Positions 1 to 64,000 of a stretch of 64,000 nucleotides of DNA are shown in pieces. The stretch is taken from assembly GCA_023137615.1 (NCBI GenBank), contig JAGLOS010000001.1, positions 1,067 to 65,066 on the forward strand. The letters run 5' to 3'. The DNA is from Minisyncoccota bacterium. GTDB taxonomy: Bacteria > Patescibacteriota > Minisyncoccia > Phycocordibacterales > JAGLOS01. Numbering within the stretch: position 1 is the stretch's first letter; every line of letters starts with the position of its first letter. A program made the position numbers and the translations under genes. The notes under the pieces are model-generated. The model ran no database searches. It saw only the letters and a list, made by a program, of their open reading frames with translations, and was not told the DNA's origin.

Positions 1-86
1 TTATATCTTTCAAGAGATCTAGATATTGATATTCCGGATGTTTTTTGTTTTTATCCATACAAAATGAAAATTTATTTACTAACTAT

Positions 87-641
87 TTACTTTTCTTGTC
101 CTTTTTTCTTAGGAGTAAAATTATTCCAATTGTCTCCATTGTACCTCCCCGTTTTTTTATAGTCGCGCTTCACAGGTGAAGCAAGTTTGGAAAACAAAAG
201 CTGAGCAATCTCCATTTTTGGACGCAGAACAATGGGCACATTATTTAAATTACACAATTCCAACGTGATATTAAGATAGTGTCCGGGATTTATAATACCC
301 GCCGTGTTGTGCACCAAAAGCCCGATCCGTGCCAATGATGACTTTCCGGAAAGCTGTATCAAATAATCTTTTGAACCAAAATAATCCCAAGACACACCAA
401 GAATACTTACTCCGGGATGAAGCACGAATTCCTCACTGTCAGCAATCTCGACTTCTCTTGTTTTGGGGAAGATCTTTTTTACCGGATCAATGTATTGACT
501 TTGATGCGACTCAGTTAGGATAAATTTATTGCCAAGTAAAATATCATAACTTGCCGGCTGAACTCTCTCTTTGTCAAAATCATCAATGCAAATTTTTCCA
601 TTCTCAACTTCTTTTTTAATATCTTCGTCAGAAAGAAACAT
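87..641 (-). CDS. dcd: dCTP deaminase
   Basis: 184 aa. Has ASYDILLG-like motif and overall dCTP deaminase/dUTPase-fold signature with an acidic catalytic region. Confidence 0.75.
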   Translation of the reverse strand: MFLSDEDIKKEVENGKICIDDFDKERVQPASYDILLGNKFILTESHQSQYIDPVKKIFPKTREVEIADSEEFVLHPGVSILGVSWDYFGSKDYLIQLSGKSSLARIGLLVHNTAGIINPGHYLNITLELCNLNNVPIVLRPKMEIAQLLFSKLASPVKRDYKKTGRYNGDNWNNFTPKKKGQEK

Positions 642-654
642 AATTCATTAAATA

Positions 655-1329
655 TTACTCGATAACAAAAATTTTGTCGGTGCCATAATAATCCGGCCAG
701 TTCTCATTATAATGCGCAAACATCCTCTCCAGACGATCCTGCTGTAGTTCCTCAACTTCCAATTTTTGCATAATATCCCGAAGAGATCTTTTTATCTCTT
801 CAACTTCATTTGTGTCCTCAACTACTTTTTCAAATTCAGCCAAATACCCATAACCGGCGTTTTTGTCAATACAAATATTCATGCCGTTGCTTTCATATTC
901 TTCCCTCTGTCGTGACCATTTCGCCTGATATGAAAAATCGCAGTCCAGAAGAATTTTGTCCAATTCGTCCAGCGACATATCAACTTCCGATTCAAATTCC
1001 ATTCGCGATATTCCATTTGAACTTGTTGTGTCGTCAATTGACGCCTTTACCACTAAAATTACAGTGTCATTGAGCTGGCGAGTACGAATAGAATGATCTT
1101 CACCCTCGGTTAATATTTTTTTGAATTTTTCACGTGACCTTTTGGAGACATGCTTTGTCATTTTTTGATACAACAGATCCGTATCGCCATCAATAAAATA
1201 ATGATTGAGTTGTTTATTTTGCGATTTTAATTTTAGGTCCGGATCAAGTTTCTTTAGGTCTTTCTTTAGTTTATCAGCGTTTTCTTTACTGCCAAGCAAA
1301 CTTTTTATCTCTATTTCAAACTGGGACAT
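655..1329 (-). CDS. CYTH-domain protein (class IV adenylyl cyclase / triphosphatase-like)
   Basis: 224 aa. N-terminal EIEIK-type strand and alternating acidic residues typical of the CYTH triphosphate tunnel. Weak call. Confidence 0.4.
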   Translation of the reverse strand: MSQFEIEIKSLLGSKENADKLKKDLKKLDPDLKLKSQNKQLNHYFIDGDTDLLYQKMTKHVSKRSREKFKKILTEGEDHSIRTRQLNDTVILVVKASIDDTTSSNGISRMEFESEVDMSLDELDKILLDCDFSYQAKWSRQREEYESNGMNICIDKNAGYGYLAEFEKVVEDTNEVEEIKRSLRDIMQKLEVEELQQDRLERMFAHYNENWPDYYGTDKIFVIE

Positions 1330-1507
1330 AAATTTGATATCATTAATGCTTATAATCAGCTTTTCTTAAGTATAATACATACACAAGCACTGGAACAAAC
1401 AGTATATCTGTGGCATAACACACAAAAAGAACCGCTCTATAAAGCGGTTCTTTTTGTCCTGTGTCACAAGCATAGCAACCTGTGGACAGTCGTTCGATCG
1501 ATACCGG

Positions 1508-2053
1508 CTATTCACTCATCACTTTATCAATTGCCCCAAAGAGTTCTTCAATAGACCCATCGTTTTTAATGACAATATCGGCATGCACTTCGAGTTCGTG
1601 TATTTCTATTTCTGCTTCCTGTTCTTGTTCTTTTTGGAATATTTCAAATGTTTTTCCTTTATCATCAACATTTTGTGTACGCTTTGTAATACGATCGTAT
1701 CTTGATTCAAGTGATCCTTTTATATACAACAGCTTAAATTCCGGAAGCTCATGTAAAGATCTGATGTCGCCCAGACGACGAACACCATCAACAACGATAA
1801 CATCATGCGGATCTCTGGAAACTTCTTGCGACACTACTTTAGCAAAAAGATCTTCTCCGTACGTTTTTCTTAGTATCGTTGAAAGCTCTCCTAAATTTTT
1901 TCTACTCTGCTCCAAACGAAGCCGATCGAGAATATCTCGAAGAGGTGTTGAAAATTTATGTGAGACCGCACCGTATTTTTCCGTAAGATATCTTGCAACG
2001 GTACTTTTTCCACTTCCCATTTCACCGGTCAATCCAATAATGTGTTTTTTCAT
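1508..2053 (-). CDS. P-loop nucleotide/nucleoside kinase (dephospho-CoA kinase / dNMP kinase-like)
   Basis: 181 aa. Walker A IGLTGEMGSGKST at the N-terminus, a small kinase fold with DG..R lid region. Confidence 0.5.
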   Translation of the reverse strand: MKKHIIGLTGEMGSGKSTVARYLTEKYGAVSHKFSTPLRDILDRLRLEQSRKNLGELSTILRKTYGEDLFAKVVSQEVSRDPHDVIVVDGVRRLGDIRSLHELPEFKLLYIKGSLESRYDRITKRTQNVDDKGKTFEIFQKEQEQEAEIEIHELEVHADIVIKNDGSIEELFGAIDKVMSE

Positions 2054-2193
2054 GTCCCTTTGTATATTTTAAATACGATCTTAAATTTATAATCGCCTCT
2101 TTATTATTTTATATTCTGCAACACACAACAGTATACTACACACGCCCCTGACAAACAAAAAACTCCGCATATGCGGAGCTTTTTGTTCTTTCT

Positions 2194-2619
2194 TTATACT
2201 TCTACTTCTACACCCATGGAGCGACATGAACCTTCAATGATCTTCGACGCCGCTTCTATGTCATTTGCATTAAGATCCTCCTTTTTTATTTCAGCGATCT
2301 CCCTAATCTGTTGTTTGGTGATCTTTCCAACTTTTTTTGTCGTGTTCTTACCCGATCCTTTCGGAATACCGACTGCTTTCAAAATAAGCGACGAAGCCGG
2401 AGGGCTTTTGAGAATAAAATCGAACGAACGGTCGTCATAGACACTGATCACTGTCGATACGATGTCTCCCATCATCTCTTTGGTTTTATCGTTGAATTGA
2501 TTTACAAACTCACCAATATTGATCCCTGCCTGACCAAGAGCCGGACCCAATGGCGGTGCCGGATTTGCTTTACCTGCCGGAATTTGTAATTTGATCACTT
2601 TCGTTACTTTTTTTGCCAT
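2194..2619 (-). CDS. rplK: 50S ribosomal protein L11
   Basis: 141 aa. Contains the conserved L11 stretch [26 protein letters not shown]. Confidence 0.92.
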
Positions 2620-2675
2620 AATTTTAGTTTTTAGTTTGTAGTAATATATTTCTTTGACCCTTGTGAGAAGCGAAC

Positions 2676-3221
2676 TTATACTTTCTTCACCTGAAGGAAA
2701 TCAAGCTCCACAGGAGTTTCTCTTCCAAACATTGATACCAATATCTTAACTTTTCCGCGTTCTTCGTCAACCTCTGACACTTTTCCTTCAAGTTCTTTAA
2801 ACGGACCGTCTACGATAGTTACCGAATCATCTATATTCAGATCGATCTTATGTTTTATCGTTTCTGAATTCATTCGACTAAAGAGGGCGTCTACTTCTGT
2901 TTTATCCAAAGGAACAGGTGTTACGCCCGAACCAACAAACCCGGTTACCCGCGGAGTATTACGTACCACATACCATGAATCATCGGTTACGATCATATCC
3001 ACCATTACATAACCCGGATATATCTTTTCTTCAACTTCAACGCGCTTACCTCCTTTGATCTTGATCTTTTTCTCCATCGGCACTGTCACGCTAAAGATCT
3101 TGTCTTCCATACTCAGTGACTCAATACGTTGTTTAAGATTACGACATACGGCATTCTCATACCCCACATAAGTATGGATCGCGTACCAATTTCGTTCTGC
3201 TTTTATCTCTTGTTTTGCCAT
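2676..3221 (-). CDS. nusG: transcription termination/antitermination factor NusG
   Basis: 181 aa. N-terminal NGN domain ([11 protein letters not shown]) and C-terminal KOW domain ([14 protein letters not shown]). Sits between secE and rplK. Confidence 0.9.
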
Positions 3222-3227
3222 ATAAAT

Positions 3228-3413
3228 TTATTTAAGTTCCATTACAAACTGCAGTATCCTTGAAAAACCAAGATCTGCTACTCCTAAAAAGACTGCCGTG
3301 ATGATAGAAATAATAATTACCACGATCGTAAAGTAAGTTATCTGCTTTTGTGTCGGCCAACTAACGTGTTTTAGCTCTGCCTGTGTTTCTTTTAGATATT
3401 GTCCTAATCCCAT
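3228..3413 (-). CDS. secE: preprotein translocase subunit SecE
   Basis: 61 aa with a single TM helix, immediately upstream of nusG in the conserved order. Confidence 0.75.
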   Translation of the reverse strand: MGLGQYLKETQAELKHVSWPTQKQITYFTIVVIIISIITAVFLGVADLGFSRILQFVMELK

Positions 3414-3619
3414 AATAATTTTCTTATTATTAGTCGTATATTAAAAACCGCCCCTATCGGGCTTGTTCTTTATATTACCCACATTCACAAAAAAGTCAAT
3501 ACCATGACAATGTCTAAATACCCACCTTTTGGTTATCTTACAAATGGTTTTATGTTCATTTTTTGTGTATTATATATATTGTAAAGTAGTTTTTATAAAT
3601 TTAAGTATTAAATATCAAT

Positions 3620-4069
3620 ATGGATGAACAACCAACAACACAACAAAATGGAGAAGTTCCTTTTGAACAGTCTTCTGGCAATACACCCACACCGGCACCA
3701 ACACAAAAAAATGCCGAAGGGTGGTCATGGGGAGGTTTTATGTTTGAGCCAATACTCATTATCGCTACCAAAAAATATGTTTATCTGCTCTTCTTTTTTT
3801 TATATTTGATCCCGCTTATCAACTTCATCGCGATTATCGGAATAAAGATCTTCTTTGGTCTCAAGGGACGCGAAATTGTAATGCAAAGCCCCGCTTTCAG
3901 CAACAGTGACGAAGCACGGGGATTCATGAAAGGTCTCGACCATGCGGGATTTATAAGTTTTATTTTCACGGTCGTTATGTTTGCACTATCTTTCCTCTTT
4001 CTAGGCGCGTTGTTCAGCGGTTTGCTTAGTGGCGGAATGGAAATATCTCCGGATATCTACGGATATTAA
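3620..4069 (+). CDS. hypothetical membrane protein
   Basis: 149 aa. Low-complexity N-terminus followed by three predicted TM helices. No recognisable domain. Confidence 0.45.
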   Translation: MDEQPTTQQNGEVPFEQSSGNTPTPAPTQKNAEGWSWGGFMFEPILIIATKKYVYLLFFFLYLIPLINFIAIIGIKIFFGLKGREIVMQSPAFSNSDEARGFMKGLDHAGFISFIFTVVMFALSFLFLGALFSGLLSGGMEISPDIYGY

Positions 4070-4088
4070 ACTCAACCTCCAAAAAACA

Positions 4089-4112
4089 AAAAGCTCCGAA
4101 TTCGGAGCTTTT
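4089..4112. terminator. bidirectional rho-independent terminator hairpin
   Basis: aaagctccgaattcggagcttt stem-loop flanked by A-run and T-run, between convergent genes. Confidence 0.6.
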
Positions 4113-4131
4113 TGTTTTTATGCAAAGATCC

Positions 4132-5466
4132 CTACAAATTTTGCTCTTGATGTGTGAGGTTGTGTACACATTTCTTGAACAAATCACCTTTTTCTTCAAA
4201 ATTTTTATACAAACTATAGCTCGGTGACGCCGTTGAAAGTAAGCTCATTTTACCTTTTGGTGTATTAGCCGTGCAATATTGCACGGCTTCTTCCATATTA
4301 TCAGTAGAAAGAACTTTTGGAGAATATTCTTTTTCAGTATTTATAAGTTCCCCAATCTTTTTTCCTGTGTCCGGAAGAAGGACAATGGTCGATACCGAAT
4401 ATTCTTTCAATTTTCGCACAAGTCCACTAAACTCATAGCCCCGATCCTCTCCACCCAAGATAATAGATCCAAGTTTTTCCTTAAAAACTTCAATACCCGC
4501 GATTGTTGATTCCGGTGTTGTTGAAATAGCATCATCATAAAAATGAACACCTTTGACATTATCAACATATTCCAATCGATGAGGCAGTCCATAAAATTGT
4601 GAGATCGATCTTTCAATAACATTATTCTCAACCCCTAATAAATGTGTCGCGGAAATAACAGCAAGAACATTATCTTTATTATGATCACCGGGTATTTTTA
4701 CTGCGCCAACGGGAAATATCTTATTTCCACCTTCATAAAACCATTTTTCGTCATACCACACATTATCTTGTTCACCATATATTATTTTTTTTGCTTTGGT
4801 TTCTAACTCTGTCAATTTTTCATATTGTTTGTTTACAATAAGAAGATCTTCTTCGGATTGACCGCGCGTAATATTTTTTTTTGCGTTGAAATAATTATCA
4901 AATCCTCCGTGGTAGGTAAGATGATCCGGGAATAAGCTTGTAATAATTGCGATATGCGGATGAATATGCGTGCCTTCAAGTTGATAGCTGGAAAGCTCAC
5001 AAACAAAAGTAGTATTTTTACACTCAACGTATTTGAGAGCGGGAACACCTATATTTCCGATAAGTTCTGTTTGCCTGCCATCCTCTTTGAGTACCTCAAA
5101 AAGCATGGATACAACCGTACTCTTGCCCTTAGAGCCGGTAACACCAACAACAGTATTAGACGAATCTATAGAATCAAAAAATATTTGAGTCGCTGATGTT
5201 ATTTTTTCAGCAAGTGGTTTAAGCTCGGGCGACATAGAGATCCCCGGTGTTTTTATAATAACGTCAAAATCTCCAAGACTATCTTGATAATTTTCCCCTT
5301 TTAAAAGGCTCACATTTTTATCTGAGCAAGATAAATTTTCATTCTGGTCTGCTATAGCAAAATGTTTATCCGGAAAATATTTTCTGAGCACACGAAGAGT
5401 TTCCACACCTTCCCTGCCAAACCCAAGTAAAACTATTTTTTTATTTCCAAGAGTGCTGATATTCAT
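4132..5466 (-). CDS. murD: UDP-N-acetylmuramoyl-L-alanine--glutamate ligase (MurD family)
   Basis: 444 aa. N-terminal Rossmann LLGFGREG and Mur ligase P-loop GVTGSKGKST, plus C-terminal Mur ligase domain. Confidence 0.85.
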   Translation of the reverse strand: MNISTLGNKKIVLLGFGREGVETLRVLRKYFPDKHFAIADQNENLSCSDKNVSLLKGENYQDSLGDFDVIIKTPGISMSPELKPLAEKITSATQIFFDSIDSSNTVVGVTGSKGKSTVVSMLFEVLKEDGRQTELIGNIGVPALKYVECKNTTFVCELSSYQLEGTHIHPHIAIITSLFPDHLTYHGGFDNYFNAKKNITRGQSEEDLLIVNKQYEKLTELETKAKKIIYGEQDNVWYDEKWFYEGGNKIFPVGAVKIPGDHNKDNVLAVISATHLLGVENNVIERSISQFYGLPHRLEYVDNVKGVHFYDDAISTTPESTIAGIEVFKEKLGSIILGGEDRGYEFSGLVRKLKEYSVSTIVLLPDTGKKIGELINTEKEYSPKVLSTDNMEEAVQYCTANTPKGKMSLLSTASPSYSLYKNFEEKGDLFKKCVHNLTHQEQNL

Positions 5467-6866
5467 AATTTTTTGATAATATTTCTAAACTCCTGCGGAA
5501 CAGTATCTACAGAGCTTACGGTAAGAGCTTCTTTTATAAGTCTATCCGGATCTTCAACGTTTCCAAGAATGTTGTCGTCAAAATATTTCATAATAAAGTC
5601 ATTTGCATATTCCCCTTTTCTACTTGCTAATATAAATGCTGCCATACTTTCCTCCAGTGTTCCTACACACTCAAAAGGCTTGAACTTATGTTTACCAATA
5701 AGAGAAAGAAAAAGGGGCTGAAGTTTTTCGTCCGCAAAAAGATTTTTACCAAATATTTTTACAACCTCTTCTTTAGGAAGAAAGGCAGATAAAGCCAAGA
5801 AAATAAAAGCACACTTAGGACAAAAGCCGCACCATTTCCCCTTAGGTTTTTCTTTTGTTATTGTCCAATTCGCGTTACAACTCGCAAAAAGTGGAAAATA
5901 ATCTTTGTATTGTGAAAATATTTTTATTATCTTAAGCTCGCAAAGAGGTCGCAGTAGACTGAAAACTTCAATACTGGGAGTAATATACTTATGTAGATAT
6001 TCTGAGAAAGCTTTTTCAAACGTTAGACTTTTGCTGTACTGATGATTTATGACTTCACCAAGGTACTCTACATTTCCCTCGTCCGCACTTTTTTCAATTG
6101 AATGAACAACATGTTTATAGCCAAACAATATACAAAACACCACAGAAAGAAAGTTGATATACGCTGTAATGGGAATATGTCCATTATACGCACCCTCTTC
6201 GTTGAGACGGAAAAGCTCCGGCGATAATTCTCTTTTAATATATAGAGTTCCCTTTCCGGCTTTTTCCGCTATCTTCCGGATCGTCTCATTCTCCCCGTAT
6301 CTTAAAAGATCAAAATCTATTTCTTCGTGCTTCATTAATTCTGTCGCCACAATGGAATCTTTGCCTCCGCCTAAGAGCACCAGTGTACGCGAAGGAAGTT
6401 TCACCTCGGAAGCAGAGCTATGAACATCTTTCTCAAAGGGAAAATTAACAAGACCCCTAAAATCAATATTATTCTTGAAAAAGAATTCGCCAAGACCCTT
6501 GGTGTAAATATCATTCCAAAAAACAGCTTGTTCTTTTGAGAGATTGCCCGAGGAAATTTTTATCTCAGGAGGACAATATATTTTATAATAACTTACCCCC
6601 GCTATTAAATGGAGGTTAAATAATGCTTTATCTAATAATTCTTTATCAAATTCAAAATAATCATTGTCCGGTAGTTTTATTTTTTCACAGAAAAAAACGT
6701 TACTATCAAGAGAATAAAAAAGTTTAATTTCTCTCTTTTCTTTATTGAATTCATACGATTCAAATATAAAAGTCTTGTACTTACCCATGTAGGAATAATA
6801 CAATGTTATTTGTAATTTATAAACCGGTTTAACTCTCGTTGAAAGTGGTTTTACCCTAAATATCAT
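5463..6866 (-). CDS. PP-loop ATP pyrophosphatase-superfamily protein; candidate MurL-type UDP-MurNAc-L-Ala-L-Glu epimerase
   Basis: 467 aa. PP-loop LVLLGGGKDS and Cys cluster WCGFCPKC. Its stop overlaps the murD start by 4 bp, suggesting translational coupling. The MurL assignment is inference only. Confidence 0.5.
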   Translation of the reverse strand: MIFRVKPLSTRVKPVYKLQITLYYSYMGKYKTFIFESYEFNKEKREIKLFYSLDSNVFFCEKIKLPDNDYFEFDKELLDKALFNLHLIAGVSYYKIYCPPEIKISSGNLSKEQAVFWNDIYTKGLGEFFFKNNIDFRGLVNFPFEKDVHSSASEVKLPSRTLVLLGGGKDSIVATELMKHEEIDFDLLRYGENETIRKIAEKAGKGTLYIKRELSPELFRLNEEGAYNGHIPITAYINFLSVVFCILFGYKHVVHSIEKSADEGNVEYLGEVINHQYSKSLTFEKAFSEYLHKYITPSIEVFSLLRPLCELKIIKIFSQYKDYFPLFASCNANWTITKEKPKGKWCGFCPKCAFIFLALSAFLPKEEVVKIFGKNLFADEKLQPLFLSLIGKHKFKPFECVGTLEESMAAFILASRKGEYANDFIMKYFDDNILGNVEDPDRLIKEALTVSSVDTVPQEFRNIIKKL

Positions 6867-7078
6867 CTACAACAATGAATCGCCCCCCCAGCAAAGCTAC
6901 GGGGTATCAGTGGTTACTCCATACTCTCAAACAAATTCGATCGTACTTGGTAAACTGCTTGTAAGGAGAGATCCCTTATACTTTGTTACACCTCATACAT
7001 TAACCCACGCAGTAGAACTGCGAAGAATTCTTTTTGATTAAAAGTGTTTTGGGGTCATTTATATACTATATGTTATTC

Positions 7079-7459
7079 CTATGAGGATCCGAGGATGTCT
7101 TCTATTCGTGCAATGATCCCATCAAGACTGTAATCCGACTTTACCACATATCCTTTTACTCCAAGTTCAAGCCCCTCACTTATCTTTTCATTATCAGAAA
7201 AATTTGAACTTATGAGTACAGGTGTCTGTGATTCACCGTTTTTCTCTTTAAGAGCACGTAAAAATTCAAGTCCATCCATTTTGGGCATTTTTATATCAAG
7301 AACAATAAGATCAGGATGTTCTTCTCCTACTTTCAAGAGTCCTTCTTCCCCATCTTCCGCAGAAACAACTTCATATTTGTCCGCATAAGATTTACTAAAT
7401 GTGTCTCGAAATATCTTCAAAAAGATCTTGTCGTCATCTATAATAAGTATTTTTTTCAT
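7079..7459 (-). CDS. response regulator, stand-alone receiver domain
   Basis: 126 aa CheY-like. DDD acidic pocket, phospho-acceptor Asp in LDIKMP, conserved Thr and Lys. Confidence 0.8.
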   Translation of the reverse strand: MKKILIIDDDKIFLKIFRDTFSKSYADKYEVVSAEDGEEGLLKVGEEHPDLIVLDIKMPKMDGLEFLRALKEKNGESQTPVLISSNFSDNEKISEGLELGVKGYVVKSDYSLDGIIARIEDILGSS

Positions 7460-7474
7460 ATTGCTTTCACTATA

Positions 7475-9247
7475 TTAAATATTTATCGTAAAGTAAAAAG
7501 TACTTCCTTTCCCCTCTTGTGACGCAACACCGACAAACCCTCCGTGGGCCTCTATTACGCCTTTTACCACAACAAGTCCCAGTCCCAAGCTTGTTCTGCT
7601 TTCTCCTTTCCTTGTAACAATATTGTCTTTGTCAAATTTGGTAAACAACGCCCCAATTTTCGATCGTGGAATACCGACACCGGAATCAGTGATTCCAATA
7701 ATAACACAATCCTGTCTTTCTCGAAACGTCACATCCTCCTTTTCTTCTACAAACCACTCAACGCCGGCGGTTTTCGCTTCTCTACTGAGAATTTCTTCTT
7801 TTTTATGACGAAATATATCCACCGAAATAGTCCCGCCGAGTTCGGTATATTTTATTGCATTGGAAAGAAGGTTGTTTAATACCTGTTCGATCCGTATTGA
7901 GTCCATTTCAAGCTCGACCGGCACATTTTCCGAATAATTCATCTCCATTGTTATATTTCTGTCTTTTGCGGCAATGTCGAAGAAATGAAATCTCCCTTGT
8001 ATAACTTGCTTCAATTTAGTTACCCGTGTTGAAAGAATCAATTTTTCATTCTCAATGTTTGAAACATCCAAAAGATCATTTACCAATTCAAGCATTTGAG
8101 ATGACCCTTTGAATATCATTTTTATATATTCATCATATGTCTTCTTGTCTGTCCGTACTGTATCATCATGCATTACTTCACTCACTTTCTTAATACCATC
8201 AAGCGGTCCTCGAAGCTCATGTATCATAAGTGATGTAAATTCTTCCTTGAGCTTCTCTGCCTCTTTCTCCTTTGTCACGTCGTGCAGAACCACTACCCCA
8301 CCGAGGATCTGATCCTTCACAATATCTGCAAAACCTTTGACCGGAGACACGGAAAGCTGAAAAAAATTATCTTCCACTTTTACCTCAGGTGTAATAATGA
8401 TCTTATTCAAAGTAATACTTTCCTTGAGAGTTTCCCGTATATCAAAAGAGTCCCCTAGCCCATTAATAAGATCAAAAATATCAATACTGGAGTTATCTTT
8501 CAACCCAAGGTATCTCTTAGCGGCAGGATTTACCGCCATCACCTTATATTCACGATCAGTCATTACCACACCATCGGTCAAGCTCTCCACCACAGCACTA
8601 AGTTTTGCTTGTTCGGTCTTCACCACTTGCTCAAGTTTTGTAACCGCCTGTGATGCTTGTGCCACTATTTTGTAAAGGATCATAACATCCTGTTCTTTGT
8701 ATTGCTCCTTTCTTGTATGAGCCACTGTAAGTAATCCAACAACCCGCCCACCAATAACAAGTGGGATATTAAAAAAAGACTCGATCTTTTCCGGTGAACC
8801 ATCCAAGACAAGGGCTCCGGAGAGACTTTCTTTGATATCTTTTGTACGAACCTCCTTTTCAAGAAGAGCGGTAAGAGAATCTTCCATCTTTTTTTTAACT
8901 CCATCAACAAATTTTCGGCAAACAGACTCTTTTAGATCGATCTTAAAGGAAACCGGGTTATTTTCTTTTTGATCTACAAGCATGTATGACACCGTGGTAT
9001 ATTCGATGAATTGTCTGAGAGATCCTGTGATCATCTCGACCACCTTTTCGACATCAAGAGAATACCCCATTCCCTCACCCAATTTCTCAAGAACAGCAAG
9101 TTCGTACACCTTACGACGTACCTCGATCTCACAAGCATGTGCTCGTATACGAAACGACCTCTCTCTCCAACAGAGAACACAACCGGCTATCAGCACAATA
9201 ATTCCAATAATTCCAATAAGGGTATTTTCCATACACTCTAAAAACAC
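7475..9247 (-). CDS. sensor histidine kinase (TM-GAF-PAS-HisKA-HATPase)
   Basis: 590 aa. N-terminal TM helix, H-box HELRGPL, N/G boxes (LLSNAIKYT, GLGLVVVKGVIEAHGG). Adjacent to the response regulator. Confidence 0.85.
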   Translation of the reverse strand: MFLECMENTLIGIIGIIVLIAGCVLCWRERSFRIRAHACEIEVRRKVYELAVLEKLGEGMGYSLDVEKVVEMITGSLRQFIEYTTVSYMLVDQKENNPVSFKIDLKESVCRKFVDGVKKKMEDSLTALLEKEVRTKDIKESLSGALVLDGSPEKIESFFNIPLVIGGRVVGLLTVAHTRKEQYKEQDVMILYKIVAQASQAVTKLEQVVKTEQAKLSAVVESLTDGVVMTDREYKVMAVNPAAKRYLGLKDNSSIDIFDLINGLGDSFDIRETLKESITLNKIIITPEVKVEDNFFQLSVSPVKGFADIVKDQILGGVVVLHDVTKEKEAEKLKEEFTSLMIHELRGPLDGIKKVSEVMHDDTVRTDKKTYDEYIKMIFKGSSQMLELVNDLLDVSNIENEKLILSTRVTKLKQVIQGRFHFFDIAAKDRNITMEMNYSENVPVELEMDSIRIEQVLNNLLSNAIKYTELGGTISVDIFRHKKEEILSREAKTAGVEWFVEEKEDVTFRERQDCVIIGITDSGVGIPRSKIGALFTKFDKDNIVTRKGESRTSLGLGLVVVKGVIEAHGGFVGVASQEGKGSTFYFTINI

Positions 9248-9253
9248 ATCCTT

Positions 9254-9526
9254 TTAGCTGTTCTCTTTTTCAACCGCAGGATATTTTTTAAAGATCGATC
9301 CAAGTGTTGCTTTCACTATCTGTCCAGAGAGTTCCACATACTGATCGATCAAATGTTGCAGTGTTTCTTTTGGATCATTCTCTATGGTTATTACCTGCCC
9401 CTCATCTGTTATTGTCAATCCTTTTACGCCACGTGCACGCATGATCGCAATCTCCGGACCCAAGATCACCGCTTGTTTTGAGATGATTTCCGTCATAAGA
9501 CGTTTATATTCTTCTTTGCTTTCCAT
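9254..9526 (-). CDS. hypothetical protein
   Basis: 90 aa, no recognisable motif. Lies immediately upstream of the histidine kinase on the same strand. Confidence 0.4.
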   Translation of the reverse strand: MESKEEYKRLMTEIISKQAVILGPEIAIMRARGVKGLTITDEGQVITIENDPKETLQHLIDQYVELSGQIVKATLGSIFKKYPAVEKENS

Positions 9527-9554
9527 ATAACTAGTAATTTAATGTGATAAATTA

Positions 9555-9944
9555 TTAACGACCCTCTATCGCACGAGCCATTTTGGTTGCGGCGATAGCC
9601 ATCAATATATACCCAATAATAAAAAGTGCGTTATCTACCGTCGAAACATCTTCTATCGGAATAAGTGAAGGATATTCACCAATAGTATACCCTATAAGAA
9701 CCACTGTCATTCCCACACCAAAATAATTCAGGACTTTACCAAAAACACCTCCTCTCATTTTTCTTGCGTTGCGAAAAACAATAATGCTGGTTGCCGCAGC
9801 AATAATAAGTGCACTTCCCAAAGCATAAGTTTTCAATATGCCCGACATTGCAGTAATCTCCTCCAGTGAGAATAAATACTCGGCATGTGCAATGTTCACA
9901 AAAGTAAAAAGGAAGAGGGATATGCTAATAATTATTTTTTTCAT
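9555..9944 (-). CDS. hypothetical membrane protein with signal peptide
   Basis: 129 aa. Signal peptide plus three TM helices. Confidence 0.4.
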   Translation of the reverse strand: MKKIIISISLFLFTFVNIAHAEYLFSLEEITAMSGILKTYALGSALIIAAATSIIVFRNARKMRGGVFGKVLNYFGVGMTVVLIGYTIGEYPSLIPIEDVSTVDNALFIIGYILMAIAATKMARAIEGR

Positions 9945-10127
9945 ATATATAAAAATTTATTACTTGGTAAAATAAGCATACTGGAAAAATCCTCGGTACT
10001 TTAATAATACCATACGAACCCACTTTTAAAGTCAGTGCTTATCCACAAAAATTACTCGTCCTGAAAATTCGTCTACCTCTAAAAATCGAAGAATATACCT
10101 CATATTTCAACTACTAAAGGAACGCTA

Positions 10128-11474
10128 TCACTGATGAGCTCTTAAAAATGCCTGTGTTTCTTTTTTATAATACTCGACACTCGGTTGATCAAAAGCGTTG
10201 ATATTCATTAAATGTGCCATATACATCGTTTCCATCATCTTATATTGAAGATACTGACCAAGAGTAAAAGCTGACAATTCCGGAAATTCCACAACAATGA
10301 ACGGAAGCTTTAATTTTTTGTACGTTGTATGCACGCCGGAAATGATCGCTCTCATAAGATCAACAGCGCTTTTTCCGTTCATATTCTCCACCAGTCTCTC
10401 AAAAACCGTTGCCTCCGGCACCGTATGGACACCCATCATGTCCTGCACAGTTATTATCGTCGTGAACTTATCACGCGGACCTCCAAAATATAACTGCGCC
10501 ATTGAATGAAGGTCCGTCGAACCGATCGAGATGATCGGTGTTATGCCCGCATGCACTTTATTTCCATCAATATCCTCCTCTTTCCCAAGACTTTCTCCCA
10601 CCAGTTGTCGACACCATTTGCCGACCGATTCCATCTGCGGAGAAAAGAAAAAACTATTATGAATAAAATTACCATGACTATTTGCCTCGTATAATGCAAG
10701 TGCAGATACAAGCGCCGGATTTCCCCACCAATCGGAAGACAGACATTCTTCGCGCATCACGCAAGCTCCTTCGAGAAGTTCACGAATAGGCACACCTGCC
10801 AAACCAAGCGGGAACAACCCGACCGGAGAAAAAACAGAATACCGACCCCCCACTCTTTTTTGTATTGGAAGTCGCTTATACCCAAGGTCGTGTGCTTGAT
10901 CCCAAAGCAACGATCCCTCCTCTGTTGTTACCACTATCCTGTCTGAAATATCTCCAAAATATTTTGAAAGTTCATTGTGCAATATCTCAAAGTTGGCTAT
11001 CGTTTCTGTTGTGTGACCCGATTTACTAATGACATTAATAACAAACTCCCTATCGTCTTGTGCTTCGTCTATAAGTAATTCACGTATTGTTGTTAATCTT
11101 TCTTCATTTATCGTGTTGAGAAAAAGTAATTTGGGAAAACGATCTCTCTTATACGTATCGTACACACCGAACAACGCTTCAGAAACCGCTTGCGCACCCA
11201 AACTTGATCCACCGATACCGACAACCACTACATATTTTAGCTCCGGTTTTTTGTATACCGCGATCGCATCTTCAACCGTCTGCAAAGACAACGTGTCTGA
11301 CGGACAGTTAAGTGACGCCTCCGGTGCCGCAAAGTCACCCTCCTCTACCACCTTTTGCATATAAATACGGTATGCTTCAAGTTTTTTTGAGCCGTTTTCA
11401 AAAGAACTTTCATCAAGTCCGCTTTCTTTAAAATCAAATTGTATATTTTTCATGTATTTAAAAATACTGTTCAA
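10128..11474 (-). CDS. pgi: glucose-6-phosphate isomerase
   Basis: 448 aa. Phosphate-binding VVVGIGGSSLGAQAV and SIS-domain architecture. Confidence 0.85.
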   Translation of the reverse strand: MNSIFKYMKNIQFDFKESGLDESSFENGSKKLEAYRIYMQKVVEEGDFAAPEASLNCPSDTLSLQTVEDAIAVYKKPELKYVVVVGIGGSSLGAQAVSEALFGVYDTYKRDRFPKLLFLNTINEERLTTIRELLIDEAQDDREFVINVISKSGHTTETIANFEILHNELSKYFGDISDRIVVTTEEGSLLWDQAHDLGYKRLPIQKRVGGRYSVFSPVGLFPLGLAGVPIRELLEGACVMREECLSSDWWGNPALVSALALYEANSHGNFIHNSFFFSPQMESVGKWCRQLVGESLGKEEDIDGNKVHAGITPIISIGSTDLHSMAQLYFGGPRDKFTTIITVQDMMGVHTVPEATVFERLVENMNGKSAVDLMRAIISGVHTTYKKLKLPFIVVEFPELSAFTLGQYLQYKMMETMYMAHLMNINAFDQPSVEYYKKETQAFLRAHQ

Positions 11475-11633
11475 ACCACCAAGTCCGCAATTTTATAATA
11501 CCATAGATGATAAACGCTACCCATCTATATATAAGTGTGGTATTGTGCTAAAATTATCATTACACAACATATACCCGTTTTTGTAACGTTTTGATAAAAA
11601 CTTGCATATAATAGGTAGTAAAAACATGATGCA

Positions 11634-12179
11634 TTGAGCTTACCAAAGGAAAAAACGTTGGAAAACCTTGTTATTTCAAGTGTAAAGGGCGATGAACGGG
11701 CTTTTCGTTTTCTTTATGAGCGGCTCAATGACCCGTTGTTTAAATATATTCTCTCTCGAACAAAAGACAGAGATGACGCGACCGACATTCTTCAAGATGT
11801 CTTTGTTGATCTTTGGAGAGCATTAGATACGTTTACTTATACATCAGATGGTCAGTTTTACGGATTTGTATTTACTATCACCAAACGCAAGCTTGGAAAA
11901 CATTATAAAAACAAAAAAGTTTTCCGCGAGATCGATGAGAATCTTCTTGAAAATAGTTATAAAATGGACGTGGAGTTCGCCGATGATGCACGAATCCTCA
12001 TGAAGGCGATCGAGGAATTAAAAGAAAAATACCGCACCGTCATTAAACTTCGTTATTGGTCGGGGCTCACCTTCCCCGAAATGGGAAAACTTCTAGGAGA
12101 TAAAGAAACAACCGTAAAGGTGCGACACCATAGAGCGTTAAAGCTATTGGAAGACATTTTAAAAACATATGAACAATAA
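11634..12179 (+). CDS. RNA polymerase sigma-70 factor, ECF subfamily
   Basis: 181 aa. Region 2 (ILQDVFVDLWRALDTF) and region 4 HTH (GLTFPEMGKLLGDKETTVKVRHHRALKLL). Confidence 0.8.
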   Translation: MSLPKEKTLENLVISSVKGDERAFRFLYERLNDPLFKYILSRTKDRDDATDILQDVFVDLWRALDTFTYTSDGQFYGFVFTITKRKLGKHYKNKKVFREIDENLLENSYKMDVEFADDARILMKAIEELKEKYRTVIKLRYWSGLTFPEMGKLLGDKETTVKVRHHRALKLLEDILKTYEQ

Positions 12180-13785
12180 AAAGATACAGAAAATTTTAAA
12201 AAACATTCATGTAAAACCGCTTACTTTGCGCGAGCAAGATTTGGTATGGGAGAGAATCCGTTTTGACATGACACAAACCCCAATACAGAAAGCTGTACAC
12301 TCTCGAGCTATTTCTCCTTTTAAAAAGTCTATTGCCATTACCCTTATTTTCGGACTTACCGCGGGAACAGCTTTTGCGGCAGACAGCGCCAAACCAGGTG
12401 ACCGGCTTTTTGTAATTGATCGTGCCTTGGAAGGTATTCAAATGTCTGTTGCATCTGAAGAAAAGAAAGACGACCTTCGTGTTAAATTTGCGCTTGAACG
12501 CGTCAAGGAGGTAAAAGAAATATTTAAGGAGATCGATGTACACTCAACAAATACTTCGATAAAGGTTGCCCCAGTTACCCCAGAGGAAGACGATCAACCC
12601 ATAGAAACCCCTGCGGAAGAAAGTGACGACACTCCCCCAGAAACAGACAACACAGATTTAGAGATCGAAGTTACGGATGATGTTGAGGTTGAAGAAATAA
12701 CAGATCTCGACATAGAGACAGTCGATGAGCCGGAAGAAATTGAAGATAGGCCAGTGGTAACGGAAGACATTGAGGTCAATCCTATTGAGTCGGAAGAAGG
12801 TGCTTTGGAAGAAACCGCAACTGAAGATCAGGACACTAAAACCGAACCGGAGTCCCCTTCTGACACCACAAAAGATATTCTTTCTTCTGATGAGACACCG
12901 GAACCTGTTGGCATTGGAGAAAACCCCGCAGACACAACAGACGATCCTGCCAATATGTCCGATATCGAACATATTGAAGACCAATTGGAACAGGTTGGCG
13001 CTGATGCTTCACTCTCAGACGGAGACAAAAAACGTATTGAGCTTGCGCTCGGCACAGCCCTTTCGTTCTTGGGAGATGTTAAAGGCGAGCTTATCGAACA
13101 AGAAAATACTGACGCTGTCTCATATATCGACCTAATGCTTGAACAACTTAACAATGAGATCGCTTCACTTCCGGAAAATGTAGTATTTGAGATCAACCTT
13201 TCTGCAAAAAAAGAAACGGTAAAATTTGAAATAACATCACAAGACGACAAACCAAAAGTGCAGATCGAAGTGCAAGAGAAAGACAATGTTGCCCAAGAAA
13301 TAGAAACCGAACCAATACAGAAAGAAAAAACAGAACCTGCCAAATCAACTCTTGAGATCAAAGAAGGCGGTCTTAAAATAACGTCTCAGGAAGAGGTGGT
13401 AGAAGATATTGAAAAAGACGTAGAAGAAGGTGAAAGCGTAGATATCGTAGATATTGATATTGATGAAACAAAAGACGGAGATGGCGCAGAAAAAAAAGAA
13501 AATGAAGACGGGACGCTTCTGGATGTAGAGGTTGTTATAGAAAAAGCCGAAGGAGAAGAAAATGAAGAAGGTACTACTGAGGACGAAAGTCTAAAAGAAG
13601 AATTGCCGGAAGAAGAGTCAACAGACACCACAGAAGTAGAACCACAAGAAAAAGATGACGGTACTACCACAGTAAAAATGATCATTGAACAATGGGAAGG
13701 CGATCTTGAGATATCAGTAACCGATCAAGGTGCGGGTCTTCACGATATTATTGAAGAATATACTGACGAAAAAGGAGATGTTTAG
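12169..13785 (+). CDS. putative membrane-anchored anti-sigma factor (DUF5667-like) with long D/E-rich tail
   Basis: 538 aa. Start overlaps the sigma stop by 11 bp. One TM helix, then a PGDRLFVIDRALEGIQ...KFALERVKEVKE segment resembling DUF5667, then about 400 aa very acidic low-complexity repetitive sequence. Confidence 0.6.
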   Translation: MNNKKIQKILKNIHVKPLTLREQDLVWERIRFDMTQTPIQKAVHSRAISPFKKSIAITLIFGLTAGTAFAADSAKPGDRLFVIDRALEGIQMSVASEEKKDDLRVKFALERVKEVKEIFKEIDVHSTNTSIKVAPVTPEEDDQPIETPAEESDDTPPETDNTDLEIEVTDDVEVEEITDLDIETVDEPEEIEDRPVVTEDIEVNPIESEEGALEETATEDQDTKTEPESPSDTTKDILSSDETPEPVGIGENPADTTDDPANMSDIEHIEDQLEQVGADASLSDGDKKRIELALGTALSFLGDVKGELIEQENTDAVSYIDLMLEQLNNEIASLPENVVFEINLSAKKETVKFEITSQDDKPKVQIEVQEKDNVAQEIETEPIQKEKTEPAKSTLEIKEGGLKITSQEEVVEDIEKDVEEGESVDIVDIDIDETKDGDGAEKKENEDGTLLDVEVVIEKAEGEENEEGTTEDESLKEELPEEESTDTTEVEPQEKDDGTTTVKMIIEQWEGDLEISVTDQGAGLHDIIEEYTDEKGDV

Positions 13786-13939
13786 AGTTTGAGAGCGACC
13801 AAAACTTTTTTTGACAATATATTTACTTCTGATCATAATTAAATTATTAAAAATTAACTTTAAAAATTATGAAAGTACTATTTGATATAACCTATTAAAA
13901 TCATGAAGGCACTTGATAGAACAATGTAGTTCTCTAAGA

Positions 13940-13978
13940 CAAAAACCACCAGACCTTTTAAAAGGTTCGGTGGTTTTT
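13940..13978. terminator. bidirectional terminator hairpin
   Basis: aaccaccagaccttttaaaaggttcggtggtt between convergent anti-sigma and maf genes. Confidence 0.5.
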
Positions 13979-13997
13979 GTTTGAGTGTTTGTATCTT

Positions 13998-14567
13998 CTA
14001 AACTCCAAATCTCTTAAGAGCTTTTTTCAACGCATCCATGGGTAGACCGATAATACTGTTTGTGTCACCTTCAATATTGTCAACAAATGCTTTCGCTCCC
14101 CCCTGTATTGCATATGACCCCGCTTTATCAAGCGGTTCCCCGGATGCTACATATTCATCGATCTGTTTTTGAGAAAGTTCTTTAAAAAAGAGAGTACATT
14201 CAACCGCTTCGGAATATATTTCTTTGGTTTTTGTGTCGAGTATCGTAAAACCGGTTATCACTGAATGTCTATTGCCGCTTAGTCGCGAGAGCGTACTTTT
14301 GGCATCTTCTTTTGAAACCGGCTTCCCTATAACTTTGCCCTTAAACACAACAAAAGTGTCTGCGGCAATAACAAGCGCGGGTTCGAGCACACTCTGCGCC
14401 ACTTCTTGCGCTTTCCCTCTTGAGAGATGTTTTGCCAACTCCGGAGGATCCATCGGCAGAGTCATGTCTTCGCGATAATTACTTTTAATTATTTCGAATT
14501 CAAAACCCGCATCTTTAAGCAATTCCCTGCGGCGCGGCGACCCCGAAGCCAGTATTATTTTTTTCAT
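13998..14567 (-). CDS. maf: Maf-like nucleoside triphosphate pyrophosphatase
   Basis: 189 aa. N-terminal ILASGSPRRRELL signature. Confidence 0.85.
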   Translation of the reverse strand: MKKIILASGSPRRRELLKDAGFEFEIIKSNYREDMTLPMDPPELAKHLSRGKAQEVAQSVLEPALVIAADTFVVFKGKVIGKPVSKEDAKSTLSRLSGNRHSVITGFTILDTKTKEIYSEAVECTLFFKELSQKQIDEYVASGEPLDKAGSYAIQGGAKAFVDNIEGDTNSIIGLPMDALKKALKRFGV

Positions 14568-15041
14568 TATTTTAAGTTTACCTTTCTTTGAGGCAAAACA
14601 AAAGCCAGCAGAAGCTGGCTTTTAAAAACTATCCCACGCTTTCGCGCAGCATAAATTCTATATGTTCCGGAACCTTTGGTGGTCTCCCTCGAGAATTGGT
14701 CTTTAAATACAAAACAATTCTGCTTATTAATATCTTGTCTTGTTGGGATAACCTTTCACGCTTTTCTAGGTCAGAACAAATGAAATTTATGTATCCTGGA
14801 AAAAAATTGATAATTTTTCTTAAAATATTTTCGCTCATAATAATATTATACAGAGCAACCTTTTTTGTGCGCTGGAGACGCACAGACAAAAGGTCTATAC
14901 GCTCCTTAAAATTGATAAAGATAAAGGCGGGAAGTCAAAAAAAGTTAATTATAAAAGGACTCCTTACCTGTCTTTAGTCATACATAATATGATCCAAAGA
15001 GTCAAGGGCTCGTAATGGTTCAATATCTTTAGAACTTTTGA

Positions 15042-15797
15042 TCAACCTGCGTTGACCTTCCCCTGCTGCTCCACTTCTTTAATAACTTTTTCTATTTCTC
15101 CAGAATCTCCCAGATAATATGACCTGATAACATTAAGATCGTCGTCGAATTCATACACAAGCGGCACTGTGTAAGGAATATTGAGCTTCACAACTTCCTC
15201 CGGCGGCATCTTGTCAAGAAAAGTTTTAAAGGCACGTAGACCGCTTCCGTGTCCTGAGATCAAAATTTTCTTTCCTGCTTTCAGTTCAGGCACAATGTTA
15301 TTTTCCCAATATGGCACAACTCGCTCAATCGTATCTTTAAGAGATTCTGCGAAAGGTAAATATTTCTCGTCAACATCTTTATATAATTCATCGTTCCCGG
15401 ACCATCGCGGGTCATCTTTCGTGATCTCCGGCGGACGAATATCAAAACTTCTTCGCCATATCAATACTTGATCTTCCCCTTCTTTTTCGGCTGTTTCTCT
15501 TTTATTGAGCCCTTGCAAAGCTCCATAATTGCGCTCGTTAAGACGCCAAGATCTATGAACCGGAATGTCGTCAGTTTGTCCTAACTCTTCAAGAATTATA
15601 TCCAGCGTTCGCGTCGCGCGTTTGAGCACAGAAGTAAACGCAACATCAAAAAAATACCCTTCTTCTTTTAGTAATTTTCCAGCTTCGCTCGCTTCTTTAA
15701 TGCCACGTTCCGACAGATCAACATCTGTCCAACCGGTAAATTTGTTCTCTTTGTTCCACTGGCTTTCCCCGTGCCGCAAAAATACTAATTTTTTCAT
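15042..15797 (-). CDS. gpmA: 2,3-bisphosphoglycerate-dependent phosphoglycerate mutase
   Basis: 251 aa. LVFLRHGESQWNKENKFTGW catalytic His motif. Confidence 0.9.
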   Translation of the reverse strand: MKKLVFLRHGESQWNKENKFTGWTDVDLSERGIKEASEAGKLLKEEGYFFDVAFTSVLKRATRTLDIILEELGQTDDIPVHRSWRLNERNYGALQGLNKRETAEKEGEDQVLIWRRSFDIRPPEITKDDPRWSGNDELYKDVDEKYLPFAESLKDTIERVVPYWENNIVPELKAGKKILISGHGSGLRAFKTFLDKMPPEEVVKLNIPYTVPLVYEFDDDLNVIRSYYLGDSGEIEKVIKEVEQQGKVNAG

Positions 15798-16290
15798 AAT
15801 GTATCCATTTTAGCATGGGATCATATAAATTTATATATTAATTCCGTATTGCTAAAAATTTTTAAGTTTAACCCATCAACCGTAACATATTTATTCCCCA
15901 AAAAACCGCCCCTGAGGATTGAGAGGATTGGAGAGACTTGGTGTTTCTCCACTTGGTAACCATGTTACCAAATAATTTTTAAAACTTAAAACTTCTTATA
16001 CGTTCCTTCATTTCGTCTGCTTATCATAACCAGAATTATATCTTCTCCTTTTTTCTGATATATTATCCACAGTTTTCCTTTACGCGCGCGATAATGCCTG
16101 CCTTACTTCTGTTAGTAGCACGCCTCCCTTTTTTATCTTGGTAAAATCAATGGTCGTTTCCCACACATCCTCTTGAGCACTGTGCTCGTCAAGATTTTGA
16201 CGAAGTTCTTTTGCTCTGACAAGATTATCTTGTGTGTCTTTTGTTTTCATATTTCTTAAATTAACTTTTAGGTTAATACCCTTCTTTCCC

Positions 16291-17385
16291 TTATTGCACA
16301 ACATCTTCCAAAATAGGTCTTTCGAACACTTCTTCGATCACAAAATCATATCGCCCCAAAAGCTGCCCACGCGGTGTCATAACATCAACCCGCCAACGCC
16401 CCGGAAATATATTTTCTTTTAAAGAATATCCACGATATCCCCCATCGCGACCGCCGACAATATCATAAGATATATTAGACGATTCTACCCACTCTTTGTT
16501 TGCCTCATTATAATACGCCCATCTGTGTACTATTTTTGTGTCGAGATCGGTGGGAGAAAAAACGGAACTGAAAAAATAGACAGGTTCGTTTTGAAAACGG
16601 TGATATGTTGGTTTGTACTTTTTATAAAATTGATACCATTCAACCCGCTCTTGTCGTACAACATAACCGTTATCTATCCTTTCCACAAGATGATAGATCC
16701 CTGCGTTTTTAAGAGAAAGCGGTATCGGAGGTATTACGTTGGTAAAATACATTGCGTTTATCGCTATATATGCACCCCCTATTATTACAACAAGCTGCTT
16801 TGCTCCTTGTTGTACACGCCACGGGATGATCTTGTAAATAAAATACAAAAAAGCACCCATCAAACCAATACTCACCAAACCACTCAATAGAAATACCCAT
16901 ACACCAATAGAACCGACAAGTATCGGAATGTAGAATATCGTAAATGAAAATAGCGCAATATAAAAAATAGCTATTTGAAATCCAAAACGAAGATAGCGTG
17001 TTTTGAATAATTCATTACCGACAAGCAATACGCCGAGAAAAATAATAAATATCCAACTCCCTGCAAGAGAAGCGCTTCTGGAGTAAAAAATAAAGTACCC
17101 TGAAAAGAGTCCCCCGAAAGCAAATTGAATAACAAGAGGCAGTAACGGCATCAATTTTTCGACAACCCGCCCCCGTATCCTACCGCTTTCGTACAAATTC
17201 ACCGACACAATACCCAGTCCGGCGACACCCAAATAGCTGAACAAAACGAGATTCTCAAACCAAAGATCGATACGTTGCAGAGTAAAATTATCGACAACAA
17301 AACCAACCAAAAGTGCAAGCGAGCTCAGATGACGCTCGTGACTTGTATAAAAATTCTTTATCTTTTCACCCCGCTCAAACCACAT
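16291..17385 (-). CDS. polytopic membrane protein with C-terminal soluble domain (DUF2914-like)
   Basis: About 365 aa from the internal Met MWFERGEK. The longer ORF would overlap the upstream gene. Six to eight TM helices followed by a W/Y-rich C-terminal domain. Confidence 0.5.
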   Translation of the reverse strand: MWFERGEKIKNFYTSHERHLSSLALLVGFVVDNFTLQRIDLWFENLVLFSYLGVAGLGIVSVNLYESGRIRGRVVEKLMPLLPLVIQFAFGGLFSGYFIFYSRSASLAGSWIFIIFLGVLLVGNELFKTRYLRFGFQIAIFYIALFSFTIFYIPILVGSIGVWVFLLSGLVSIGLMGAFLYFIYKIIPWRVQQGAKQLVVIIGGAYIAINAMYFTNVIPPIPLSLKNAGIYHLVERIDNGYVVRQERVEWYQFYKKYKPTYHRFQNEPVYFFSSVFSPTDLDTKIVHRWAYYNEANKEWVESSNISYDIVGGRDGGYRGYSLKENIFPGRWRVDVMTPRGQLLGRYDFVIEEVFERPILEDVVQ

Positions 17386-17395
17386 CTTAAAATAT

Positions 17396-17602
17396 CTACT
17401 CGATCTTATTCTTATCCTCCACCATACTCTTAACATCTTTTGCCTGTTCAAGCAGATCAGTATGTTGCTCAAATACAGACTTCGTCTCATCAAAACCCTC
17501 AACCTTTACATCCTCCGCGGGTTTTGCATAAATGGACACAAAGACAATAGCCACAACAGCTACACTCATCAACACGATCAAAAGCCCTGATCCCTTTTTA
17601 TT
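17396..17602 (-). CDS. small membrane protein
   Basis: About 69 aa from MNKKGSG. One TM helix then acidic tail. The longer start would overlap the HIT gene. Confidence 0.3.
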   Translation of the reverse strand, partial: NKKGSGLLIVLMSVAVVAIVFVSIYAKPAEDVKVEGFDETKSVFEQHTDLLEQAKDVKSMVEDKNKIE

Positions 17603-17628
17603 CATAGCAATAAGTATAACATGAGATA

Positions 17629-17988
17629 CTATAGCCCTTCGCGTATCCACATATCCAATCCATCATCCTTTCGACGGGGGATAATATGCACGTGAAGATG
17701 AAATATAGATTGTTGAGCATCTTTCCCGGACGCATTTAAGATATTTACAGCTGTCACACCGTCTTTCCCAACCTTTTTTTGACTCAAGGTCTGTACAACA
17801 CTCATAACTTCTTTAAAAATATCCGGATCAACATCAAGGACACTTTCAAAATGTCGCTTGGGAATTACAAGCGTATGCCCGGAAGTTACCCCCGGCGCAG
17901 CTTCAAACGCTATTACCGAATCGCTCTCAAACACAACAGATGCCGGAGCTTGACCCCTTGCTATTTTGCAAAAAATACAATCCTTCAT
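17629..17988 (-). CDS. HIT-family nucleotide hydrolase
   Basis: 119 aa. Histidine triad HLHVHIIPR. Confidence 0.85.
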   Translation of the reverse strand: MKDCIFCKIARGQAPASVVFESDSVIAFEAAPGVTSGHTLVIPKRHFESVLDVDPDIFKEVMSVVQTLSQKKVGKDGVTAVNILNASGKDAQQSIFHLHVHIIPRRKDDGLDMWIREGL

Positions 17989-17992
17989 GAGA

Positions 17993-18379
17993 CTACTTGC
18001 TTATCTTTCCGTCAAAATGCTCCTCCTGCTCATCTGATTTTGTGGGGTGTATCGTGCCATCTTTGTGCTCGGGCGGTGAATAGATACTATAGAGTTTTAG
18101 GTCCATATCTCCGGTGTTTATTACATTATGATCAGTACCTGCCGGAATCACAACCGCCCAATCATCTTCAGCGCTGTGTTCTTCCCCATCCAAGATCACT
18201 TTTGCTTTCCCTTTTTCAATACGAATGAATTGATCGAGTTCGTGTACCTCCATACCGATCTCATCGCCCGGCTTTATATTCATAAGTACCAATTGACTAT
18301 TTTTCGCAGTATAAAGAACACGACGATAATCTTCATTTTCTAATGTTGCTTTTTCAATGTTTGTTAGATATCCTTTCAT
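17993..18379 (-). CDS. cupin-domain protein
   Basis: 128 aa. Two cupin motifs with metal-binding His residues (EVHELDQF, AGTDHNVIN). Confidence 0.65.
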   Translation of the reverse strand: MKGYLTNIEKATLENEDYRRVLYTAKNSQLVLMNIKPGDEIGMEVHELDQFIRIEKGKAKVILDGEEHSAEDDWAVVIPAGTDHNVINTGDMDLKLYSIYSPPEHKDGTIHPTKSDEQEEHFDGKISK

Positions 18380-18398
18380 AATATTTTTAAATTATACT

Positions 18399-18574
18399 AA
18401 TAACAGGTATTAAACTCCAGAGCAAGCTCTGGACTCAATTTTGAGTTCGCTTCGCTCACACTGACCCGCGGCAAGCCGACGGGGTATTTACCTGATATTA
18501 GCTCCTCGGCTCGGGAATGTAAAAGTTACGCTTCGCTCCACTTTTACATTCCGCTCGCTCTACGTCGCTAATAA
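18399..18574 (+). repeat. MITE-like intergenic repeat, family R1, copy A
   Basis: 176 bp between divergent cupin and U32 genes. Termini are taataacaggtattaaactccagag ... cgctcgctctacgtcgctaataa. Contains internal inverted repeat gaatgtaaaagt/acttttacattc. An inverted, longer copy lies at 52081-52370. Confidence 0.7.
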
Positions 18575-18683
18575 CAAACCCTAACTGCCATTATACTACA
18601 CTCCCATACATACACCATTAAGCTAACCGATCTGCTCTTTTTTTGCTTGGTGCTTTTCGTATCGACATACTTCTGCTATTCTA

Positions 18684-19958
18684 ATGGTCAACAAACATCA
18701 CAATATAAAACATATGAAAAAACCTGAAATATTATCCCCCATACAAGACTTCACATCGCTCAGCGCCGCTATCGAGGCAGGAGCTGACGCAATATATTTT
18801 GGTGTACATGGATACAATATGCGCGTTACTGCAAAAAACTTCACAAAAGACGACATCGTCAAGATCACAACGATCACACATGATGCCGGAGTAAAAGCAT
18901 ACATGGCTCTAAATACGATCATCTACGAAGAAGAACTTGATAAAATGTATACAATATTACAGAGTGCATATAATGCAAATGTAGACGCGGTCATATGTTG
19001 GGACCCGGCAGTAATACAGGCGGCACGAAAGATCGGGCTTGAAGTACATTTAAGCACACAGGCAAGTGTTGCCAATTCACAAGCCGCATTATTTTTCAAA
19101 AACCTTGGAGTTGCTCGTATTGTACTCGCCCGAGAGTGCTCTCTGGAACAAATAAAAAAGATCAAAAAGGAAACGAATATCGAGATCGAAACTTTTATAC
19201 ATGGAGCCATGTGTGTATCAATATCCGGCAGATGTTTTTTGTCACAATTCACAACAGGTCAATCAGCAAACCGCGGAGCGTGCCGTCAGCCATGCCGGCG
19301 GAACTATATAATAAAAGACACCGAGGGAGAATTTGAATATGAGGTTGGTCCAAACTACGTTTTGAGCCCCAAAGACCTCTGCACTCTCCCCTTTTTTGAA
19401 AAACTTGTTTTCTCGGGTATCGACTGCTTCAAGATCGAAGGAAGAAACAAAAGCCCGGAATACGTACACGACACAACGGCTGTCTATCGAGAGTTATTGG
19501 ATCTTATATGGAACAACAAAGACCACCCGGCAGACAAAGATTTTAAAAAAGAACTCGCTGAGCTTAAAAAGAAGCTACTGCCAAAGCTGAAAAGAGTATT
19601 CAATCGAGAGTTCTCGAGTGGCTTTTATCTGGGAAAACCAATGGACGAATGGACGGACGCTTCCGGAAACGCTGGGACTGAGAAAAAAATATACATCGGC
19701 AAGGTTACAAAATTTTATGGGAAACTAAGTGTCGCAGAGATCATATTACATGCAAATGAAACGCTTGCCGTAGGAGATGAGATACTAATACAAGGAAATG
19801 CTACGGGGAGTGTCCGTACAAAGATCGAATCTATGGAAATAGATCATAAAAAGATCAAGCAAGCGACACAAAGTGATATTGTTGCAATAAAAGTTGATAC
19901 GAAAGTCCGCACCAATGACACTGTTGGACGCATTGATCGGGTTGATCATACTGAATAG
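18684..19958 (+). CDS. peptidase U32 family protein (RlhA/TrhP-like RNA hydroxylation factor family)
   Basis: 424 aa. U32 signature region and Cys cluster ISGRCFLS...ACRQPCRR. TIM-barrel N-terminal domain. Confidence 0.8.
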   Translation: MVNKHHNIKHMKKPEILSPIQDFTSLSAAIEAGADAIYFGVHGYNMRVTAKNFTKDDIVKITTITHDAGVKAYMALNTIIYEEELDKMYTILQSAYNANVDAVICWDPAVIQAARKIGLEVHLSTQASVANSQAALFFKNLGVARIVLARECSLEQIKKIKKETNIEIETFIHGAMCVSISGRCFLSQFTTGQSANRGACRQPCRRNYIIKDTEGEFEYEVGPNYVLSPKDLCTLPFFEKLVFSGIDCFKIEGRNKSPEYVHDTTAVYRELLDLIWNNKDHPADKDFKKELAELKKKLLPKLKRVFNREFSSGFYLGKPMDEWTDASGNAGTEKKIYIGKVTKFYGKLSVAEIILHANETLAVGDEILIQGNATGSVRTKIESMEIDHKKIKQATQSDIVAIKVDTKVRTNDTVGRIDRVDHTE

Positions 19959-20002
19959 ATCTCTGCTCAATTACAAAAGTTGCTATTCAGAGTTTATGTC
20001 CG

Positions 20003-20206
20003 TTATTTCTCCCAATCCTCTACGATAAGCTTTTTGCCTACCTTACGAACGGTGAGTTTTTGTCTTTCTTTCCACCCGAGTTCTCGAATGTACCCTATCG
20101 GTAATGTTATGCCGTAACTTGAGCCACCGGCAAACTTGGTGAGCTTGCGAATGTTCTCTTCCCCTATTTTTCGCCGTGTTTTCATATACCCCATTATACC
20201 AAACAT
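20003..20206 (-). CDS. AbrB/MazE/SpoVT-family swapped-hairpin DNA-binding protein
   Basis: 50-67 aa depending on start. GGSSYGITLPIGYIRELGWKERQKLTV matches the AbrB/MazE fold motif. No adjacent toxin gene. Confidence 0.6.
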   Translation of the reverse strand: MFGIMGYMKTRRKIGEENIRKLTKFAGGSSYGITLPIGYIRELGWKERQKLTVRKVGKKLIVEDWEK

Positions 20207-20229
20207 CTACGTAGATATCTACGTAGATG
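20204..20229. promoter_or_regulatory. perfect 26-bp palindrome, candidate operator
   Basis: catctacgtagat|atctacgtagatg is two tandem self-complementary 12-mers atctacgtagat. It overlaps the 5' end of the AbrB-like gene and sits next to a TATAAT on the minus strand. Confidence 0.55.
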
Positions 20230-20369
20230 TTTGAGGTTAAAATAGATGAGTTCTGACCCTCCCCTCCTGATTTTTTTTGTTTCCTTTTTATTCTTTATGT
20301 TAAACTGGTATTAATTAGTGGTAATAATTACATTACGCAGAATTTGGATAAATTTCGATAAACAAAAAT

Positions 20370-21893
20370 ATGAAAAAGGTAATAATAATATTTTTATTTA
20401 TAATAATAATTTTTGCAGCCTACGCATTTTACGAAAACGAGCGGCAGAATAGTAAATATTTTATTTACACAAATGATTATAAGCCGAGTCTTAGTAGTAA
20501 AACCGCTGAATACGACAAGCTTGATTGCTCAAACGATGGAACCAAAGATTGCATAATACTAGCTGAAGAGATCAAAAATGTTTCCGAAAAAATTGCAAAT
20601 TTATTAACAAAAGAAGATAATTTTTATGATCAAATTAAAAATTATGAATATGAAGAAATTAACAGTCAAGATGCCAACCTGTTAAAAAAAGAAAGCAATA
20701 GTAATTTTGTTGATAGTACCTTAGAAAAATATAAAGAAATGGGTTTTGATATAGAATACTTCAAACATGGCAAAATTGAAGCTATTTTAGATGACGGGGG
20801 TATATTATTTACCGACAATACTGATGAAGATCTATATTTTTATGACACCGGATACATATTCAAGGCACCATGTGATAATGATGTAAAAAAGGCAAAAGCG
20901 GTTTTGAATAAAGATGGTTTTATAGATGGGATATACCAAATTGATAATAATTGTGAAACTTATTATTACATTGGTCGTAAAAAATTTTACGATAGAATAA
21001 TAAAATCATATACGGGAAGGGAAAAACTTTTAGGATATGATTATGCAAACAGATTAACACTTAATGACGATAAAACAGCTTTTGCTTTTTTTTATTCATA
21101 CCCCCATGAAGCAAGTTTATTAAGCGCAAAAGACAGAAGCCGTAGTAATTTTTTAGCATATCAAGATATTTCAGAGATAAGAACAACCATGAATATTCTT
21201 GATACCTTAACGGATAAAGGTCTGGAAGTATCAGAAAAAATTCTTGAAATAAATGAAAAATTTGAAAAAAGTATCGTTACAAACACTTTAAACACTCTTT
21301 TACCAAAAAAAATAACAAATAGTGGAATTGAGCCCGAAGAAATGTACGATATTGTCATAGGAAATGAAACTAATATTTATAACAAACTAATGGGAAAGAA
21401 AACTCTCGATGATAGCGAGAATAGCGAGGAGGAAGAGATGAATACTAATAGTTATACTTTTGAAACAATAACTATGTATGACAAAGATGGCAAAAGATAC
21501 CCGACCGGCAGTGCAATACCGGAGATCTATAAAATGTGCTGGATTGGAAATGATCTATATTTTAGAGCTGACATTAACCCTAGGACCAAAGTGGTTGCAG
21601 ATATCTATACGATCAATTTTGAAAAAGTAGATTCTCGTAAAGAACCAAAATTAATACTAACAAATGACCCCGATGACCGTTCAAAATATTATTATCTTAC
21701 CGGGTGTTCTTCAAAGTTCGATCGTTTATATGTTGAATCATCCGGGGCTGAAAAATTTGGATATCTTGATCTAGACACCAAGGATATAACTTATCTTTTT
21801 GATACTAATGATATTACAGATTTACGAATCAATAATGAACTCATGAGCTTCGTTGATGAGTTTGGAAATAACTATATATTGGAATTAAATTAA
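20370..21893 (+). CDS. hypothetical secreted/membrane-anchored protein, N/K/D/Y-rich
   Basis: 507 aa. N-terminal hydrophobic anchor. Very AT-rich codon usage unlike neighbours. No recognisable domain. Confidence 0.5.
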   Translation: MKKVIIIFLFIIIIFAAYAFYENERQNSKYFIYTNDYKPSLSSKTAEYDKLDCSNDGTKDCIILAEEIKNVSEKIANLLTKEDNFYDQIKNYEYEEINSQDANLLKKESNSNFVDSTLEKYKEMGFDIEYFKHGKIEAILDDGGILFTDNTDEDLYFYDTGYIFKAPCDNDVKKAKAVLNKDGFIDGIYQIDNNCETYYYIGRKKFYDRIIKSYTGREKLLGYDYANRLTLNDDKTAFAFFYSYPHEASLLSAKDRSRSNFLAYQDISEIRTTMNILDTLTDKGLEVSEKILEINEKFEKSIVTNTLNTLLPKKITNSGIEPEEMYDIVIGNETNIYNKLMGKKTLDDSENSEEEEMNTNSYTFETITMYDKDGKRYPTGSAIPEIYKMCWIGNDLYFRADINPRTKVVADIYTINFEKVDSRKEPKLILTNDPDDRSKYYYLTGCSSKFDRLYVESSGAEKFGYLDLDTKDITYLFDTNDITDLRINNELMSFVDEFGNNYILELN

Positions 21894-22108
21894 CTCCTAT
21901 TTTCAAGCAAGGTCAGACCTTGCTAGGAATTTGCTATCCGGCTCTGAAACTCTTTAGTAAAAAGAAAGGGGAACAATAAGAAATGCTACACCATATCTTT
22001 TGTTATTAAACCGTGGTTCTATTTACACAGAGCAGAGATTTATGCCTATTTAGTTGGATAATTTTTTGGTAAAATAAGGAAGAAATTAAGAGCTAATGAT
22101 TTAAATAT

Positions 22109-22723
22109 ATGAAAAACAATTCTTCTAAAAAATGCGTTCTGATTGCAGTTATTATCGTTCTCGGGATCATCGCTATACTCTTTTATTTATTTAACCCACC
22201 AACCAAAAATTATTTTCTTAATTCCGGTAATACTCATTCAGTCGTTTCAGACGAATATCACAAGACTGGAACTGTAGACGCTTGGGTTTATCATTTTGGA
22301 GAATGGACTCCGAATAAAGCAGAAACCTATGGTTCTTTAATAAAATTTAATATTCTGGAATTAGAGAATGAAAAAACAGCGATGCTCCATCTTAATATCC
22401 AGGCTTTTGATAATAAAACGATCAAGGGTCAGCGTTGTTCTGAATCTAAAAAATTTAATGTTAAGAAAATTCTTTCTTCTTGGGATTACAAAACCGTAGG
22501 TTATTCTGGGATAGAGAATTTGCAAAACAACGGTGAGGTAATTGCTAATTTTACCGTTGACCCGGACGACAGTTTCGTAGAAGTGGAACTGCCGGTTAGC
22601 GAGCTCGCTGCTAATGGTTTTACCATTAGCCAAGCAGACGGAGTTTTATGTAGAGTTTCTTTTTATTCCCATTCAGACGATAATAATTCTGAAAAACATC
22701 CTTATTTTATTGTGAATAATTAG
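22109..22723 (+). CDS. hypothetical secreted protein
   Basis: 204 aa. N-terminal TM/signal anchor. Followed by the same aaggtcRgaccttgctRgg hairpin motif as the previous gene. Confidence 0.5.
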   Translation: MKNNSSKKCVLIAVIIVLGIIAILFYLFNPPTKNYFLNSGNTHSVVSDEYHKTGTVDAWVYHFGEWTPNKAETYGSLIKFNILELENEKTAMLHLNIQAFDNKTIKGQRCSESKKFNVKKILSSWDYKTVGYSGIENLQNNGEVIANFTVDPDDSFVEVELPVSELAANGFTISQADGVLCRVSFYSHSDDNNSEKHPYFIVNN

Positions 22724-23421
22724 TTTTTTAAGAAGGTTTAACTCTCTGTAAGGTCGGACCTTGCTGGGAACACCTTTTATAATTAACCCCTCCCATTAAC
22801 TCGCAGAGTTTGATTTTGACTCTTATTAAAAGTATAGTATATATATTATTATGTCTATATTTGGATTCCTAAAAAAGAATAAAAAAGACTTTAAAGCTGT
22901 TGCGGAAAGACAGCTGATTGAGAATGCATCAGTGCTTAAATCTTTGCGAGATCATGATGAAGGGAAAAAAGAAATTTCAACCACTGACGTCAAAAAACGT
23001 TTGCCAAATATACAAACTACTTCATAGTAGAGGTCTTGTTTCGTTTCCAATCACCCAAGATGCAAAAAATTCACAGCTTCTTTGTCATTGGAAATTATTT
23101 GCGAATTAAATGATCTGGAACCAAATTATTATGATTTCTCTCTTGACCAACTGGCTGTTTTTGTGGAACAAGTAAAAACACAAAAACATCAGCAATTTAT
23201 ACGCTTGTTAGCAAGCACTTTATTCGTGAGCAAGTAATAATAATTTCTAACCTTAACTTGCCTGTCCGCATTGCAAACAAGGCAGCATTTGCCGCCTTGC
23301 TCTAAAATTTTTTAGTAAAAAGAAAAAAACTTACCCACTTTTTTTAATGGGTAAATGAATCTTATAATGGTAAAATATCAGGTAATAAGAATCTCCGGTA
23401 TTTAGCGATAATCAAAACTTT

Positions 23422-24516
23422 ATGTCAAAAAAAGAACTAACGAAAAAGATTAGTTGCTCCTTGATCTTTCTATACCTTTTTCTTCTAAGCATGAAGCTTA
23501 TGTCCTCTTCGTTCAAAATGTTCGGGGAGGATTTTTCAGATCAGCTGATCTCTCTAACCTCTGATCCGTTCGTTGCTTTGTTCGTCGGAATTTTGGTTAC
23601 GAGTGTTGTACAGAGTTCTTCTTTTACGACATCTCTAACAGTGGGACTGGTTGCCAGCGGATGTCTAACGCTCGGCGGGGCAATACCGATCGTACTGGGT
23701 GCGAATATCGGGACGACCATTACCAACACTATCGTTTCAATTTCGCACATCCGCAAAAAAGGTGAATTCAAAAAAGCGTTTGAAGCAGCGATCCTCCACG
23801 ACATTCATAATGTGCTCGCGGTAATTATCTTTTTTCCGCTTGAATTAAAATTTCATCTTCTGGAAAGATCATCACTAGCAGTGACAAATTTTATTTTTAA
23901 CTGCGGCTCTGCCTCTGACGCTATTGCCAAAAGTTCGTTTACAAGCCCCCTTAGTTACATTCTTAATCCTCCTGTAAACCTTTTTAAAAGCGCGTTGAGC
24001 GACCATGCTTTTATTCTCGCAATAATATCTTTGGCAATGCTTTTCTTTTCACTTTCGTCTTTTGTAAAAATTCTCAAACCTCTTGCCAAAACAGAGCTCA
24101 AAGAGATCATTCATCATTCAATTTTCAAAAACCCGCGAAGAAGTTTTGTTTTTGGAATATTGCTTACCGCGTTTGTGCAAAGCAGCTCAGTAACCACATC
24201 AATGATCATTCCTTTTGCCGGTTTGGGTATCTTAGAGCTGGAAGCGATCTACCCTTATGTTCTGGGAGCAAACGTCGGCACCACAATAACGGCTCTTTTG
24301 GTCGCTTTTACTCTGGGAAGTTATGCTGCGGTTACTGTTGCCATGGCGCACTGTTTGTTCAATTTGTTCGGCGGTCTTCTTATTTATCCTTTTAAATTTA
24401 TTCCAATAGGTATTTCCAGAAAGATCGGGAATACTGCTTTAACTTCCAGAGCAATCCCTCTGATCTATATCGCGGTTGTGTTTTTCTTGGTTCCCTTTTT
24501 GATCGTGTTTTTGTAG
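23422..24516 (+). CDS. Na+/phosphate cotransporter family protein (NptA-like)
   Basis: 364 aa. Duplicated VQSSSxTTSL and GANIGTTIT motifs of the Na/Pi-cotransporter II-related family. Confidence 0.8.
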   Translation: MSKKELTKKISCSLIFLYLFLLSMKLMSSSFKMFGEDFSDQLISLTSDPFVALFVGILVTSVVQSSSFTTSLTVGLVASGCLTLGGAIPIVLGANIGTTITNTIVSISHIRKKGEFKKAFEAAILHDIHNVLAVIIFFPLELKFHLLERSSLAVTNFIFNCGSASDAIAKSSFTSPLSYILNPPVNLFKSALSDHAFILAIISLAMLFFSLSSFVKILKPLAKTELKEIIHHSIFKNPRRSFVFGILLTAFVQSSSVTTSMIIPFAGLGILELEAIYPYVLGANVGTTITALLVAFTLGSYAAVTVAMAHCLFNLFGGLLIYPFKFIPIGISRKIGNTALTSRAIPLIYIAVVFFLVPFLIVFL

Positions 24517-24580
24517 TTTTGGCGGTTATGTCACTAAAACTACTCTATACAAGGAGTCTTTACTACTTATTTGTCATGGG

Positions 24581-24678
24581 GTGCACTGCTCGCTCCACTT
24601 CGTTACGCTCCCAGCACTGTCCTTTGACAAAGCGACATAAAAACCGATGCTTTCGCATCGGTTTTTATGTCGGTCAAA
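24581..24678 (+). repeat. tRNA-flanking repeat, family R3, copy 1
   Basis: gtgcactgctcgctccacttcgttacgctcccagcac ... aaaaccgatgctttcgcatcggttttt. A related copy lies at 30490-30576. Both abut a minus-oriented tRNA 3' end. Confidence 0.6.
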
Positions 24679-24864
24679 GGGTGCCTACCCGGAATATTCA
24701 CTGCTCACTCCTTTCAGTCGTTGCGCTTTCGGAACCCACGGTTCCGAATGACCTCCTCCACGGGGGCGTTCCGCTGCCCCCGACCCCCTACGGGTTCAAA
24801 TCCGGGTAGACAACTTCTGATAACAAATAAACGACTAGCAAAAAGCTAGCCGTTTATTTGTTAT

Positions 24865-24939
24865 GGGGTGCCTACCCGGATTTGAACCGGGACTGGGGGC
24901 TCCACAAACCCCCGTGCTAACCATTACACCATAGGCACC
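24865..24939 (-). tRNA. tRNA-His(GTG)
   Basis: Cloverleaf with extra G-1 and C73 discriminator. Anticodon loop TTGTGGA. T-arm CCGGGTTCAAATCCGGG. Confidence 0.8.
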
Positions 24940-25203
24940 ATGGTTTTTTAAAAGCGGCATATGCCGCTTGTGTTATATTTTTACCACATGACAGTACTTA
25001 CCGCAAGAGTTCCTTTACATATTTTCCCAGTTGTTTTTGGCTTTATTACAAGATATAATAAAAAAAAGAAACATAAGTAACAACACCAAAAAGAACCAAA
25101 GCGACTCCGCTTAATACAACAATTAAAGCAGTGCTTTTTCATATTGTCGGTTTTTTTATTAATTATATTGCACAACATTTTTTAAATTTTGTGACAAATA
25201 TCT

Positions 25204-26184
25204 TTACATATCCCAAGTGAAACCGTTCCCAAAATGACCATATTGCGCGGTTTGGTAAAATTGCGGTTTGCGCAGATCAAGAAATTCAATAATAGCTTGC
25301 GGACGAAGATCATAACCTTTTACTTTTTCTTCTCTTCCGTCAACAAACGCAGTTGCCGCAAGCGGCTCGGGGTGTCCAATAGCGTATGCGATCTTCACCA
25401 CAGCTTCTTTCGCTCCCGCTTTTACATGATCCACGGCAATCTTGCGCGCCATGTATGCGGCGCTTCTATCTACTTTTGTTGCATCTTTTCCGGAAAAAGC
25501 GCCTCCCCCAACCGCAACACGCGGACCATACGCGTCCACTACGATCTTTCTGCCTGTGAGTCCCGCATCCGCGGCAAACCCACCTATTCTCCATTTACCG
25601 TTTGGATTTTTCATCCATGTTTTTTTAATATCGCCGTCAATATATGAGGCTATTTCTTTTTCAAAAACTTCATTCAAAACGACATCGCTTAAATCCCCAC
25701 TTTCACATAATGAAGTTATCACGTTAATGATCCTGCCCTCTTTTACTGTAACTTGCGCTTTGCCGTCGTGCCGCCCCATTGATCTTATCAATTTCCGAGC
25801 AAGTGACATCTCAAGCGGCATGAATTCCGGCGTCTCGTCGGTGGCATATCCAACCATGATACCTTGATCCCCCGCACCTTCATTGTCAACTCCTTTTTTA
25901 ATTTCATTACTTTGTCCGGAAACATAAACGGATATATCAACGTCATCTGTATATCCATTGTCTTTATATACTTGTTTAGCAATACTCTTGTAAACATTTT
26001 CTTCAATTGGCGCGTTTGTGGTGATCTCTCCTGTAAGCACAATATTGCCGTGCCCGCCAAGTGTCTCTATCGCCACTCGCGAATACGAGTCATGCTCCAA
26101 ACAAAAATCTAAAATAGCATCTGAGATTTGATCGCACACTTTGTCGGGGTGCGCCCGAGATACTGCTTCTGCTGTTTGAATCAT
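25204..26184 (-). CDS. metK: S-adenosylmethionine synthetase (short form)
   Basis: 326 aa. GHPDKVCDQISDA, GAGDQG and GGGAFSGKD motifs. Confidence 0.85.
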   Translation of the reverse strand: MIQTAEAVSRAHPDKVCDQISDAILDFCLEHDSYSRVAIETLGGHGNIVLTGEITTNAPIEENVYKSIAKQVYKDNGYTDDVDISVYVSGQSNEIKKGVDNEGAGDQGIMVGYATDETPEFMPLEMSLARKLIRSMGRHDGKAQVTVKEGRIINVITSLCESGDLSDVVLNEVFEKEIASYIDGDIKKTWMKNPNGKWRIGGFAADAGLTGRKIVVDAYGPRVAVGGGAFSGKDATKVDRSAAYMARKIAVDHVKAGAKEAVVKIAYAIGHPEPLAATAFVDGREEKVKGYDLRPQAIIEFLDLRKPQFYQTAQYGHFGNGFTWDM

Positions 26185-26210
26185 ATTTGTAACGTAATTA
26201 TTTAATAAAC

Positions 26211-26278
26211 AAAAAACTTTCCTCGTGAGGGAAAGATACGTTTAAGTCTGCTAGACAATAGTATCTTTCCCAAAAGGG
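26211..26278 (-). promoter_or_regulatory. metK leader terminator/antiterminator (attenuator-type expression platform)
   Basis: On the metK strand: gggaaagatac (21 nt) gtatctttccc tcac gaggaaag tttttt. The 11-bp antiterminator stem and the ctttcc/ggaaag terminator stem share ctttccc. The T-run ends about 26 nt before the ATG. Confidence 0.5.
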
Positions 26279-26385
26279 TACGAATGGAGCACCTTCCAAT
26301 TTGTGTCACCAAAAAGTGGTTGCTGGACGGATCATAGAGTCGTATCTCTTCCCGCCGCTCGTGATATTTTTCTATATTCGATTAT

Positions 26386-26410
26386 AAATACATACTATCA
26401 GTATGTATTT
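26386..26410. promoter_or_regulatory. 11-3-11 palindrome adjacent to putative metK -10 box
   Basis: aaatacatact atc agtatgtattt lies immediately next to TATAAT (minus strand) about 200 nt upstream of the metK start. Confidence 0.4.
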
Positions 26411-26567
26411 AGGATAACAAGATTGACAAGAAAGTAGTTACAAAAAAATACGCTTGACATATTTTGTGCTGAGCTAGTAGGGAGTTAGTCGCGAACACTT
26501 AGTTTTTTGAATATTTCATTTCGTTTCACTCATAAAATATTCTTAAAAGGTCTTGCGGAATGGGTCC

Positions 26568-26692
26568 CAGCCCCTTCTCCTCCACTTCGTTACAGAGCGG
26601 GGACCCGCTGCTCCGTCTTTCAACTCCCGCTCTGGGCTACATAATACAGCAACCCCGAAGCGCTGCTTCAGGGTTGGTATTTTGTGCTGAGT
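26568..26692 (+). repeat. 121-bp direct repeat unit B, copy 1
   Basis: Identical to the 26776-26895 copy. Contains an inverted copy of the tRNA-Leu 3' end (tcaactcccgctctgggc) and the ctccacttcgttac motif shared with family R3. Confidence 0.75.
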
Positions 26693-26775
26693 TGGTAGGG
26701 AGCTGGTCACGAATCACTAAGCTTTTTGTTCGTCTTTCAGACTCCAAAAAACTAAGTGTTCGCGACCCCGACTCG

Positions 26776-26895
26776 CAGCCCCTTCTCCTCCACTTCGTTA
26801 CAGAGCGGGGACCCGCTGCTCCGTCTTTCAACTCCCGCTCTGGGCTACATAATACAGCAACCCCGAAGCGCTGCTTCAGGGTTGGTATTTTGTGC
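26776..26895 (+). repeat. 121-bp direct repeat unit B, copy 2
   Basis: 100 percent identical to copy 1. Runs directly into the 3' end of tRNA-Leu. Confidence 0.75.
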
Positions 26896-26977
26896 CCAGA
26901 GCGGGAGTTGAACCCGCACGGTCGCAATGACCACTAGCCCCTCAAGCTAGCGTGTATACCAGTTTCACCACCTGGGC
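26893..26977 (-). tRNA. tRNA-Leu(GAG)
   Basis: 85 nt with long variable arm. Anticodon loop TTGAGGG. T-arm GCGGGTTCAACTCCCGC. Confidence 0.8.
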
Positions 26978-27047
26978 AATATTAGGATTCTACCAAAAAT
27001 ATGCAAAAAAGAAAGAGCCGGTATTACCGGCTCTTTCTTTTTTAAAA

Positions 27048-27587
27048 TTATTTTTCTTCTTTTTTCTCTTCCTTTGGTTTTTCCTCAATTTTTTCTTCGG
27101 TCTTTTCTTCCTTTTCTCTTTTGTCCGCAGGAGCTTCGGTGATAGACGTTGCTTCAGATATTGTATCACCTTCTGTTTGTTTTTCCTCCTCTTTGGACTC
27201 TTCTACTGAAATTTCTTCTACGACAGGAGCCGACATGATCTTTCGCATCTTTCGACGAATCTCACGAGCAACCTTCTCGCGAATATAATAAAGCTTTGCC
27301 CGTCGAACTTTTGAGCGTTTTACTATTTCAACTTTATCAATGGAAGGAGAATAAATTGGGAATATCTTCTCAACCCCCACTCCGCTCATAACCTTTCGTA
27401 CCGTGAAAGTCCCACCTGTTTCTTTTCCATGTTTTACCGCAAGTACCACGCCCTCAAATTTTTGAATACGTATCTTGCCCTTTTCCTGAATTTTCAAATG
27501 AACCCGAACAGTGTCTCCTGACCGGATGTCTAATTTCTTTCGCTCCTCAATATTTACCGGCGACAATGTGATTGTTGTATTTTCCAT
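27048..27587 (-). CDS. rplS: 50S ribosomal protein L19 with K/E-rich C-terminal extension
   Basis: 179 aa. L19 core ([32 protein letters not shown]...RRAKLYYIR) plus about 60 aa of EEK repeats. Confidence 0.85.
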
Positions 27588-27656
27588 ATAATCATTAAAA
27601 AATGTGAGTATTTACAATACCCACTAAAATAAGTACTTAGTAATCTACCACACAAA

Positions 27657-28376
27657 TTATAACTGTGCAATGGCTTTTTCAAAATCTTGAGGAAATGGAG
27701 CTTCGACAGTAATATCTTCTCCTTCTCGTGTGGAAAAACTAACAGATCTGGCATGGAGAGCAAGGCGTTCAAATTCAAGCAAACACTCACGTTTTGGGGC
27801 GTAGAGACTATCACAAACAATAGGATGATGTATTGCCTTAAGATGTACTCGTAATTGATGAGTCCGTCCTGTTTTCAGATGTAACTCTAAATACGCAACG
27901 TTTTCGCCACGTGCTAATACTTTATACTCAGTTACCGCTTCCCTTTTTAGCCCACGACTACCCGGCTGCGCGCTCCACTGTCGAAAATCCTTTTTGCTTT
28001 TCCCGATCGGTTTATCAATGACGCCCTCTTTTTCTTTTATATTTCCATACACAAAGGCATTATATATTTTTTTTATCCTCCTTTTCTGAAATTGTTCTTT
28101 AAGATATAGATATGTCTCTTGATCTTTTGCAATCACAAGCGCACCTGATGTGTCTCGATCGAGTCGATGCACGATGCCGGGGCGATAGATCACTTTCCCC
28201 TTCTGGCTTTCCCAAGGTTCCCCAACCTCTTTCATGTCCGGATACTTCTCAACAAGAATATCCGCAAGCGTCCTCTCATTTGACCGTCCGTCGCCATGTA
28301 CCATTAAACCGGTCGGTTTATTCACCGCCAGTATGTGCTCGTCTTCATACACAATGTTGAGTTGTTCAATAAACAT
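27657..28376 (-). CDS. RluA-family 23S rRNA/tRNA pseudouridine synthase
   Basis: 239 aa. Catalytic HRLDRDTSGALVIAKD motif. Confidence 0.85.
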   Translation of the reverse strand: MFIEQLNIVYEDEHILAVNKPTGLMVHGDGRSNERTLADILVEKYPDMKEVGEPWESQKGKVIYRPGIVHRLDRDTSGALVIAKDQETYLYLKEQFQKRRIKKIYNAFVYGNIKEKEGVIDKPIGKSKKDFRQWSAQPGSRGLKREAVTEYKVLARGENVAYLELHLKTGRTHQLRVHLKAIHHPIVCDSLYAPKRECLLEFERLALHARSVSFSTREGEDITVEAPFPQDFEKAIAQL

Positions 28377-28411
28377 AAATCAAAACACGTCTCCTGTAGA
28401 CTTGTTTTACT

Positions 28412-28717
28412 CTATCTCATTTCCTTACTCTTTTCCACTCTTTGTGTTTCTTGTTCAACAAGACCCTGTTCAAACGAGAGTACTTTTTGCCAAGTGTCTG
28501 AATTGTTTTGTATCAACGCCTCCTTACGCTGTTCAAGCAATCGTGCAACAAGTACCAAATTACTCTCGTCCTCCTTACACAAATTCAAAATTTCAGAGAC
28601 CTCTTCGTCGCTCAGACCGGAAAAAAATATGTGCAAATCCTCTTTTACTTCTTCCGGCAGATTCGCATTTGTTGTTAAAATATGAAGTTGTTCTAATTCT
28701 TCGCTCATATGATTCAT
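28412..28717 (-). CDS. hypothetical acidic protein
   Basis: 101 aa, helical and acidic, no motif. Confidence 0.35.
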   Translation of the reverse strand: MNHMSEELEQLHILTTNANLPEEVKEDLHIFFSGLSDEEVSEILNLCKEDESNLVLVARLLEQRKEALIQNNSDTWQKVLSFEQGLVEQETQRVEKSKEMR

Positions 28718-28811
28718 TTTTCTTTTCTCTTACCCCCGTATTCTCCAATAATAACTTTAAATTACTCCTCAGTAAACGCGGTTTTCCACACAAATGTTTG
28801 TCGAATAAAAT

Positions 28812-29525
28812 TTATCCCCCTTTTCTCCTTTTACGCTCCTTATACTTTTCAACGATCTCCATAAATTCTTTTTTTGTAAATGAAGGCCAGCATACTTTCG
28901 GAAAAAAGAGCTCACTATAAACCGCCTGCCAAGACAAAAAGTTAGAAAGCCTTTTTTCGCCGCTCGTACGGATAATAAGATCTGGGTCAGGCATGTCTTT
29001 TGTCCACAGATATTTAGAAAAATCTTGTTCTTTCATGGATTCAATTTCTTCGGGTGTTTTTTCACGAGAGATCTTCTTTACCGCGGAGAGTATCTCTGCT
29101 CGACCACCATATGAGACGGCAACATATAATGTGCATAAACCTTCTTCTGTTTCTTTTTCAAGCTTTTTGATCCCTTTTTGCATATCAGAAGCAAGGCGTT
29201 CTATTTGTCCAACAAATTTTATTCTCATATTTTCTTCTTTAAGCCAACTCATTTCTTTAAAAACAAGATTTCGAAAAAGATCCATCAGATAATCTATTTC
29301 TTTTTCGCTTCTATTCCAATTTTCCGTAGAAAAAGCGTAAACAATAATGTGATGAACGTCTATTTTTTTACACCACAAAGAGATCTCCTTGAGTTTTCTG
29401 TACCCTTTTCTGTGTCCTTCAAGAGTTGGGAGTCCGCGCTTTTTAGCCCAACGCCTATTACCATCCATGATTATTCCCACACACTGAGGAATATTTGCTT
29501 TCTCCGGCTGATCATTTTTTACCAT
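28812..29525 (-). CDS. uppS: undecaprenyl-diphosphate synthase (cis-prenyltransferase)
   Basis: 237 aa. HIGIIMDGNRRWAKKRGL and ENWNR, RTSGE motifs. Confidence 0.9.
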   Translation of the reverse strand: MVKNDQPEKANIPQCVGIIMDGNRRWAKKRGLPTLEGHRKGYRKLKEISLWCKKIDVHHIIVYAFSTENWNRSEKEIDYLMDLFRNLVFKEMSWLKEENMRIKFVGQIERLASDMQKGIKKLEKETEEGLCTLYVAVSYGGRAEILSAVKKISREKTPEEIESMKEQDFSKYLWTKDMPDPDLIIRTSGEKRLSNFLSWQAVYSELFFPKVCWPSFTKKEFMEIVEKYKERKRRKGG

Positions 29526-29568
29526 AAACTATTTTGAGTTACTATAAATAAAAGCACTTCGTCTTATG

Positions 29569-29644
29569 TTATCTCCTCGGCTCGGAAGTAAAAAGTTTCG
29601 TTTTACTTCACTTTTTACTTCTCTCGCTCTACGTCGCTAATAAT
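29569..29644 (+). repeat. family R1 partial copy C
   Basis: ctcctcggctcggaagtaaaaagtttcgttttacttcactttttacttctctcgctctacgtcgctaataa. Overlaps the last codons and stop of acyP. Confidence 0.65.
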
Positions 29645-29914
29645 ATTAAACTCTGAAAACTCGCCCGTTGCTTCTTCCCAAAAACTTTCCACATTATCAA
29701 CACGAGAGAGTAAGGGTCCTTTTTTTAGAAGAACTAAAAGCTGTTTCAATTTTTCTTCTTCACCTTCAGCTATCACTTCTACTGAACCGTCCTTTATATT
29801 TTGCACCCTACCAACCAGACCAAGCCGACGAGCTTTTCTCGTCGTAAAATCACGAAACATAACCAACTGCACTCGACCCGCTATCCGGCATTTTAATCTC
29901 TTTGTCATTGCCAT
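29615..29914 (-). CDS. acyP: acylphosphatase
   Basis: 99 aa. VQLVMFRDFT (VxGxVQGVxFR-type) and acylphosphatase fold. The C-terminal codons lie inside repeat R1-C. Confidence 0.8.
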   Translation of the reverse strand: MAMTKRLKCRIAGRVQLVMFRDFTTRKARRLGLVGRVQNIKDGSVEVIAEGEEEKLKQLLVLLKKGPLLSRVDNVESFWEEATGEFSEFNIISDVEREK

Positions 29915-30088
29915 TTATTATATAACATAATAAGAATATGCAACGTTACAGATATCCAGAGTGCTTGAAAAAAGTCAAAAAGTGCGGTATTCTAGAAAAA
30001 CAAATGGGACAAAGTGTTCTTGATTATAAGTTTAATAAAATAAAAATATGGGTAGAGTAGGACCATAATGTAATTAATAAAACATGAT

Positions 30089-30162
30089 GGGCGATTAGCT
30101 CAGTTGGCTAGAGCAACCCGTTTACACCGGGTAGGTCGGGGGTTCAAATCCCTCATCGCCCA
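30089..30162 (+). tRNA. tRNA-Val(TAC)
   Basis: 74-nt cloverleaf. Anticodon loop TTTACAC. T-arm GGGGGTTCAAATCCCTC. Confidence 0.85.
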
Positions 30163-30164
30163 CA

Positions 30165-30207
30165 CGCAAAATTAAAATCACCCTTTTGGGGTGATTTTAA
30201 TTTTGCG
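30165..30207 (+). terminator. terminator hairpin after tRNA-Val
   Basis: cgcaaaattaaaatcaccccttttggggtgattttaattttgcg is a perfect long inverted repeat. Confidence 0.6.
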
Positions 30208-30399
30208 CTGTGACGATAGGAAGTGAACTGCTTCACTTCCGTGGGGATTTGAACGGCGGAGTATGTTGGTAAACACCGAGCAAAGCTTGGCGTTTACCAA
30301 CAGCGAGCCGCGTCCAGCGATACTTATTAGATTTCGATTCGTCTTTGACGAAAAAGAAATATAATTAGTAATCGTGGGACGAATCCCTCATCGCCCACA
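30208..30399 (+). repeat. tRNA-linked repeat family R2, copy 1 (ends in a duplicate of the tRNA-Val 3' end)
   Basis: Shares ggatttgaacggcggag, gcgagccgcgtccagcgaYacttaYtagatttcga and aaatataRttagtRatYgtgggac with 55470-55695. Its last 18 bp (aatccctcatcgcccaca) are a direct repeat of the tRNA-Val 3' end 220 bp upstream. Confidence 0.7.
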
Positions 30400-30489
30400 G
30401 CCGCCAAAACAGCACTTATCAGTGCTGTTTTGTTTTGCAACTTAGTAACAGCAACGAAAAAAAGATGCTTCGCAATCTATTTAAGTATA

Positions 30490-30576
30490 AGTGCACTGCT
30501 CACTCCTCTTCGTCCCATTCCCAGCACGACTTACGTAACAACAAAAAAACCGATGCTTTCGCATCGGTTTTTTGTT
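30490..30576 (+). repeat. family R3 copy 2, abutting tRNA-Arg 3' end
   Basis: gtgcactgctcactcctcttcgtcccattcccagcac ... aaaaaccgatgctttcgcatcggttttt. Confidence 0.6.
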
Positions 30577-30648
30577 GGTTACTAAGTGCCCCCGGCAGGA
30601 ATCGAACCTGCAATAAGAGCTTAGAAGGCTCTCGTTATATCCATTTAA
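30577..30648 (-). tRNA. tRNA-Arg(TCT)
   Basis: 72 nt. Anticodon loop CTTCTAA. T-arm GCAGGTTCGATTCCTGC. Acceptor GCCCCTG/CGGGGGC. Confidence 0.8.
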
Positions 30649-30791
30649 CTACAGGGGCATATTTACTCTATCATATTATCAAAAGACCGTTCACTCGTCA
30701 CAAAACTTATTACAATGCGTCTGATAATCAAACACTCTGTTTGTCCGCTGTCAGCTTGTATCATTCCGAGAGTGACGGGCTTCATGGTTCT

Positions 30792-30816
30792 GCGTTATAT
30801 CCATTTAACTACAGGG
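30792..30816 (-). repeat. 25-bp direct duplicate of tRNA-Arg(TCT) 5' half
   Basis: cgttatatccatttaactacagggg repeats positions 30623-30647 of the gene 143 bp away. Confidence 0.7.
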
Positions 30817-30870
30817 GATAGTACTCAAACCACACAAGCCTCTTCATGGTCGTTCAAAAATATAGCAGTA

Positions 30871-31353
30871 TTACTTAAGAAGGTCAACAAACAACGCTTT
30901 CCATACCGATGCTTCATTCGACATTCTTGTCACAACCTTTTCTATATATTGAATCGCGTTTACACTTATTTCATCGGAAGAAAGTTCTTCCGATGGGACC
31001 ATGCTACTGCTTTCCGTAGTTGTCGACAGTATGCTTTCGAATGTTCTTTTTTCTTTTAAAAGTTCCGCGTGTTCCTGTTCTTTTTTCTCAAAATACACCA
31101 CGGTCTCTGCTAATTTACTCTGTAACGCCTTTACCTCTAACACCTCTTGCGTCTGCCCTTCTGACACCACCTGATCGGCGCCATGAATATAATATTTATT
31201 GAAAGCATGATATCCAAACACAGATACTCCGACAAGAGACACAAACACTCCGATAAGAATAACTGTCCATTCTCTGTATGGAGTTATGTATAATTTTGAT
31301 CTGTCTCGATGACAACAATATTTTATTTTTTTCTTTAAAAGCAGAATGTCCAT
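30871..31353 (-). CDS. hypothetical membrane protein in pilMNO operon
   Basis: About 160 aa. One TM helix then coiled-coil. Last gene of the pilM-N-O operon, possibly PilP-like. Confidence 0.4.
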   Translation of the reverse strand: MDILLLKKKIKYCCHRDRSKLYITPYREWTVILIGVFVSLVGVSVFGYHAFNKYYIHGADQVVSEGQTQEVLEVKALQSKLAETVVYFEKKEQEHAELLKEKRTFESILSTTTESSSMVPSEELSSDEISVNAIQYIEKVVTRMSNEASVWKALFVDLLK

Positions 31354-31365
31354 AATATAGATCAC

Positions 31366-31884
31366 TTAATTATTTCCACCGGAGCCCGGTAGAGAGAAAC
31401 TCACACCACCTCTCCATAAATCATCCTCTGTAGAGATTTTCTCAACATAAACACTGTCAACAGACATATTATACGGAAGACTCTCAATAAGCGCCACATA
31501 ATACATGACATTATCAAATGCACCCTCATATGTGGTAGTAAATCTCAGAGACCCCTCTGTCGTATTCCCCTTTACGCTCGCGGTAACCCCTGCCAAACCG
31601 GAAAGACCTTCTAAATAGTCCAAAAAGTCTATATAATTATCTCTTCCAATAAAATACTGTTCTATCTTTTCCCTACCCGGCTCTATCTCCTTTAACACTG
31701 TTGCAAGTTGATGGGCGCCGCTGCCTTCGGCACTAAGAGACGCTACCTCTTTTTGACGAATAGCAACTTCAGCAGAAAGTGTCTCTATTTTATTTAAAGC
31801 AAAAGCAAAAACCCCCGCAAGTGCAATGTTTACAATAACAACCGCGCCGAAGATTATTTGTAATATATTTGTTTTTTTCTGCAT
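31366..31884 (-). CDS. pilO: type IV pilus assembly protein PilO-like
   Basis: 172 aa. N-terminal TM, coiled-coil, periplasmic domain. Position after pilN. Confidence 0.5.
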   Translation of the reverse strand: MQKKTNILQIIFGAVVIVNIALAGVFAFALNKIETLSAEVAIRQKEVASLSAEGSGAHQLATVLKEIEPGREKIEQYFIGRDNYIDFLDYLEGLSGLAGVTASVKGNTTEGSLRFTTTYEGAFDNVMYYVALIESLPYNMSVDSVYVEKISTEDDLWRGGVSFSLPGSGGNN

Positions 31885-31886
31885 TT

Positions 31887-32426
31887 TTATTGTTGTTCTC
31901 TTAATTGGATACTAAAATCAAAAGGCACATCCTTTTTTACACTAAGATTCTCATAAGGATAACTTTCCAAAGGAACAAACATGTCCTCTTGACCAATTCT
32001 TTTGATAAAACGATCAAGCTCTTTTCTTGTGTCTGCACTTCCTTTTACCATGAGCTTATTTGATGCCCTTGCGTATGATATTTTTGATAATGTGATCGTA
32101 TCCGGTTTGATCTCGAATAACCGCGCCATTATCTCGTACGGTATTTTTTTTGTATCGGTATCTTGTTGTACTACAGCCAAACGAGCTTCTATCCTGCTTA
32201 TACTTGTTTTATAGTCTTCATCGGTGTCCTTTTGTTCGTCAGTATCTGATCGATATGCGATGTTCAACCCTTCAAGTTTGCTGTCCAATAACACATATGT
32301 CGGAACAAGAAGAACAGAAGCAACAACGCCAACAGAAGCAACAGCGATAAGCGCAATTATCATAGCCCGTAGGGTGTATTCCCGGTAGACTTTCTTTTTT
32401 GTGTTTTGTGGAAGTAAATTTGCCAT
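31887..32426 (-). CDS. pilN: type IV pilus assembly protein PilN-like
   Basis: 179 aa. Short cytoplasmic N-terminus, one TM, coiled-coil. Immediately follows pilM. Confidence 0.55.
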   Translation of the reverse strand: MANLLPQNTKKKVYREYTLRAMIIALIAVASVGVVASVLLVPTYVLLDSKLEGLNIAYRSDTDEQKDTDEDYKTSISRIEARLAVVQQDTDTKKIPYEIMARLFEIKPDTITLSKISYARASNKLMVKGSADTRKELDRFIKRIGQEDMFVPLESYPYENLSVKKDVPFDFSIQLREQQ

Positions 32427-32429
32427 AAA

Positions 32430-33521
32430 CTAACGACTGGATGACAATGCTAACCCTATTGACGTGGCATACTGTAATGATTTTTCAAATGAAATACTTG
32501 GAATATAATTTTCAAATGAATTTATGTTTCCAAAAATATTTGCAACACGAACGTTGGTATGAATATTAGACGCCAGATACTCGGGAAGTCCTTTAAAATT
32601 AGCAAGTCCTCCGCACAACAGTAATGTATCTATCTTTTGTCGTTTCTTACCAAAAACATCATCGTGATTATTCCAGTATTGATAATGCTTTCCAACCTCA
32701 TCTTTAAGTGCCGAAACAGTCGGCATAAGGGCAAGAAGCATATTTTCATCTCCTTCACCTACCAAGAAACCTTTTTCTGTCTTTAGACGTTCAGCTTCTT
32801 CAAAACTTATTGAAAAATTCCTTGCCACAGCACGAGTGATCATGTCCCCTCCAATACCGATAGTGGAAGTAAATTGAACTACGCCGTTATTCACGATCGT
32901 GATACCTGTTCGTGTCTTTCCAAAATCAAGAACCATGAATGTTCCATCATCATCCTCTGGCACCACCGTCCGCGACACAGCATGAGACTCAACTTCAAAA
33001 CGAAGAGGCACCAGACCTGTCCCAAGAAAAACATCCATATATTCTTCTACGATCTCTCGTGGATATACGGTCACGTTCAATTCAATAAAAGCAAGGTCAT
33101 CATTGGGATCACCTCCTCGAATAATATCATAAGCAAACGTCGCTTCATTTACGGGAATTGGGACATGTTCTTCTATCTGAAGCTCCAGATTGTTATATAT
33201 TTCATCCGGTTGGACTTTTGGTATACGTACAACAACAACATATCCATGTTGCTCCGGTAATGATACGTTTACAAAATGGAGGTTATGGTCTCTTCTTAAT
33301 TTAGTGAAAAACGCTTTTATTTTTTTTGCATCTTTAATATACCCGTCTTCAATAAGACCTTTTGGAATGAGTCTTTTGTCAAACTTCTTTATTTTTTTTC
33401 CTTCCGGTGTATTTTCCAATTCTGCAATATGTACTGACTCGTCAGAAATATCAACCCCCGTTATGGGCATTCTCAAAAATTTTGGTGGAGGAAAAAATCT
33501 ATATAACAGACTCTGCTTCAT
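32430..33521 (-). CDS. pilM: type IV pilus assembly ATPase-like protein PilM
   Basis: 363 aa actin/HSP70-fold (VDISDESVHIAEL, LDFGKTRTGITIV). Confidence 0.75.
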   Translation of the reverse strand: MKQSLLYRFFPPPKFLRMPITGVDISDESVHIAELENTPEGKKIKKFDKRLIPKGLIEDGYIKDAKKIKAFFTKLRRDHNLHFVNVSLPEQHGYVVVVRIPKVQPDEIYNNLELQIEEHVPIPVNEATFAYDIIRGGDPNDDLAFIELNVTVYPREIVEEYMDVFLGTGLVPLRFEVESHAVSRTVVPEDDDGTFMVLDFGKTRTGITIVNNGVVQFTSTIGIGGDMITRAVARNFSISFEEAERLKTEKGFLVGEGDENMLLALMPTVSALKDEVGKHYQYWNNHDDVFGKKRQKIDTLLLCGGLANFKGLPEYLASNIHTNVRVANIFGNINSFENYIPSISFEKSLQYATSIGLALSSSR

Positions 33522-33548
33522 TAGGTTTATTATACGGCAAAAACAACC

Positions 33549-34148
33549 TTATAACAAAACATTTATGAGGATAATGCCAAAAATAAAAATCGCAATAATG
33601 AGAGAAAAGATATTAAAATATTTATAGACCAATGAACCGATTTGACTTCCGTAGCGACGCAATATATAACCTATGGCAAAAAATCGAGTACCCCTCCCAA
33701 AAAGAGCCGCTAAAACAAAAACTAAAAAATTTACATTAAATAATCCCGCCGATATCGTAAATACCTTAAAAGGTATCGGTGTAAATGCCGCTAAAAAGAC
33801 CGCAACAAACGCATTGTCAGAAAACATGTCGCCAACCGTCATCATCTCACTTTCCAGATGATAAAAATTCACCAACGGCCCCCCAACTGTTTGAAAAAGA
33901 AAGAAACCGATAATATATCCAAAGATCGCACCAAGCACAGAGAAGGTAGTGGTCCAAGATGCTTGGAATATCCAATGCCGGCTACTGGTAAGCAGCATTG
34001 CTATAAGCAAAATATCCGGTGGTATCGGAAAGAACGACGCTTCAGAAAAAGCCACCCCGGCAAGCCATGCTTGTGCGTGTTTGCCGTTGGCGTGTTTTAC
34101 CGTCCAACTACGAGTTCTTTCTTTTATTCTTGTTAAAAAATTGTCCAT
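33549..34148 (-). CDS. DedA/YqaA-family (VTT domain) membrane protein
   Basis: About 200 aa from MDNFLTRIKE. FFPIPPDILLIAML motif typical of DedA/SNARE-associated proteins. Confidence 0.65.
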   Translation of the reverse strand: MDNFLTRIKERTRSWTVKHANGKHAQAWLAGVAFSEASFFPIPPDILLIAMLLTSSRHWIFQASWTTTFSVLGAIFGYIIGFFLFQTVGGPLVNFYHLESEMMTVGDMFSDNAFVAVFLAAFTPIPFKVFTISAGLFNVNFLVFVLAALFGRGTRFFAIGYILRRYGSQIGSLVYKYFNIFSLIIAIFIFGIILINVLL

Positions 34149-34149
34149 T

Positions 34150-34476
34150 TTAACCCACAGAACTTCCTGAAGAAACTTCTTTAAGAGGAGACAACGCAAC
34201 AAACCCGACTTCTCCCACAATACCTAATATCATACCATTGCTTTCTACACCACATATAGTTCGCGGTTCAAGATTGTATACAAAGGGACACTGTTTTCCA
34301 ATTATCTCTTCCGGTTGATAATACTGCGCAATACCTGAAACGATCTGTCTCACTTCATCACCAAATTCAACCTCAAGCCGTAACAGTTTGTCAGTGTTCT
34401 CTACTTTTTCAGCTATTTTTATAGTTCCGATACGAATATCCGCTTTCTTAAATTCGTCAAATGATATTTTGTCCAT
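34150..34476 (-). CDS. tRNA-binding protein (CsaA/Trbp111, EMAP-like OB fold)
   Basis: 108 aa. DIRIGTIKIAEKVENTDKLLRLEVEFGDEVRQIVSGIAQYY matches the MetRS C-terminal-like tRNA-binding domain. Confidence 0.7.
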   Translation of the reverse strand: MDKISFDEFKKADIRIGTIKIAEKVENTDKLLRLEVEFGDEVRQIVSGIAQYYQPEEIIGKQCPFVYNLEPRTICGVESNGMILGIVGEVGFVALSPLKEVSSGSSVG

Positions 34477-34524
34477 AATAAGATTAGTTTTTATCCTGCC
34501 TGCCGGCAGGTAGATTAATAATTT

Positions 34525-34929
34525 TTAGTTTGTGGCCTGCGACTCTTTATATTGTTTTTTATCCAAGTAACTTTGTAGAATGATCGCAGCCGCGGACGCA
34601 TCAAGCATGTCGTTCTTTCCTTGAATTTTTTGCGCCTGATGCGAAGTGAAAAACTCGGGCTCAAAATAAAGAGGTACATCTATTTCTTTCTTCGTCTGTT
34701 CCATAAAAGTATCAATGTTTTTCATTAGAGGATTTGGGGTGCCATCCAAATTCCTCGACTCGCCAACAACAACTCCGACAATATTCTCCTCAACACAGAT
34801 CTCTTTGATCTCTTTGATCAAGCTATTTGTATTTTTCAAAACATTTTTTGGAAACGCCAGTCGACCATCTTCGTCAGACGTTGCGATCCCCACTCTTTTT
34901 GTACCATAGTCAACGCCGAGAAATTTCAT
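34525..34929 (-). CDS. ruvX: Holliday junction resolvase-like RNase RuvX/YqgF
   Basis: 134 aa. FLGVDYGTKRVGIATSD RNase H-fold motif. Confidence 0.85.
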   Translation of the reverse strand: MKFLGVDYGTKRVGIATSDEDGRLAFPKNVLKNTNSLIKEIKEICVEENIVGVVVGESRNLDGTPNPLMKNIDTFMEQTKKEIDVPLYFEPEFFTSHQAQKIQGKNDMLDASAAAIILQSYLDKKQYKESQATN

Positions 34930-34951
34930 ATACCTTGAATTACTAAAACTA

Positions 34952-36310
34952 CTAAAACATCAGTATGCCAGGAGCGAACAAAAGAAGACCTCCCAGTAAG
35001 ATCATTAGTATTCCGCCGACCAGTATAGAGAGTTTGGAGTATTTTTCACTGGCATGCAACTTATCAAAGCCATAAAGAGCAAATCCGAATACAACAAAAT
35101 CATCAACCATATACGCAAAGATATAGATCATCAGATACCATTGCTGTGCCCAAAATTCAAGAGCGTTTATCTCTAATATCTTGGTGAAGGCCTGCGGAAT
35201 GCCGATAGAACACGCAAATTCAATAACATTTACGGAAAGAGCCACCCCTAATATTCCAATAACCGTTGCCAAAGTCATGGGAGAAGACACGAGTTTGTGA
35301 ATTTTGTTTTGTATCTTGGATTGTTTTTCTATGCTTGTTACATCACATGTGAACTTATTTTTTGTTTTATTATATTTATATAAAAAGTATATTCCGCAAC
35401 CTATGGCAAATACTCCAACTAACGGCGTTACAATATTATCAAGCCCGACAAAATCCCATGTTTTATACCAAATATTCAAAATGAGATAATACATGATCGA
35501 CTCGGCAAAAATAAAAAGTCCCGCCACATAGAACATTTTTTTTCTGTTTCCTATTTGCATCAATATCAAAAGAAACGCCATAAGTACCCACAATGCACAT
35601 GGGTTAAACCCGTCAACCAAACCAAGGATCACGGAAAGCGAAAAAAGCGACACGCCTTCAATATCAATAACACCAAAAACCGGCAACCTAAGCTCAAAAC
35701 CATTAACATCATAAAGCACTCCTTCGCTGGAAGTCGCCTGCTGGGTACTATCAAAATTATTCTTCGCAATATTTTCGAAGTTCAAGTAATCCTCAATATC
35801 GTAATCGTGCCCATCTTTGGCATATTCAATTGCCTCTTTGATCTGTTTTCCTGTTGTTTCTTCCCCACCAAAACCTTTTATGATCTCTCCCCCGACAAAA
35901 GTATACGGGGTTACACGAGGCAGATCATTTGCTTGCGTTAATCGCCCAAAAAGTAACCCGTGTTCTTCATTTTCAGCGACATTATAATATATCAAACGCA
36001 CATTCGGTTCAGAAATTAAATATTCTTCAATAAATTCTTTTTCCTCTCGGCAATAACCGCATTTGTCCTGCCCAAAAAAATGAACAGAAACTACCGGCTC
36101 GCTTTCACTGGAGACAAGCTTATTTTGAACGTCTTTTTGGACAACAACAAGTTTGTTGCTTTCATTTTCTCCGGCAGTAATTGGAGCAGTGTCAGGTATA
36201 AACATATACGCCGAAGCCATACCAACTAATGTCCACGGCGCTAAAAGAAAGAATGCTATAATTTTTGTATTTTTAGATATCTTTTTCTTTTTTATACTTT
36301 TTATCTGCAT
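34952..36310 (-). CDS. thioredoxin/glutaredoxin-fold domain fused to CcdA/DsbD-like transmembrane thiol-disulfide transporter
   Basis: 452 aa. Signal anchor, CGYC redox motif (GQDKCGYCREEK), C-terminal multi-TM domain with paired cysteines. Confidence 0.55.
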   Translation of the reverse strand: MQIKSIKKKKISKNTKIIAFFLLAPWTLVGMASAYMFIPDTAPITAGENESNKLVVVQKDVQNKLVSSESEPVVSVHFFGQDKCGYCREEKEFIEEYLISEPNVRLIYYNVAENEEHGLLFGRLTQANDLPRVTPYTFVGGEIIKGFGGEETTGKQIKEAIEYAKDGHDYDIEDYLNFENIAKNNFDSTQQATSSEGVLYDVNGFELRLPVFGVIDIEGVSLFSLSVILGLVDGFNPCALWVLMAFLLILMQIGNRKKMFYVAGLFIFAESIMYYLILNIWYKTWDFVGLDNIVTPLVGVFAIGCGIYFLYKYNKTKNKFTCDVTSIEKQSKIQNKIHKLVSSPMTLATVIGILGVALSVNVIEFACSIGIPQAFTKILEINALEFWAQQWYLMIYIFAYMVDDFVVFGFALYGFDKLHASEKYSKLSILVGGILMILLGGLLLFAPGILMF

Positions 36311-36344
36311 AATATATTTTTAGAATCTTATATATTCTCTTCAA

Positions 36345-38039
36345 CTACACATCTAGCAACTGCAGCACTTTTCCTTTATCTTCCACCGCCCATAAAAAAG
36401 TTGCCAATCTCGGACCGGCGTTTTTCCCGATGAGTAAATTATATACCATCTGAAAAAACCGTTTTTGCCTTTTTATGTTTTCTTTCATGTCTAGCTCTTC
36501 TTTTTTGACAATACCATAAACCAGTTCGTTTAATTCAGGTATTGTTCTGTTTGGATTATCTTTTAATTCGCTTTTTAACTTTCTAACATGCCCTAATTCT
36601 TCCTCAGATAATGTTTCTATATATTCAGTATTTTTCTCTTTTTCTAATTTTATTATCTCCTCGCGATTATAAGTTTCTAACCAATTTTTAGCTTTTACGA
36701 GACGTTCTTTTATACTTTTTTCATCATAATCTTCTTCTTGCGCTTTCAATAACTCAATCATTTTATCTTTATCCCATTGAACAATTTGCCCAAAACCAAC
36801 CGCCTGTCTAAACGGAAGAGGTTTTTTGTATTCACCTTCCCTAGAAACACCACTAATTTTCAATGACTGTATATCAAAATCACTCAGGGGTTCTTCTCCT
36901 GTTTTCATTTCTTCAACTTTTCTGTCAAATTCTGCGTACTGTCTGTAAACTTCACTATCAAAAGCCAGCGAAAAAGTCTTGTTGGGCTCGGTTCTGAAAT
37001 AAAGCCACTTCAAAAGTTCCGGGGAATATATTTCCAACAATTTTCCGGGTGAAACACTGTTTCCTTTTGAACCGGACATTTTGTCTCCAAGTCCCCTAAT
37101 CCCTACGAAATCATATCCTTGATAGACAGGTGGCTCAACACAAAAAACCTCTTTTGCAATAACAGTAGAAGTATCGTAACTTCCTCCTGGAGTAGAGTGA
37201 TCTTTCCCGCCAGGTTCAAAACTGACATCTTCCGCCCCCCACCTCATTGCCCAATCAACTTTCCATGCCAATTTTACAATTCTGACCTTAGTAATATCAA
37301 TTGTTTCAGTTTTCCCGGAATCAAAACATTTGTAAGTTATTTTTTTATCTCCATCATAATCAATAACTTTAGTATTATCTTTTCCGGAAAAGCGAGAATA
37401 GACAGCAATTGGATAATAGTTTTTTATATATTCATCATCAACGATATTTTTATTCTCCTTTCCTTTGTCTGTCATGAAAGAAAGCAAAATTTTTGCTATT
37501 TTCTCTCTATTTTTTAGGGCTTCTATTATTTTTTCATCATATCTTCCAGATTTATGCTCGTTGGTTTGGTATATGTATTCTATCTCTATGTCCAAATCAG
37601 TCATTGCTTTCTCAAATTCTTCTTCTTGATATTTGGCATAAGACTTGTCTGTGCCATCTGGTGAAGGTATTCCTGTTAGAGGAAATCCAATATATTTTTC
37701 AAAACTTGGGTCTATACCCTGCGGAACTTTCCTAAACCTATCAAAATCATCCCAAGAAAAGATCATTCTGGCTTTCTTTCCTCTCTTTTTTAATTCTTCA
37801 AAAACCGCATAAGAGGTAACAATATCTCTAAAATTTCCAAAGTGGATAGTGCCCGATGGACTTATTCCCGAAGCGCACACATACTCATCTTTGTCTGGAA
37901 ATTTCTCCAACACTTTATCGGTATAAGCACTAGCCCAATGAAGTTTGTTTTCTAAACTTTCATCCTCATTTTTAACCCTTTCTTCTTTTTCTGAATTATC
38001 AGTTTTAAATTTTTTCATATTATCTCCAAGTTTTTGCAT
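36345..38039 (-). CDS. lysK: lysyl-tRNA synthetase, class I
   Basis: 564 aa. HIGH-type HFGNFRD and KMSKS-type DKMSGSKG motifs of class I LysRS. Confidence 0.85.
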   Translation of the reverse strand: MQKLGDNMKKFKTDNSEKEERVKNEDESLENKLHWASAYTDKVLEKFPDKDEYVCASGISPSGTIHFGNFRDIVTSYAVFEELKKRGKKARMIFSWDDFDRFRKVPQGIDPSFEKYIGFPLTGIPSPDGTDKSYAKYQEEEFEKAMTDLDIEIEYIYQTNEHKSGRYDEKIIEALKNREKIAKILLSFMTDKGKENKNIVDDEYIKNYYPIAVYSRFSGKDNTKVIDYDGDKKITYKCFDSGKTETIDITKVRIVKLAWKVDWAMRWGAEDVSFEPGGKDHSTPGGSYDTSTVIAKEVFCVEPPVYQGYDFVGIRGLGDKMSGSKGNSVSPGKLLEIYSPELLKWLYFRTEPNKTFSLAFDSEVYRQYAEFDRKVEEMKTGEEPLSDFDIQSLKISGVSREGEYKKPLPFRQAVGFGQIVQWDKDKMIELLKAQEEDYDEKSIKERLVKAKNWLETYNREEIIKLEKEKNTEYIETLSEEELGHVRKLKSELKDNPNRTIPELNELVYGIVKKEELDMKENIKRQKRFFQMVYNLLIGKNAGPRLATFLWAVEDKGKVLQLLDV

Positions 38040-38248
38040 CAGTTTGACTCCTTTTTATATCTAAAGACGTCAACCCTTAAGCATTGTATCATCCTATCGT
38101 ACTATCGCTCAATAGTAAATTATAATACAAGCGTGTTTAAAAAAATCTCAAAACATGAAAGTAACCTTCCAGCGCCAAAAAATTACTGTCCAAAGCAAAA
38201 ACGTTGCAAACATAACAGTTTTTGGTACTATGATGGGTACTGTAATGA

Positions 38249-38265
38249 TGGAGAGATGGCTGAGT
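38249..38265 (+). repeat. duplicate of tRNA-Ser 5' end
   Basis: ggagagatggctgagtg 114 bp upstream of the intact gene. A degenerate 3'-end-like fragment lies at 38652-38677. Confidence 0.6.
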
Positions 38266-38378
38266 GTTCAATGAGATCCTGCGAGAGGTGGTAACATCGA
38301 GTAGTTGATCGAATTAATGATTGATACTCGAAGCTACTCAAGAATAAATAAAGTTCTTACAATAAATCAATATAACAT

Positions 38379-38465
38379 GGAGAGATGGCTGAGTGGTCGA
38401 AGGCGACGGTCTTGAAAACCGTTGAGGGTTTACGCCCTCCGTGGGTTCGAATCCCACTCTCTCCG
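38379..38465 (+). tRNA. tRNA-Ser(TGA)
   Basis: 87 nt. Anticodon loop CTTGAAA. Long variable arm. T-arm GTGGGTTCGAATCCCAC. Confidence 0.85.
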
Positions 38466-39162
38466 CATAAAACGTTCAACCCTAATGCGACACAGCATTG
38501 GGGTTGTTACGTTTTACCAGAAGGAGTGGGGTTCGAAAAAAGTCTCGTGCGAAGCCTAACGTAACGAAGTGAAGTCAGAACGAGACGGCGAGGTCACGAG
38601 TTCTTAGAGAAAACAAGTCCGCAGGACGTAGTTTGAACTTAGAACTGGGGACCGAATCCCAATCTCTCCGCAAACAGTAACTTCACGTTCCATACTCAAA
38701 TACCCAAAAAGTCTTTGTGGCAACAATAGACGACTGGTCGATAAACTTAAATAGTCTATCTACATCATAAGTGTAAACAACAGTCCCTGGAGAGGAACCC
38801 GTTGTTGCTGTGTATGGGGTTCCTTCACAATTAGCTTCTAAGTAAAATATTTGATATTAAAACGATTGTTAGTAAGCTCGGAAAACTTGTAAAAGGAAAA
38901 TAAGACTCTTAGCGCGTACTATTACCTATGATACGAGCACAAACAAAATACTCTTGGTAAAAAATACAGAAGCAAAATTTTGGTAAGCCCTTGGTGGTGG
39001 GTGGGAGTATGAGAAAGTTAAAGTATATAATTTATATTATCCCCGTTTATTTAAGTTTTTTACTGGTGTTTATATATTTTACATTTATACTTATAAATAA
39101 GACAAAACTGGGGATTTGTTGATTATTAGTTTTTATCAGTTTTAATAATCAATAACTTTAAT

Positions 39163-39957
39163 ATGAAAAATAAAAAAACATTTTCTTTACTAGCTGTTGT
39201 TTCGCTTGGAACTATCGCAACTGTAGCATTTGCAACAGGAGGATATATTCCTCAAAATCCGGTAATAATTACCATAGGAGGAGGGCATACAAACGGGATT
39301 TCTCCAGCAAACACTCCCTTTTCATCTCCAGATCATTCCGCAGCTCTTTATGGTTCTTCTTACGAAGCCCTTGGAGATACATTGGAACAAGTATATGGAG
39401 AAGTTGCTGTAGTAAATACTGCTCAAGCAGCTTCAATGTCTTATCCTGTATTTATTCCAGATGAATCCGGAGCTCTACAACCTACTGGCTGGAAAGGTGC
39501 TCAGTGGCAATTTGAAGAAGGACTTTCACAAAGTGGTTGGTCAGACGGTCTTCATGTTACAGGTCTCTATGTTGCTTTTTTTGGTGATTGCGGTATGTCA
39601 CCATGCACTCCAGAAGCACTTGTACAATACCACTCAACAATGACCGGTGTTGTACAACAAGCACAAGCTATGGGTATTTCAGTTTTGGTGGAAGAATATC
39701 CAGATTATGAAGATATTGATTTTAATCTTCTTAGTGAATTTGCTTTTGGTGGACACGGATATATTGTTCCGGAAGAAGACTACAACCAACTTAAAAATAG
39801 CTGGAAAAATCTATGGGATAATATGGGGGTGCCAACCGTTCATGTTTGGGAAGATTTTGAAACTATAGACGGTTTTCATCCTACACACAAATCAAGCTTG
39901 AAGGGCGCTCGACGTGTTGAGAATGCTTTTAAGAAAAACTATAGCATAGGGTTGTAG
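39163..39957 (+). CDS. hypothetical secreted protein
   Basis: 264 aa. Signal peptide (LLAVVSLGTIATVAFA). No confident domain; GGGHTNG is only vaguely hydrolase-like. Confidence 0.5.
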   Translation: MKNKKTFSLLAVVSLGTIATVAFATGGYIPQNPVIITIGGGHTNGISPANTPFSSPDHSAALYGSSYEALGDTLEQVYGEVAVVNTAQAASMSYPVFIPDESGALQPTGWKGAQWQFEEGLSQSGWSDGLHVTGLYVAFFGDCGMSPCTPEALVQYHSTMTGVVQQAQAMGISVLVEEYPDYEDIDFNLLSEFAFGGHGYIVPEEDYNQLKNSWKNLWDNMGVPTVHVWEDFETIDGFHPTHKSSLKGARRVENAFKKNYSIGL

Positions 39958-39982
39958 TATTAAAGTATTAACTTTATTTTCT

Positions 39983-40018
39983 AAAAAAAACGGCTCCCAT
40001 TAATGGGAGCCGTTTTTG
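39983..40018 (+). terminator. rho-independent terminator
   Basis: aaaaaaaacggctcccattaatgggagccgtttttg. Confidence 0.65.
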
Positions 40019-40764
40019 ATTGTTAACGAGTTTTATTAAACAACTTACCCAGCAGGCAAGAGCTTTCGTAGACTTTTGTAAATAGGGACAAAAACAATTG
40101 CAATAACAAACCTTCTGGTTCCGATAAATGAATTGATAACATGGGGAAAAACGGACTTGTCCCCATTTAACCATTTAATATTTAATCCAAAAGTAATTAA
40201 TAAGTAACATTATGAGGTTGATAATTATTAGAAATGAAAAGACAGTTGAAAATGTGAACAAAATTTTTCAAAGTCAAACAAATGGCAGATTGTCAAAAAA
40301 GGGGGCTTTGGTCAAGAGAATTATGTCTCAAAGAAGATCTAGAGCAAAAGATAGTAATACTTGGTGAAACCGAAGCTTCAAATTTGATTGACGTACTGCT
40401 TCGAAACATTCATTATATATTTTTATGGTATCTGATTTGTCAATATATTGTGTTGCGGTTGATAAGAGATGAGTATGCTCACATAAGTTTACACAAAAAA
40501 CCTTAATACCAGAATCTGATCTCAATAAACTACAAACCCTATCACCCCGTTCAATTGAATCTTTTGCTCAAAATCTGCTCAAACTTCGTTCAGGAAACTC
40601 CGCAAATTGAAACTCCCTACACCATAGACACAACTCAGGTTTCTTTTTTTTGTTTAAAAGACAGCGCTTGTGTTTATTCGAATAATATGATAGACAGAGG
40701 GTTAAATTCCGTTTCTTAAAAAACGAGAAACGGATATAGTCCTTTAAAATCAAGGGTGATTTAA

Positions 40765-40944
40765 ATGGAAAAACTAGACAAAGTTGTTGATGATATCGGT
40801 ATTGAAGAAGCTGCGGCGCAAATAGACGCATTCTTCGTTCACCGAGATACACAACAAAAAGAAAGAGCACTACAGCAACACGAGAAGACACTAGCCGAAC
40901 AAAAAGAGTTGAGGAGTAGATGGAAAAACCATCGAAACACATAA
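40765..40944 (+). CDS. possible small protein (59 aa)
   Basis: ATG preceded by aagggtga spacer. Helical and charged. Not in the supplied track because it is under 60 aa. Sits in a 1.2-kb otherwise non-coding AT-rich stretch. Confidence 0.25.
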   Translation: MEKLDKVVDDIGIEEAAAQIDAFFVHRDTQQKERALQQHEKTLAEQKELRSRWKNHRNT

Positions 40945-41178
40945 AGTAAAATATGGGCGGACAATCAAATGTCTCGCCCTATTTTTTTAATATTACTGAA
41001 TAGTAAAAATAGTATTGTGTAAGAGTTGCGAGCAAACTGCTATTTTTACATCATAGAGAAAAAGACAATCCTACAGACAAGACACCTCATAATAACTTCC
41101 ATTTTGCTTGTCTCAAAAAACTATGTTATTATTTTGTATGATAAAGTATGATGAATTTCTAATCCCCTTTTTATAACC

Positions 41179-41979
41179 ATGAACCGCGCCAGAATTACAA
41201 TCACCTTAAAAAAAGAATTGCTTAAACACGTTGATGGACTCATCGACGGAACCAAAATAAAAAATCGCTCCCACGCTATTGAGTCTTTGCTGTCCAAGAA
41301 TTTTGCCGAACGAAAAATAAAAAAGGCGGTTATTTTAGCTGGCGGGAAAGGAGCAAAATTTGAAGGAGAAACAAAAAACGTTTCTCGAGTTTTAACCCCT
41401 TATAAAAACAAACTTTTTATTGAACATATCTTTGACCGACTGGAGAAAGAAGGGATTGAAGAAGTCATTGTTTCCGCCGGCAGTCTGGGAAAAGAGATCA
41501 AGGAAAAGATCGGCAATGGGACTAAATATGGTTTAGCGGTTTCTTATTTAGCAAAAGACGCAGGCACGGCAAGCGTTTTAAAATACCTGGCCAGTATAAT
41601 TGACGAAACATTTTTAATGATCAACGGTAACGTTTTAGCTGACGTCGATTTGAATGAAATGTTTAACTTTCATAAAAAGACTGGCGGGGTTTGCACTATC
41701 GGTATGATCTCCATCAAAGAACCCTCCGCCTTTGGAACAATTAAACTAAAAGGAAATCAAATTATTGACTTTATTGAAAAACCAAAAGCGGGAAAAGAGG
41801 AATCTTACTTAATTAACGCCGGAATTTACATTATGGAACCGGAAATTTGCCAGATCACCACTGCAAATTGTCTGAGTTTGGAAAAAGACCTCTTTCCTTC
41901 TCTGGCAAAAAAAGATAACCTTTTCGGATATTATTTGCAGGGAAAATGGTTTCACTTAGACAGTCTTAATAAATTTTAA
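41179..41979 (+). CDS. ribbon-helix-helix (CopG/Arc-like) domain fused to sugar-phosphate nucleotidyltransferase
   Basis: 266 aa. Residues about 5-45 (RITITLKKELLKHVDGLIDGTKIKNRSHAIESLL) match the RHH beta-alpha-alpha pattern. The rest is an NTP_transferase fold (AVILAGGKGAKF) with a divergent G-loop lacking the usual Arg. Confidence 0.65.
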   Translation: MNRARITITLKKELLKHVDGLIDGTKIKNRSHAIESLLSKNFAERKIKKAVILAGGKGAKFEGETKNVSRVLTPYKNKLFIEHIFDRLEKEGIEEVIVSAGSLGKEIKEKIGNGTKYGLAVSYLAKDAGTASVLKYLASIIDETFLMINGNVLADVDLNEMFNFHKKTGGVCTIGMISIKEPSAFGTIKLKGNQIIDFIEKPKAGKEESYLINAGIYIMEPEICQITTANCLSLEKDLFPSLAKKDNLFGYYLQGKWFHLDSLNKF

Positions 41980-41991
41980 CTTTACGCTTGG

Positions 41992-43077
41992 ATGAAATTC
42001 CTAATTATGGCAGGTGGTAAAGGAACACGGCTTTGGCCGGTTTCCAGAACCAAAAAACCGAAACAATTCCAAAAGTTGATCAGCGACAAAACTATGTTGC
42101 AAGAAACCGTCAATCGTCTATTGCCTGATTTTTCTTTGAAAGATATCTATATCGCCACCAATGGATCTTATGCCAAAGAGGTTAAAAAAGAGCTGCCCAA
42201 ATTGCCGGCAGGCAATATCATCAAGGAGCCGTCATTTAGAGAAAGAGCTTCTTGCGTCGCTTTGGCGGCAGCCATTTTTAGCAAAGATGATCCTAATGAG
42301 ACAATGGTTGTTTTTCCTTCCGATCATTTTATTAAAGACAAGAAAAAGCTTCAGCATATTTTAATTGAAGGAGAAAAATTTCTCAATGAAAATCCTGACC
42401 ACTTAATTACTGTCGGGGTTAAACCAACAGGCCCTGAGACTGGTTACGGCTACATTCAACATCAAATAGACCCTTTTAAAAGCACAAATCCAAAAAACGA
42501 TCTGGATTTTTTTCAAGTTAAAAAGTTTATTGAAAAACCGGATCTAAAAACAGCTAAAAAATATTGTGGGCAAGAAAATTTTTTGTGGAATACCAGTATC
42601 TATTTATGGAAAACTTCGGCGATCATTGATAGATTCAAGAAATTTATTCCCGATACTTATGAGCGCCTCTGCAGAATTAAAAAAACGGTCGGTACTCCCC
42701 TCTTTCAAAAAATGCTCAGCGAAGAATATCCTTTAATGGATATGGTCTCCATGGAATATGGAATATTGGAAAATGACACCAAAACAGTCGCTATCTCAAC
42801 AGATCTGGAGTGGTCCGATATTGGCAGTTGGTCAGTATTGAAAGACTCTTTAAACAATTCAGGACATGAGCATCTTGTCAAAGGCGAACATTTGGATATC
42901 GGTTCTAAAAATTTACTTGTTTACGGTTCAAAAAAATTAATCGCCACTGTCGGACTAAAAGATCTGATCATTATTGATACCGATGATGTCATCTTGGTTT
43001 GCGGCAAAGATGACAGTCAACTTGTTAAAGTTATTGTAGATAAACTGGAAAAAAATAAAAATATAAAATTATTGTAA
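41992..43077 (+). CDS. manC: mannose-1-phosphate guanylyltransferase
   Basis: 361 aa. LIMAGGKGTRLWPVSR G-loop. ManC-type architecture without a PMI domain. Confidence 0.8.
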   Translation: MKFLIMAGGKGTRLWPVSRTKKPKQFQKLISDKTMLQETVNRLLPDFSLKDIYIATNGSYAKEVKKELPKLPAGNIIKEPSFRERASCVALAAAIFSKDDPNETMVVFPSDHFIKDKKKLQHILIEGEKFLNENPDHLITVGVKPTGPETGYGYIQHQIDPFKSTNPKNDLDFFQVKKFIEKPDLKTAKKYCGQENFLWNTSIYLWKTSAIIDRFKKFIPDTYERLCRIKKTVGTPLFQKMLSEEYPLMDMVSMEYGILENDTKTVAISTDLEWSDIGSWSVLKDSLNNSGHEHLVKGEHLDIGSKNLLVYGSKKLIATVGLKDLIIIDTDDVILVCGKDDSQLVKVIVDKLEKNKNIKLL

Positions 43078-43103
43078 TTTAATAATCTATCATTGAGACA
43101 ATT

Positions 43104-44015
43104 ATGAAATATTTAGTTACGGGCGGAGCCGGATTTATCGGTTCAAATATGGTTCACGATTTGGTTGGCGAGGGGCACGAAATTATTGTAGTTGATAATC
43201 TCTCAACCGGAAGCTTGGGAAATCTTGCGGAAGTAAAAAATAAAATAAAATTTATTGAAGCGCCGTGCATGGATGTTTTGGAGTTGGATGAACTTGATGG
43301 TCTGGATGGAATTTATCATTATGGTATCCCTTCCACAACAAAACTCTACCACGATAACCGTCTGCTAATCGGCGAAGCAATTAATGAATTCACTAAAATT
43401 TTAGAACTAACAAAAAGGGAAAATTGTAAATTGATCTATGCTTCATCTTCCTCTGTTTATAACGGCAATAAATCACCGTTTAAAGAAAATATGCCAGTGT
43501 TAGTCAAAGACTTCTATACCGAAGCTCGCTATCTGATGGAGCGGATGGCAAAACTTTATTATGATCTTTATAAAGTCAGATCTATCGGCTTTAGATTTTT
43601 CAGTGTTTATGGACCACGTGAAGAAGCTAAAAAAACATTTGCCAATTTGGTTTCACAATTTTTGTGGGATCTAAAAGCAGAAAAACAGCCGCTTATTTAC
43701 GGCGACGGTTCGCAAACCCGCGATTTCACTTATGTAGATGACATCAATCGAGGTTTTAGATTGGGAATGAGATCTGAATATGATCTTGATATTTTTAATC
43801 TCGGCACGGGAAAATGTTACAGCTTAAATGAATTGGTCAACACACTCAACAAAATTCTCGGCACAGACATTGAACCAACTTATCAAAAAAATCTTCTCCA
43901 AAATTACGTCCAAGGAACATTGGCTGACACTTCCAAAGCAAAAGAAAAACTTTGTTTCAAAACAGAGGTTTCTCTTAAAAAAGGAATCGAAAAAGTCCTT
44001 AATTGTTCTGAATGA
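43104..44015 (+). CDS. NAD-dependent sugar-nucleotide epimerase/dehydratase (SDR)
   Basis: 303 aa. VTGGAGFIGSN Rossmann motif and YASSSSVYN...K catalytic region. Confidence 0.85.
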   Translation: MKYLVTGGAGFIGSNMVHDLVGEGHEIIVVDNLSTGSLGNLAEVKNKIKFIEAPCMDVLELDELDGLDGIYHYGIPSTTKLYHDNRLLIGEAINEFTKILELTKRENCKLIYASSSSVYNGNKSPFKENMPVLVKDFYTEARYLMERMAKLYYDLYKVRSIGFRFFSVYGPREEAKKTFANLVSQFLWDLKAEKQPLIYGDGSQTRDFTYVDDINRGFRLGMRSEYDLDIFNLGTGKCYSLNELVNTLNKILGTDIEPTYQKNLLQNYVQGTLADTSKAKEKLCFKTEVSLKKGIEKVLNCSE

Positions 44016-44061
44016 TCCGTCTCTTTTTTTTGTAATACGTTTTTCTAACTAAAATTCATAT

Positions 44062-45306
44062 CTACACCAACACCCCATATAACACATCGTTGCTCTTAAC
44101 ATGTTTATAGTGTATATCGAGTTTGTTCATGCGAGTTAGAAGTGGCTGTAGATCGCTTTTTTTAGAAAGCTCGATACCCACGAGCGCGGGACCTTTTTCT
44201 TTGTTCGTTTTTTTGATGTACTCGAAGCGTACAATATCATCTGTGGAACCAAGGGCTTTGTTTAGAAATGTTTTTAATTCGCCCGGTTTTTGGAAAAATT
44301 CGACAATAAAATAATGCTTGAGCCCTTGATACACTAAACTTTTTTCAACGATCTCAGGATATCGAGAAATATCATTATTCCCTCCCGAAAGCACACACAC
44401 CACCATCTTCCCTTTAATGAGATCTTTATACCACTCGAGCGCCGTGATCGAAAGAGCTCCCGCCGGCTCTGCAATAATACCGTCCTTTTGATATAACTCG
44501 ATCATCGTCATACACACTTGTCCTTCCGGTACTGTCACAATATCATCAAGTACCTGCTTTGCAATTTTGAATGTCTTCGCGCCCACCTTTCTCACCGCCG
44601 CCCCATCAACGAACGTATCAAGTTTTTCAAGCTCGGTTACTTTACCTTTATTCAAAGAACACACCATACCGGCCGCCCCCTCCGGCTCCACACCCAACAT
44701 TTTTGTCGAGGGACTCTCCGACTTAAAATAGGTTCCCACACCTGAAACAAGTCCGCCGCCGCCAATTGGCAACACCACATATTCAACCTTGGGCAACTCT
44801 TCCAATATTTCTATCCCGATCGTACCTTGTCCAGCCATTGTACGATAATCATCGAATGGATGTACATACACTGCTTTTTTCTTTTTGGCATATGTAAGTG
44901 CCTCTATATTACTCTCATCGAAAGTCTTGCCAACAAGCATGATCTTTACATATCCACCACCAAAACTTTGGACTTTGTCGACCTTCTGTCTCGGCGTTGT
45001 CTCCGGCATAAAAACTACGCCTTTTATCTTTAATTTGCAGCAACTAAAAGCTACCCCTTGTCCGTGATTCCCCGCGCTTGCGCAAACTACGCCGCGTTTA
45101 CATTCCTCTTTGCCTAGAGAACTCAAAAAATTATACGCACCGCGTATCTTGTATGATCGCACCGGCTGTAAATCTTCACGTTTGATATATATATTTGCTT
45201 TGTACTGTTTTGAAAGTCGCTGTGAATATTCAAGTGGCGTACGCTTCACAACTCCTTCAATCCTCTCTTTTGCATGAAGTATGTCTTTCGTTTTTAAAGG
45301 GTTCAT
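44062..45306 (-). CDS. ilvA: threonine ammonia-lyase (threonine dehydratase) with C-terminal regulatory domain
   Basis: 414 aa. PLP-fold type II (KREDLQPVRSYKIRGA) and about 90-aa ACT-like C-terminus. Confidence 0.8.
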   Translation of the reverse strand: MNPLKTKDILHAKERIEGVVKRTPLEYSQRLSKQYKANIYIKREDLQPVRSYKIRGAYNFLSSLGKEECKRGVVCASAGNHGQGVAFSCCKLKIKGVVFMPETTPRQKVDKVQSFGGGYVKIMLVGKTFDESNIEALTYAKKKKAVYVHPFDDYRTMAGQGTIGIEILEELPKVEYVVLPIGGGGLVSGVGTYFKSESPSTKMLGVEPEGAAGMVCSLNKGKVTELEKLDTFVDGAAVRKVGAKTFKIAKQVLDDIVTVPEGQVCMTMIELYQKDGIIAEPAGALSITALEWYKDLIKGKMVVCVLSGGNNDISRYPEIVEKSLVYQGLKHYFIVEFFQKPGELKTFLNKALGSTDDIVRFEYIKKTNKEKGPALVGIELSKKSDLQPLLTRMNKLDIHYKHVKSNDVLYGVLV

Positions 45307-45339
45307 AGTTATTGGTTATTATCTTATAAAGGTTAAGTT

Positions 45340-45726
45340 TTAGGAAATATGTGCAATACACGAAATTTCGATCAAAGCACCCTTGGGAAGTGCCGACACT
45401 TCGATCGTTTGTCGTACCGGTTTTACCTCCGCTTCACCAAGCCATGTCTCATAAATTTTATTTACCAAACTGAATTGACCGATGTTTGTCATAAAAATAT
45501 CAACTCGAACAACATCATCCACTGTCACGCCTGCGACCTCAAGTACTTGTGAGAGATTTTCAAACACCTGTTTCACCTCTTCTTCAAGTGATCCATTATT
45601 AAGTTCCCCTGTTTTTGGGTCAAGCGCGATCTGCCCGGAGAGATATAGTACATCCTCTACTTTTACCGCCTGCGAGTACGGCCCTACCGGCTCCGGCGCG
45701 TTTTTTGTATAAATTTCTTCTTTCAT
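45340..45726 (-). CDS. ridA: RidA/YjgF-family reactive enamine/imine deaminase
   Basis: 128 aa. APEPVGPYSQAV and YjgF signature. Immediately upstream of ilvA. Confidence 0.85.
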   Translation of the reverse strand: MKEEIYTKNAPEPVGPYSQAVKVEDVLYLSGQIALDPKTGELNNGSLEEEVKQVFENLSQVLEVAGVTVDDVVRVDIFMTNIGQFSLVNKIYETWLGEAEVKPVRQTIEVSALPKGALIEISCIAHIS

Positions 45727-46002
45727 GTTATTTAATATTAATTATTAATAACGTACGTCAAACAAAAACCCGGCTGTTAGCCGAGTTATTTGAACGTCTC
45801 ATTTTTGCAACACTCAATCATACCCGGCACCTTCCAAGTCCCATAATAATAGTAATGATAATGTTGTTGCCCTGTAATTTCATATTACTTTTTGATAATA
45901 CTCTTATTACACTTAACGTGCAAGAGTAAAATTTTGTACACTTTTAGCGTGTATATTACCGAAAGAGATGTTAAAATATAAACACTCAACTATATATATT
46001 CC

Positions 46003-47784
46003 ATGAGCTTCTTAAAACAAACACAGGAAAAAGGTAGCGCGATCATTCTTGTCGTCGTACTGGTTCTTTCGATCTCTACCATTATGGTTGTTAATGTGGG
46101 TAACAGCACTGCAACAGAAACACGTATCGTGCGTGAAGTTATAAACTCTCGCGCAAGTTATTATTTGGCAGAGAGCGGTATTGAGGATATTTTTATCCAG
46201 ATCAAAAATGGCATATCAGTATCTGATGGAACCCATAGCACCCTTCTTAACGGCACAACAGCAGAAACAACCGTTACCTCAGCAGGAAACAACAAAACAC
46301 TCACTTCGGAAGGCGTGACTGATGATCTTTACAGGAAAGCAACCCTCAGTATCGACACCTCCGTCAGTAGTGGAGCAACGATCGCCTATTCTTTAGCGTC
46401 ACAGAACGGAAGTATGTCTGTGGGTACGGGAGGAGACATTACCGGAGATATTTACACAAAAGATGATCTTGTCTTCTCGACCGATGTCACTATAAATGGA
46501 GACGTGTTTACTGAAGGCGCCTTTTCCGGCGGATGTAGTTCTGATGTTTTTGGGAATGTGCATGCGATCGGCGATGCCGGTTTTTCAACAGCAACGACCG
46601 TGCATGGCGACATGCATACCGGCGGAAAAATGACTCTGGGGACAGGAGGACAAATAAACGGCGATGTGTATGCTCAATCTCTTTCTGATCTTAGCACTGC
46701 TGCAGATGTAACAGGTAACATTTATGTACAAACAGGCGGTTTAACTCTCGGCAGCGGTACTGTTGTACAACAAGGTATTTATGTAGGAGGCGATACTATC
46801 TTAAATACTGATGTACAGATAGGAACTGAAATATACGCAGACGGTACTCTCACTACAGGAACAGGAGCAAAGATAACAGGTGATATATACGCAACACAAG
46901 ACATTGTTATCGGAACAGGTAATGATATATCAGGCACAATAAAAGGAGAAACGACACTCGACATAGGGACTGGGAGTATAATAAATGGTGACGTACATAT
47001 AAACGGAAATATCTCGCTTGGCACATCAGCAATTATAGATGGCGATGTTTATACCGACGGAACTATAACAATAGGGCTTGGTAGCAACATTACCGGTAAC
47101 ACATATCCTGCAGGATCCATTACCCCGCCGATCACATCTATCCCGGCACCGGAAACTACTTTTAGTGTTCCGGCTGACCCTTTTGCAAGTGAGATCGCAA
47201 CATGGAAATCAGAAGCGGAAGCCGGCGGAATAGCAACGTGTAGTTTTGGAAAATACCAAATTGATCTATTCTCGGGTCCACAAACCATTGGTCCGCTTAA
47301 GATTCCTTGCGATCTTGAAGTATTCGGATCATCCAACGATCTTACTCTCAAGGGTCCTGTTTGGGTTACGGGAGAGGTCGATCTCGAAACTTCTGTAAAA
47401 ACACATATTTCACCGTCTCTTGGCAACAAAAGCGCCCCGATCATAAGTGGCGGACAAATTAAAGTCGGCACCGGGGCAAACTTTACCGGCTCAGGTGATT
47501 CAAGTTCTTTTGTTATTCTCGCGACAGAATCTGGCGGCGCGTCGCCAGCAGACATTTCCCTTCTTACTTCCGTTACAGGTGATGTAATCCTTTATGCGCC
47601 AAATGGGAAAATACAAGCCGGCACCGGTTTAGATATTCATGGAACAACATATGGCAATACCGACATCGTCGCAGGGACAGCTGCTATCATCAAGGCAATA
47701 CCGGCAGACTTGCAAAATATAATAACAACGACAACGGGTGGAGGTACCACTATCGTTTCTCAAACGTGGAAAGAGACTGAGTAA
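46003..47784 (+). CDS. PilX-N-like pilus-associated protein with long beta-helical G-D-[IV]-Y repeat region
   Basis: 593 aa. N-terminal EKGSAIILVVVLVLSISTIM (PilX N-terminal type). About 20 tandem degenerate repeats of ..GTG..ITGDIY.. suggest a parallel beta-helix. Confidence 0.55.
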   Translation: MSFLKQTQEKGSAIILVVVLVLSISTIMVVNVGNSTATETRIVREVINSRASYYLAESGIEDIFIQIKNGISVSDGTHSTLLNGTTAETTVTSAGNNKTLTSEGVTDDLYRKATLSIDTSVSSGATIAYSLASQNGSMSVGTGGDITGDIYTKDDLVFSTDVTINGDVFTEGAFSGGCSSDVFGNVHAIGDAGFSTATTVHGDMHTGGKMTLGTGGQINGDVYAQSLSDLSTAADVTGNIYVQTGGLTLGSGTVVQQGIYVGGDTILNTDVQIGTEIYADGTLTTGTGAKITGDIYATQDIVIGTGNDISGTIKGETTLDIGTGSIINGDVHINGNISLGTSAIIDGDVYTDGTITIGLGSNITGNTYPAGSITPPITSIPAPETTFSVPADPFASEIATWKSEAEAGGIATCSFGKYQIDLFSGPQTIGPLKIPCDLEVFGSSNDLTLKGPVWVTGEVDLETSVKTHISPSLGNKSAPIISGGQIKVGTGANFTGSGDSSSFVILATESGGASPADISLLTSVTGDVILYAPNGKIQAGTGLDIHGTTYGNTDIVAGTAAIIKAIPADLQNIITTTTGGGTTIVSQTWKETE

Positions 47785-47801
47785 TATATTACATTTGCCA
47801 T

Positions 47802-48275
47802 ATGAACACTCTTACATCTCATATCTCATATAAAAAAGGTTTTACGTTGGTTGAGCTTCTTGTTACTATCACCATTGTTCTTGTTCTTTTAGCTATTTCC
47901 GTATCAGCATTCATAAACACGCGCGAAGTGCGAGCCCTTGAAAAAGAAGTTGATACTGTCGCTCATTTACTCGAAGAAACTCGCTCTCTCACTCTTGCAT
48001 CCAAAAACGATACCTACTATGGTGTCAATATCGATACGACAAATAATACTGTCACAATTATCATCGCGGGAGATACAAACAATATCTATAGAGAAGTAGT
48101 ATTGGATAACTACGTAACAATATCTGAGATCAATAGCGCTTCGCCCACCACAAATTTCGAGCGTCTCACTGGAAAAGTAAGCGTCTCCGGTGATATTATT
48201 ATCAGTCTTACATCCGACCCAACACAAACAAAAACTATTATTCTTCATCCAACGGGACTTGTTGATGTACAATAA
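47802..48275 (+). CDS. prepilin-type N-terminal cleavage/methylation domain protein (pilin/pseudopilin)
   Basis: 157 aa. KGFTLVELLVTITIVLVLL class III signal. Confidence 0.7.
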   Translation: MNTLTSHISYKKGFTLVELLVTITIVLVLLAISVSAFINTREVRALEKEVDTVAHLLEETRSLTLASKNDTYYGVNIDTTNNTVTIIIAGDTNNIYREVVLDNYVTISEINSASPTTNFERLTGKVSVSGDIIISLTSDPTQTKTIILHPTGLVDVQ

Positions 48276-48286
48276 AAAAACAATGT

Positions 48287-48802
48287 ATGAAATATAAAAA
48301 TACTCAACAAGGTTTTTCGATCGTAGAGGCAATGGTAGGAATTTCTGTCTTGGCATTTTTCCTCATTACTATTATCGGATCTTTTATTCTTTTTATAAAG
48401 ACAACCGCAGATAATACGCAACGAATACAGGCAGTGTATCTTTTGGAAGAAGGCATGGAGAGTATCCGCTTTGAGCGTGATGAAAATTGGAATAATATTA
48501 GCTTACTCAATACTGCGAATACCTACGTCCTTAATATCACTTCAAGCAACATAACACTACCCATACAAGGCGGTGTGAATACGGGAGAAATAATACTTGA
48601 TGATACGGTCTTTACCAGAAAATTCACAGTAGAGGATGTATGCCGTCACAATGGAACCAATGAGATCATGGATGTATGCTCCTTCCCAACCTATACTGAT
48701 TCGAACATACGAAGAATACATATGAGTGTTGAATGGACACCCAGAGATGGCATCGGAGTATATACACAGACACTTGAAGGATACATTGCAAATATTTTTT
48801 AA
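48287..48802 (+). CDS. prepilin-type minor pilin
   Basis: 171 aa. QQGFSIVEAMVGISVLAFFL N-terminal pilin signal. Confidence 0.65.
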   Translation: MKYKNTQQGFSIVEAMVGISVLAFFLITIIGSFILFIKTTADNTQRIQAVYLLEEGMESIRFERDENWNNISLLNTANTYVLNITSSNITLPIQGGVNTGEIILDDTVFTRKFTVEDVCRHNGTNEIMDVCSFPTYTDSNIRRIHMSVEWTPRDGIGVYTQTLEGYIANIF

Positions 48803-48808
48803 AAAATC

Positions 48809-49306
48809 ATGACTTCTAGAAAAAACACAAAACAACGCGGCATGACATTGGTTGAAGTTATCACCTACTCCGCCCTTTTGATCATTATCACATCTGCAGT
48901 GGTGGGTATTGTACTCAACTTTGCGTCGGTATATGAATCAATACACGCATCAAATAAACTCCGAACATCGGCAGTGAGTGCGGCGGACCGTATTGTTTTT
49001 GAAATACGCAATGCACAGGATATTACTTCGGTAAGTAGTAACGATATTACTCTCACCAATATTTCCGGTGACACAATTGACTTTGCCCTCACCTCAGGCA
49101 AGATCACTATAGAAGAGAACGGCGGCGGCACACAAAACCTTACCGGGAGTGATGTCACCGCAACGACGCTCAATTTCGAACACCTTGGGTCCTCCGGCTC
49201 ATCAAACCAAGCGGTAACTGTTGTATTTACACTCGAAACCCCTTACAAAGACACCGTAAAACAAACATCGTTCCAAGACACAATTGTTCTAAGAGGCGCA
49301 TATTAA
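48809..49306 (+). CDS. prepilin-type minor pilin
   Basis: 165 aa. QRGMTLVEVITYSALLIIITSAV N-terminal pilin signal. Confidence 0.65.
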   Translation: MTSRKNTKQRGMTLVEVITYSALLIIITSAVVGIVLNFASVYESIHASNKLRTSAVSAADRIVFEIRNAQDITSVSSNDITLTNISGDTIDFALTSGKITIEENGGGTQNLTGSDVTATTLNFEHLGSSGSSNQAVTVVFTLETPYKDTVKQTSFQDTIVLRGAY

Positions 49307-49394
49307 AATTGTTTTGATACTCCTTTCCCCCAAAGACAAATTTCTTTCCCCAATAATTCTCTACTTCTTTCTGTATGTTTGATACAATACATAT

Positions 49395-49892
49395 ATGGAA
49401 GAGATTAGAGAAAAAAGCCGTGAGGAACATGAGGGAGAAAAGCCGGTGCAATGGCAAACGCCAGAGTTCATATATTATACAAAACATCCTTTTTGGTATT
49501 GGATAGCAGGACTCATTACACTACTTGGCTCATTGAACGCTTATCTTTTAGACAATATTATGCTCTCGACGATCATATTGATCGGGGGAATATCAATGAT
49601 CGGTTTTGCCGACAAAAAACCAAAAATTCTTTCCTGTGAAATTAACTGGAAAGGTGTAACGATAGACGACACTACACACCGTTTTCATGAATTTGTTTCA
49701 TTTTGGATAGTAGAGAAAAAAGATGAAAATCTTCTTTTGCTTACTCCTCAAAAAACAATAGCCCAACAAACTGTTGTTCCTCTCGGCGACGCTGACCTAT
49801 ATACTGTACACTCTATTTTGTCCAAACATCTTCCGGAAGAACAAAGCTCCGAACCTTTCGCTCATAAGCTCACGGATCACTTGGGTTTTTAA
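49395..49892 (+). CDS. hypothetical membrane protein
   Basis: 165 aa, two TM helices, no motif. Confidence 0.4.
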   Translation: MEEIREKSREEHEGEKPVQWQTPEFIYYTKHPFWYWIAGLITLLGSLNAYLLDNIMLSTIILIGGISMIGFADKKPKILSCEINWKGVTIDDTTHRFHEFVSFWIVEKKDENLLLLTPQKTIAQQTVVPLGDADLYTVHSILSKHLPEEQSSEPFAHKLTDHLGF

Positions 49893-50014
49893 TTGTTTTG
49901 TGGTACCTTTCTAAAATATGAATGCGACACATTCTCGTTGTACCTGCCTATCGGCAGACAGGATGTGGTAATGAGAAATAAAAAACATTTACAACAGATC
50001 TTCGAGTACAATAT

Positions 50015-50086
50015 CCTCTCGTCGTTCAACGGATAGGACATAGCTTTGCGGAAGCTAAAATGTAGGTTCGATTCCTGCCGAGAGGA
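50015..50086 (+). tRNA. candidate tRNA-Arg(GCG)
   Basis: 72 nt. Acceptor CCTCTCG/CGAGAGG (7 bp perfect). D-arm GTTC-AACGGATA-GGAC. Anticodon arm TAGCT-TTGCGGA-AGCTA. T-arm GTAGG-TTCGATT-CCTGC. Discriminator A. Unusual C1-G72. Confidence 0.55.
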
Positions 50087-50112
50087 CAACTGAAGAAAGT
50101 GAGGGGGGGGAA

Positions 50113-50131
50113 ATTCCTGCCGAGAGGACAA
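50113..50131 (+). repeat. 19-bp direct duplicate of the candidate tRNA-Arg(GCG) 3' end
   Basis: attcctgccgagaggacaa repeats 50071-50089 after a 23-bp spacer. Confidence 0.65.
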
Positions 50132-50256
50132 ACAGAGACTTCCCGCGCTGTCAGCGCGGAGCGATCGGAGAACAACGAATGCGATCCGACACTTTCAACG
50201 ATTGAAAAAGGTGCAAAAGCGCTTAGTGTTGGCGTTGAGGATTTGATGGAATAATT

Positions 50257-51447
50257 ATGTCGCAAATTTCAAAACAAAAGATCAAAGCAAATATTTGGAA
50301 AACTCAAGTATTCAAAATTGTGCAAAATCTTGCATTTTTCACACCTGTCGCTGTCTTATTTTGGCAGGAAAACGGACTGTCTCTTACCGAAATAATGATT
50401 TTGCAATCACTGTTTTCTGTTGCGCTTGTGTTGCTTGAGATTCCGTCAGGATATTTTGCTGACGTGTTCGGTCGCAGACCGTCACTCATTCTTGCTTCTG
50501 TATTTTATCTTGTCGCCGCAATTGGATACAGCTTGGGACACGACTTTGGCACATTCCTTATTGCTGAGTTGCTTTGGGCTGTTGCATGTGCATTTATTTC
50601 CGGCGCGGACTCCGCACTTGTTTATGACTCTTTGCAAAATGTTGGGGAAGAAAAAAATTATAAACGAATTTGGGGCAGTATTTCGTTTTGGGCCTTTTTG
50701 GCAGTTGCGTTTGGTGGAATAGTTGGCGGTTGGATTGGCAGTATAAACTTGCGATGGACATGGTACGCAATGATCCCAACTTTTGCTCTTTTAATTCCTA
50801 TCGCCTTGAGTTTGCAAGAGCCACACAGACACAGGCGCGTTGTCAAAAAGGGTTACATGTTGGAATTGCTAAAAACGATCAAGAGTATTTTTACCAACAA
50901 CCTAAAATTACGTTGGATCATAATTTACAGCGCAGTGATTCTCACTTTCAATCAAGCGGCTTTATGGCTCTATCAACCGTACATGAAAGAAACCGGGCTT
51001 GATATTGTATATTTTGGAATCGCATTTGCTTCATTCAACGTTGTCGCTGCTATCGGATCAAAATACGCCCACTTGTTTGAGAAACTTTTGGGAATGAAAA
51101 GGGTGCTCATTGCATTACCGATTTTTATATCAACGGCATATTTTTTGATGGGTAACTTCGCAATTGTTCTCGGATTTACTTTTGCATTTCTACAACAATT
51201 CGTACGTGGTGTAAAAGGACCAATCATTACCGATCACATAAATAAACTTACTCCTTCCGATATGCGCGCAACGATATTATCCGCCGAGGGATTTGTTGGT
51301 CGACTTGGTTACGCCGCTGTTATTCCGATTGCCGGCTGGGTTGCGGATGTTTACACACTTCAACAAGCATTCAATATCTTAGGGGTCACAACATTGGTTG
51401 TAAGCGGATTTGTTTTGCTTGTTTTACACAGACAGAAGATAATTTAA
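50257..51447 (+). CDS. MFS transporter
   Basis: 396 aa, 12 TM. D-R/K-x-G-R-like motif in loop 2-3 (ADVFGRRPS). Confidence 0.8.
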   Translation: MSQISKQKIKANIWKTQVFKIVQNLAFFTPVAVLFWQENGLSLTEIMILQSLFSVALVLLEIPSGYFADVFGRRPSLILASVFYLVAAIGYSLGHDFGTFLIAELLWAVACAFISGADSALVYDSLQNVGEEKNYKRIWGSISFWAFLAVAFGGIVGGWIGSINLRWTWYAMIPTFALLIPIALSLQEPHRHRRVVKKGYMLELLKTIKSIFTNNLKLRWIIIYSAVILTFNQAALWLYQPYMKETGLDIVYFGIAFASFNVVAAIGSKYAHLFEKLLGMKRVLIALPIFISTAYFLMGNFAIVLGFTFAFLQQFVRGVKGPIITDHINKLTPSDMRATILSAEGFVGRLGYAAVIPIAGWVADVYTLQQAFNILGVTTLVVSGFVLLVLHRQKII

Positions 51448-51604
51448 TTATCAACAAAAAAGCAAATACTACTACTTAAAACAAGAGAGGTAACTACTGT
51501 CGTGTATAAGCGGTGGGTAAAACCTGTTGTGTGATAATTGACAAATATCCTGTATCAATTAGAACTAATGTAATTATAAGTACCTTAAAATAAATTATAT
51601 AAAT

Positions 51605-52054
51605 ATGAAAAAACATAAAAAAGTTATTTTTCTGGATATTGATGGAGTTCTCAATACTGGAGGATCAAACCATATCCATGGTCACGGGACTGCTATGGAT
51701 AAAAAGTGCGTTGAGGTGTTGAGAAAAATTGTGGAAGAATTTAATGCTGTGATCGTTATATCATCAGCGTGGAGAATCGGTCCCGGAATTCTAAGAATAA
51801 AAAAGGGGTTAAGTTGGGTTGGTTGGGATAATCCGCCCATCATTGGAAAAACTCCCAACCTTAATCTTTTGAAAGAAAGACGAGGAAAAGAGATCCAACA
51901 TTGGCTCTCCCATAATCCTACAGAATCATATATAATAATCGAGGATGAGCCTTGCGACTTATTGAAAGAACAATTCCCTTTTCTTGTACAACCAAGTTCT
52001 ACTGATGGTTTACAAGAAAAGCATCTTCAGCAAATACGCAATATGTGGAAATAA
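51605..52054 (+). CDS. HAD-superfamily phosphatase-like protein
   Basis: 149 aa. N-terminal FLDIDGVL motif I. Small cap-less HAD, polynucleotide 3'-phosphatase-like. Confidence 0.55.
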   Translation: MKKHKKVIFLDIDGVLNTGGSNHIHGHGTAMDKKCVEVLRKIVEEFNAVIVISSAWRIGPGILRIKKGLSWVGWDNPPIIGKTPNLNLLKERRGKEIQHWLSHNPTESYIIIEDEPCDLLKEQFPFLVQPSSTDGLQEKHLQQIRNMWK

Positions 52055-52080
52055 CAAAAAACCGCCTTTCGGCGGTTTTT

Positions 52081-52370
52081 TTATTAGCGACGTAGAGCGA
52101 GCGGAATGTAAAAGTGGAGCGAAACGCAACTTTTACATTTCCAAGCCGAGGATCTAATATCGGATAAACCCGTCTGCCGGCAGGCGGGTACTCCGTCGGC
52201 TTGCTGCGGGAAAATGTGAGCAAAACGAATTCAAAATTGAGTCCAGAGTGAGAAGCGAATACTTGGAGCTTCGCAAGACTCATTGAGAGCTTTTATGAGC
52301 AAAGCGAAATAAAAGATCCAATGAGTGGACAGAACCTGTAAGGTTTGCTCTGGGGTTTAATACCTGTTAT
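52081..52370 (-). repeat. MITE-like repeat family R1, copy B (inverted, extended)
   Basis: Reverse complement of copy A, with the same termini (ttattagcgacgtagagcgagcgg ... tttaatacctgttatt). Carries two internal insertions of about 25 and about 100 bp relative to copy A. Confidence 0.7.
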
Positions 52371-52387
52371 TTTTCAGTTTCTAAAAA

Positions 52388-52657
52388 TTATTTTGCAACC
52401 ACTTTCCGAATCGATCTTACCAGTCGGGATTTTTTTCGAGCTGCATTATTTTTCTTGATGACCCCGCCTTTTACGGCTTTATCGATCGCTTTATATGTTT
52501 TTGAAAGCAACTCTTCCGCGCTCTTTGAGTCCTTCTTCTTTACAAGATCTTTTACTTCCTTTATCGTGTTTTTCATTACTCGTTTTCGACGTTCGTTAAA
52601 AACTCTCTTTCGAAGAGATGCCTCGTGTGCTTTCTTTGCTCCTTTTGTAATTGCCAT
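52388..52657 (-). CDS. rpsT: 30S ribosomal protein S20
   Basis: 89 aa, basic and helical. AITKGAKKAHEASLRKRVFNERRK. Confidence 0.85.
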   Translation of the reverse strand: MAITKGAKKAHEASLRKRVFNERRKRVMKNTIKEVKDLVKKKDSKSAEELLSKTYKAIDKAVKGGVIKKNNAARKKSRLVRSIRKVVAK

Positions 52658-52732
52658 GATTTCAAGAGTATACCGTATATTATGAAAAAAGCAAGAGTTT
52701 CAGAACTCGCTAATATCTTGTATTATTAACTT

Positions 52733-53314
52733 ATGATAGGATATCTCACGGGAAAGATCATCTATAATGATGAAAAACATATCATCTTGGATGTAAATGA
52801 TGTCGGATACAAAATATACGTGTCTATGGACACATTAAGCTGTCTTTCGACAGAAAAAGAGATCTCTCTTTGGATACATACCGTAGTACGTGAAGATACG
52901 CTGGATCTTTACGGCTTCAACACAGGACAAGAACTTTCGTTCTTCAAACTGGTTATTGGAGTATCGGGTATTGGACCAAAGGGGGCTCTTGGTGTCATGG
53001 ATATTGCACCGGTAGAAACACTCACTTCTGCAATTGCAGCAGGTGACACGTCGTACCTTACCAAAGTGTCCGGGGTTGGTAAAAAGATCGCTGAGAAGAT
53101 CGTGCTTGAGCTCAGAGACAAGGTTGACACAACAGGAACGGCTACGGAAGAAACGGGCGTAATACGCCATGAAGACCTCGATGTTCTCGAAGCCCTTAAG
53201 TCTCTCGGTTATCGTGAACACGAAGCAAGGGAAGCGGTCAAAAACCTCTCAAAAAACGTCGCCGGCACCAGTCAAAAAATAACCGAGGCACTAAAACTAT
53301 TAAGCAATGATTAG
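52733..53314 (+). CDS. ruvA: Holliday junction branch-migration protein RuvA
   Basis: 193 aa. N-terminal OB (MIGYLTGKI), HhH motifs (GVSGIGPKGAL..), C-terminal domain III. Confidence 0.85.
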   Translation: MIGYLTGKIIYNDEKHIILDVNDVGYKIYVSMDTLSCLSTEKEISLWIHTVVREDTLDLYGFNTGQELSFFKLVIGVSGIGPKGALGVMDIAPVETLTSAIAAGDTSYLTKVSGVGKKIAEKIVLELRDKVDTTGTATEETGVIRHEDLDVLEALKSLGYREHEAREAVKNLSKNVAGTSQKITEALKLLSND

Positions 53315-54581
53315 CATGGAATTCATTTTGCGAATAACAAAAAAGTTAATTCCGAATTTTATTTTTTCGGCATTACAACCGGTATATCATTATCTTTTTG
53401 CATTCTGCAGCGCTGTTCGCTTCGGTTCCCCCTCCCGAAAGATCTTTGTAGTAGGAGTGACCGGTACCAAAGGCAAATCAAGCACCACCGAGATCATCAA
53501 CGCACTGCTTGAAGGTGCGGGATACAAAACTGCGATGGTAAATGGTATTCGTTTTAAGGTTGGTAACGATTCCATACCAAACAAACTCAAGATGACTATG
53601 CCAGGACGAATGCTTATTCAGCAATATATTAAAAAAGCCGTTGCCGCTAAATGCGATTATTTTATTTTGGAAATGACTTCAGAGGGAGCGAAGCAGTTTC
53701 GCCATAAATTTTTAAATCTTGACACTCTTATTTTCACAAACATATCACCGGAGCATATAGAATCCCACGGCTCGTATGAAAAATATCTACAGGCAAAACT
53801 CTCTATCGCGCAAGAGCTAAAAAACTCTTGCAAAAGAAAAACTACTGTCATTGCAAACATCGATGATAAAGAGGGTGAAAAATTTCTTGCGGCAGGCATG
53901 GGTAAAAAAATATCTTTTTCTTTAAATGATCTTATCTCTTTCAAATTAAAAGATAACGGTATTGATCTCGTTTACATGGGTGAAAAATATTCTTCTCCGC
54001 TTTTGGGAAAATTCAATCTTTATAATATTCTCGCCGCAATGACTTTTGCAAAAAGTATCGACGTTTCAAACAAAGAAACAAGAGAATCTCTGAAAAATTT
54101 TCCCGGTATTCGAGGACGTGTTGAAAAAGTAAAGGCAGGGCAAGATTTTGACGTAGTAGTTGACTATGCTCACACCGCTGATTCACTCCGGCAATTTTAC
54201 GGCGCTTTCGAAGGGAAAAGAAAGATTTGTGTTCTAGGCTCATGCGGAGGTGGACGCGACAACTGGAAACGTCCTGATATGGGCGCGGTGGCTGACACTT
54301 TTTGTGACACGATAATCCTCGCCAACGAAGACCCTTACGATGAAGACCCGATGCAAATAATAAACGATGTCGCCGGTGGAATTAAAAACCATAAGCCAAT
54401 TATTACTTTAGACCGACGCAAAGCTATCGCGCGCGCTCTTGGAGAAGCCCGCGTCGGGGATGCGGTCCTCATCACCGGCAAAGGCACTGACCCATATATA
54501 ATGGAAGCAAACGGTAAAAAGATTCAATGGGACGATGCGACTGTAGCAAGAGAGGAGTTGGGGAAGTTCTTAAATTTCTAA
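53307..54581 (+). CDS. murE: Mur ligase family protein, MurE-like (lacks N-terminal domain)
   Basis: 424 aa. P-loop VVGVTGTKGKSST, GKFNLYNILAAM and DYAHTADSL motifs of MurE-type ligases. Overlaps ruvA by 8 bp. Confidence 0.65.
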   Translation: MISMEFILRITKKLIPNFIFSALQPVYHYLFAFCSAVRFGSPSRKIFVVGVTGTKGKSSTTEIINALLEGAGYKTAMVNGIRFKVGNDSIPNKLKMTMPGRMLIQQYIKKAVAAKCDYFILEMTSEGAKQFRHKFLNLDTLIFTNISPEHIESHGSYEKYLQAKLSIAQELKNSCKRKTTVIANIDDKEGEKFLAAGMGKKISFSLNDLISFKLKDNGIDLVYMGEKYSSPLLGKFNLYNILAAMTFAKSIDVSNKETRESLKNFPGIRGRVEKVKAGQDFDVVVDYAHTADSLRQFYGAFEGKRKICVLGSCGGGRDNWKRPDMGAVADTFCDTIILANEDPYDEDPMQIINDVAGGIKNHKPIITLDRRKAIARALGEARVGDAVLITGKGTDPYIMEANGKKIQWDDATVAREELGKFLNF

Positions 54582-55045
54582 CTATCTAAAATTCTAAACA
54601 ATGCGATCCCCGCTGTCACTGAAACATTCAACGATTCCTTTTCCCCTTTCATCGGTACCTCCGCGATGATGTCACATTTATCTAAAACTTCCTTTTCAAT
54701 ACCATCGGGTTCATTTCCAAAAACAAAAGCTATCTTTCCTTCTACCTTGATCTCTTTATAATCTACAGAATTTTCATTCTGCTCTATAGCAACCACTTTA
54801 AACCCCTCTTTCTGAAGTTTTGGTATTAAATTTTTTATATCTTCTACATATTCCCAATTTACTGACTTCTCTGCACCAAGTGCCACCTTCGCAAGGTCCG
54901 ACCTTGCAATATTAAAACGATCTACCGGCTGTGGAGTATACCCGCACAAAACTATTTCATCTATCCCCGCCGCATCACACGTGCGGAAGATCGAGCCGAC
55001 ATTATAGACACTTCGAACATTATAAAGAATTACTTTTGTTTGCAT
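54578..55045 (-). CDS. SpoU/TrmH-family RNA 2'-O-methyltransferase (TrmL-like)
   Basis: 155 aa SPOUT fold. NVGSIFRTCDAAG and FVFGNEPDGI motifs. Confidence 0.8.
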   Translation of the reverse strand: MQTKVILYNVRSVYNVGSIFRTCDAAGIDEIVLCGYTPQPVDRFNIARSDLAKVALGAEKSVNWEYVEDIKNLIPKLQKEGFKVVAIEQNENSVDYKEIKVEGKIAFVFGNEPDGIEKEVLDKCDIIAEVPMKGEKESLNVSVTAGIALFRILDS

Positions 55046-55166
55046 ATTTCACAACAATATCAGCAAACAACACACTCCACAACCTCTTGTTTTTTCACTC
55101 TTTTGTGGTATTATCGTTATGTTAAACAACTCCCGAAAGGGATTTTTTAACATTAGCTTTTAATAT

Positions 55167-55239
55167 CCGCCCATAGCTCAGTTGGTAGAGCAGTTGCCTT
55201 TTAAGCAAACGGTCGTAGGTTCAAGTCCTACTGGGCGGA
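55167..55239 (+). tRNA. tRNA-Lys(TTT)
   Basis: 73 nt. Acceptor CCGCCCA/TGGGCGG. Anticodon loop CTTTTAA. T-arm GTAGGTTCAAGTCCTAC. Confidence 0.8.
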
Positions 55240-55242
55240 CAA

Positions 55243-55285
55243 GCGCAAAACAAAAGCACCCGTTTAGGGTGCTTTTGTTTTAGCA
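55243..55285 (+). terminator. terminator hairpin after tRNA-Lys
   Basis: gcgcaaaacaaaagcacccgtttagggtgcttttgttttagc. Confidence 0.6.
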
Positions 55286-55469
55286 AGCAAACTGCTTTGC
55301 TTGCGACGCTTGTCCGAGGCGGAACCATAATTTTTCTGTAATGAAATGGAAGAAAAATAGGTGAGCCGGGGTCGCGAGCACTTAGCAGATTTGAATCTGA
55401 GTTTACGAAGATGCGACATTGTTTTCTTATGAGTGAAACGAATTAGAAAACAAGAAGTGCCCTTGTGGT

Positions 55470-55695
55470 GAAAAATATGCTTAGTGACTTGTGACGACAA
55501 TGGATCTGAACGGCGGAGCATGGGTCCCTGCCTGAAACGAAGTGTAAGGTAGGGCTGCGAGCCGCGTCCAGCGACACTTACTAGATTTCGAGTGAAGCGG
55601 AGAAATATAGTTAGTGATTGTGGGACAAGTCCTGTGTTTATCTTTAAATTCGAGCCTTGCGAGAACAAAAAATATGCTTAGTGACTTGTGACGAC
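55470..55695 (+). repeat. tRNA-linked repeat family R2, copy 2, flanked by 27-bp direct repeats
   Basis: The core shares three blocks with 30208-30399. It is flanked by aaaaatatgcttagtgacttgtgacgac at 55472-55498 and again at 55668-55694. Confidence 0.7.
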
Positions 55696-55834
55696 TGTAA
55701 ATCAGTAAACCGGAGGTTTTCCTTGTTTTCCCAACAGAACTTGTGACAAAGTTCTATAAATATTTCTGTCTCTTATAAATTTAAACGTTTTTGCAAAACC
55801 AACACAAGCTATTATTTTCTGTTATCATATACCC

Positions 55835-56077
55835 ATGTCTAAAAAGAAAAAAGACAATACTAATATCGAACATATCGTCTCCGAAATACAATCACTTCAT
55901 GCCAACCTTGATGAATTTCGTAAGGGAATTGAAAAAATAGAAAATTACCCAAAAGAAAAAGATGCTGAAGCGGTCGGCTATCATCATGAAAATCTTGTTT
56001 TGGACCTTAAGCAAATTGCCGACAAAATAGAAAAACTTCCTGAAAAATGGGAGAAAGAAAATACTAAGGACAATTAA
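55835..56077 (+). CDS. hypothetical small protein
   Basis: 80 aa, charged and helical. Plausible RBS. No motif. Confidence 0.35.
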   Translation: MSKKKKDNTNIEHIVSEIQSLHANLDEFRKGIEKIENYPKEKDAEAVGYHHENLVLDLKQIADKIEKLPEKWEKENTKDN

Positions 56078-56784
56078 CTCTTTTGGATAACATCCCAGAC
56101 CGGAACCCCCAGAAAAATAGAGAGTTTTTGTGCATCTTTTCGTATTTTATTTAGGTTGCCATGATCTATCACATTCACCCTTTTGGAATTTTGTAATACT
56201 AAATTGAGTTCATAACTATAATATGAACCGTTTTTGCCAGATATACGCTCCTTTATTATTTGAAGGGCATGGATCTCTCTAAACGGGATCACTTTATTTT
56301 TTTGTCGCTCATCATGTGCCAAAACCGGCTCCTTATATCCCTTCCAAAAAAATCCTCTGCTTTTGTCAAAAACAATAGGTTTTGAAAAAGTTCTTAACAT
56401 AAAAACACCCGCAATAACAAAAATAAGAGGGACTAACAAAAAAGTTATTGGAAAAAGACCTTCCGAAAAAGAACTGTTAAAAAAAGAAACAGCTGTACAA
56501 CCCACACCGACAGCAATAGCTATAAAAAGGAGAGGAAATAGACGAGCCATGGCTGTCGGTTTAAATTCATATCTGGATCGAGACACTTCAACCAACTTAC
56601 GTGTTGCAAAACTCGCGCCCCCACCTTTGAGATGTTTCCAGTTTGTTTTCAATGCTATCGAGTCGTTTATCTTTCTATCAGTAAAAGCTCCGTGGATCTT
56701 TTCTTTTCTTGATCGTTTTTTATTTTTATTGAATACATAAATAAAAATAATTATATACAAACCAAATATGAGAGTATTGAACAT
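56074..56784 (-). CDS. hypothetical membrane protein
   Basis: 236 aa. Three TM helices plus soluble C-terminal domain. Confidence 0.4.
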   Translation of the reverse strand: MFNTLIFGLYIIIFIYVFNKNKKRSRKEKIHGAFTDRKINDSIALKTNWKHLKGGGASFATRKLVEVSRSRYEFKPTAMARLFPLLFIAIAVGVGCTAVSFFNSSFSEGLFPITFLLVPLIFVIAGVFMLRTFSKPIVFDKSRGFFWKGYKEPVLAHDERQKNKVIPFREIHALQIIKERISGKNGSYYSYELNLVLQNSKRVNVIDHGNLNKIRKDAQKLSIFLGVPVWDVIQKS

Positions 56785-56788
56785 ATGT

Positions 56789-57520
56789 CTATAAGTTTAA
56801 CACGAACTTTTCTAACGCAACACCAAGCTCGTCCCCTCCTCCCCGCGCATTGTGGTAGGCATGCAGCAGTGTACGAGAATGATTCTCGAGTTCGTTCTCT
56901 TCAAAATTTTTAGTGAACCCTTTCGTTTTGGTGACCACAAAAGGATGGAGCCCAAGTTTACCGATATTAACCCCCTCTTTCTCTGCGCGTTTCAAAAGTG
57001 CCATATTTTTTATCTGTGTAAAAAGTGTTCCGTGTATTTGCTCCGGAACAACGCCTGCACGAAGAGCTTGAACATAAAGTATCCATAATTGTTTTTTATC
57101 TTTTTTGCCAAGAGCATCGCTGAGTGCAAAAATATTAAATTCCTGTTTTTTCTTTTCAATCCTCTTTGTATCAAAAATCTCTGCTTTTATCGCAACTTTT
57201 TCAATCTTGGTAAATGTCGGCTTGGCAAGTTTATTCTCACTTATCACAAACGCATTCTCCGATTCGGCAAGCTCATCGAGGTGTTTTAAAACAAACTCTC
57301 GCGCGTCTTTGTTTTCCATCACACGATGCAGATGTACAATAAATTTTTTATCAAAAAGCCCCTGACTGAATATCAATTCTTCAAACTGTGCTTCGTCAAA
57401 ACTCTCGTCATCCATCTTAAAAAAACCGGCATCCGGACGTTTTATTTTCAATCCCTCAAGGCGCTTTTTCGCCTGAGTCAAAACTTTATCTATTTCTTGT
57501 CCATATATGAAAACGATCAT
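56789..57520 (-). CDS. holA: DNA polymerase III delta subunit-like protein
   Basis: About 243 aa from MIVFIYGQE, the typical HolA N-terminal pattern. AAA+-like lid. Downstream of polA. Confidence 0.5.
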   Translation of the reverse strand: MIVFIYGQEIDKVLTQAKKRLEGLKIKRPDAGFFKMDDESFDEAQFEELIFSQGLFDKKFIVHLHRVMENKDAREFVLKHLDELAESENAFVISENKLAKPTFTKIEKVAIKAEIFDTKRIEKKKQEFNIFALSDALGKKDKKQLWILYVQALRAGVVPEQIHGTLFTQIKNMALLKRAEKEGVNIGKLGLHPFVVTKTKGFTKNFEENELENHSRTLLHAYHNARGGGDELGVALEKFVLNL

Positions 57521-57606
57521 AAAACTAGTATATAGTATAAAGTATCTAGTATCTAGCAAACACAAAAACGCACGGGCTTCGCCCACATGTTTTTACTTTA
57601 TACTAT

Positions 57607-60009
57607 TTACTTGCTACTTAATACTCGTTTACTCATCTCACCCAAATTCTTCCCGACTTCAACCGTCACCTCAAGTGGTACGGCAAAGTCAACAGCCTTC
57701 TCCATGGACTCTTTTAAAATTTTTATCACCTCGTCTATCTTTTTATCCCTTACTTCATATACCAATTCATCATGTATCTGTAATACTATCTTTGCATCAA
57801 CTTCGAGTTTTTCTTTCTCAACCCGCTTCTCTGCTTTTTGCATCGCAATCTTAACAATATCCGCCGCTGTCCCTTGGATAGGCGCATTCATTGCCATTCG
57901 TTCTGCCGCCGCGCGAATATATGGGATAGAAGATCTCATCCCACTAAAATATCGACGTCTACCAAAAAAAGTTTCCGAGTAACCGCTTTTTCGCGCCTGT
58001 GCTTTTACTTTTTCAAAATAGTTTGAAATGGTTGGAAATTTGTCAAAATAGTTGTTGTAAAACTCCTGCGCTTCCTTTCTGCCAGTGCCCAAGTTCTCTT
58101 TAAGAGCATTCACCCCCATTCCGTAAATAATGCCGAAGTTGATCACTTTTGCTTTGCGTCGCATGTCTTTGGTCACTTCGTTCTCTTTTACACCAAAAAC
58201 ATGTGTTGCAACAGCCGTATGCACATCTTCGCCTTTCTTAAAAATACTCGTCAGTTTTTCATCACCAGAGAGAACCGCAAGTACGCGCATTTCAATTTGT
58301 GAATAATCAAGTGCCACAAATGAATATCCCTTCTTGGCAACAAATCCTTTACGGATCGCTTTACCTAGATCACCGGTATTTGGAATATTTTGCATATTTG
58401 GATCACTCGACGAAAATCGCCCTGTGGTTGTACCCGCTTGATGTAGTTTTGCATGCACACGTCCATCTTGACCTACCATATTAGGGATCGTATCAATATA
58501 TGTTGAAAGCATTTTTTGCAATTCCCGATATGAAAGTATCTCATCGATGATCTTATGTTCACCGTGTAATTTTACAAGTTCAGACTCCCGAGTTGAACGT
58601 GCTCCTCCCGCTGTCTTCTTGAGCCCTTTGGTAGAAAGATTTATTTTGTCGAACAAAATTTCTCCCAATTGTTTTGGTGAATTGATATTAAATTCCTCGC
58701 CGGCAAGATCCCATATTTTCTGCTCAAAAATAGTAAGCTTTTTATGGTATTTTATTGAAAGTTTTTTAAAATACGGCACGTCTATCAAAATACCGTTCTT
58801 GTGTGCTCTCTTGAGAATGTTGATAAGTGGCAATTCGATATCGTAATATACTTTATCAAGTTTTCGTTTTTTAAGTTCTTCGATAAGGATCGGTGCTGAT
58901 CCTTTAAATGTTTTTTTGTGAGTAAATGTCAAAATATCTTCGAGCGTAGGATTAGTGAGATCGGAATTTATGATCCACAGTGCCAAATTAGCGCGAAGTA
59001 ATTCCGCTTCGTCTATCTCTTCTTGTTTTTCTTCCGGCAACATACTTTCTGTTACACCTATACCCAACACTGTATTAAGACGTGCAATCATACGACGAAA
59101 TTCCAATTCTTCAAAAAGTTTTTCAACTTTATCGATATCAATGGACTCTGACCACGTTTTCTTTGGTAATTCAAACTCGATCGGTGCATCGCGCCTGATC
59201 GTGGCAAGGGTCTTTGAAAAGAGAGCTTCTTCCTCTCCTTCTTTTAAAAGGTTCACTATACGCGGCTTGATCCCCACTTTTTCAAATTTTGATTCGTCCT
59301 TTTTAAGAATTTTATATATATCCTCAAGTGGACCAAACGATGTAATAAGAGTGGTTGCGGTCTTCTCACCAATCCCTTTTATGCCAATGATATTATCGGA
59401 AGGATCGCCACGAAGTCCTTTATAATCCACAAGCAACGCCGGCTCGAAACCAAATCGATCAAACACCGCTTTTTCATCATATAAAATAGTGTCGTTGATC
59501 CCTTTTTTTAAAGTATAGACAAGTACTTTTTTATTATCAACCAACTGCAGTGTATCCATATCACCGGAAGCAATGATCGTTTTCAGGTCTTTTTGCTTTT
59601 TGGTCTTTTCGACGATCGTTCCGAGAATGTCATCTGCCTCAAACCCTACAGCGTCATACATGGGAATATGGAACGCCTCAAAAATATCCCGCGAACGCTT
59701 TATCTGCTCTATGAGATCATCCTCGGCTTTTGCTCTTCCTCGCTTATAGTCATCATAAACTTCATGACGGAATGTCGGCTCCGGAAGATCATAACACGCT
59801 ATAATATGATCCGGTTTCAATTCATCAACGATCTTGATCACCATCGCAGACACTCCATAGAGCGCGCCGGTAGGCACTCCTTTACTCGATACAAAGTTTG
59901 GCAATGCATGATAAGCGCGGTGCAAGATGGCATGCACATCCAAAAGTACCAGTGTTTTTTGTTTTTTCTTTTCTGTCATACTACCAATCAATATCCCTGA
60001 CCGTCTCAT
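57607..60009 (-). CDS. polA: DNA polymerase I (5'-3' exonuclease + polymerase domains)
   Basis: 800 aa. N-terminal 5' nuclease (LVLLDVHAILHRAYHA) and family A polymerase motifs (DYSQIEMRVLA, RRKAKVINFGIIYG, QIHDELV). No room for a full 3'-5' exonuclease domain. Confidence 0.9.
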   Translation of the reverse strand: MRRSGILIGSMTEKKKQKTLVLLDVHAILHRAYHALPNFVSSKGVPTGALYGVSAMVIKIVDELKPDHIIACYDLPEPTFRHEVYDDYKRGRAKAEDDLIEQIKRSRDIFEAFHIPMYDAVGFEADDILGTIVEKTKKQKDLKTIIASGDMDTLQLVDNKKVLVYTLKKGINDTILYDEKAVFDRFGFEPALLVDYKGLRGDPSDNIIGIKGIGEKTATTLITSFGPLEDIYKILKKDESKFEKVGIKPRIVNLLKEGEEEALFSKTLATIRRDAPIEFELPKKTWSESIDIDKVEKLFEELEFRRMIARLNTVLGIGVTESMLPEEKQEEIDEAELLRANLALWIINSDLTNPTLEDILTFTHKKTFKGSAPILIEELKKRKLDKVYYDIELPLINILKRAHKNGILIDVPYFKKLSIKYHKKLTIFEQKIWDLAGEEFNINSPKQLGEILFDKINLSTKGLKKTAGGARSTRESELVKLHGEHKIIDEILSYRELQKMLSTYIDTIPNMVGQDGRVHAKLHQAGTTTGRFSSSDPNMQNIPNTGDLGKAIRKGFVAKKGYSFVALDYSQIEMRVLAVLSGDEKLTSIFKKGEDVHTAVATHVFGVKENEVTKDMRRKAKVINFGIIYGMGVNALKENLGTGRKEAQEFYNNYFDKFPTISNYFEKVKAQARKSGYSETFFGRRRYFSGMRSSIPYIRAAAERMAMNAPIQGTAADIVKIAMQKAEKRVEKEKLEVDAKIVLQIHDELVYEVRDKKIDEVIKILKESMEKAVDFAVPLEVTVEVGKNLGEMSKRVLSSK

Positions 60010-60424
60010 CTACATGTTTTAGTGTCACCCAAAGTGTATTGTCCGGCAGACATTGCCGTACATTTTTCGGCCATTCAATAAATATCAAATTTTGCGGATC
60101 ATTCACAATTCTGTGCCATCCAAGCACGTCAAGCTCGTCGCTTCCTTCAAGCCGATATGCATCAATATGTACAAAACGCGAAAACCGACTCTTTCCTTTT
60201 TTTGGCAGACCATATATCTTCTCTATAACAAACGTCGGGCTCGTGATCGCGCCTTTAACCCCAAGAACATGTGCCACTTCTCTGGTGAAAGTTGTTTTCC
60301 CCGCACCCAGATCTCCTTGAAGTGCCACAACAGTTGCCCAATCTGAATGATATCTTTCGCAATCCGCAACAAGTTTTTTCGCAACAGTCTTTAAGTCTTT
60401 TTGTGTTACTCTCTGCTTTGTCAT
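59981..60424 (-). CDS. tsaE: tRNA t6A37 threonylcarbamoyladenosine biosynthesis protein TsaE
   Basis: 147 aa. P-loop ALQGDLGAGKTTFTR and FVHIDAYRL motif. Confidence 0.8.
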   Translation of the reverse strand: MTKQRVTQKDLKTVAKKLVADCERYHSDWATVVALQGDLGAGKTTFTREVAHVLGVKGAITSPTFVIEKIYGLPKKGKSRFSRFVHIDAYRLEGSDELDVLGWHRIVNDPQNLIFIEWPKNVRQCLPDNTLWVTLKHVDETVRDIDW

Positions 60425-60571
60425 AAGTCCATTCTATCATCATGCTTTGAATTATGAAACAAAAAGAAAAACGCCTTTCGAAAGGCGTTTTTCTTTTTGT
60501 TTGGAGCTTTAGGCACTCAAATTTGGAATAATGTTTTTTGTTTATTCCAAATTTGAGGGCCTATGATCATT

Positions 60572-61843
60572 TTATGCAGGTTGACTGCTTTTCTCTTGTG
60601 TAAAACACACTTCCTGATGTTGTTTCATCTCTTCCATCTCTTCCTCGCGATTTTCTCTCTCTTCTTGTTTTCTTTTCTTTGAAACAAAATGGTAATGAGC
60701 TCTTGAAATGACAACATATATGATCACCAGCCATAGTATCCATTCAACAAATGAATCCGGGAGAATACCTCCCGTGGAAAAAGTATTCGTAAGATATGAT
60801 GTTTTTGATCTTGACGTATCAAATCCAAACGAATCCTTTGGTTTACTTATATTTCCATATTCATCCATCACAAAAAGCTGTTCCCGAATAGTACTGCCCC
60901 ATCCAAGCGCCCTGATGATCTCTTTTTGTTCAGATTGCACACCATTGCTTTTGGGAAACAATTCCGTATCGCCGTTCAACTGCATGTCACCTGATATGTC
61001 ACTCGCCGTAATTCCACAAAACGAAACTCCCCCGGAAGCCGCAGTATCATTGTTTATGCTAGGTTTCGAATCCCCGCTTTTCTTTGTGGTAAACCCAACT
61101 ACCGGACCTTCGGTTACACCCGCATCGGTTGAAACAACTGTTCGGTAGTAGTAGGTAAGGTTCGGAGAAAGACCTTTGATCGTATCGTTTATTTCAACAA
61201 GAGAGCGGCTTGCGGGAACATTTTGTTTCTCTGTCTTATTCCCAAGGTATTTAGACACCCCCCATTCAAACCACCCTTGTGCGGGCAGACCACCGGTAAC
61301 AATAGAACCACGAAGTACTGCGGAAGTATCGGTAGACAAAACAATATTTCCGGCGGAAGTTACAACCGGTTTAATGGTCTCCGACCCTACCGCAGCCCCG
61401 CTTGACGAATTCGAAATTGATGAGCCGCCGGCAACCCACTCATTTATAGTAAATCGTTTTATTTCACCATATATAGTCCGGTTTGTCTGTTTATGTCGAG
61501 CAACAGCACGATACACATACTCAACATTCATATCAAGGTAATACACACTGTCTCGAAAATCATCACTTCCTTTAATTGTTTTTTTACCGGTACTTTGTTC
61601 AAAAACACCATTTTTTCCATATTCAAACCATGCAACAGCACTCTCATTTTCATTATTACCCACAAAACCGGAAAAGACCGACCGGTAATCATCGAGTTTA
61701 ATGGGCGGCTGTGTTACAACTTGGAATGTCGCAGCAAAAGCTCCTTCTGATGAGAACAGACTAAGACTAATACCAACCGAAACGACCAATGCTCCACGAA
61801 GAAGATATCCTGCTATTGAATTTTGTAATTGTGTGAAAGTCAT
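60572..61843 (-). CDS. cell-surface protein with tandem Fn3/Ig-like repeats and C-terminal membrane anchor
   Basis: 423 aa. Signal peptide. Two repeats each with W.EYG...YYYR pattern. C-terminal TM helix followed by K/R/E-rich tail. Confidence 0.5.
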   Translation of the reverse strand: MTFTQLQNSIAGYLLRGALVVSVGISLSLFSSEGAFAATFQVVTQPPIKLDDYRSVFSGFVGNNENESAVAWFEYGKNGVFEQSTGKKTIKGSDDFRDSVYYLDMNVEYVYRAVARHKQTNRTIYGEIKRFTINEWVAGGSSISNSSSGAAVGSETIKPVVTSAGNIVLSTDTSAVLRGSIVTGGLPAQGWFEWGVSKYLGNKTEKQNVPASRSLVEINDTIKGLSPNLTYYYRTVVSTDAGVTEGPVVGFTTKKSGDSKPSINNDTAASGGVSFCGITASDISGDMQLNGDTELFPKSNGVQSEQKEIIRALGWGSTIREQLFVMDEYGNISKPKDSFGFDTSRSKTSYLTNTFSTGGILPDSFVEWILWLVIIYVVISRAHYHFVSKKRKQEERENREEEMEEMKQHQEVCFTQEKSSQPA

Positions 61844-61983
61844 AAGAAATCCTTTAACTTTGAGATATTAGCACAAATTTGTGTTTTTGTCAACCTCAAG
61901 GGTGGAGGTACTTTCTTGCTCAAACGTTGTCTTTGTTATTTCGACCAGCATGCAAGTAGGCGGGCGTTAGAAAGAATAACAAA

Positions 61984-63765
61984 GTGGTAAAAAATAAATC
62001 ATCTCGCAGTAGAATCAACGGGGGTAATCCATTTGTTTTTTCATTCGAAAAACGATATTATTTAGTAACAATGATAAAATTTGACGACAACGATCAAAAT
62101 CTTCGGGTTGACGCTCTTCACAAACAAGAAGAGGAACGTCTTATCGAAATGTTATCTAAAAAATATGATCTCCCTTATATAAAGATCGTTCCTCAAATGG
62201 TCAACATTGAGGCGGTATCACTTATCCCTGAAAAGGTTGCTCGAGAATCATTCATCGCTTCATACGACATACCCTCAAAAAATCAAATTGCTCTAGCTGT
62301 TTTTTCCCCCAACAACCCAAAAACACAGAAAGTCATAGATTCTTTAAACCAAAAAGGCCTTTCCACAACCGTATCGATGGCATCGAGAGATAGCTTGAAC
62401 ATTGTGTGGGAAAGGTACAAAGAAATATCTTTGGCAAAAAAATCTGAGGTCGGGGTTCTTGATGTCACTAGCGATGATATTAGTGTCCTTATGGAAGGGG
62501 TCTCTAATATAAACGAACTTACTACAAAGATAACTGAACTGCTCAACTCAAAATCCACAAACAGACTTTCACGAATATTTGAATTCATCCTTTCCGGTGC
62601 TTTTGTGATCAAATCATCAGACATACATATGGAACCACAAGAGAACGGGGTTCGTGTTCGCTACAGAATAGATGGTGTTCTTCAAGATGTGATAAATATT
62701 GATCATGAAATATACAAAAGGATCAGCACACGAGTTAAGCTCCTCTCCGGTCTAAAATTAAACGTACAAAGAGACACACAAGACGGACGTTTTAGTATTC
62801 GATTTAAAAATACAGACATTGAAATACGCACATCAGTCCTTCCGGGGCAACATGGAGAATCAATTGTTTTACGTATTCTTGATCCTGAATCCATTTCCGT
62901 ATCCCTTGAGGGGCTTGGGATCAATAACCAACTCCTCACAATCTTAAAAAAAGAGATAACTAAACCAACAGGAATGATCCTCACCACAGGACCAACAGGA
63001 GCCGGAAAGACCACCACTCTCTACGCTTTTTTGAAAAAAGTACTTAATCCTGATATTAAAATAATTACTATTGAAGATCCGGTAGAGTACCATATCAACA
63101 ACATTGTTCAAACGCAGGTCAATCGTTCAACCAACTACACGTTCTTGAGTGGACTCCGTGCAGCATTGAGACAAGATCCGGACATTATTATGATAGGTGA
63201 GATTCGAGACGGTGAAACAGCAAAGATCGCCGTTAACGCCTCACTCACAGGACATTTGGTGCTCTCAACCCTGCATACAAATTCAGCGGCAGGAACGATC
63301 CCTCGATTGATCGATCTGGGAATCAACCCAAAAGTGCTTGCAACAGCAATGAGTGTCTCAATGGCCCAGCGTCTTGTCCGCAAACTGTGTAATGATTGTA
63401 AAGTTGCAAGTACACCCAAGGCAGGTGAATTGACGATCTTAAAACATATTGTTAAAAAAATAAACATCAAACATCCCGACTCTCAAGTTACGGTACCACA
63501 AACAATATATAATGCCCGCGAGGGTGGTTGTGAAAAATGTAATGGTGTTGGATATATTGGACGAATCGGAGTGTATGAAGCAATCCTTATGGATGAAACA
63601 ATAGAAGAACTCCTTGATAAAAACCCAAGTGAAAAAGAGATCGTCACCGCCGCGATCCCGCAAGGGATATTCAATATGCAAGAAGACGGTATTATGAAAG
63701 TCATTGAAGGAACCACTTCACTTCATGAACTTGGACGAGTGCTTGATATTGAGATAGATACATAA
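61984..63765 (+). CDS. pilB: type IV pilus assembly / type II secretion ATPase (PilB/GspE family)
   Basis: 593 aa. Walker A TGPTGAGKTTTLYA, Asp and His boxes (IMIGEIRD, LVLSTLHTNSA), tetracysteine CNDC...CEKC. Confidence 0.85.
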   Translation: MVKNKSSRSRINGGNPFVFSFEKRYYLVTMIKFDDNDQNLRVDALHKQEEERLIEMLSKKYDLPYIKIVPQMVNIEAVSLIPEKVARESFIASYDIPSKNQIALAVFSPNNPKTQKVIDSLNQKGLSTTVSMASRDSLNIVWERYKEISLAKKSEVGVLDVTSDDISVLMEGVSNINELTTKITELLNSKSTNRLSRIFEFILSGAFVIKSSDIHMEPQENGVRVRYRIDGVLQDVINIDHEIYKRISTRVKLLSGLKLNVQRDTQDGRFSIRFKNTDIEIRTSVLPGQHGESIVLRILDPESISVSLEGLGINNQLLTILKKEITKPTGMILTTGPTGAGKTTTLYAFLKKVLNPDIKIITIEDPVEYHINNIVQTQVNRSTNYTFLSGLRAALRQDPDIIMIGEIRDGETAKIAVNASLTGHLVLSTLHTNSAAGTIPRLIDLGINPKVLATAMSVSMAQRLVRKLCNDCKVASTPKAGELTILKHIVKKINIKHPDSQVTVPQTIYNAREGGCEKCNGVGYIGRIGVYEAILMDETIEELLDKNPSEKEIVTAAIPQGIFNMQEDGIMKVIEGTTSLHELGRVLDIEIDT

Positions 63766-63767
63766 AA

Positions 63768-63790
63768 AACCGCGACACGCGCGGTTAATG
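63768..63790 (+). terminator. terminator hairpin after pilB
   Basis: aaaaaccgcgacacgcgcggtt. Confidence 0.5.
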
Positions 63791-64000
63791 ATCATATTCT
63801 CTATTCTTCACAACAACACTCTTACGCCTTGGACGCAAGATTAATCCAATAAACTAAGGAGTATTGCAGTAATCATTTGTTGTAAAACAAAGATAAAAAA
63901 AGAGATCATGCTCTTTCCACCACAAAGTCCTCGTCTACTAAACGTGAACGCATTTGGTAAAATGCGTGGTAAAATGCGCGGCTACTGTGAAGAGTGGAAA

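What the first reader, a model, noticed from the sequence alone, without database searches (positions are those of the whole stretch)
4132..6866. MurD-family ligase translationally coupled to a PP-loop ATPase: candidate MurD2/MurL alternative D-glutamate route
The 467-aa ORF directly downstream of murD (4-bp overlap) has a PP-loop ATP pyrophosphatase motif (LLGGGKDS) and a CxxCxxC cluster. It resembles none of the usual cell-wall enzymes. In Xanthomonas an ATP-dependent epimerase (MurL) encoded next to an L-Glu-adding MurD2 converts UDP-MurNAc-L-Ala-L-Glu to the D-Glu form, replacing glutamate racemase. A PP-loop adenylating enzyme coupled to murD fits that logic. I cannot verify homology to MurL from memory, so this remains a hypothesis.
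Basis: inference. Interest (0 to 1): 0.6.

Follow-up and report, generated by a model that had tools for sequence, protein, structure and literature searches.

The report
MurL epimerase–MurD2 ligase operon
This uncultured ultra-small (CPR/Paceibacteria) bacterium carries the two-gene "alternative" route that puts D-glutamate into the cell wall by adding L-glutamate and flipping it afterwards; the route is known from Xanthomonas, but the data here show it is common in this large bacterial radiation.

Summary
Some details of the observation need correcting.

**Corrections.** Both genes lie on the minus strand, so the PP-loop ORF (5463-6866) is upstream of the MurD-like gene (4132-5466), not downstream. 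The two overlap by 4 bp (ATGA). The true start of the PP-loop ORF is probably M27 at 6788, which gives 441 aa.

**MurL.**
- It matches NCBIfam MurL (NF041275) end to end, E=1.6e-122.
- It is 37-40% identical to Dyella/Rhodanobacter MurL.
- It carries Pfam MurL_N plus MurL_epimerase_C.
- It keeps all but one of the family's ≥90%-conserved residues.

**Linkage to the ligase.** All 77 of 80 homologous loci in which a ligase could be seen carry a MurD-type ligase next to MurL or fused to it. It lies immediately downstream in 59 loci, is fused into one ORF in 16, sits upstream in one, and lies about 520 nt downstream in one.

**The ligase here.** It has four of the five MurD2-type specificity residues, including the shared ISTTP motif that replaces the canonical DSKATN. 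It keeps Asp at the E197 position.

**Limits.** Enzyme activity is untested, and absence of murI could be checked only within this 64-kb window.

**Verdict.** A new member of a known kind. It has moderate interest because published distribution lists omit CPR.

The parts
5463..6788 (-). [quoted passage not shown] The longest ORF extends to 6866 and gives 467 aa.
   Evidence: NF041275 E=1.6e-122, 409 bits, full length. The identical 441-aa protein P0001 carries PF26298+PF26299, named MurL_epimerase_C and MurL_N. Start inferred from the alignment of 42 homologs.
6414..6788 (-). MurL N-terminal domain (residues 1-125): a three-stranded sheet plus helices, with conserved Y67, K69, G98, F102 and N106. 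It is presumed to be a substrate-binding domain.
   Evidence: AF2 secondary structure, conserved residues and Pfam MurL_N on homologs. The role is inferred.
5784..6401 (-). MurL PP-loop ATP-pyrophosphatase core (residues about 130-335), QueC-like
6354..6371 (-). PP-loop motif G140-G-G-K-D-S145, a variant of SGGxDS
   Evidence: Read from the sequence. Invariant in the family, including Xanthomonadales MurL.
6027..6050 (-). Conserved I-N-H-Q-Y-S-K-S motif (N248, H249, Q250, S252, K253 conserved in 80 of 80); candidate active-site residues
   Evidence: The role is inferred.
5811..5882 (-). Four invariant cysteines: S-C304-N, then W-C320-x-x-C323-P-K-C326. This is a candidate Cys4 metal site like the Zn site of QueC.
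   Evidence: Invariant in 80 of 80 homologs; coordinates. The QueC analogy rests on the fold hit plus established knowledge of QueC. Metal binding was not tested.
5661..5681 (-). K370-P-F-E-C374-V-G motif in the C-terminal helical domain; C374 is a candidate catalytic acid/base or thioester nucleophile
   Evidence: K370, P371, C374, V375 and G376 are conserved in 80 of 80. The role is inferred.
5463..5466 (-). ATGA overlap: the murL stop codon (TGA) overlaps the ligase start codon (ATG), an arrangement typical of translational coupling
   Evidence: The same 4-bp overlap occurs in 11 of the related loci.
4132..5466 (-). [quoted passage not shown]
   Evidence: TIGR01087 304 bits, with Mur_ligase_M and C domains. 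Specificity positions are D/I/R/P/Y. A MurD-type ligase is linked or fused to MurL in 77 of 80 loci.
4513..4536 (-). D-D-A-I-S-T-T-P motif, replacing the canonical N-D-S-K-A-T-N (E. coli K319 becomes Ile)
   Evidence: Shared with Dyella and Rhodanobacter MurD2 (NDSISTTP). None of 70 MurL-linked ligases has Lys here, whereas all 5 canonical MurDs do.
4921..4929 (-). P-D-H: Asp retained at the position of E. coli D182 / X. oryzae MurD2 E197, followed by the Mg-binding His
   Evidence: This is the one specificity position that is canonical-like.
4438..4455 (-). G-G-E-D-R-G: Arg at the position of E. coli K348 / MurD2 R358
4216..4230 (-). A-S-P-S-Y: Pro and Tyr at the positions of E. coli A414 and L416 (MurD2 P433 and F435)

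Best explanation
A two-gene operon on the minus strand encodes the MurL/MurD2 alternative route to the D-glutamate of peptidoglycan.

1. The downstream gene (4132-5466) is a MurD-type ligase. It adds L-glutamate, not D-glutamate, to UDP-MurNAc-L-Ala.
2. The upstream gene (5463-6788) is MurL. [quoted passage not shown]
3. The product then goes to MurE, which is encoded at 53307-54581.

MurL is built around a QueC-like PP-loop ATP pyrophosphatase core. The likely mechanism is as follows. The PP-loop (GGGKDS) positions ATP so that the alpha-carboxylate of the terminal L-Glu is adenylated. Activation acidifies the C-alpha proton, possibly through an oxazolone. A conserved base removes the proton and it is returned on the opposite face. 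Candidates for that base are C374 of KPFECVG, and H249 or K253 of NHQxSK. The adenylate is then hydrolysed to AMP, which makes the reaction one-way.

**Shown here:** homology, domain fold, motif conservation, gene linkage and fusion.

**Taken from published biochemistry of the X. oryzae enzymes:** the L-Glu ligase activity and the ATP-dependent one-way epimerisation.

**Inferred:** that this pair has the same activities, the adenylation site, the base, and a Cys4 metal site.
For: **MurL identity.**
- NF041275 matches at E=1.6e-122 over 7-444 of 447.
- Pfam MurL_N and MurL_epimerase_C hit the identical protein.
- Identity to Dyella/Rhodanobacter/Frateuria MurL is 37-40%. Those proteins pass the equivalog cut-off at 775-786 bits, and the review PMC8788868 names those genera as pathway carriers.
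- Only one position that is at least 90% conserved in the family differs in our protein (N231 is Ile).

**Fold.**
- The AF2 model has pLDDT 92.9 and pTM 0.91.
- The family profile finds TtuA at the PP-loop, E=4.9e-5.
- Published MurL uses one ATP and forms AMP, which is PP-loop chemistry.

**Linkage.**
- 77 of 80 loci have a MurD-type ligase linked to MurL on the same strand. The other 3 contigs end at or shortly after murL.
- Of the 77, 59 lie immediately downstream, 16 are fused into a single ORF, one is upstream and one is about 520 nt downstream.
- Fused proteins of 800-900 aa occur in both domain orders.

**Ligase type.**
- Residues are I319, R348, P414 and Y416 in E. coli numbering, and the ISTTP motif is shared with Xanthomonadales MurD2.
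- The five canonical MurDs with structures have K319 and A414.
- K319T lets E. coli MurD accept L-Glu (PMC8788868).

**Context.**
- MurE is present in the window.
- No MurI homolog is present in the window.
Against: - The ligase keeps Asp at the position of X. oryzae MurD2 E197. There, E197D alters stereospecificity, and E197D/R358K converts the enzyme to a D-Glu ligase. However, 9 of 75 MurL-linked ligases also have Asp, and 4 of those are fused to MurL.
- The MurL score of 409 bits is below the NF041275 equivalog cut-off of 700. Alphaproteobacterial homologs also fall below it at 456-491 bits, so the cut-off is clade-specific.
- A small NJ tree did not resolve MurL-linked ligases as a clade when rooted on MurE (17/100).
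- Absence of murI and of D-amino-acid aminotransferase could not be checked genome-wide.
- No activity has been measured for any CPR member.
Confidence: 0.85

Rival explanations
1. The ligase is a canonical D-Glu-adding MurD. The MurL homolog then does something else in this lineage. It could salvage or proof-read L-Glu mis-incorporated by a sloppy MurD, or it could epimerise a different muropeptide.
For: - Asp is retained at the E. coli D182 position.
- TIGR01087 'murD' is passed at 304 bits.
- Streptococcal canonical MurD also has Arg at K348, and the S. mutans enzyme slightly accepts L-Glu.
- The ligase scores higher against S. agalactiae MurD (220 bits) than Rhodanobacter/Dyella MurD2 score against it (about 160-200 bits).
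Against: - TIGR01087 is also passed by bona fide Dyella MurD2 (331 bits), so it does not discriminate between the two types.
- K319 is replaced by Ile inside an ISTTP motif shared with MurD2. None of 70 MurL-linked ligases has Lys there, while all 5 canonical MurDs do.
- P414 is MurD2-like.
- Ligases with Asp at position 182 occur physically fused to MurL (L003, L020, L032, L035).
- No second murD and no murI lie in the window.
Confidence: 0.1
2. The PP-loop protein is a nucleic-acid or cofactor modification enzyme of the QueC, TtuA or MnmA type (queuosine or tRNA thiolation). Its position beside murD would then be coincidental.
For: - The PP-loop segment matches TtuA and MnmA.
- Pfam QueC gives a weak hit, E=0.24.
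- There is a Cys-rich cluster as in QueC and TtuA.
Against: - Similarity to those families is limited to about 35 residues by sequence and about 170 of 441 residues by fold.
- No NCBIfam or Pfam model of those families reaches threshold.
- The whole length matches MurL.
- Adjacency to, or fusion with, a MurD-type ligase is conserved in 77 of 80 loci.
Confidence: 0.02
3. The protein is a nuclease, as suggested by the name 'endonuclease domain-containing protein' that NCBI gives to several close homologs.
For: Source names.
Against: - No nuclease family is hit in Pfam or NCBIfam.
- JGI names equally close homologs as the epimerase.
Confidence: 0.01

Closest known systems
[quoted passage not shown] 2017; reviews PMC8788868 and PMC5808125)
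   Same: - Homology runs the full length (NF041275 E=1.6e-122).
- Both Pfam domains, MurL_N and MurL_epimerase_C, are present.
- All invariant motifs are kept: GGGKDS, NHQxSK, SCN, WCxxCPKC and KPFECVG.
- The gene order murL->murD2 is the same.
   Different: - Identity to the Rhodanobacteraceae, Frateuria and Rudaea members of that clade is only 37-40%.
- The score is below the clade-specific equivalog cut-off (409 against 700 bits).
- The host is a Paceibacteria (CPR) MAG, a lineage missing from the published distribution lists (Gamma- and Alphaproteobacteria, rare actinobacteria).
- Activity is untested.
[quoted passage not shown]
   Same: - It has the MurD architecture.
- Arg sits at R358, Pro at P433 and an aromatic residue at F435.
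- The ISTTP motif replaces DSKATN.
- It lies immediately downstream of murL.
   Different: - It has Asp instead of Glu at E197, the residue shown by mutagenesis to contribute to L-Glu selection.
- Overall similarity is modest: Rhodanobacter/Dyella MurD2 score about 160-200 bits in a phmmer search with this ligase.
QueC (7-cyano-7-deazaguanine synthase) and QueC-like PP-loop enzymes (Cap9, QatC)
   Same: - The PP-loop sits at the first strand-helix junction.
- A C-terminal cysteine cluster with CxxCxxC spacing is present.
- The chemistry starts with adenylation of a carboxylate and releases AMP.
   Different: - There is no significant sequence match beyond the PP-loop (Pfam QueC E=0.24).
- MurL has extra N-terminal (about 125 aa) and C-terminal (about 105 aa) domains.
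- The outcome is epimerisation of a peptide residue, not nitrile formation or base transfer.
Glutamate racemase MurI plus canonical MurD
   Same: [quoted passage not shown]
   Different: - MurI racemises free glutamate without ATP, before ligation. Here the stereocentre is inverted after ligation, at the cost of ATP, and in one direction only.
- No MurI homolog was found in the window.

Membership tests
[quoted passage not shown] | Full-length sequence homology to the characterised (Xanthomonadales) clade | tested here: met
   NF041275 E=1.6e-122, profile positions 7-444 of 447. Identity to Dyella/Rhodanobacter/Frateuria MurL is 37-40%.
[quoted passage not shown] | Score at or above the NCBIfam equivalog cut-off (700 bits) | tested here: not met
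   The score is 409 bits. The model is clade-specific: Dyella and Rhodanobacter score 775-786, while alphaproteobacterial homologs score 456-491 and a Peribacteria homolog 406.
[quoted passage not shown] | Both Pfam MurL domains present | tested here: met
   Precomputed hits PF26298.1 and PF26299.1 lie on the identical 441-aa protein P0001. The local Pfam copy lacks these two models.
[quoted passage not shown] | Family-invariant residues retained | tested here: met
   All residues conserved at 97% or more are present. Only one position conserved at 90% or more differs (N231 is Ile).
[quoted passage not shown] | Encoded next to a MurD-type ligase | tested here: met
   There is a 4-bp overlap with the ligase gene. 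The same linkage or a fusion occurs in 77 of 80 loci.
[quoted passage not shown] | [quoted passage not shown] | not testable with these tools
   This needs an enzyme assay. It has been published only for X. oryzae, Micromonospora and Salinispora.
[quoted passage not shown] | Genome lacks glutamate racemase and D-amino-acid aminotransferase | tested here: inconclusive
   E. coli MurI finds nothing in the six-frame translation of the window at E<=10. Only 64 kb of the genome is available. D-amino-acid aminotransferase was not searched.
[quoted passage not shown] | MurD-type Mur ligase architecture | tested here: met
   TIGR01087 304 bits, with Mur_ligase_M and C domains and a weak MurD-like_N hit.
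[quoted passage not shown] | Glu at X. oryzae E197 (E. coli D182) | tested here: not met
   It is Asp, in P-D-H. Among MurL-linked ligases 66 of 75 have Glu and 9 have Asp. Four of the nine are fused to MurL.
[quoted passage not shown] | Arg at R358 (E. coli K348) | tested here: met
   It is Arg, in GGEDRG. All 70 MurL-linked ligases have Arg. This is not exclusive, because S. agalactiae canonical MurD also has Arg.
[quoted passage not shown] | Pro at P433 and an aromatic residue at F435 (E. coli A414, L416) | tested here: met
   They are Pro and Tyr, in ASPSY. Canonical MurDs have Ala at 414.
[quoted passage not shown] | Loss of the canonical Lys of DSKATN (E. coli K319). I derived this feature here; it is consistent with the published K319T result. 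| tested here: met
   The motif is DDAISTTP here and NDSISTTP in Dyella and Rhodanobacter. Of 70 MurL-linked ligases, 62 have Ile, 6 Leu, 2 Phe and none Lys. All 5 canonical MurDs have Lys.
[quoted passage not shown] | Preference for L-Glu over D-Glu | not testable with these tools
   This needs an enzyme assay.
PP-loop ATP pyrophosphatase superfamily (adenine nucleotide alpha hydrolases) | SGGxDS-type PP-loop after the first beta-strand of a Rossmann-like fold | tested here: met
   [not shown]
QueC family (PF06508) | Sequence membership at the Pfam gathering score | tested here: not met
   The score is 11.3 bits against a cut-off of 22, E=0.24, over residues 135-167 only.

The most novel reading that the evidence does not exclude
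The MurL/MurD2 route may not be a curiosity of a few proteobacterial and actinobacterial genera. It may be a major, perhaps the main, source of cell-wall D-glutamate across much of the Candidate Phyla Radiation.

Lineages in which it appears here include Peribacteria/Peregrinibacteria, Parcubacteria/Paceibacteria, Microgenomates and some Saccharibacteria. The two enzymes have repeatedly been fused into one polypeptide in these lineages.

Separately, MurL is described in the reviews read here as lacking known domains. On this evidence it is a QueC-like PP-loop adenylating enzyme with a Cys4 site. That would give a concrete mechanistic frame for the only known ATP-consuming peptide epimerase.
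Probability: 0.45. Interest if true: 0.55.

Novelty: new member of a known kind. Interest (0 to 1): 0.38.

Why it matters
**Distribution.**
- The alternative pathway has been promoted as a narrow-spectrum antibiotic target because it was thought to be limited to a few genera (PMC8788868).
- Here the family is found in at least 591 species-level genomes and 2,839 clusters at 50% identity.
- Of the 80 genomes closest to this protein, 44 are labelled as CPR lineages.
- If murI is truly absent from these genomes, a large branch of bacterial diversity makes its cell-wall D-Glu by ligating first and epimerising afterwards.

**Annotation.**
- The ligase is routinely named 'D-glutamate ligase'.
- MurL is often named 'hypothetical' or 'endonuclease domain-containing' in CPR genomes.
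- Metabolic reconstructions can therefore report a missing D-Glu source.

**Mechanism.**
- The QueC-like PP-loop fold, the invariant Cys4 cluster and the KPFECVG cysteine give testable hypotheses for how MurL works.
- The natural MurL-MurD2 fusions suggest that the intermediate is channelled between the two enzymes.

Tried and rejected
- **Local Pfam-A scan of the ORF.** It gave no family and, at E<=10, only a sub-threshold QueC hit. The local copy lacks PF26298 and PF26299, which appear only as precomputed hits.
- **phmmer against all PDB sequences.** There is no relative with a solved structure, so no MurL structure is available for direct comparison.
- **Foldseek against afdb50.** The library was not installed, so I could not compare directly with the AlphaFold model of X. 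oryzae MurL.
- **NJ tree.** I built it from MurL-linked ligases plus 5 canonical MurDs, rooted on MurE. The first attempt timed out. In the second, canonical MurDs grouped together (69/100), but MurL-linked ligases were not monophyletic (17/100). This is inconclusive, because there are too few canonical sequences and the outgroup is distant.
- **Search for murI.** There is no hit in the window or in the flanks of the 80 loci. This is uninformative for the genome as a whole. This MAG is not among the 80 genome-contig loci returned.
- **Literature.** No held paper links MurL to CPR or to a PP-loop/QueC fold. Penalver et al. 2024, on MurI activity in Saccharimonas, is not held.
- **Promoter and terminator scan.** Counts around the operon are no better than chance.
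- **Nuclease annotation.** The 'endonuclease' name given to homologs has no support.
Full report
**What is in the sequence**

The interval holds two ORFs, both on the minus strand. One is 467 aa at 5463-6866 and the other is 444 aa at 4132-5466. Because both are on the minus strand, the 467-aa ORF is the upstream gene and the MurD-like gene is downstream.

The junction reads AAATT-ATGA-AT. The TGA stop of the first gene overlaps the ATG of the second by 4 bp. Nearly all of the 42 aligned homologs start within a few residues of Met27 of the long ORF. An identical 441-aa gene call exists in the public collection (P0001). The probable CDS is therefore 5463-6788.

GGGKDS lies at 6354-6371 and W-C-G-F-C-P-K-C at 5811-5834.

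The contig comes from a 'Candidatus Pacebacteria/Paceibacterota' MAG. There the protein is deposited as 'hypothetical protein KAR24_00055' and the ligase as 'UDP-N-acetylmuramoyl-L-alanine--D-glutamate ligase'.

**Identity of the upstream protein**

[quoted passage not shown] The E-value is 1.6e-122 and the score 409 bits. No other NCBIfam family is hit.
- The score is below the equivalog cut-off of 700, but that cut-off is clade-specific. Dyella and Rhodanobacter proteins score 775-786. Alphaproteobacterial homologs (Emcibacter, Stellaceae) score 456-491, and a Peribacteria homolog scores 406.
- The identical protein carries precomputed Pfam hits PF26298 and PF26299, whose names are MurL_epimerase_C and MurL_N. 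The local Pfam copy lacks these models, which is why searches returned nothing.
- Against 80 homologs that include 24 from Rhodanobacter, Dyella, Frateuria, Rudaea and related taxa, the protein is 37-40% identical to the Xanthomonadales proteins. It keeps every residue conserved at 97% or more.
- Only one position conserved at 90% or more differs: N231 is Ile.

**Fold and likely chemistry**

By sequence, the family profile aligns its v-P-i-G-G-G-K-D-S segment to the SGGKDS of TtuA (E=4.9e-5) and to MnmA. No solved structure of a MurL relative exists.

The protein therefore has three parts:
- an N-terminal domain of about 125 residues;
- a QueC-like PP-loop core of about residues 130-335, ending in four invariant cysteines (C304, C320, C323, C326);
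- a C-terminal helical domain carrying an invariant K-P-F-x-C-V-G motif.

The reviews read here state that MurL 'lacks known conserved domains'. They also state that it consumes one ATP, forms AMP and works only in the L-to-D direction, and they hypothesise adenylation of the alpha-carboxylate. A PP-loop core is exactly the module expected for such adenylation.

The remaining steps are inference. They are loss of the C-alpha proton from the activated ester (directly or via an oxazolone), reprotonation from the other face by a conserved base such as C374, H249 or K253, and hydrolysis to AMP.

**Linkage to the ligase**

Of these, 591 encode a relative. By record title, the best 80 are:
- 44 CPR lineages (Peribacteria/Peregrinibacteria, Parcubacteria, Microgenomates, Saccharibacteria, Uhr-, Falkow-, Roizman-, Woese-, Taylor-, Levyi- and Moraniibacteria, and Paceibacter);
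- 24 from Rhodanobacteraceae, Lysobacterales and related Xanthomonadales;
- 5 'uncultured Gammaproteobacteria' MAGs;
- 3 Alphaproteobacteria;
- 1 Solirubrobacteraceae;
- 3 unnamed.

In 77 of the 80 a MurD-type ORF is linked to MurL on the same strand. The other 3 contigs end at or shortly after murL. The arrangements among the 77 are:
- immediately downstream in 59, often with the same 4-bp overlap;
- fused with MurL into one ORF of about 700-880 aa in 16;
- upstream in 1;
- about 520 nt downstream in 1.

The exhaustive search of 1.84 billion representatives finds 2,839 family members at E<=1e-3. Among the top 150 are about twenty proteins of 800-900 aa, with MurL at either end. One of these, P0125, carries MurL_N, MurL_epimerase_C, Mur_ligase_M and Mur_ligase_C. 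Recurrent fusion in both orders is strong evidence that the two enzymes act on consecutive steps.

**Is the ligase a MurD2?**

The review PMC8788868 gives the residues that distinguish X. oryzae MurD2 from E. coli MurD. They are E197/D182, R358/K348, P433/A414 and F435/L416. The double mutant E197D/R358K converts MurD2 into a D-Glu ligase. K319T lets E. coli MurD accept L-Glu.

I aligned our ligase to E. coli MurD, which was fetched. Its numbering was checked.

| Source | D182 | K319 | K348 | A414 | L416 |
|---|---|---|---|---|---|
| E. coli MurD (canonical) | D | K | K | A | L |
| P. aeruginosa MurD (canonical) | D | K | K | A | L |
| 7sir MurD (canonical) | D | K | K | A | F |
| T. maritima MurD (canonical) | D | K | K | A | F |
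| S. agalactiae MurD (canonical) | T | K | R | A | W |
| Xanthomonadales MurD2 | E | I | R | P | F |
| Most CPR MurL-linked ligases | E | I | R | P | Y |
| This ligase | D | I | R | P | Y |

The clearest shared derived feature is the motif D-[DS]-[AS]-I-S-T-T-P, which replaces N-D-S-K-A-T-N. It is present in our protein, in Dyella and Rhodanobacter MurD2, and in the CPR set. None of 70 MurL-linked ligases has Lys there.

The exception is Asp at position 182. Nine of 75 MurL-linked ligases share it. They include four that are fused to MurL and one from Rhodanobacteraceae. Asp is therefore compatible with coupling to MurL, but what compensates for it is unknown.

TIGR01087 'murD' does not discriminate between the two types. 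Dyella MurD2 passes it at 331 bits, so the deposited name 'D-glutamate ligase' carries no weight.

A small NJ tree was inconclusive.

**Context**

The operon is bounded downstream by a convergent ORF (3620-4069, plus strand). Upstream there is a 212-nt gap, followed by a response regulator and a histidine kinase on the same strand.

A MurE-type ligase lies at 53307-54581 (TIGR01085, 317 bits), so the next enzyme of the pathway is present. E. coli MurI finds nothing in the six-frame translation of the window. This covers only 64 kb of the genome.

**Comparison with what is known, and novelty**

The pathway, both enzyme families and their gene pairing were described in 2017 and reviewed later. 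Pfam and NCBIfam have MurL models, and JGI already names some CPR homologs as the epimerase. This locus is therefore a new member of a known kind.

Three points are not in the papers I could search:
- The published distribution lists name only Gamma- and Alphaproteobacteria and rare actinobacteria, with low-similarity hits in cyanobacteria, a fungus and an amoeba. Here CPR lineages dominate the closest relatives.
- Natural MurL-MurD2 fusions exist.
- MurL is a QueC-like PP-loop enzyme with a Cys4 cluster.

These points may already be visible in databases, so I rate the interest as moderate.

**Verdict**

The confidence that this is a MurL/MurD2 operon working as in Xanthomonas is about 0.85. 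The main residual doubt is the stereospecificity of a ligase that keeps Asp at the E197 position. The second doubt is the untested absence of murI.

Noticed in passing
window 53307-54581 (+): A MurE-type ligase of 424 aa matches TIGR01085 only from model position 73 (317 bits). In Pfam it shows only the middle and C-terminal Mur ligase domains. Either the N-terminal domain is short or absent, or the start codon is mis-called.
   Followed up: no
homologs P0053, P0071, P0088, P0093, P0106, P0121: NCBI names several CPR MurL homologs 'endonuclease domain-containing protein'. No nuclease fold or family was found for this protein, so this looks like a propagated mis-annotation.
   Followed up: partly
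L039:7152-8669 (Dyella) and window 4132-5466: The TIGR01087 'murD' equivalog is passed by bona fide Xanthomonadales MurD2 (331 bits). Annotation pipelines therefore label L-Glu-adding MurD2 enzymes as D-glutamate ligases.
   Followed up: partly
L015, L016, L020, L021, L022, L024, L025, L027, L032, L036, L046, L049, L065, L079, L003; L035; P0125, P0189, P0238, P0270: There are natural single-polypeptide fusions of MurL and the MurD-type ligase in both orders. MurL-MurD is common. MurD-MurL occurs in L035 and in P0189, P0238 and P0270.
   Followed up: partly
window 7079-9247 (-): A histidine kinase (590 aa) and a response regulator (126 aa) lie directly upstream of murL on the same strand, separated from it by 212 nt. 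I did not examine whether they are co-transcribed with murL-murD or regulate it.
   Followed up: no
window 36345-38039 (-): There is a class I lysyl-tRNA synthetase (PF01921, E=7e-109). This is the less common LysRS type in bacteria.
   Followed up: no
window 61984-63765 (+), 47802-49306 (+), 32430-33521 (-): Type IV pilus-related genes are present. A T2SSE/PilB-type ATPase is supported by Pfam. Several short pilin-like ORFs with an N-terminal hydrophobic helix and a PilM-like ORF were judged by eye only.
   Followed up: no
L007, L021, L053, L055, L073: Some MAGs are titled 'uncultured Gammaproteobacteria', yet their MurL and ligase genes cluster with CPR sequences, and L021 has the fused form. 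The taxonomic labels of these records may be wrong, or the genes may have been transferred.
   Followed up: no
window, seven sites (e.g. 30089-30162, 55167-55239): The Rfam gathering-threshold scan of the whole window gave seven tRNA genes and no other Rfam family.
   Followed up: no

What the first reader, a model, noticed from the sequence alone, without database searches (positions are those of the whole stretch)
18399..18574. MITE-like element family R1 in three copies; one copy donates the C-terminus and stop codon of acyP
Copy A (176 bp, plus) and copy B (290 bp, inverted, 52081-52370) share both termini and an internal 12-bp inverted repeat (gaatgtaaaagt/acttttacattc). Copy B carries two internal insertions, one itself palindromic (cccgtctgccggcaggcgggtac). 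A third, 76-bp copy at 29569-29644 overlaps the last codons (..EREK-stop) of the acylphosphatase gene. All three end with cgctcgctctacgtcgctaataa. Such elements with terminal conservation and hairpin potential are typical of miniature inverted-repeat or REP-like elements and can act as terminators.
Basis: seen in the sequence. Interest (0 to 1): 0.5.

Follow-up and report, generated by a model that had tools for sequence, protein, structure and literature searches.

The report
Hairpin insertion element shared across CPR bacteria
The three repeats are copies of a small gene-less insertion element that lands at the sequence AATAA, and the same element, with a 19-base block unchanged, occurs in about 77 genome assemblies from many lineages of the ultra-small "candidate phyla radiation" bacteria, where I found no prior description of it.

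Summary
There are three copies: A 18399-18574 (+), B 52081-52371 (-), and C, which is longer than reported, 29547-29643 (+). Each is bounded by AATAA on both sides.

All three are absent from the same sites in relatives with 80-91% identical flanking proteins. Copies B and C are clean insertions. Copy C split the last codons of acyP: the native tail YSNSK-stop still lies just beyond the element, and the gene now ends in element-encoded SDVEREK-stop.

The element is not a classical MITE, because its outer ends are not inverted repeats. Nothing supports the idea that it acts as a terminator.

It has two hairpin domains. Two conserved C/T-rich blocks (CTCCTCGGCTCGG and CTCGCTCTACGTCGCT) flank a hairpin whose 12 pairs all covary. 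An internal segment (CCTATATTAGC) is complementary to both ends.

No copy carries a gene. There was no Rfam match, no viral hit and no paper.

Best reading: a non-autonomous, structure-guided, site-specific mobile element moved in trans by an unknown enzyme.

The parts
18399..18574 (+). Copy A, complete element of 176 nt. It consists of AATAA 18399-18403, body 18404-18569 and AATAA 18570-18574, and lies between the divergent cupin gene (17993-18379, -) and the peptidase U32 gene (18684-19958, +).
   Evidence: The relative with a 91% identical cupin (L133/L134) has a 111-nt intergenic region without the element, against 304 nt here.
18404..18494 (+). Copy A domain 1. The closing stem is CAGGTA (18404-18409) paired with TACCTG (18489-18494), and it encloses three small hairpins.
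   Evidence: Fold (-59.8 kcal/mol, z = -5.0). The closing stem covaries across the family (AGGTT/AACCT, AGTCC/GGACT, CAGGTA/TACCTG).
18495..18574 (+). Copy A domain 2. It comprises stem TATTAGC/GCTAATA, the 5' block CTCCTCGGCTCGG, a 12-bp hairpin (18515-18526 paired with 18540-18551, loop 18527-18539), the 3' block CGCTCGCTCTACGTCGCT and AATAA.
   Evidence: 81.2 bits.
29547..29643 (+). Copy C, a minimal complete element. It consists of AATAA 29547-29551, body 29552-29638 (mini domain 1 plus domain 2) and AATAA 29639-29643, and is inserted in the last codons of acyP, antisense to it.
   Evidence: (76.3 bits). The empty site in L124 reads ...ATTGTT|TATGACAAGTCAAAATAGTTTATG.
29615..29914 (-). acyP (acylphosphatase, 99 aa). 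The last residues SDVEREK and the stop codon are encoded by the reverse strand of copy C.
   Evidence: Homologues of 82-100% identity end ..FNIISDVEREK; homologues of 72-80% identity end ..FNI[IV]Y[DN]xSK.
29529..29546 (-). Displaced native 3' end of acyP (TAT AGT AAC TCA AAA TAG = YSNSK-stop). It is now cut off from the gene by the insertion and is followed after 3 nt by the uppS start codon (29523-29525).
   Evidence: Read. It has the same layout as the relative L124, where the acyP stop is 3 nt before the uppS ATG.
52081..52371 (-). Copy B, 291 nt. TTATT 52081-52085 and 52367-52371 are the two AATAA pentamers on the minus strand. It is inserted between the rpsT stop (52388) and the shared terminator (52056-52081).
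   Evidence: (69.8 bits). The relative L128 (rpsT 85% identical) has ...GATAA|AAAACCGCCGAGAGGTGGTTTTTT with no element.
52249..52344 (-). A roughly 96-nt extra module in domain 1 of copy B, inserted in the loop of the hairpin TCCAGAG..CTCTGGA of the A-type. The same module occurs in copies of a related genome (L007, L061).
   Evidence: 85-87% identity over 127 nt.
52169..52188 (.). A 20-nt GC-rich mini-palindrome (cccgtctgccggcaggcggg) nested in copy B.
   Evidence: The related palindrome CCTGCCGGCAGG sits inside elements of other lineages (L041, L102, L117, L120).

Best explanation
R1 is a family of small (about 80-300 bp), gene-less insertion elements found across Patescibacteria/CPR.

Shown. 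Each copy has the layout AATAA | ATAWAGGnn-[variable hairpins]-nnCCTATAT | TAGC-CTCCTCGGCTCGG-[variable covarying hairpin]-nCTCGCTCTACGTCGCT | AATAA. It is found as a clean insertion at an AATAA(A) site, so the pentamer flanks it on both sides. Neighbouring copies in tandem share one pentamer. It has no terminal inverted repeats and no gene. It inserts in either orientation relative to genes.

Inferred. An enzyme supplied in trans recognises the two invariant C/T-rich blocks of domain 2. The internal segment CCTATATTAGC pairs with both ends, ATAWAGG at the 5' end and GCTAATA at the 3' end. In a folded single strand this sets the two cut sites side by side on one helix. That geometry suits a single-strand, structure-guided cut-and-join, as in IS200/IS605 HUH transposases or folded attC/CTX-phage recombination sites. 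The join would occur within the AATAA core.

The effects on host genes are by-products: the new acyP tail, the longer rpsT 3' UTR, and the enlarged cupin/U32 promoter region.
For: Three of three window copies are missing at the orthologous site of relatives. B and C are exact insertions bounded by the pentamer.

A related genome carries 95-96% identical copies at unrelated loci. In 5 of about 125 hits a contig ends in the element (L022, L034, L062, L073, L123), as expected for a multi-copy repeat.

The 5' block was not part of the search pattern, yet it is at least 90% conserved.

All 12 hairpin pairs show compensatory changes. 92% of cells are paired, and the covariation score is 0.347, against 0.114 for shuffles and at most 0.131 for slid partners. 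The closing stem of domain 1 also covaries.

All 90 5' blocks found have a 3' block within 150 nt, and no domain 1 occurs alone, so this is one short unit.

The right pentamer is AATAA in 109 of 125 copies. The base before the left ATA is A in 27 of 34. Tandem copies share a single AATA(A/T)A.

G-T and A-C mismatches in the hairpin are equally common (22 against 27), so neither strand is favoured as an RNA. Orientation relative to genes is near random: 35, 27, 21 and 16.

The forward strand lies on the C-rich strand in 68 of 101 copies (p = 0.0013), the kind of bias single-strand transposons show.
Against: No enzyme has been identified, and no autonomous parent was seen.

The fixed pentamer cannot distinguish a target duplication from a shared recombination core, or from insertion next to a target with no duplication.

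The GC-skew bias is modest and is confounded with gene orientation.

Copy C is shared by a species whose acyP is only 81.5% identical at the DNA level, yet domain 2 differs only by one compensatory pair (66 of 68 bases). That is more conservation than a decaying selfish insert should show, and it points to a host-level function or to gene conversion between copies.

The empty site for copy A is in a diverged stretch, so it shows absence of the element but not a base-exact insertion.
Confidence: 0.62

Rival explanations
1. A host-useful DNA signal that happens to spread by insertion. The two invariant blocks and the hairpin would be the binding site of a conserved CPR protein, for example one involved in chromosome organisation, recombination or repair, or DNA uptake. 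Copies would then be kept by selection rather than only by transposition.
For: The invariant blocks are shared across candidate phyla. The orthologous copy C is 97% conserved while the adjacent coding sequence is 81.5% identical. Independence from orientation fits a DNA-level role.
Against: The element is absent from the same sites in close relatives. It disrupts a gene end. Density is low, at 3 copies per 64 kb. No partner protein is known.
Confidence: 0.15
2. A structured non-coding RNA gene or cis-acting RNA module, such as a transcript stabiliser, terminator or ribozyme. Its conserved loops would be functional RNA, and it would be dispersed by duplication or retro-insertion.
For: There is strong covariation together with conserved unpaired blocks, the usual signature of a structured RNA. 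The folds are much more stable than shuffled sequence (z = -5.0, -4.8 and -3.7). The reverse strand of A and B carries a TTTACA-17-TAATAT promoter-like site.
Against: There was no Rfam match at E up to 10. Orientation relative to neighbouring genes is near random. There is no G-U against A-C asymmetry between strands. No T-run follows the conserved hairpin. Copies in the window would be transcribed in opposite senses, B sense in the rpsT 3' UTR and C antisense inside an operon.
Confidence: 0.1
3. A REP/REPIN-type or IS200/IS605-derived palindromic element moved by a Y1 (HUH) transposase or RAYT that is encoded elsewhere in these genomes.
For: The element has no inverted-repeat termini, has hairpins near both ends and has a fixed AT-rich pentamer at the boundary. 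Y1_Tnp genes lie in 4 of 117 loci that carry the element. There is a strand bias relative to GC skew.
Against: Those Y1 genes are 1-4 kb from the element. At least two of them (L054, L071) are flanked by their own, unrelated inverted repeat AAAGGGGTCAGGnnCC. There is none in the 64-kb window. Hairpin sequences vary freely between copies of one genome, unlike REPs.
Confidence: 0.1
4. A classical MITE, that is, a deletion derivative of a DDE-transposase insertion sequence with terminal inverted repeats and a target-site duplication.
For: The element is small, gene-less, multi-copy, bounded by a direct repeat, and polymorphic in presence.
Against: The outer termini are not inverted repeats. The inverted repeats present each close one of the two internal domains. 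The flanking repeat always has the same sequence. No longer relative with a gene occurs among 90 copies.
Confidence: 0.03

Closest known systems
bcr1-bcr18 repeats of the Bacillus cereus group
   Same: They are gene-less interspersed elements of 100-400 bp with predicted secondary structure. [quoted passage not shown]
   Different: They share no sequence with R1 and use a different pentamer. The bcr elements are confined to one species group, whereas R1 keeps invariant blocks across many candidate phyla. No internal segment complementary to both ends is reported for bcr in the texts I read.
IS200/IS605-family transposition and its gene-less derivatives (PATEs), and REP/REPIN-RAYT systems
   Same: These have no terminal inverted repeats and have hairpins near both ends. 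Cleavage sites are defined by pairing with internal guide bases. They insert next to a fixed tetra- or pentanucleotide and show a strand bias (from my own knowledge of IS608 and ISDra2 work, not re-read here).
   Different: No cognate Y1 gene with these ends was found. One internal segment pairs with both ends, rather than a separate guide at each end. Hairpin sequences vary freely. The 5-nt flank is identical on both sides.
Folded single-strand recombination sites: integron attC and the CTX-phage attP(+)
   Same: Two inverted partial sites in one strand pair to build the duplex in which strand exchange occurs. The stems vary while structure and a short core are conserved. Neighbouring units share the core (from my own knowledge).
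   Different: R1 has no RYYYAAC/GTTRRRY core, no cassette ORF, no integrase gene nearby and no array next to an attI site.
Rickettsia palindromic elements and modular repeats such as BOX, ERIC and Correia
   Same: They are small, hairpin-forming, modular repeats that can land in coding sequence and become part of the protein (from my own knowledge).
   Different: Those families are genus- or species-specific, and several have inverted-repeat ends. R1 changed only the last residues of acyP rather than adding an in-frame internal segment.

Membership tests
MITE (miniature inverted-repeat transposable element) | Small and non-coding, with many copies | tested here: met
   Length is 78-270 nt (median 145) in 34 copies whose 5' end could be located; copy B is 291 nt. 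No ORF lies inside. There are 3 copies in 64 kb and several per genome elsewhere.
MITE (miniature inverted-repeat transposable element) | Terminal inverted repeats at the two outer ends | tested here: not met
   The 5' end AATAAAGGTTCC and the reverse complement of the 3' end, TTATTAGCGACG, do not match. The inverted repeats present close each internal domain separately.
MITE (miniature inverted-repeat transposable element) | Target-site duplication | tested here: inconclusive
   AATAA is on both sides, and one copy is present in the inferred empty site. Because the sequence is always the same, a shared recombination core or insertion next to a target fits equally well.
MITE (miniature inverted-repeat transposable element) | An autonomous IS with the same ends | tested here: not met
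   All 90 5' blocks have their 3' block within 150 nt. No gene family is shared by the loci beyond housekeeping superfamilies. This covers only the 8-kb loci fetched.
MITE (miniature inverted-repeat transposable element) | Presence/absence differences between related genomes | tested here: met
   Sites A, B and C are empty in relatives with 91%, 85% and 80% identical flanking proteins.
REP / REPIN with RAYT | A short palindrome with a conserved 5' GTAG-type head, and the same repeats flanking a RAYT gene | tested here: not met
   The Y1_Tnp genes found in L054 and L071 are flanked by a different repeat, AAAGGGGTCAGGnnCC; the flanks of those in L083 and L061 were not read. There is no such gene in the window.
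IS200/IS605-derived element (PATE) | No inverted-repeat termini, and hairpins near both ends | tested here: met
IS200/IS605-derived element (PATE) | Cognate Y1 transposase acting on these ends | not testable with these tools
   This needs genome-wide co-occurrence analysis or biochemistry. The only finding here is the weak lead of 4 of 117 loci.
IS200/IS605-derived element (PATE) | Orientation bias relative to replication | tested here: inconclusive
   68 of 101 copies have the forward strand on the C-rich strand (p = 0.0013). However, skew and gene direction are linked, and no replication origin is known in these loci.
Integron attC site | R''/R' core RYYYAAC...GTTRRRY next to cassette ORFs and intI | tested here: not met
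   The core sequences are absent from the consensus. The flanking genes are ordinary housekeeping genes.
Intrinsic terminator | A GC-rich hairpin followed by a T-run | tested here: not met
   The conserved hairpin is A/T-rich in most copies. It is followed by CTCGCTCTACG on the forward strand and by CCGAGCCGAGG on the reverse strand. The scan flags only an inner hairpin of copy A and the separate rpsT terminator.
Any Rfam 15 RNA family | A covariance-model match | tested here: not met
   Only tRNAs pass at gathering score in the window. The best hit over copy A is 14 bits at E = 5.

The most novel reading that the evidence does not exclude
R1 may be the substrate of a recombination or transposition system that is still unrecognised and is common to much of the CPR. 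In this reading a folded single strand uses one internal guide segment to align both element ends and exchange strands within an AATAA core. Copies would additionally be kept by selection as a genome-wide DNA signal. That would make it a new mechanistic class of bacterial mobile DNA rather than another MITE.
Probability: 0.2. Interest if true: 0.85.

Novelty: new variant of a known kind. Interest (0 to 1): 0.62.

Why it matters
CPR/Patescibacteria are a large share of bacterial diversity. They have tiny genomes in which few mobile or repeated elements have been described.

An element with invariant 13-21-nt blocks shared across candidate phyla implies a conserved recognising enzyme or function that nobody has named. 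It gives a simple sequence handle (CTCGCTCTACGTCGCTAAT) for finding that enzyme or function.

The element also has practical effects. It rewrites gene ends, as in acyP. It adds structured sequence to UTRs and promoter regions. It appears to break metagenome assemblies. If its site-specific insertion is understood, it could serve as a marker for CPR contigs or as a genetic tool.

Tried and rejected
Rfam gave nothing, at gathering score over the whole window and at E up to 10 over copy A.

Eight literature searches, including the literal sequences, found nothing on this element in CPR. The search on bcr1 found the analogue.

A viral-contig scan for the 19-mer gave 0 hits.

I looked for an autonomous parent. 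No long version exists in 117 loci. Copies that seemed to lack the 5' block are degenerate, or are interrupted by nested mini-palindromes.

I clustered 1195 ORFs from the loci to look for a gene associated with the element. The top clusters are AAA+ ATPase, GTPase and ABC ATPase superfamilies, not orthologues.

The Y1_Tnp lead: I first misread minus-strand coordinates and thought one gene abutted an element. After correction with tblastn, the genes are 1-4 kb away, and the two whose flanks I read carry their own repeats.

The promoter idea: the reverse strand has a sigma-70-like site, but genes to the left point away from the element in 51 cases and toward it in 48.

GC skew inside the window shows no switch, so it could not be used to test the orientations of A, B and C.

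The TIGR arrays described in CPR were considered and dismissed, because R1 copies are dispersed single units and not arrays of short repeats.

A resemblance of GGTATTTACCTGATA to loop B of the hairpin ribozyme, and to Rep nick sites such as TAATATTAC, was noted from memory only. No model supports it.

Full report
**The observation.** The three stretches were read directly and aligned. The 21-mer CTCGCTCTACGTCGCTAATAA is exact in all three, where shuffles give none. A second block, CTCCTCGGCTCGGRA, is also present in all three, with 0.04 expected. A and B match over 95 nt (91%), 60 nt (87%) and 27 nt (96%) as inverted repeats. B differs from A by a module of about 96 nt (52249-52344), inserted in the loop of an A hairpin, and by a 20-nt GC-rich palindrome (52169-52188). 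A covariance model built later finds only these three copies in the window, at 81, 76 and 70 bits; the next hit is 16 bits. The one real error is that copy C is longer than reported.

**Context and organism.** The exact acyP, S20 and cupin proteins occur in MAGs labelled Candidatus Pacebacteria (GCA_030634645.1 and others). The window is therefore from a CPR/Patescibacteria genome.
- Copy A lies between the divergently transcribed cupin and peptidase U32 genes.
- Copy B lies between the convergent rpsT and HAD_SAK_2 genes, just inside the rpsT terminator.
- Copy C lies between acyP and uppS, which are on the same strand, and is antisense to them.

**The acyP claim.** The ORF 29615-29914 (-) ends ...EFNIISDVEREK-stop, and its Pfam acylphosphatase match covers residues 8-91. 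Homologues that are 82-100% identical share that tail. Those at 72-80% identity end ...FNI[IV]Y[DN]xSK.

In the window the native tail is still present immediately beyond the element. The reverse complement of 29529-29546 reads TAT AGT AAC TCA AAA TAG (YSNSK-stop), followed after 3 nt by the uppS ATG. The relative L124 has exactly this layout without the element (...ATT GTT TAT GAC AAG TCA AAA TAG TTT ATG).

Copy C is therefore a clean 92-nt insertion: an 87-nt body plus one extra AATAA, at the TTATT that encodes Ile-Ile. It runs from 29547 to 29643, and its 5' part is a miniature domain 1.

**The other two sites.** A relative with 85% identical S20 (L128) reads stop-TTTTTGAAGATAAGATAA|AAAACCGCCGAGAGGTGGTTTTTT. 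The window reads stop-TTTTTAGAAACTGAAAAATAA[element B]AAAAACCGCCGAAAGGCGGTTTTTT. That is again an exact insertion at (A/G)ATAA, here into the A-tract of the terminator.

Relatives with a 91% identical cupin (L133, L134) have a 111-nt cupin-U32 spacer without the element, against 304 nt in the window. That spacer is diverged, so it shows absence but not a base-exact junction.

A related genome (CAYPRS01) carries copies 95-96% identical to A at loci that share no flanking sequence with the window.

**The family.** By my count of accession prefixes these come from about 77 assemblies. Their labels include:
- Yonath-, Wolfe-, Vogel-, Kaiser-, Campbell-, Nomura-, Lloyd-, Taylor- and Azambacteria;
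- Doudna-, Komeili-, Buchanan- and Falkowbacteria;
- Shapirobacteria, Paceibacterota and Minisyncoccia.

Many are labelled "uncultured Saccharibacteria", and a few carry labels I do not trust. No viral contig has the 19-mer.

Extracting all copies gives this consensus:

AATAA|ATAWAGGnn-[one to several variable hairpins, often followed by GGTATT]-nnCCTATAT-TAGC-CTCCTCGGCTCGG-[variable hairpin]-nCTCGCTCTACGTCGCT|AATAA

The 5' block was not in the search pattern and is at least 90% conserved. Its most common distance to the 3' block is 44 nt.

**Structure.**
- *Domain 2 hairpin.* It changes sequence freely, for example GAAATGAAAAAG/CTTTTTCATTTC, GCTCGGCCAT/ATGGCCGGAC and GGTCAGCC/GGCTGACT. All 12 pairs have compensatory changes. 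92% of cells are paired, and the covariation score is 0.347, against 0.114 in shuffles and at most 0.131 with slid partners.
- *Within the window.* The A/B stem GAATGTAAAAGT/ACTTTTACATTC and the C stem GAAGTAAAAAGT/ACTTTTTACTTC differ in a compensated way.
- *Domain 1 closing stem.* It also covaries (AGGTT/AACCT, AGTCC/GGACT, CAGGTA/TACCTG).
- *Domain 2 closing stem.* TATTAGC/GCTAATA is conserved, but it could not be tested for covariation because its 3' arm was in the search pattern.
- *Stability.* Single-strand folds are far more stable than shuffled sequence (z = -5.0, -4.8 and -3.7).
- *Internal guide segment.* The middle segment CCTATATTAGC is complementary to both the 5' end (ATAWAGG) and the 3' end (GCTAATA). 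Its reverse complement, GCTAATATAGG, is almost the sequence made by joining the 3' end to the 5' end through one AATAA (GCTAATAAAGG). Tandem copies in L062, L122, L088 and L075 have exactly such shared junctions.
- *One unit.* Domain 1 never occurs without domain 2, and every 5' block has its 3' block within 150 nt. This is a single short unit with no gene.

**What it is not.**
- *Not a strict MITE.* The outer termini are not inverted repeats, the flanking repeat always has the same sequence, and no longer relative exists in the loci.
- *Not a known RNA.* There was no Rfam match.
- *Probably not a strand-specific RNA.* Orientation relative to neighbouring genes is near random (35, 27, 21 and 16 for the four arrangements, using crude ORF calls). 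G-T and A-C mismatches in the hairpin are equally frequent (22 against 27).
- *Not an intrinsic terminator.* No T-run follows the conserved hairpin, and copy C sits upstream of uppS within an operon.

A sigma-70-like TTTACA-17-TAATAT lies on the reverse strand of A and B, and its -10 element falls in the conserved GCTAATATAGG. The gene-orientation counts give no sign that this is used.

**Hints on mechanism.** These are inferences.
- The right pentamer is AATAA in 109 of 125 copies, and the next base is A in 94. The base before the left ATA is A in 27 of 34. The flanks therefore look like a shared core AATAA(A).
- 18 of 123 copies have a perfect GC-containing hairpin within about 15 nt after the right end, against 5 of 262 control AATAA sites. 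Insertion into the A-tract before terminators, as in copy B, seems common. The control includes coding sites, so this comparison is generous.
- The forward strand lies on the locally C-rich strand in 68 of 101 copies (p = 0.0013).
- Taken with the internal segment that aligns both ends, this fits a single-strand, structure-guided reaction. That is how IS200/IS605 transposases and folded attC or CTX-phage sites work (my own knowledge).
- Y1_Tnp (IS200-like/RAYT) genes occur in 4 of 117 loci. They are 1-4 kb from the element, and the two whose flanks I read have their own unrelated flanking repeat. This is a weak lead only.

**An observation that the selfish-element reading does not fully explain.** Copy C is shared with a species from another study (L127). 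Its acyP coding sequence is 81.5% identical (216 of 265 bases), yet domain 2 is 66 of 68 identical, and the two changes form one compensatory pair. Either the blocks are under selection in place, or copies are homogenised by gene conversion. I therefore keep a host-function rival at a real probability.

**Comparison with known elements.** The nearest described analogues are the bcr repeats of the Bacillus cereus group. These are 100-400 bp, structured and gene-less. [quoted passage not shown] R1 shares that behaviour. It differs in sequence, in the pentamer, in the internal segment complementary to both ends, and above all in being conserved across many candidate phyla rather than one species group.

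I found no paper and no Rfam family for it. Sequences printed only in figures cannot be searched, so prior description cannot be excluded.

**Verdict.** The best-supported reading is a non-autonomous, site-specific, hairpin-guided mobile element family spread through the CPR. The enzyme is unknown, and a possible host role is unresolved.

Noticed in passing
window 30164-30400; 55340-55715; 26460-26895; 24581-24666 and 30491-30572: This is a second, unrelated repeat family tied to tRNA gene ends. After tRNA-Val, a 218-nt segment is followed by a second copy of the tRNA 3' end (30382-30400 against 30143-30163), like an att duplication without an integrase. Homologous pieces follow tRNA-Lys (30303-30337 against 55557-55591, 94%). 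Two 99% identical 123-nt repeats spaced 208 nt apart abut tRNA-Leu. A shared segment plus terminator sits next to tRNA-His and tRNA-Arg.
   Followed up: partly
window 52169-52188; L041 7275-7286; L102 7037-7048; L117 4252-4263; L120 1003-1014; L127 414-425: GC-rich mini-palindromes (CCTGCCGGCAGG, and also TCCGCCAGAGGCGGA) are nested at different positions inside R1 copies of distant lineages, and occur once outside an element. They look like a further layer of tiny insertions into the hairpin element.
   Followed up: partly
L054 1883-2554; L071 704-1378; L083 3792-4472; L061 2759-3420: IS200-like/RAYT-like Y1_Tnp genes (Pfam E about 1e-17 for the two scanned, L054 and L071) occur in CPR genomes. 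The L054 and L071 genes are bracketed by their own inverted repeat AAAGGGGTCAGGnnCC / GGnnCCTGACCCCTTT. The L061 copy is split over two frames.
   Followed up: partly
L062 1-370; L122 1-170; L088 about 5250-5300; L075 about 7590-7620: These are head-to-tail arrays of R1 copies that share a single AATA(A/T)A at each junction. The period is about 160 nt in a Vogelbacteria contig and about 85 nt in L122.
   Followed up: partly
L022, L034, L062, L073, L123 (contig ends): Several contigs of different MAGs begin or end inside the element. Three contigs of one MAG (JAVHQE01) carry the same hairpin, and two of them begin in the element. This suggests the repeat breaks short-read assemblies of CPR genomes.
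   Followed up: no
window 18495-18523 (-) and 52132-52160 (+): A sigma-70-like TTTACA-17-TAATAT lies on the reverse strand of copies A and B. In A it points at the cupin gene (start 18379). In B it would give a transcript antisense to rpsT.
   Followed up: partly
window 20370-21893, 22109-22723, 39163-39957 and other ORFs: Several sizeable ORFs, including one of 507 aa, have no Pfam match at E up to 0.01.
   Followed up: no

What the first reader, a model, noticed from the sequence alone, without database searches (positions are those of the whole stretch)
20003..23230. AT-rich two-gene islet of secreted proteins beside an orphan AbrB/MazE-like regulator with a perfect tandem-palindrome operator
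Genes 20370-21893 and 22109-22723 are markedly more AT-rich and N/K/Y-rich than the flanking housekeeping genes. Each has an N-terminal signal anchor and ends with the same hairpin motif aaggtcRgaccttgctRgg. Immediately upstream, the AbrB-like gene's 5' end is overlapped by catctacgtagat|atctacgtagatg, two tandem self-complementary 12-mers and a textbook dimer-of-dimers operator. No toxin partner is present. Downstream (22850-23230) there are short out-of-frame ORF fragments suggestive of gene decay. Together this looks like a horizontally acquired or fast-evolving surface-protein cassette under a dedicated repressor.
Basis: seen in the sequence. Interest (0 to 1): 0.5.

Follow-up and report, generated by a model that had tools for sequence, protein, structure and literature searches.

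The report
Self-regulating mini-repressor beside variable surface genes
In an uncultured Paceibacterota (CPR) bacterium, a 60-residue AbrB-type DNA-binding protein with a perfect palindromic operator in its own promoter lies next to a strain-variable, AT-rich pair of membrane-anchored surface-protein genes; it is probably not their dedicated switch, and the repressor-plus-operator unit is one copy of a widespread family design that I found no description of.

Summary
A 34-bp perfect palindrome (20200-20233, two tandem ATCTACGTAGAT) lies next to a 60-aa AbrB/MazE-fold gene. Two AT-rich genes with a single N-terminal hydrophobic anchor follow it, and each ends with a shared hairpin motif. No toxin gene is present.

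Corrections:
- The palindrome covers the -35 and spacer of an extended -10 promoter, not the coding 5' end. The mRNA is probably leaderless.
- Only the 507-aa gene is a clear composition outlier.
- Two of the three "decay" ORFs share one frame.

The regulator belongs to a large Paceibacterota family (more than 500 metagenomic loci). Nearly every member is preceded by 12-bp-periodic dyads N4-(AC/CA)(GT/TG)-N4'. The outer bases co-vary with a loop residue of the protein. This supports autorepression.

The family sits beside unrelated genes. Its closest relatives (at least 90% identical, same operator) head an ABC-exporter operon instead. No second operator lies in front of the islet genes. "Dedicated repressor of the cassette" is therefore not supported.

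Verdict: ordinary accessory surface genes beside a new variant of a known regulator type.

The parts
20003..20185 (-). 60-aa single-domain AbrB/MazE/SpoVT-fold DNA-binding protein (MKTRRKIGEENIRKLTK...EDWEK)
   Evidence: PF04014 at 25.9 bits against a cut-off of 24.7. Gene callers use this start. The family alignment begins at MKTRRK. 59 homologues and more than 500 metagenomic loci.
20200..20233 (.). 34-bp perfect palindrome: two tandem self-complementary 12-mers ATCTACGTAGAT (20205-20228) plus symmetric flanks. Inferred operator.
   Evidence: The identical 24-mer is kept upstream of homologues that are 80-92% identical. The family-wide dyad architecture is shown.
20193..20221 (-). Promoter of the AbrB-like gene: -35 TAGATA (20221-20216, inside the palindrome), 17-nt spacer, extended -10 TGgTATAAT (20201-20193). 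The ATG lies 7 nt after the -10, so the mRNA is probably leaderless.
   Evidence: Consensus scan, 10 of 12 with TG. The same layout is found in 8 homologous loci. The transcription start is inferred, not measured.
20370..21893 (+). 507-aa protein: N-terminal hydrophobic anchor or signal, low-confidence helical stalk, beta-propeller ectodomain interrupted by a helical insert
21905..21927 (+). Hairpin AGCAAGGTCAGACCTTGCT after the 507-aa gene (8-bp stem, 3-nt loop, no U-tract)
21929..21967 (+). Copy 1 of an intergenic repeat (ATTTGC...GCTCTGAAACTCTTTAGTAAAAAGAAA)
   Evidence: Direct repeat D1, 79% identical to 23287-23325. Also matches the end of strain-variant contig L024.
22028..22108 (+). Upstream region that travels with the 204-aa gene. 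It includes a TGGTAAAAT -10-like element read by eye at about 22065-22073.
   Evidence: Nucleotide homology to L025 starts at 22028 and to L026-L029 at 22062.
22109..22723 (+). 204-aa membrane-anchored protein with a divergent DNRLRE (CBM96-like) domain
   Evidence: NF033679 E 4.9e-5, covering profile positions 22-163 of 164, below the cut-off. All 6 family members hit it, best E 1.1e-7. Hydropathy. The AF2 model was poor.
22748..22770 (+). Second hairpin GTAAGGTCGGACCTTGC after the 204-aa gene
   Evidence: Not part of the homology with L025 and absent from all other fetched loci.
22851..23237 (+). 58-aa ORF ending in TAG TAG, then 18 codons, then a 51-aa TTG ORF in the same frame. Status unknown.
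   Evidence: The 58-aa ORF is called as a gene in public annotation. No Pfam or NCBIfam hit. No homology in the related loci.
23257..23325 (+). Copy 2 of the intergenic element (imperfect hairpin CAAGGCAGCATTTGCCGCCTTG plus the shared tail). In strain variant L024 this element directly follows the 507-aa gene.
   Evidence: 62 of 69 identical to the last 69 nt of L024

Best explanation
Two separate things lie side by side in a Paceibacterota (CPR) genome.

(1) A self-contained autoregulatory unit of about 235 bp. A 60-aa protein consisting only of an AbrB/MazE/SpoVT-type DNA-binding domain is transcribed, probably without a leader, from an extended -10 promoter. The -35 and spacer of that promoter are occupied by two tandem 12-bp dyads. 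Two protein dimers are inferred to bind the dyads and block RNA polymerase, which would give negative feedback. This is one member of a large Paceibacterota family. In that family every gene carries its own array of 12-bp dyads N4-(AC/CA)(GT/TG)-N4' at or next to its promoter. The unit occurs in front of many unrelated genes, and in a subset it is the first gene of an operon.

(2) A 3.2-kb AT-rich accessory segment (20186-23421). It encodes two membrane-anchored extracytoplasmic proteins, each with its own upstream region. One is a beta-propeller and the other is a DNRLRE/CBM96-like putative glycan-binding module. Repeated hairpin-containing intergenic elements of about 70 nt separate the genes. 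Recombination at or near these elements changes the gene content between strains.

Shown: the sequence features, the family-wide operator architecture, the fold class of the 507-aa protein, and the strain differences. Inferred: DNA binding and repression, leaderless transcription, surface location, glycan binding, and recombination at the repeats.
For: Regulator and operator:
- PF04014 match in 36 of 37 family members.
- 53 of 75 homologue upstream regions carry at least one dyad unit (shuffles: mean 7.9). 25 of 75 carry two or more in exact 12-bp register (shuffles: 0).
- The operator always sits at the promoter: upstream of a -10 that lies 6-8 nt from the ATG (8 loci), or directly after or overlapping the -10 (11 loci).
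- Operator class tracks protein residue 22 in the GG-x-S loop: ATCT with S/A, AATT with K, ATTT with H (MI 1.5 bits, z 11).
- Homologues 80-92% identical keep the identical 24-mer while their flanks are unrelated.

Independence from the islet:
- One operator in 64 kb.
- The relatives' neighbours are diverse: ABC exporter, restriction enzymes, methyltransferases, aminoacyl-tRNA synthetase and others.
- No 507- or 204-aa homologue is found near any relative.
- The regulator gene is 44% GC against 32% for the islet.

Islet:
- GC and GC3 outlier.
- Very small protein families.
- Beta-propeller fold.
- DNRLRE match in all six family members.
- Variant contig L024 has 2 differences in 11.1 kb, then 26 in the last 380 bp of the gene with pN/pS 0.3. 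It then joins to the element that in the window lies at 23257-23325.
- The 204-aa gene occurs in four other, unrelated contexts.
Against: - No experiment shows binding or repression.
- The covariation is not corrected for phylogeny.
- The regulator and the 507-aa gene are divergent and share one 184-bp intergenic region. A weak -10-like TAAAAT at 20238-20243 (+), read by eye, abuts the palindrome, so co-repression of the 507-aa gene cannot be excluded.
- Only 64 kb of the genome was available, so further operator copies elsewhere are unknown.
- L024 ends 81 nt after the gene. Absence of the 204-aa segment in that strain is inferred from the junction, not seen across it.
- The DNRLRE match is below NCBI's cut-off and the AF2 model of that protein failed.
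Confidence: 0.65

Rival explanations
1. The AbrB-like protein is the dedicated repressor of the surface-protein cassette. Bound to the palindrome in the shared divergent intergenic region, it shuts off the 507-aa gene (and indirectly the 204-aa gene) together with its own gene.
For: - The genes are divergent with a single 184-bp intergenic region.
- The palindrome is symmetric and could serve both directions.
- A -10-like TAAAAT lies directly beside it on the + strand (read by eye).
- In several homologous loci the regulator appears to control a neighbouring gene by position.
Against: - The palindrome ends 137 bp before the 507-aa start codon. The consensus scan lists no + strand promoter overlapping it.
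- There is no dyad in front of the 204-aa gene or anywhere else in the window.
- In relatives the gene that is apparently controlled lies downstream on the regulator's own strand, not divergent.
- No relative has a 507- or 204-aa homologue nearby.
- Strain variation starts inside the 507-aa gene, not at the regulator.
Confidence: 0.15
2. The small protein is the surviving antitoxin of a decayed type II toxin-antitoxin pair (MazE, VapB or PrlF type). The palindrome is the old toxin-antitoxin operator.
For: - The Pfam family is named MazE_antitoxin.
- Some sources label homologues as the antitoxin of YhaV-PrlF.
- Autoregulation through promoter palindromes is typical of antitoxins (established knowledge).
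Against: - The protein is 60 aa with no C-terminal extension for binding a toxin.
- Among 30 co-directional downstream neighbours of homologues, none of the 20 scanned is a known toxin family, and they range from 74 to 1048 aa with unrelated functions.
- Sequence conservation is high across hundreds of loci. That fits a functional stand-alone protein.
Confidence: 0.05
3. The palindrome is not a protein-binding operator. It is a structural or recombination element (a cruciform or rearrangement hotspot) that merely marks synteny breakpoints.
For: - Nucleotide homology between the window and its closest relatives begins within about 12 nt of the outer edge of the palindrome.
- Among relatives L114, L118 and L120, shared sequence also begins there.
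- Long perfect palindromes are known to be fragile (established knowledge).
Against: - The element is always tied to the promoter of one protein family. It keeps a 12-bp register and a conserved core while its outer bases co-vary with the protein. That is what a cognate operator would show.
- Syntenic relatives also lose detectable nucleotide homology just outside the unit. The breakpoint pattern is therefore partly an effect of stronger constraint on the unit.
Confidence: 0.05

Closest known systems
AbrB/MazE/SpoVT superfamily transcription factors (Pfam PF04014; swapped-hairpin DNA-binding domain)
   Same: Significant domain match in the window protein and in 36 of 37 relatives. Small dimer-forming DNA-binding domain (established knowledge). 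A palindromic site in its own promoter implies autorepression.
   Different: - Consists of the domain only (60 aa). It has neither the C-terminal multimerisation domain of B. subtilis AbrB or SpoVT nor the toxin-binding tail of MazE.
- It has a conserved basic N-terminal arm (RRK..NIRKLTK).
- No close relative has a solved structure detectable by sequence.
- It uses a strict 12-bp-periodic dyad array, whereas AbrB is known for loose sequence specificity (my knowledge).
Type II antitoxins with an AbrB-type fold (MazE, VapB, PrlF)
   Same: Domain family and promoter-embedded palindromic operator.
   Different: No toxin gene here or in any examined relative. No C-terminal tail.
Controller (C) proteins of restriction-modification systems
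   Same: A small autoregulated DNA-binding protein with dyad boxes at its own promoter. In a subset of relatives it lies immediately upstream of, and on the same strand as, restriction or modification genes: NgoPII, DpnI, type IIG/ISP enzymes, a D12 methyltransferase and a type I S subunit.
   Different: C proteins are helix-turn-helix proteins (established knowledge), whereas this one has an AbrB fold. The window copy has no restriction-modification neighbour. Most relatives sit beside other kinds of genes.
DNRLRE domain / CBM96 carbohydrate-binding module (NCBIfam NF033679; PMC9971899, PMC2447325)
   Same: The 204-aa protein and all five relatives match nearly the full length of the domain model. 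The domain is typical of cell-surface proteins and some polysaccharide lyases.
   Different: The score is below NCBI's cut-off (23.5 against 34 bits). Here the domain stands alone on a membrane anchor rather than inside a large multidomain enzyme. The fold is not confirmed.
Extracytoplasmic beta-propeller proteins (TolB, YncE, the Tricorn and prolyl-oligopeptidase propellers)
   Different: Sequence identity is at most 16%. There is a helical insertion (about residues 268-340) within the propeller region, an N-terminal anchor and a long stalk. No catalytic domain is attached and no Pfam match exists.

Membership tests
AbrB/MazE/SpoVT DNA-binding domain (PF04014) | Sequence match to the domain model at or above Pfam's gathering score | tested here: met
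   25.5 bits (67-aa ORF) and 25.9 bits (60-aa protein) against a cut-off of 24.7. 36 of 37 family members match, best E 3.1e-9.
AbrB/MazE/SpoVT DNA-binding domain (PF04014) | Swapped-hairpin beta-barrel formed by a homodimer | not tested
A profile search of PDB sequences found no relative.
AbrB/MazE/SpoVT DNA-binding domain (PF04014) | Sequence-specific binding to the promoter operator | not testable with these tools
   Only comparative support is available: conserved dyad arrays at the promoters of homologues and operator-protein covariation.
Type II toxin-antitoxin system (AbrB-fold antitoxin) | Adjacent co-transcribed toxin gene | tested here: not met
   In the window the downstream gene is a convergent U32 peptidase 44 nt away. 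The homologues' neighbours are diverse and non-toxin.
Type II toxin-antitoxin system (AbrB-fold antitoxin) | C-terminal toxin-binding extension after the DNA-binding domain | tested here: not met
   The protein ends 5 residues after the domain match (residues 19-55 of 60). Most family members are 56-63 aa.
B. subtilis-type AbrB/SpoVT transition-state regulators | C-terminal oligomerisation or GAF domain giving tetramers | tested here: not met
   60 aa, single domain.
Restriction-modification controller (C) protein | Helix-turn-helix fold, with the gene immediately upstream of a restriction endonuclease gene | tested here: not met
   AbrB-type domain, not helix-turn-helix. No restriction-modification gene lies next to the window copy. 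Only a subset of relatives is adjacent to such genes.
DNRLRE / CBM96 domain (204-aa protein) | Match to NF033679 at or above NCBI's cut-off | tested here: inconclusive
   23.5 bits against a cut-off of 34, E 4.9e-5, near full-length. All 6 family members match, best E 1.1e-7. hhalign against one CBM96 protein from L025 was not significant.
DNRLRE / CBM96 domain (204-aa protein) | Beta-sandwich fold | tested here: inconclusive
   AF2 with 6 sequences gave mean pLDDT 46, too low to use.
Beta-propeller fold (507-aa protein) | Structural similarity to solved propellers | tested here: met
Horizontally acquired genomic island | Deviant composition plus mobility genes (integrase or transposase) and flanking direct repeats or a tRNA target | tested here: inconclusive
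   Composition is deviant. No integrase or transposase domain was found in the ORFs of 20003-23237. There is a 39-nt direct repeat at 79% identity. tRNA-His is 1.4 kb away, not adjacent.
Integron gene cassette array | Promoterless cassettes each ending in an attC site, next to an intI integrase | tested here: not met
   No integrase domain was found in the ORFs of the finding or its immediate flanks. The 204-aa gene carries its own conserved upstream region. The hairpins are 19-23 nt, not attC-like, and are absent from the other copies of the 204-aa gene.

The most novel reading that the evidence does not exclude
The 60-aa protein and its dyad array form a portable, multi-copy control unit specific to Paceibacterota. 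The unit is duplicated within genomes: two copies with the same operator class occur on single contigs. It is placed in front of whatever gene needs feedback-limited expression, including restriction-modification genes, where it would be an AbrB-fold analogue of C proteins. One loop residue (position 22) would set which outer tetranucleotide of the 12-bp dyad is read, giving a simple and possibly re-programmable recognition code.
Probability: 0.3. Interest if true: 0.6.

Novelty: new variant of a known kind. Interest (0 to 1): 0.4.

Why it matters
Almost nothing is known experimentally about gene regulation in CPR/Patescibacteria, which have tiny genomes and few recognisable transcription factors.

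This is a very small, abundant and highly conserved DNA-binding protein. Its operator can be read directly from the sequence in hundreds of loci, and there is an apparent one-residue-to-operator-class relationship. That makes it an unusually tractable entry point. The binding sites, promoter layout and candidate specificity residue are all explicit predictions that a gel-shift and a reporter assay could test.

For the islet the message is more modest. It is another example of strain-variable, lineage-specific surface proteins (a propeller and a putative glycan-binding module). Such proteins are thought to mediate the host-attached lifestyle of these bacteria.

Tried and rejected
- Synteny through the flanking U32 peptidase. 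The best species-representative relatives are only 47-58% identical. None carries an AbrB-like, 507-aa or 204-aa homologue. They are too distant to be a fair synteny test.
- AF2 of the 204-aa protein with its 6-sequence alignment gave pLDDT 46 and was unusable. A profile search of PDB sequences found nothing. hhalign against one CBM96 protein was not significant.
- A profile of the AbrB-like family against PDB sequences gave no meaningful hit.
- Viral contigs contain no relative of the regulator and no copy of the 24-mer. A phage origin is not supported.
- The third copy of the hairpin motif (54887-54905) lies inside a 155-aa ORF that looks SpoU/TrmH-like by eye, so I treated it as coincidence. 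The hairpins have no U-tract and their folding z-scores are unremarkable. I do not call them terminators.
- I tested whether the ORFs at 22851-23237 are remnants of a gene linked to the 204-aa gene elsewhere. There is no similarity to any neighbour in L025-L030. Stop-codon reassignment is rejected because TAG ends 22 of 61 ORFs.
- [quoted passage not shown]. I weakened this after seeing that clearly syntenic relatives show the same cut-off. I rely on protein-level neighbour differences instead.
- Orthogonal operators among paralogues are rejected. Paralogues on one contig share the operator class.
- Literature searches combining AbrB with Patescibacteria, candidate phyla radiation, Parcubacteria or restriction-modification controllers returned nothing relevant.
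- The afdb50 fold library was unavailable.
Full report
**Origin**

The window is from an uncultured Paceibacterota (CPR) bacterium. Window 10370-30773 is 99.99% identical to contig DAOWAJ010000009.1 of GCA_030634645.1. The public names of its proteins read "Candidatus Pacebacteria bacterium" on a 66.5-kb contig. The window is 38.8% GC.

**Checking the observation**

*Palindrome.* It is real and larger than described. Arms 20200-20216 and 20217-20233 are perfectly complementary with no spacer. They contain two exact tandem copies of the self-complementary 12-mer ATCTACGTAGAT (20205-20228). The other long perfect palindromes in the window are ordinary bidirectional terminators, with an A-run, a GC stem and a T-run.

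*Regulator gene.* The neighbouring minus-strand ORF matches PF04014 (MazE/AbrB/SpoVT domain) just above Pfam's cut-off. The ORF list starts it at ATG 20206, inside the palindrome. Public gene calls and the alignment of 36 relatives start at ATG 20185, which gives 60 aa.

*Promoter.* On the minus strand the sequence reads TAGATA, 17 nt, TGgTATAAT, GGGGTAT, ATG (and read). The palindrome therefore covers the -35 and spacer of an extended -10 promoter. The start codon lies 7 nt after the -10, which suggests a leaderless mRNA. That is an inference.

*Composition.*
- The 500-nt windows at 20501-21500 are 28-30% GC, the lowest in the window.
- The 507-aa gene has the lowest GC of 68 ORFs (30.0%, z -2.6; GC3 24.5%).
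- The 204-aa gene is only mildly low (34.8%, rank 4; GC3 rank 12).
- The regulator gene itself is 44% GC.

*Anchors and hairpins.* Each islet protein has one strongly hydrophobic N-terminal segment and no other. The shared 3' motif is present after both genes, with none expected by chance. A third, weaker match lies inside a coding ORF. None occurs in any other fetched locus. The hairpins have 8-bp stems but no U-tract.

*Downstream ORFs.* ORFs 22851-23027 and 23082-23237 are in the same frame, separated by TAG TAG and 18 codons. TAG is a normal stop codon here.

**The regulator and its operator**

*Family size.* The word-indexed search found 59 relatives of 44-100 aa, most 56-63 aa. Where sources give a name it is Paceibacterota or Parcubacteria. 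None is in IMG/VR.

*Operator architecture.* I extracted the 160 nt upstream of 75 loci.
- Nearly all carry palindromes next to the start codon.
- The common design is a 12-bp unit: four outer bases, a core of (AC or CA)(GT or TG), then the complement of the outer four. Units are repeated head to tail.
- 53 of 75 regions have at least one unit (shuffles: mean 7.9, maximum 17).
- 25 of 75 have two to four units in exact 12-bp register (shuffles: never).

*Position relative to the promoter.* Where an extended -10 is recognisable (19 of 52 loci), two layouts appear. In 8 loci, including the window, the array lies just upstream of a -10 that is 6-8 nt from the ATG. In 11 loci it follows or overlaps the -10. 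Either position would block RNA polymerase.

*Covariation with the protein.* The outer tetranucleotide differs between subfamilies (ATCT, AATT, ATTT, TATT and others). It tracks the protein sequence, most strongly residue 22 in the GG-x-S loop. The pairings are S/A with ATCT, K with AATT, and H with ATTT. This is not corrected for shared ancestry.

*Conclusion.* Together this is strong comparative evidence that the palindrome is the cognate operator and that the unit is autorepressed.

**Is it the repressor of the islet?**

The evidence points away from that.
- The dyad occurs nowhere else in the 64-kb window.
- Relatives 80-92% identical (L114-L117) keep the identical 24-mer, but their flanks are unrelated to the window.
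- Relatives in the cluster at 90% identity or more, from another MAG of the same study (L118/L119, L120, also L114), carry the same 34-bp palindrome and promoter. There the unit lies 30 nt upstream of, and on the same strand as, a YknX/HlyD-like adaptor, a MacB-type ATPase and an FtsX permease. A penicillin-binding protein lies on the other side.
- In the window that operon is absent. The gene is followed after 44 nt by the convergent U32 peptidase.
- Across the 80 JGI loci the neighbours are mostly unique (100 singletons in an all-against-all comparison).
- Of 30 co-directional downstream genes, the 20 scanned include NgoPII and DpnI restriction enzymes, a type IIG/ISP enzyme (one of a cluster of three homologous downstream genes), a D12 methyltransferase, a type I S subunit, RadC, a PIF1 helicase, endonuclease III, seryl-tRNA synthetase, a GH43 enzyme, a flavodoxin and others. 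None is a toxin.
- Some contigs hold two copies of the unit with the same operator class.
- No relative has a 507- or 204-aa homologue nearby.

I cannot exclude that the bound operator also dampens the divergent 507-aa gene. A weak -10-like TAAAAT abuts the palindrome on the plus strand. However, the palindrome ends 137 bp from that gene's start codon, and the consensus scan finds no overlapping plus-strand promoter.

**The islet proteins**

*The 507-aa protein.*
- It has only one near-identical relative in the word-indexed search and six relatives (28-47% identity, plus a 97% strain variant) among 1.84 billion representatives.
- With that small alignment, AF2 is confident for residues 110-200 and 365-507.
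- Its closest homologue sits in a cluster of large secreted and membrane proteins.

*The 204-aa protein.* It belongs to a family of six. All six match the DNRLRE domain model over nearly its full length but below the curated cut-off. That domain is the CBM96 carbohydrate-binding module and occurs in S-layer and other surface proteins (PMC9971899). The AF2 model was too poor to confirm the fold.

**Strain variation**

- Contig L024, from a sister sample, differs from the window at 2 positions in 11.1 kb. It then differs at 26 positions in the last 380 bp of the 507-aa gene. pN/pS there is 0.3. That means a functional gene that recombined with a diverged allele.
- Directly after the stop codon, L024 continues with a 69-nt element that is 90% identical to window 23257-23325. 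In the window that element lies after the 204-aa gene and the small ORFs. The contig then ends.
- The window has a related element after the 507-aa gene as well (21929-21967).
- In the same sister sample the 88%-identical 204-aa gene lies on another contig with different neighbours. Homology is limited to 22028-22741. Three further contexts exist in other metagenomes.
- The 204-aa gene therefore behaves as a movable gene with its own upstream region. The repeated intergenic elements are plausible recombination points, which is an inference.
- No integrase or transposase domain was found in the ORFs of the finding.

**Comparison with known systems**

- The regulator is a member of the AbrB/MazE/SpoVT superfamily by sequence.
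- It fails the defining features of a toxin-antitoxin antitoxin: no toxin gene and no C-terminal tail.
- It fails those of B. subtilis AbrB or SpoVT: no C-terminal domain.
- It fails those of restriction-modification C proteins: wrong fold, and no restriction-modification neighbour here.
- It works like an autorepressor of the antitoxin or C-protein kind.
- I found no paper in the held library that treats this family or its operator design. That is absence of evidence only.

**Verdict**

The islet is an ordinary example of strain-variable CPR surface genes, with new members of known folds. The regulator-operator unit is a new variant of a known regulator type, with a clean and testable operator grammar. 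The proposed functional link between the two is not supported.

Noticed in passing
window 18465-18557 (+), 52074-52168 (-); L025 8358-8450: An intergenic element of about 95 nt, repeated at 89% identity within the window and also present in a contig from a sister sample. It has a long hairpin (GGAATGTAAAAGT...ACTTTTACATTCC) with compensatory changes on both sides at three predicted pairs. No Rfam family matches it.
   Followed up: partly
window 26258-26370 (-): A sub-threshold match to the SAM riboswitch (S-box): 33.8 bits against a gathering score of 44.4, E 3.8e-5, full model length. It lies directly upstream of the S-adenosylmethionine synthetase gene (25204-26184, -). It is probably a divergent but real riboswitch.
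   Followed up: partly
window 26565-26687 and 26773-26895: A 123-nt direct repeat (99% identical) abutting tRNA-Leu (26892-26977). One public contig ends inside it. The surrounding 26500-26940 is 51-56% GC and looks non-coding.
   Followed up: no
window 24519-24860: A GC-rich (about 48-52%) stretch between the Na/Pi cotransporter gene and tRNA-His. It contains a tRNA T-arm-like sequence (GGTTCAAATCC, 24784-24812, +) that ARAGORN did not call. Bases 24608-24684 are 82% identical to part of an unrelated contig (L120 547-620). It may be an unrecognised or interrupted tRNA or small RNA.
   Followed up: no
L118 6001-9825; L114; L120: Relatives of the regulator at 90% identity or more, with the identical 34-bp palindrome, head a YknX/HlyD-like adaptor, MacB-type ABC ATPase and FtsX permease operon. 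Shared sequence among these loci starts at the outer edge of the palindrome.
   Followed up: partly
L031 50-229 and 499-675; L070 5001-5168 and 6352-6507; L065 841-930 and 4998-5171: Two copies of the AbrB-like unit on one contig, each with its own dyad array of the same operator class. One of the L065 copies is truncated. The unit is therefore multi-copy within genomes.
   Followed up: partly
L116 1189-2222: In an 80%-identical relative the regulator's stop codon overlaps the start (ATGA) of a 284-aa protein. By eye that protein has a PD-(D/E)xK nuclease-like motif. It was not scanned against any library.
   Followed up: no
window-wide, 39 gene starts: Only 10 of 39 checked genes have a Shine-Dalgarno-like motif in the 20 nt before the start codon, and none of the islet genes does. 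Translation initiation in this genome seems largely Shine-Dalgarno-independent.
   Followed up: no
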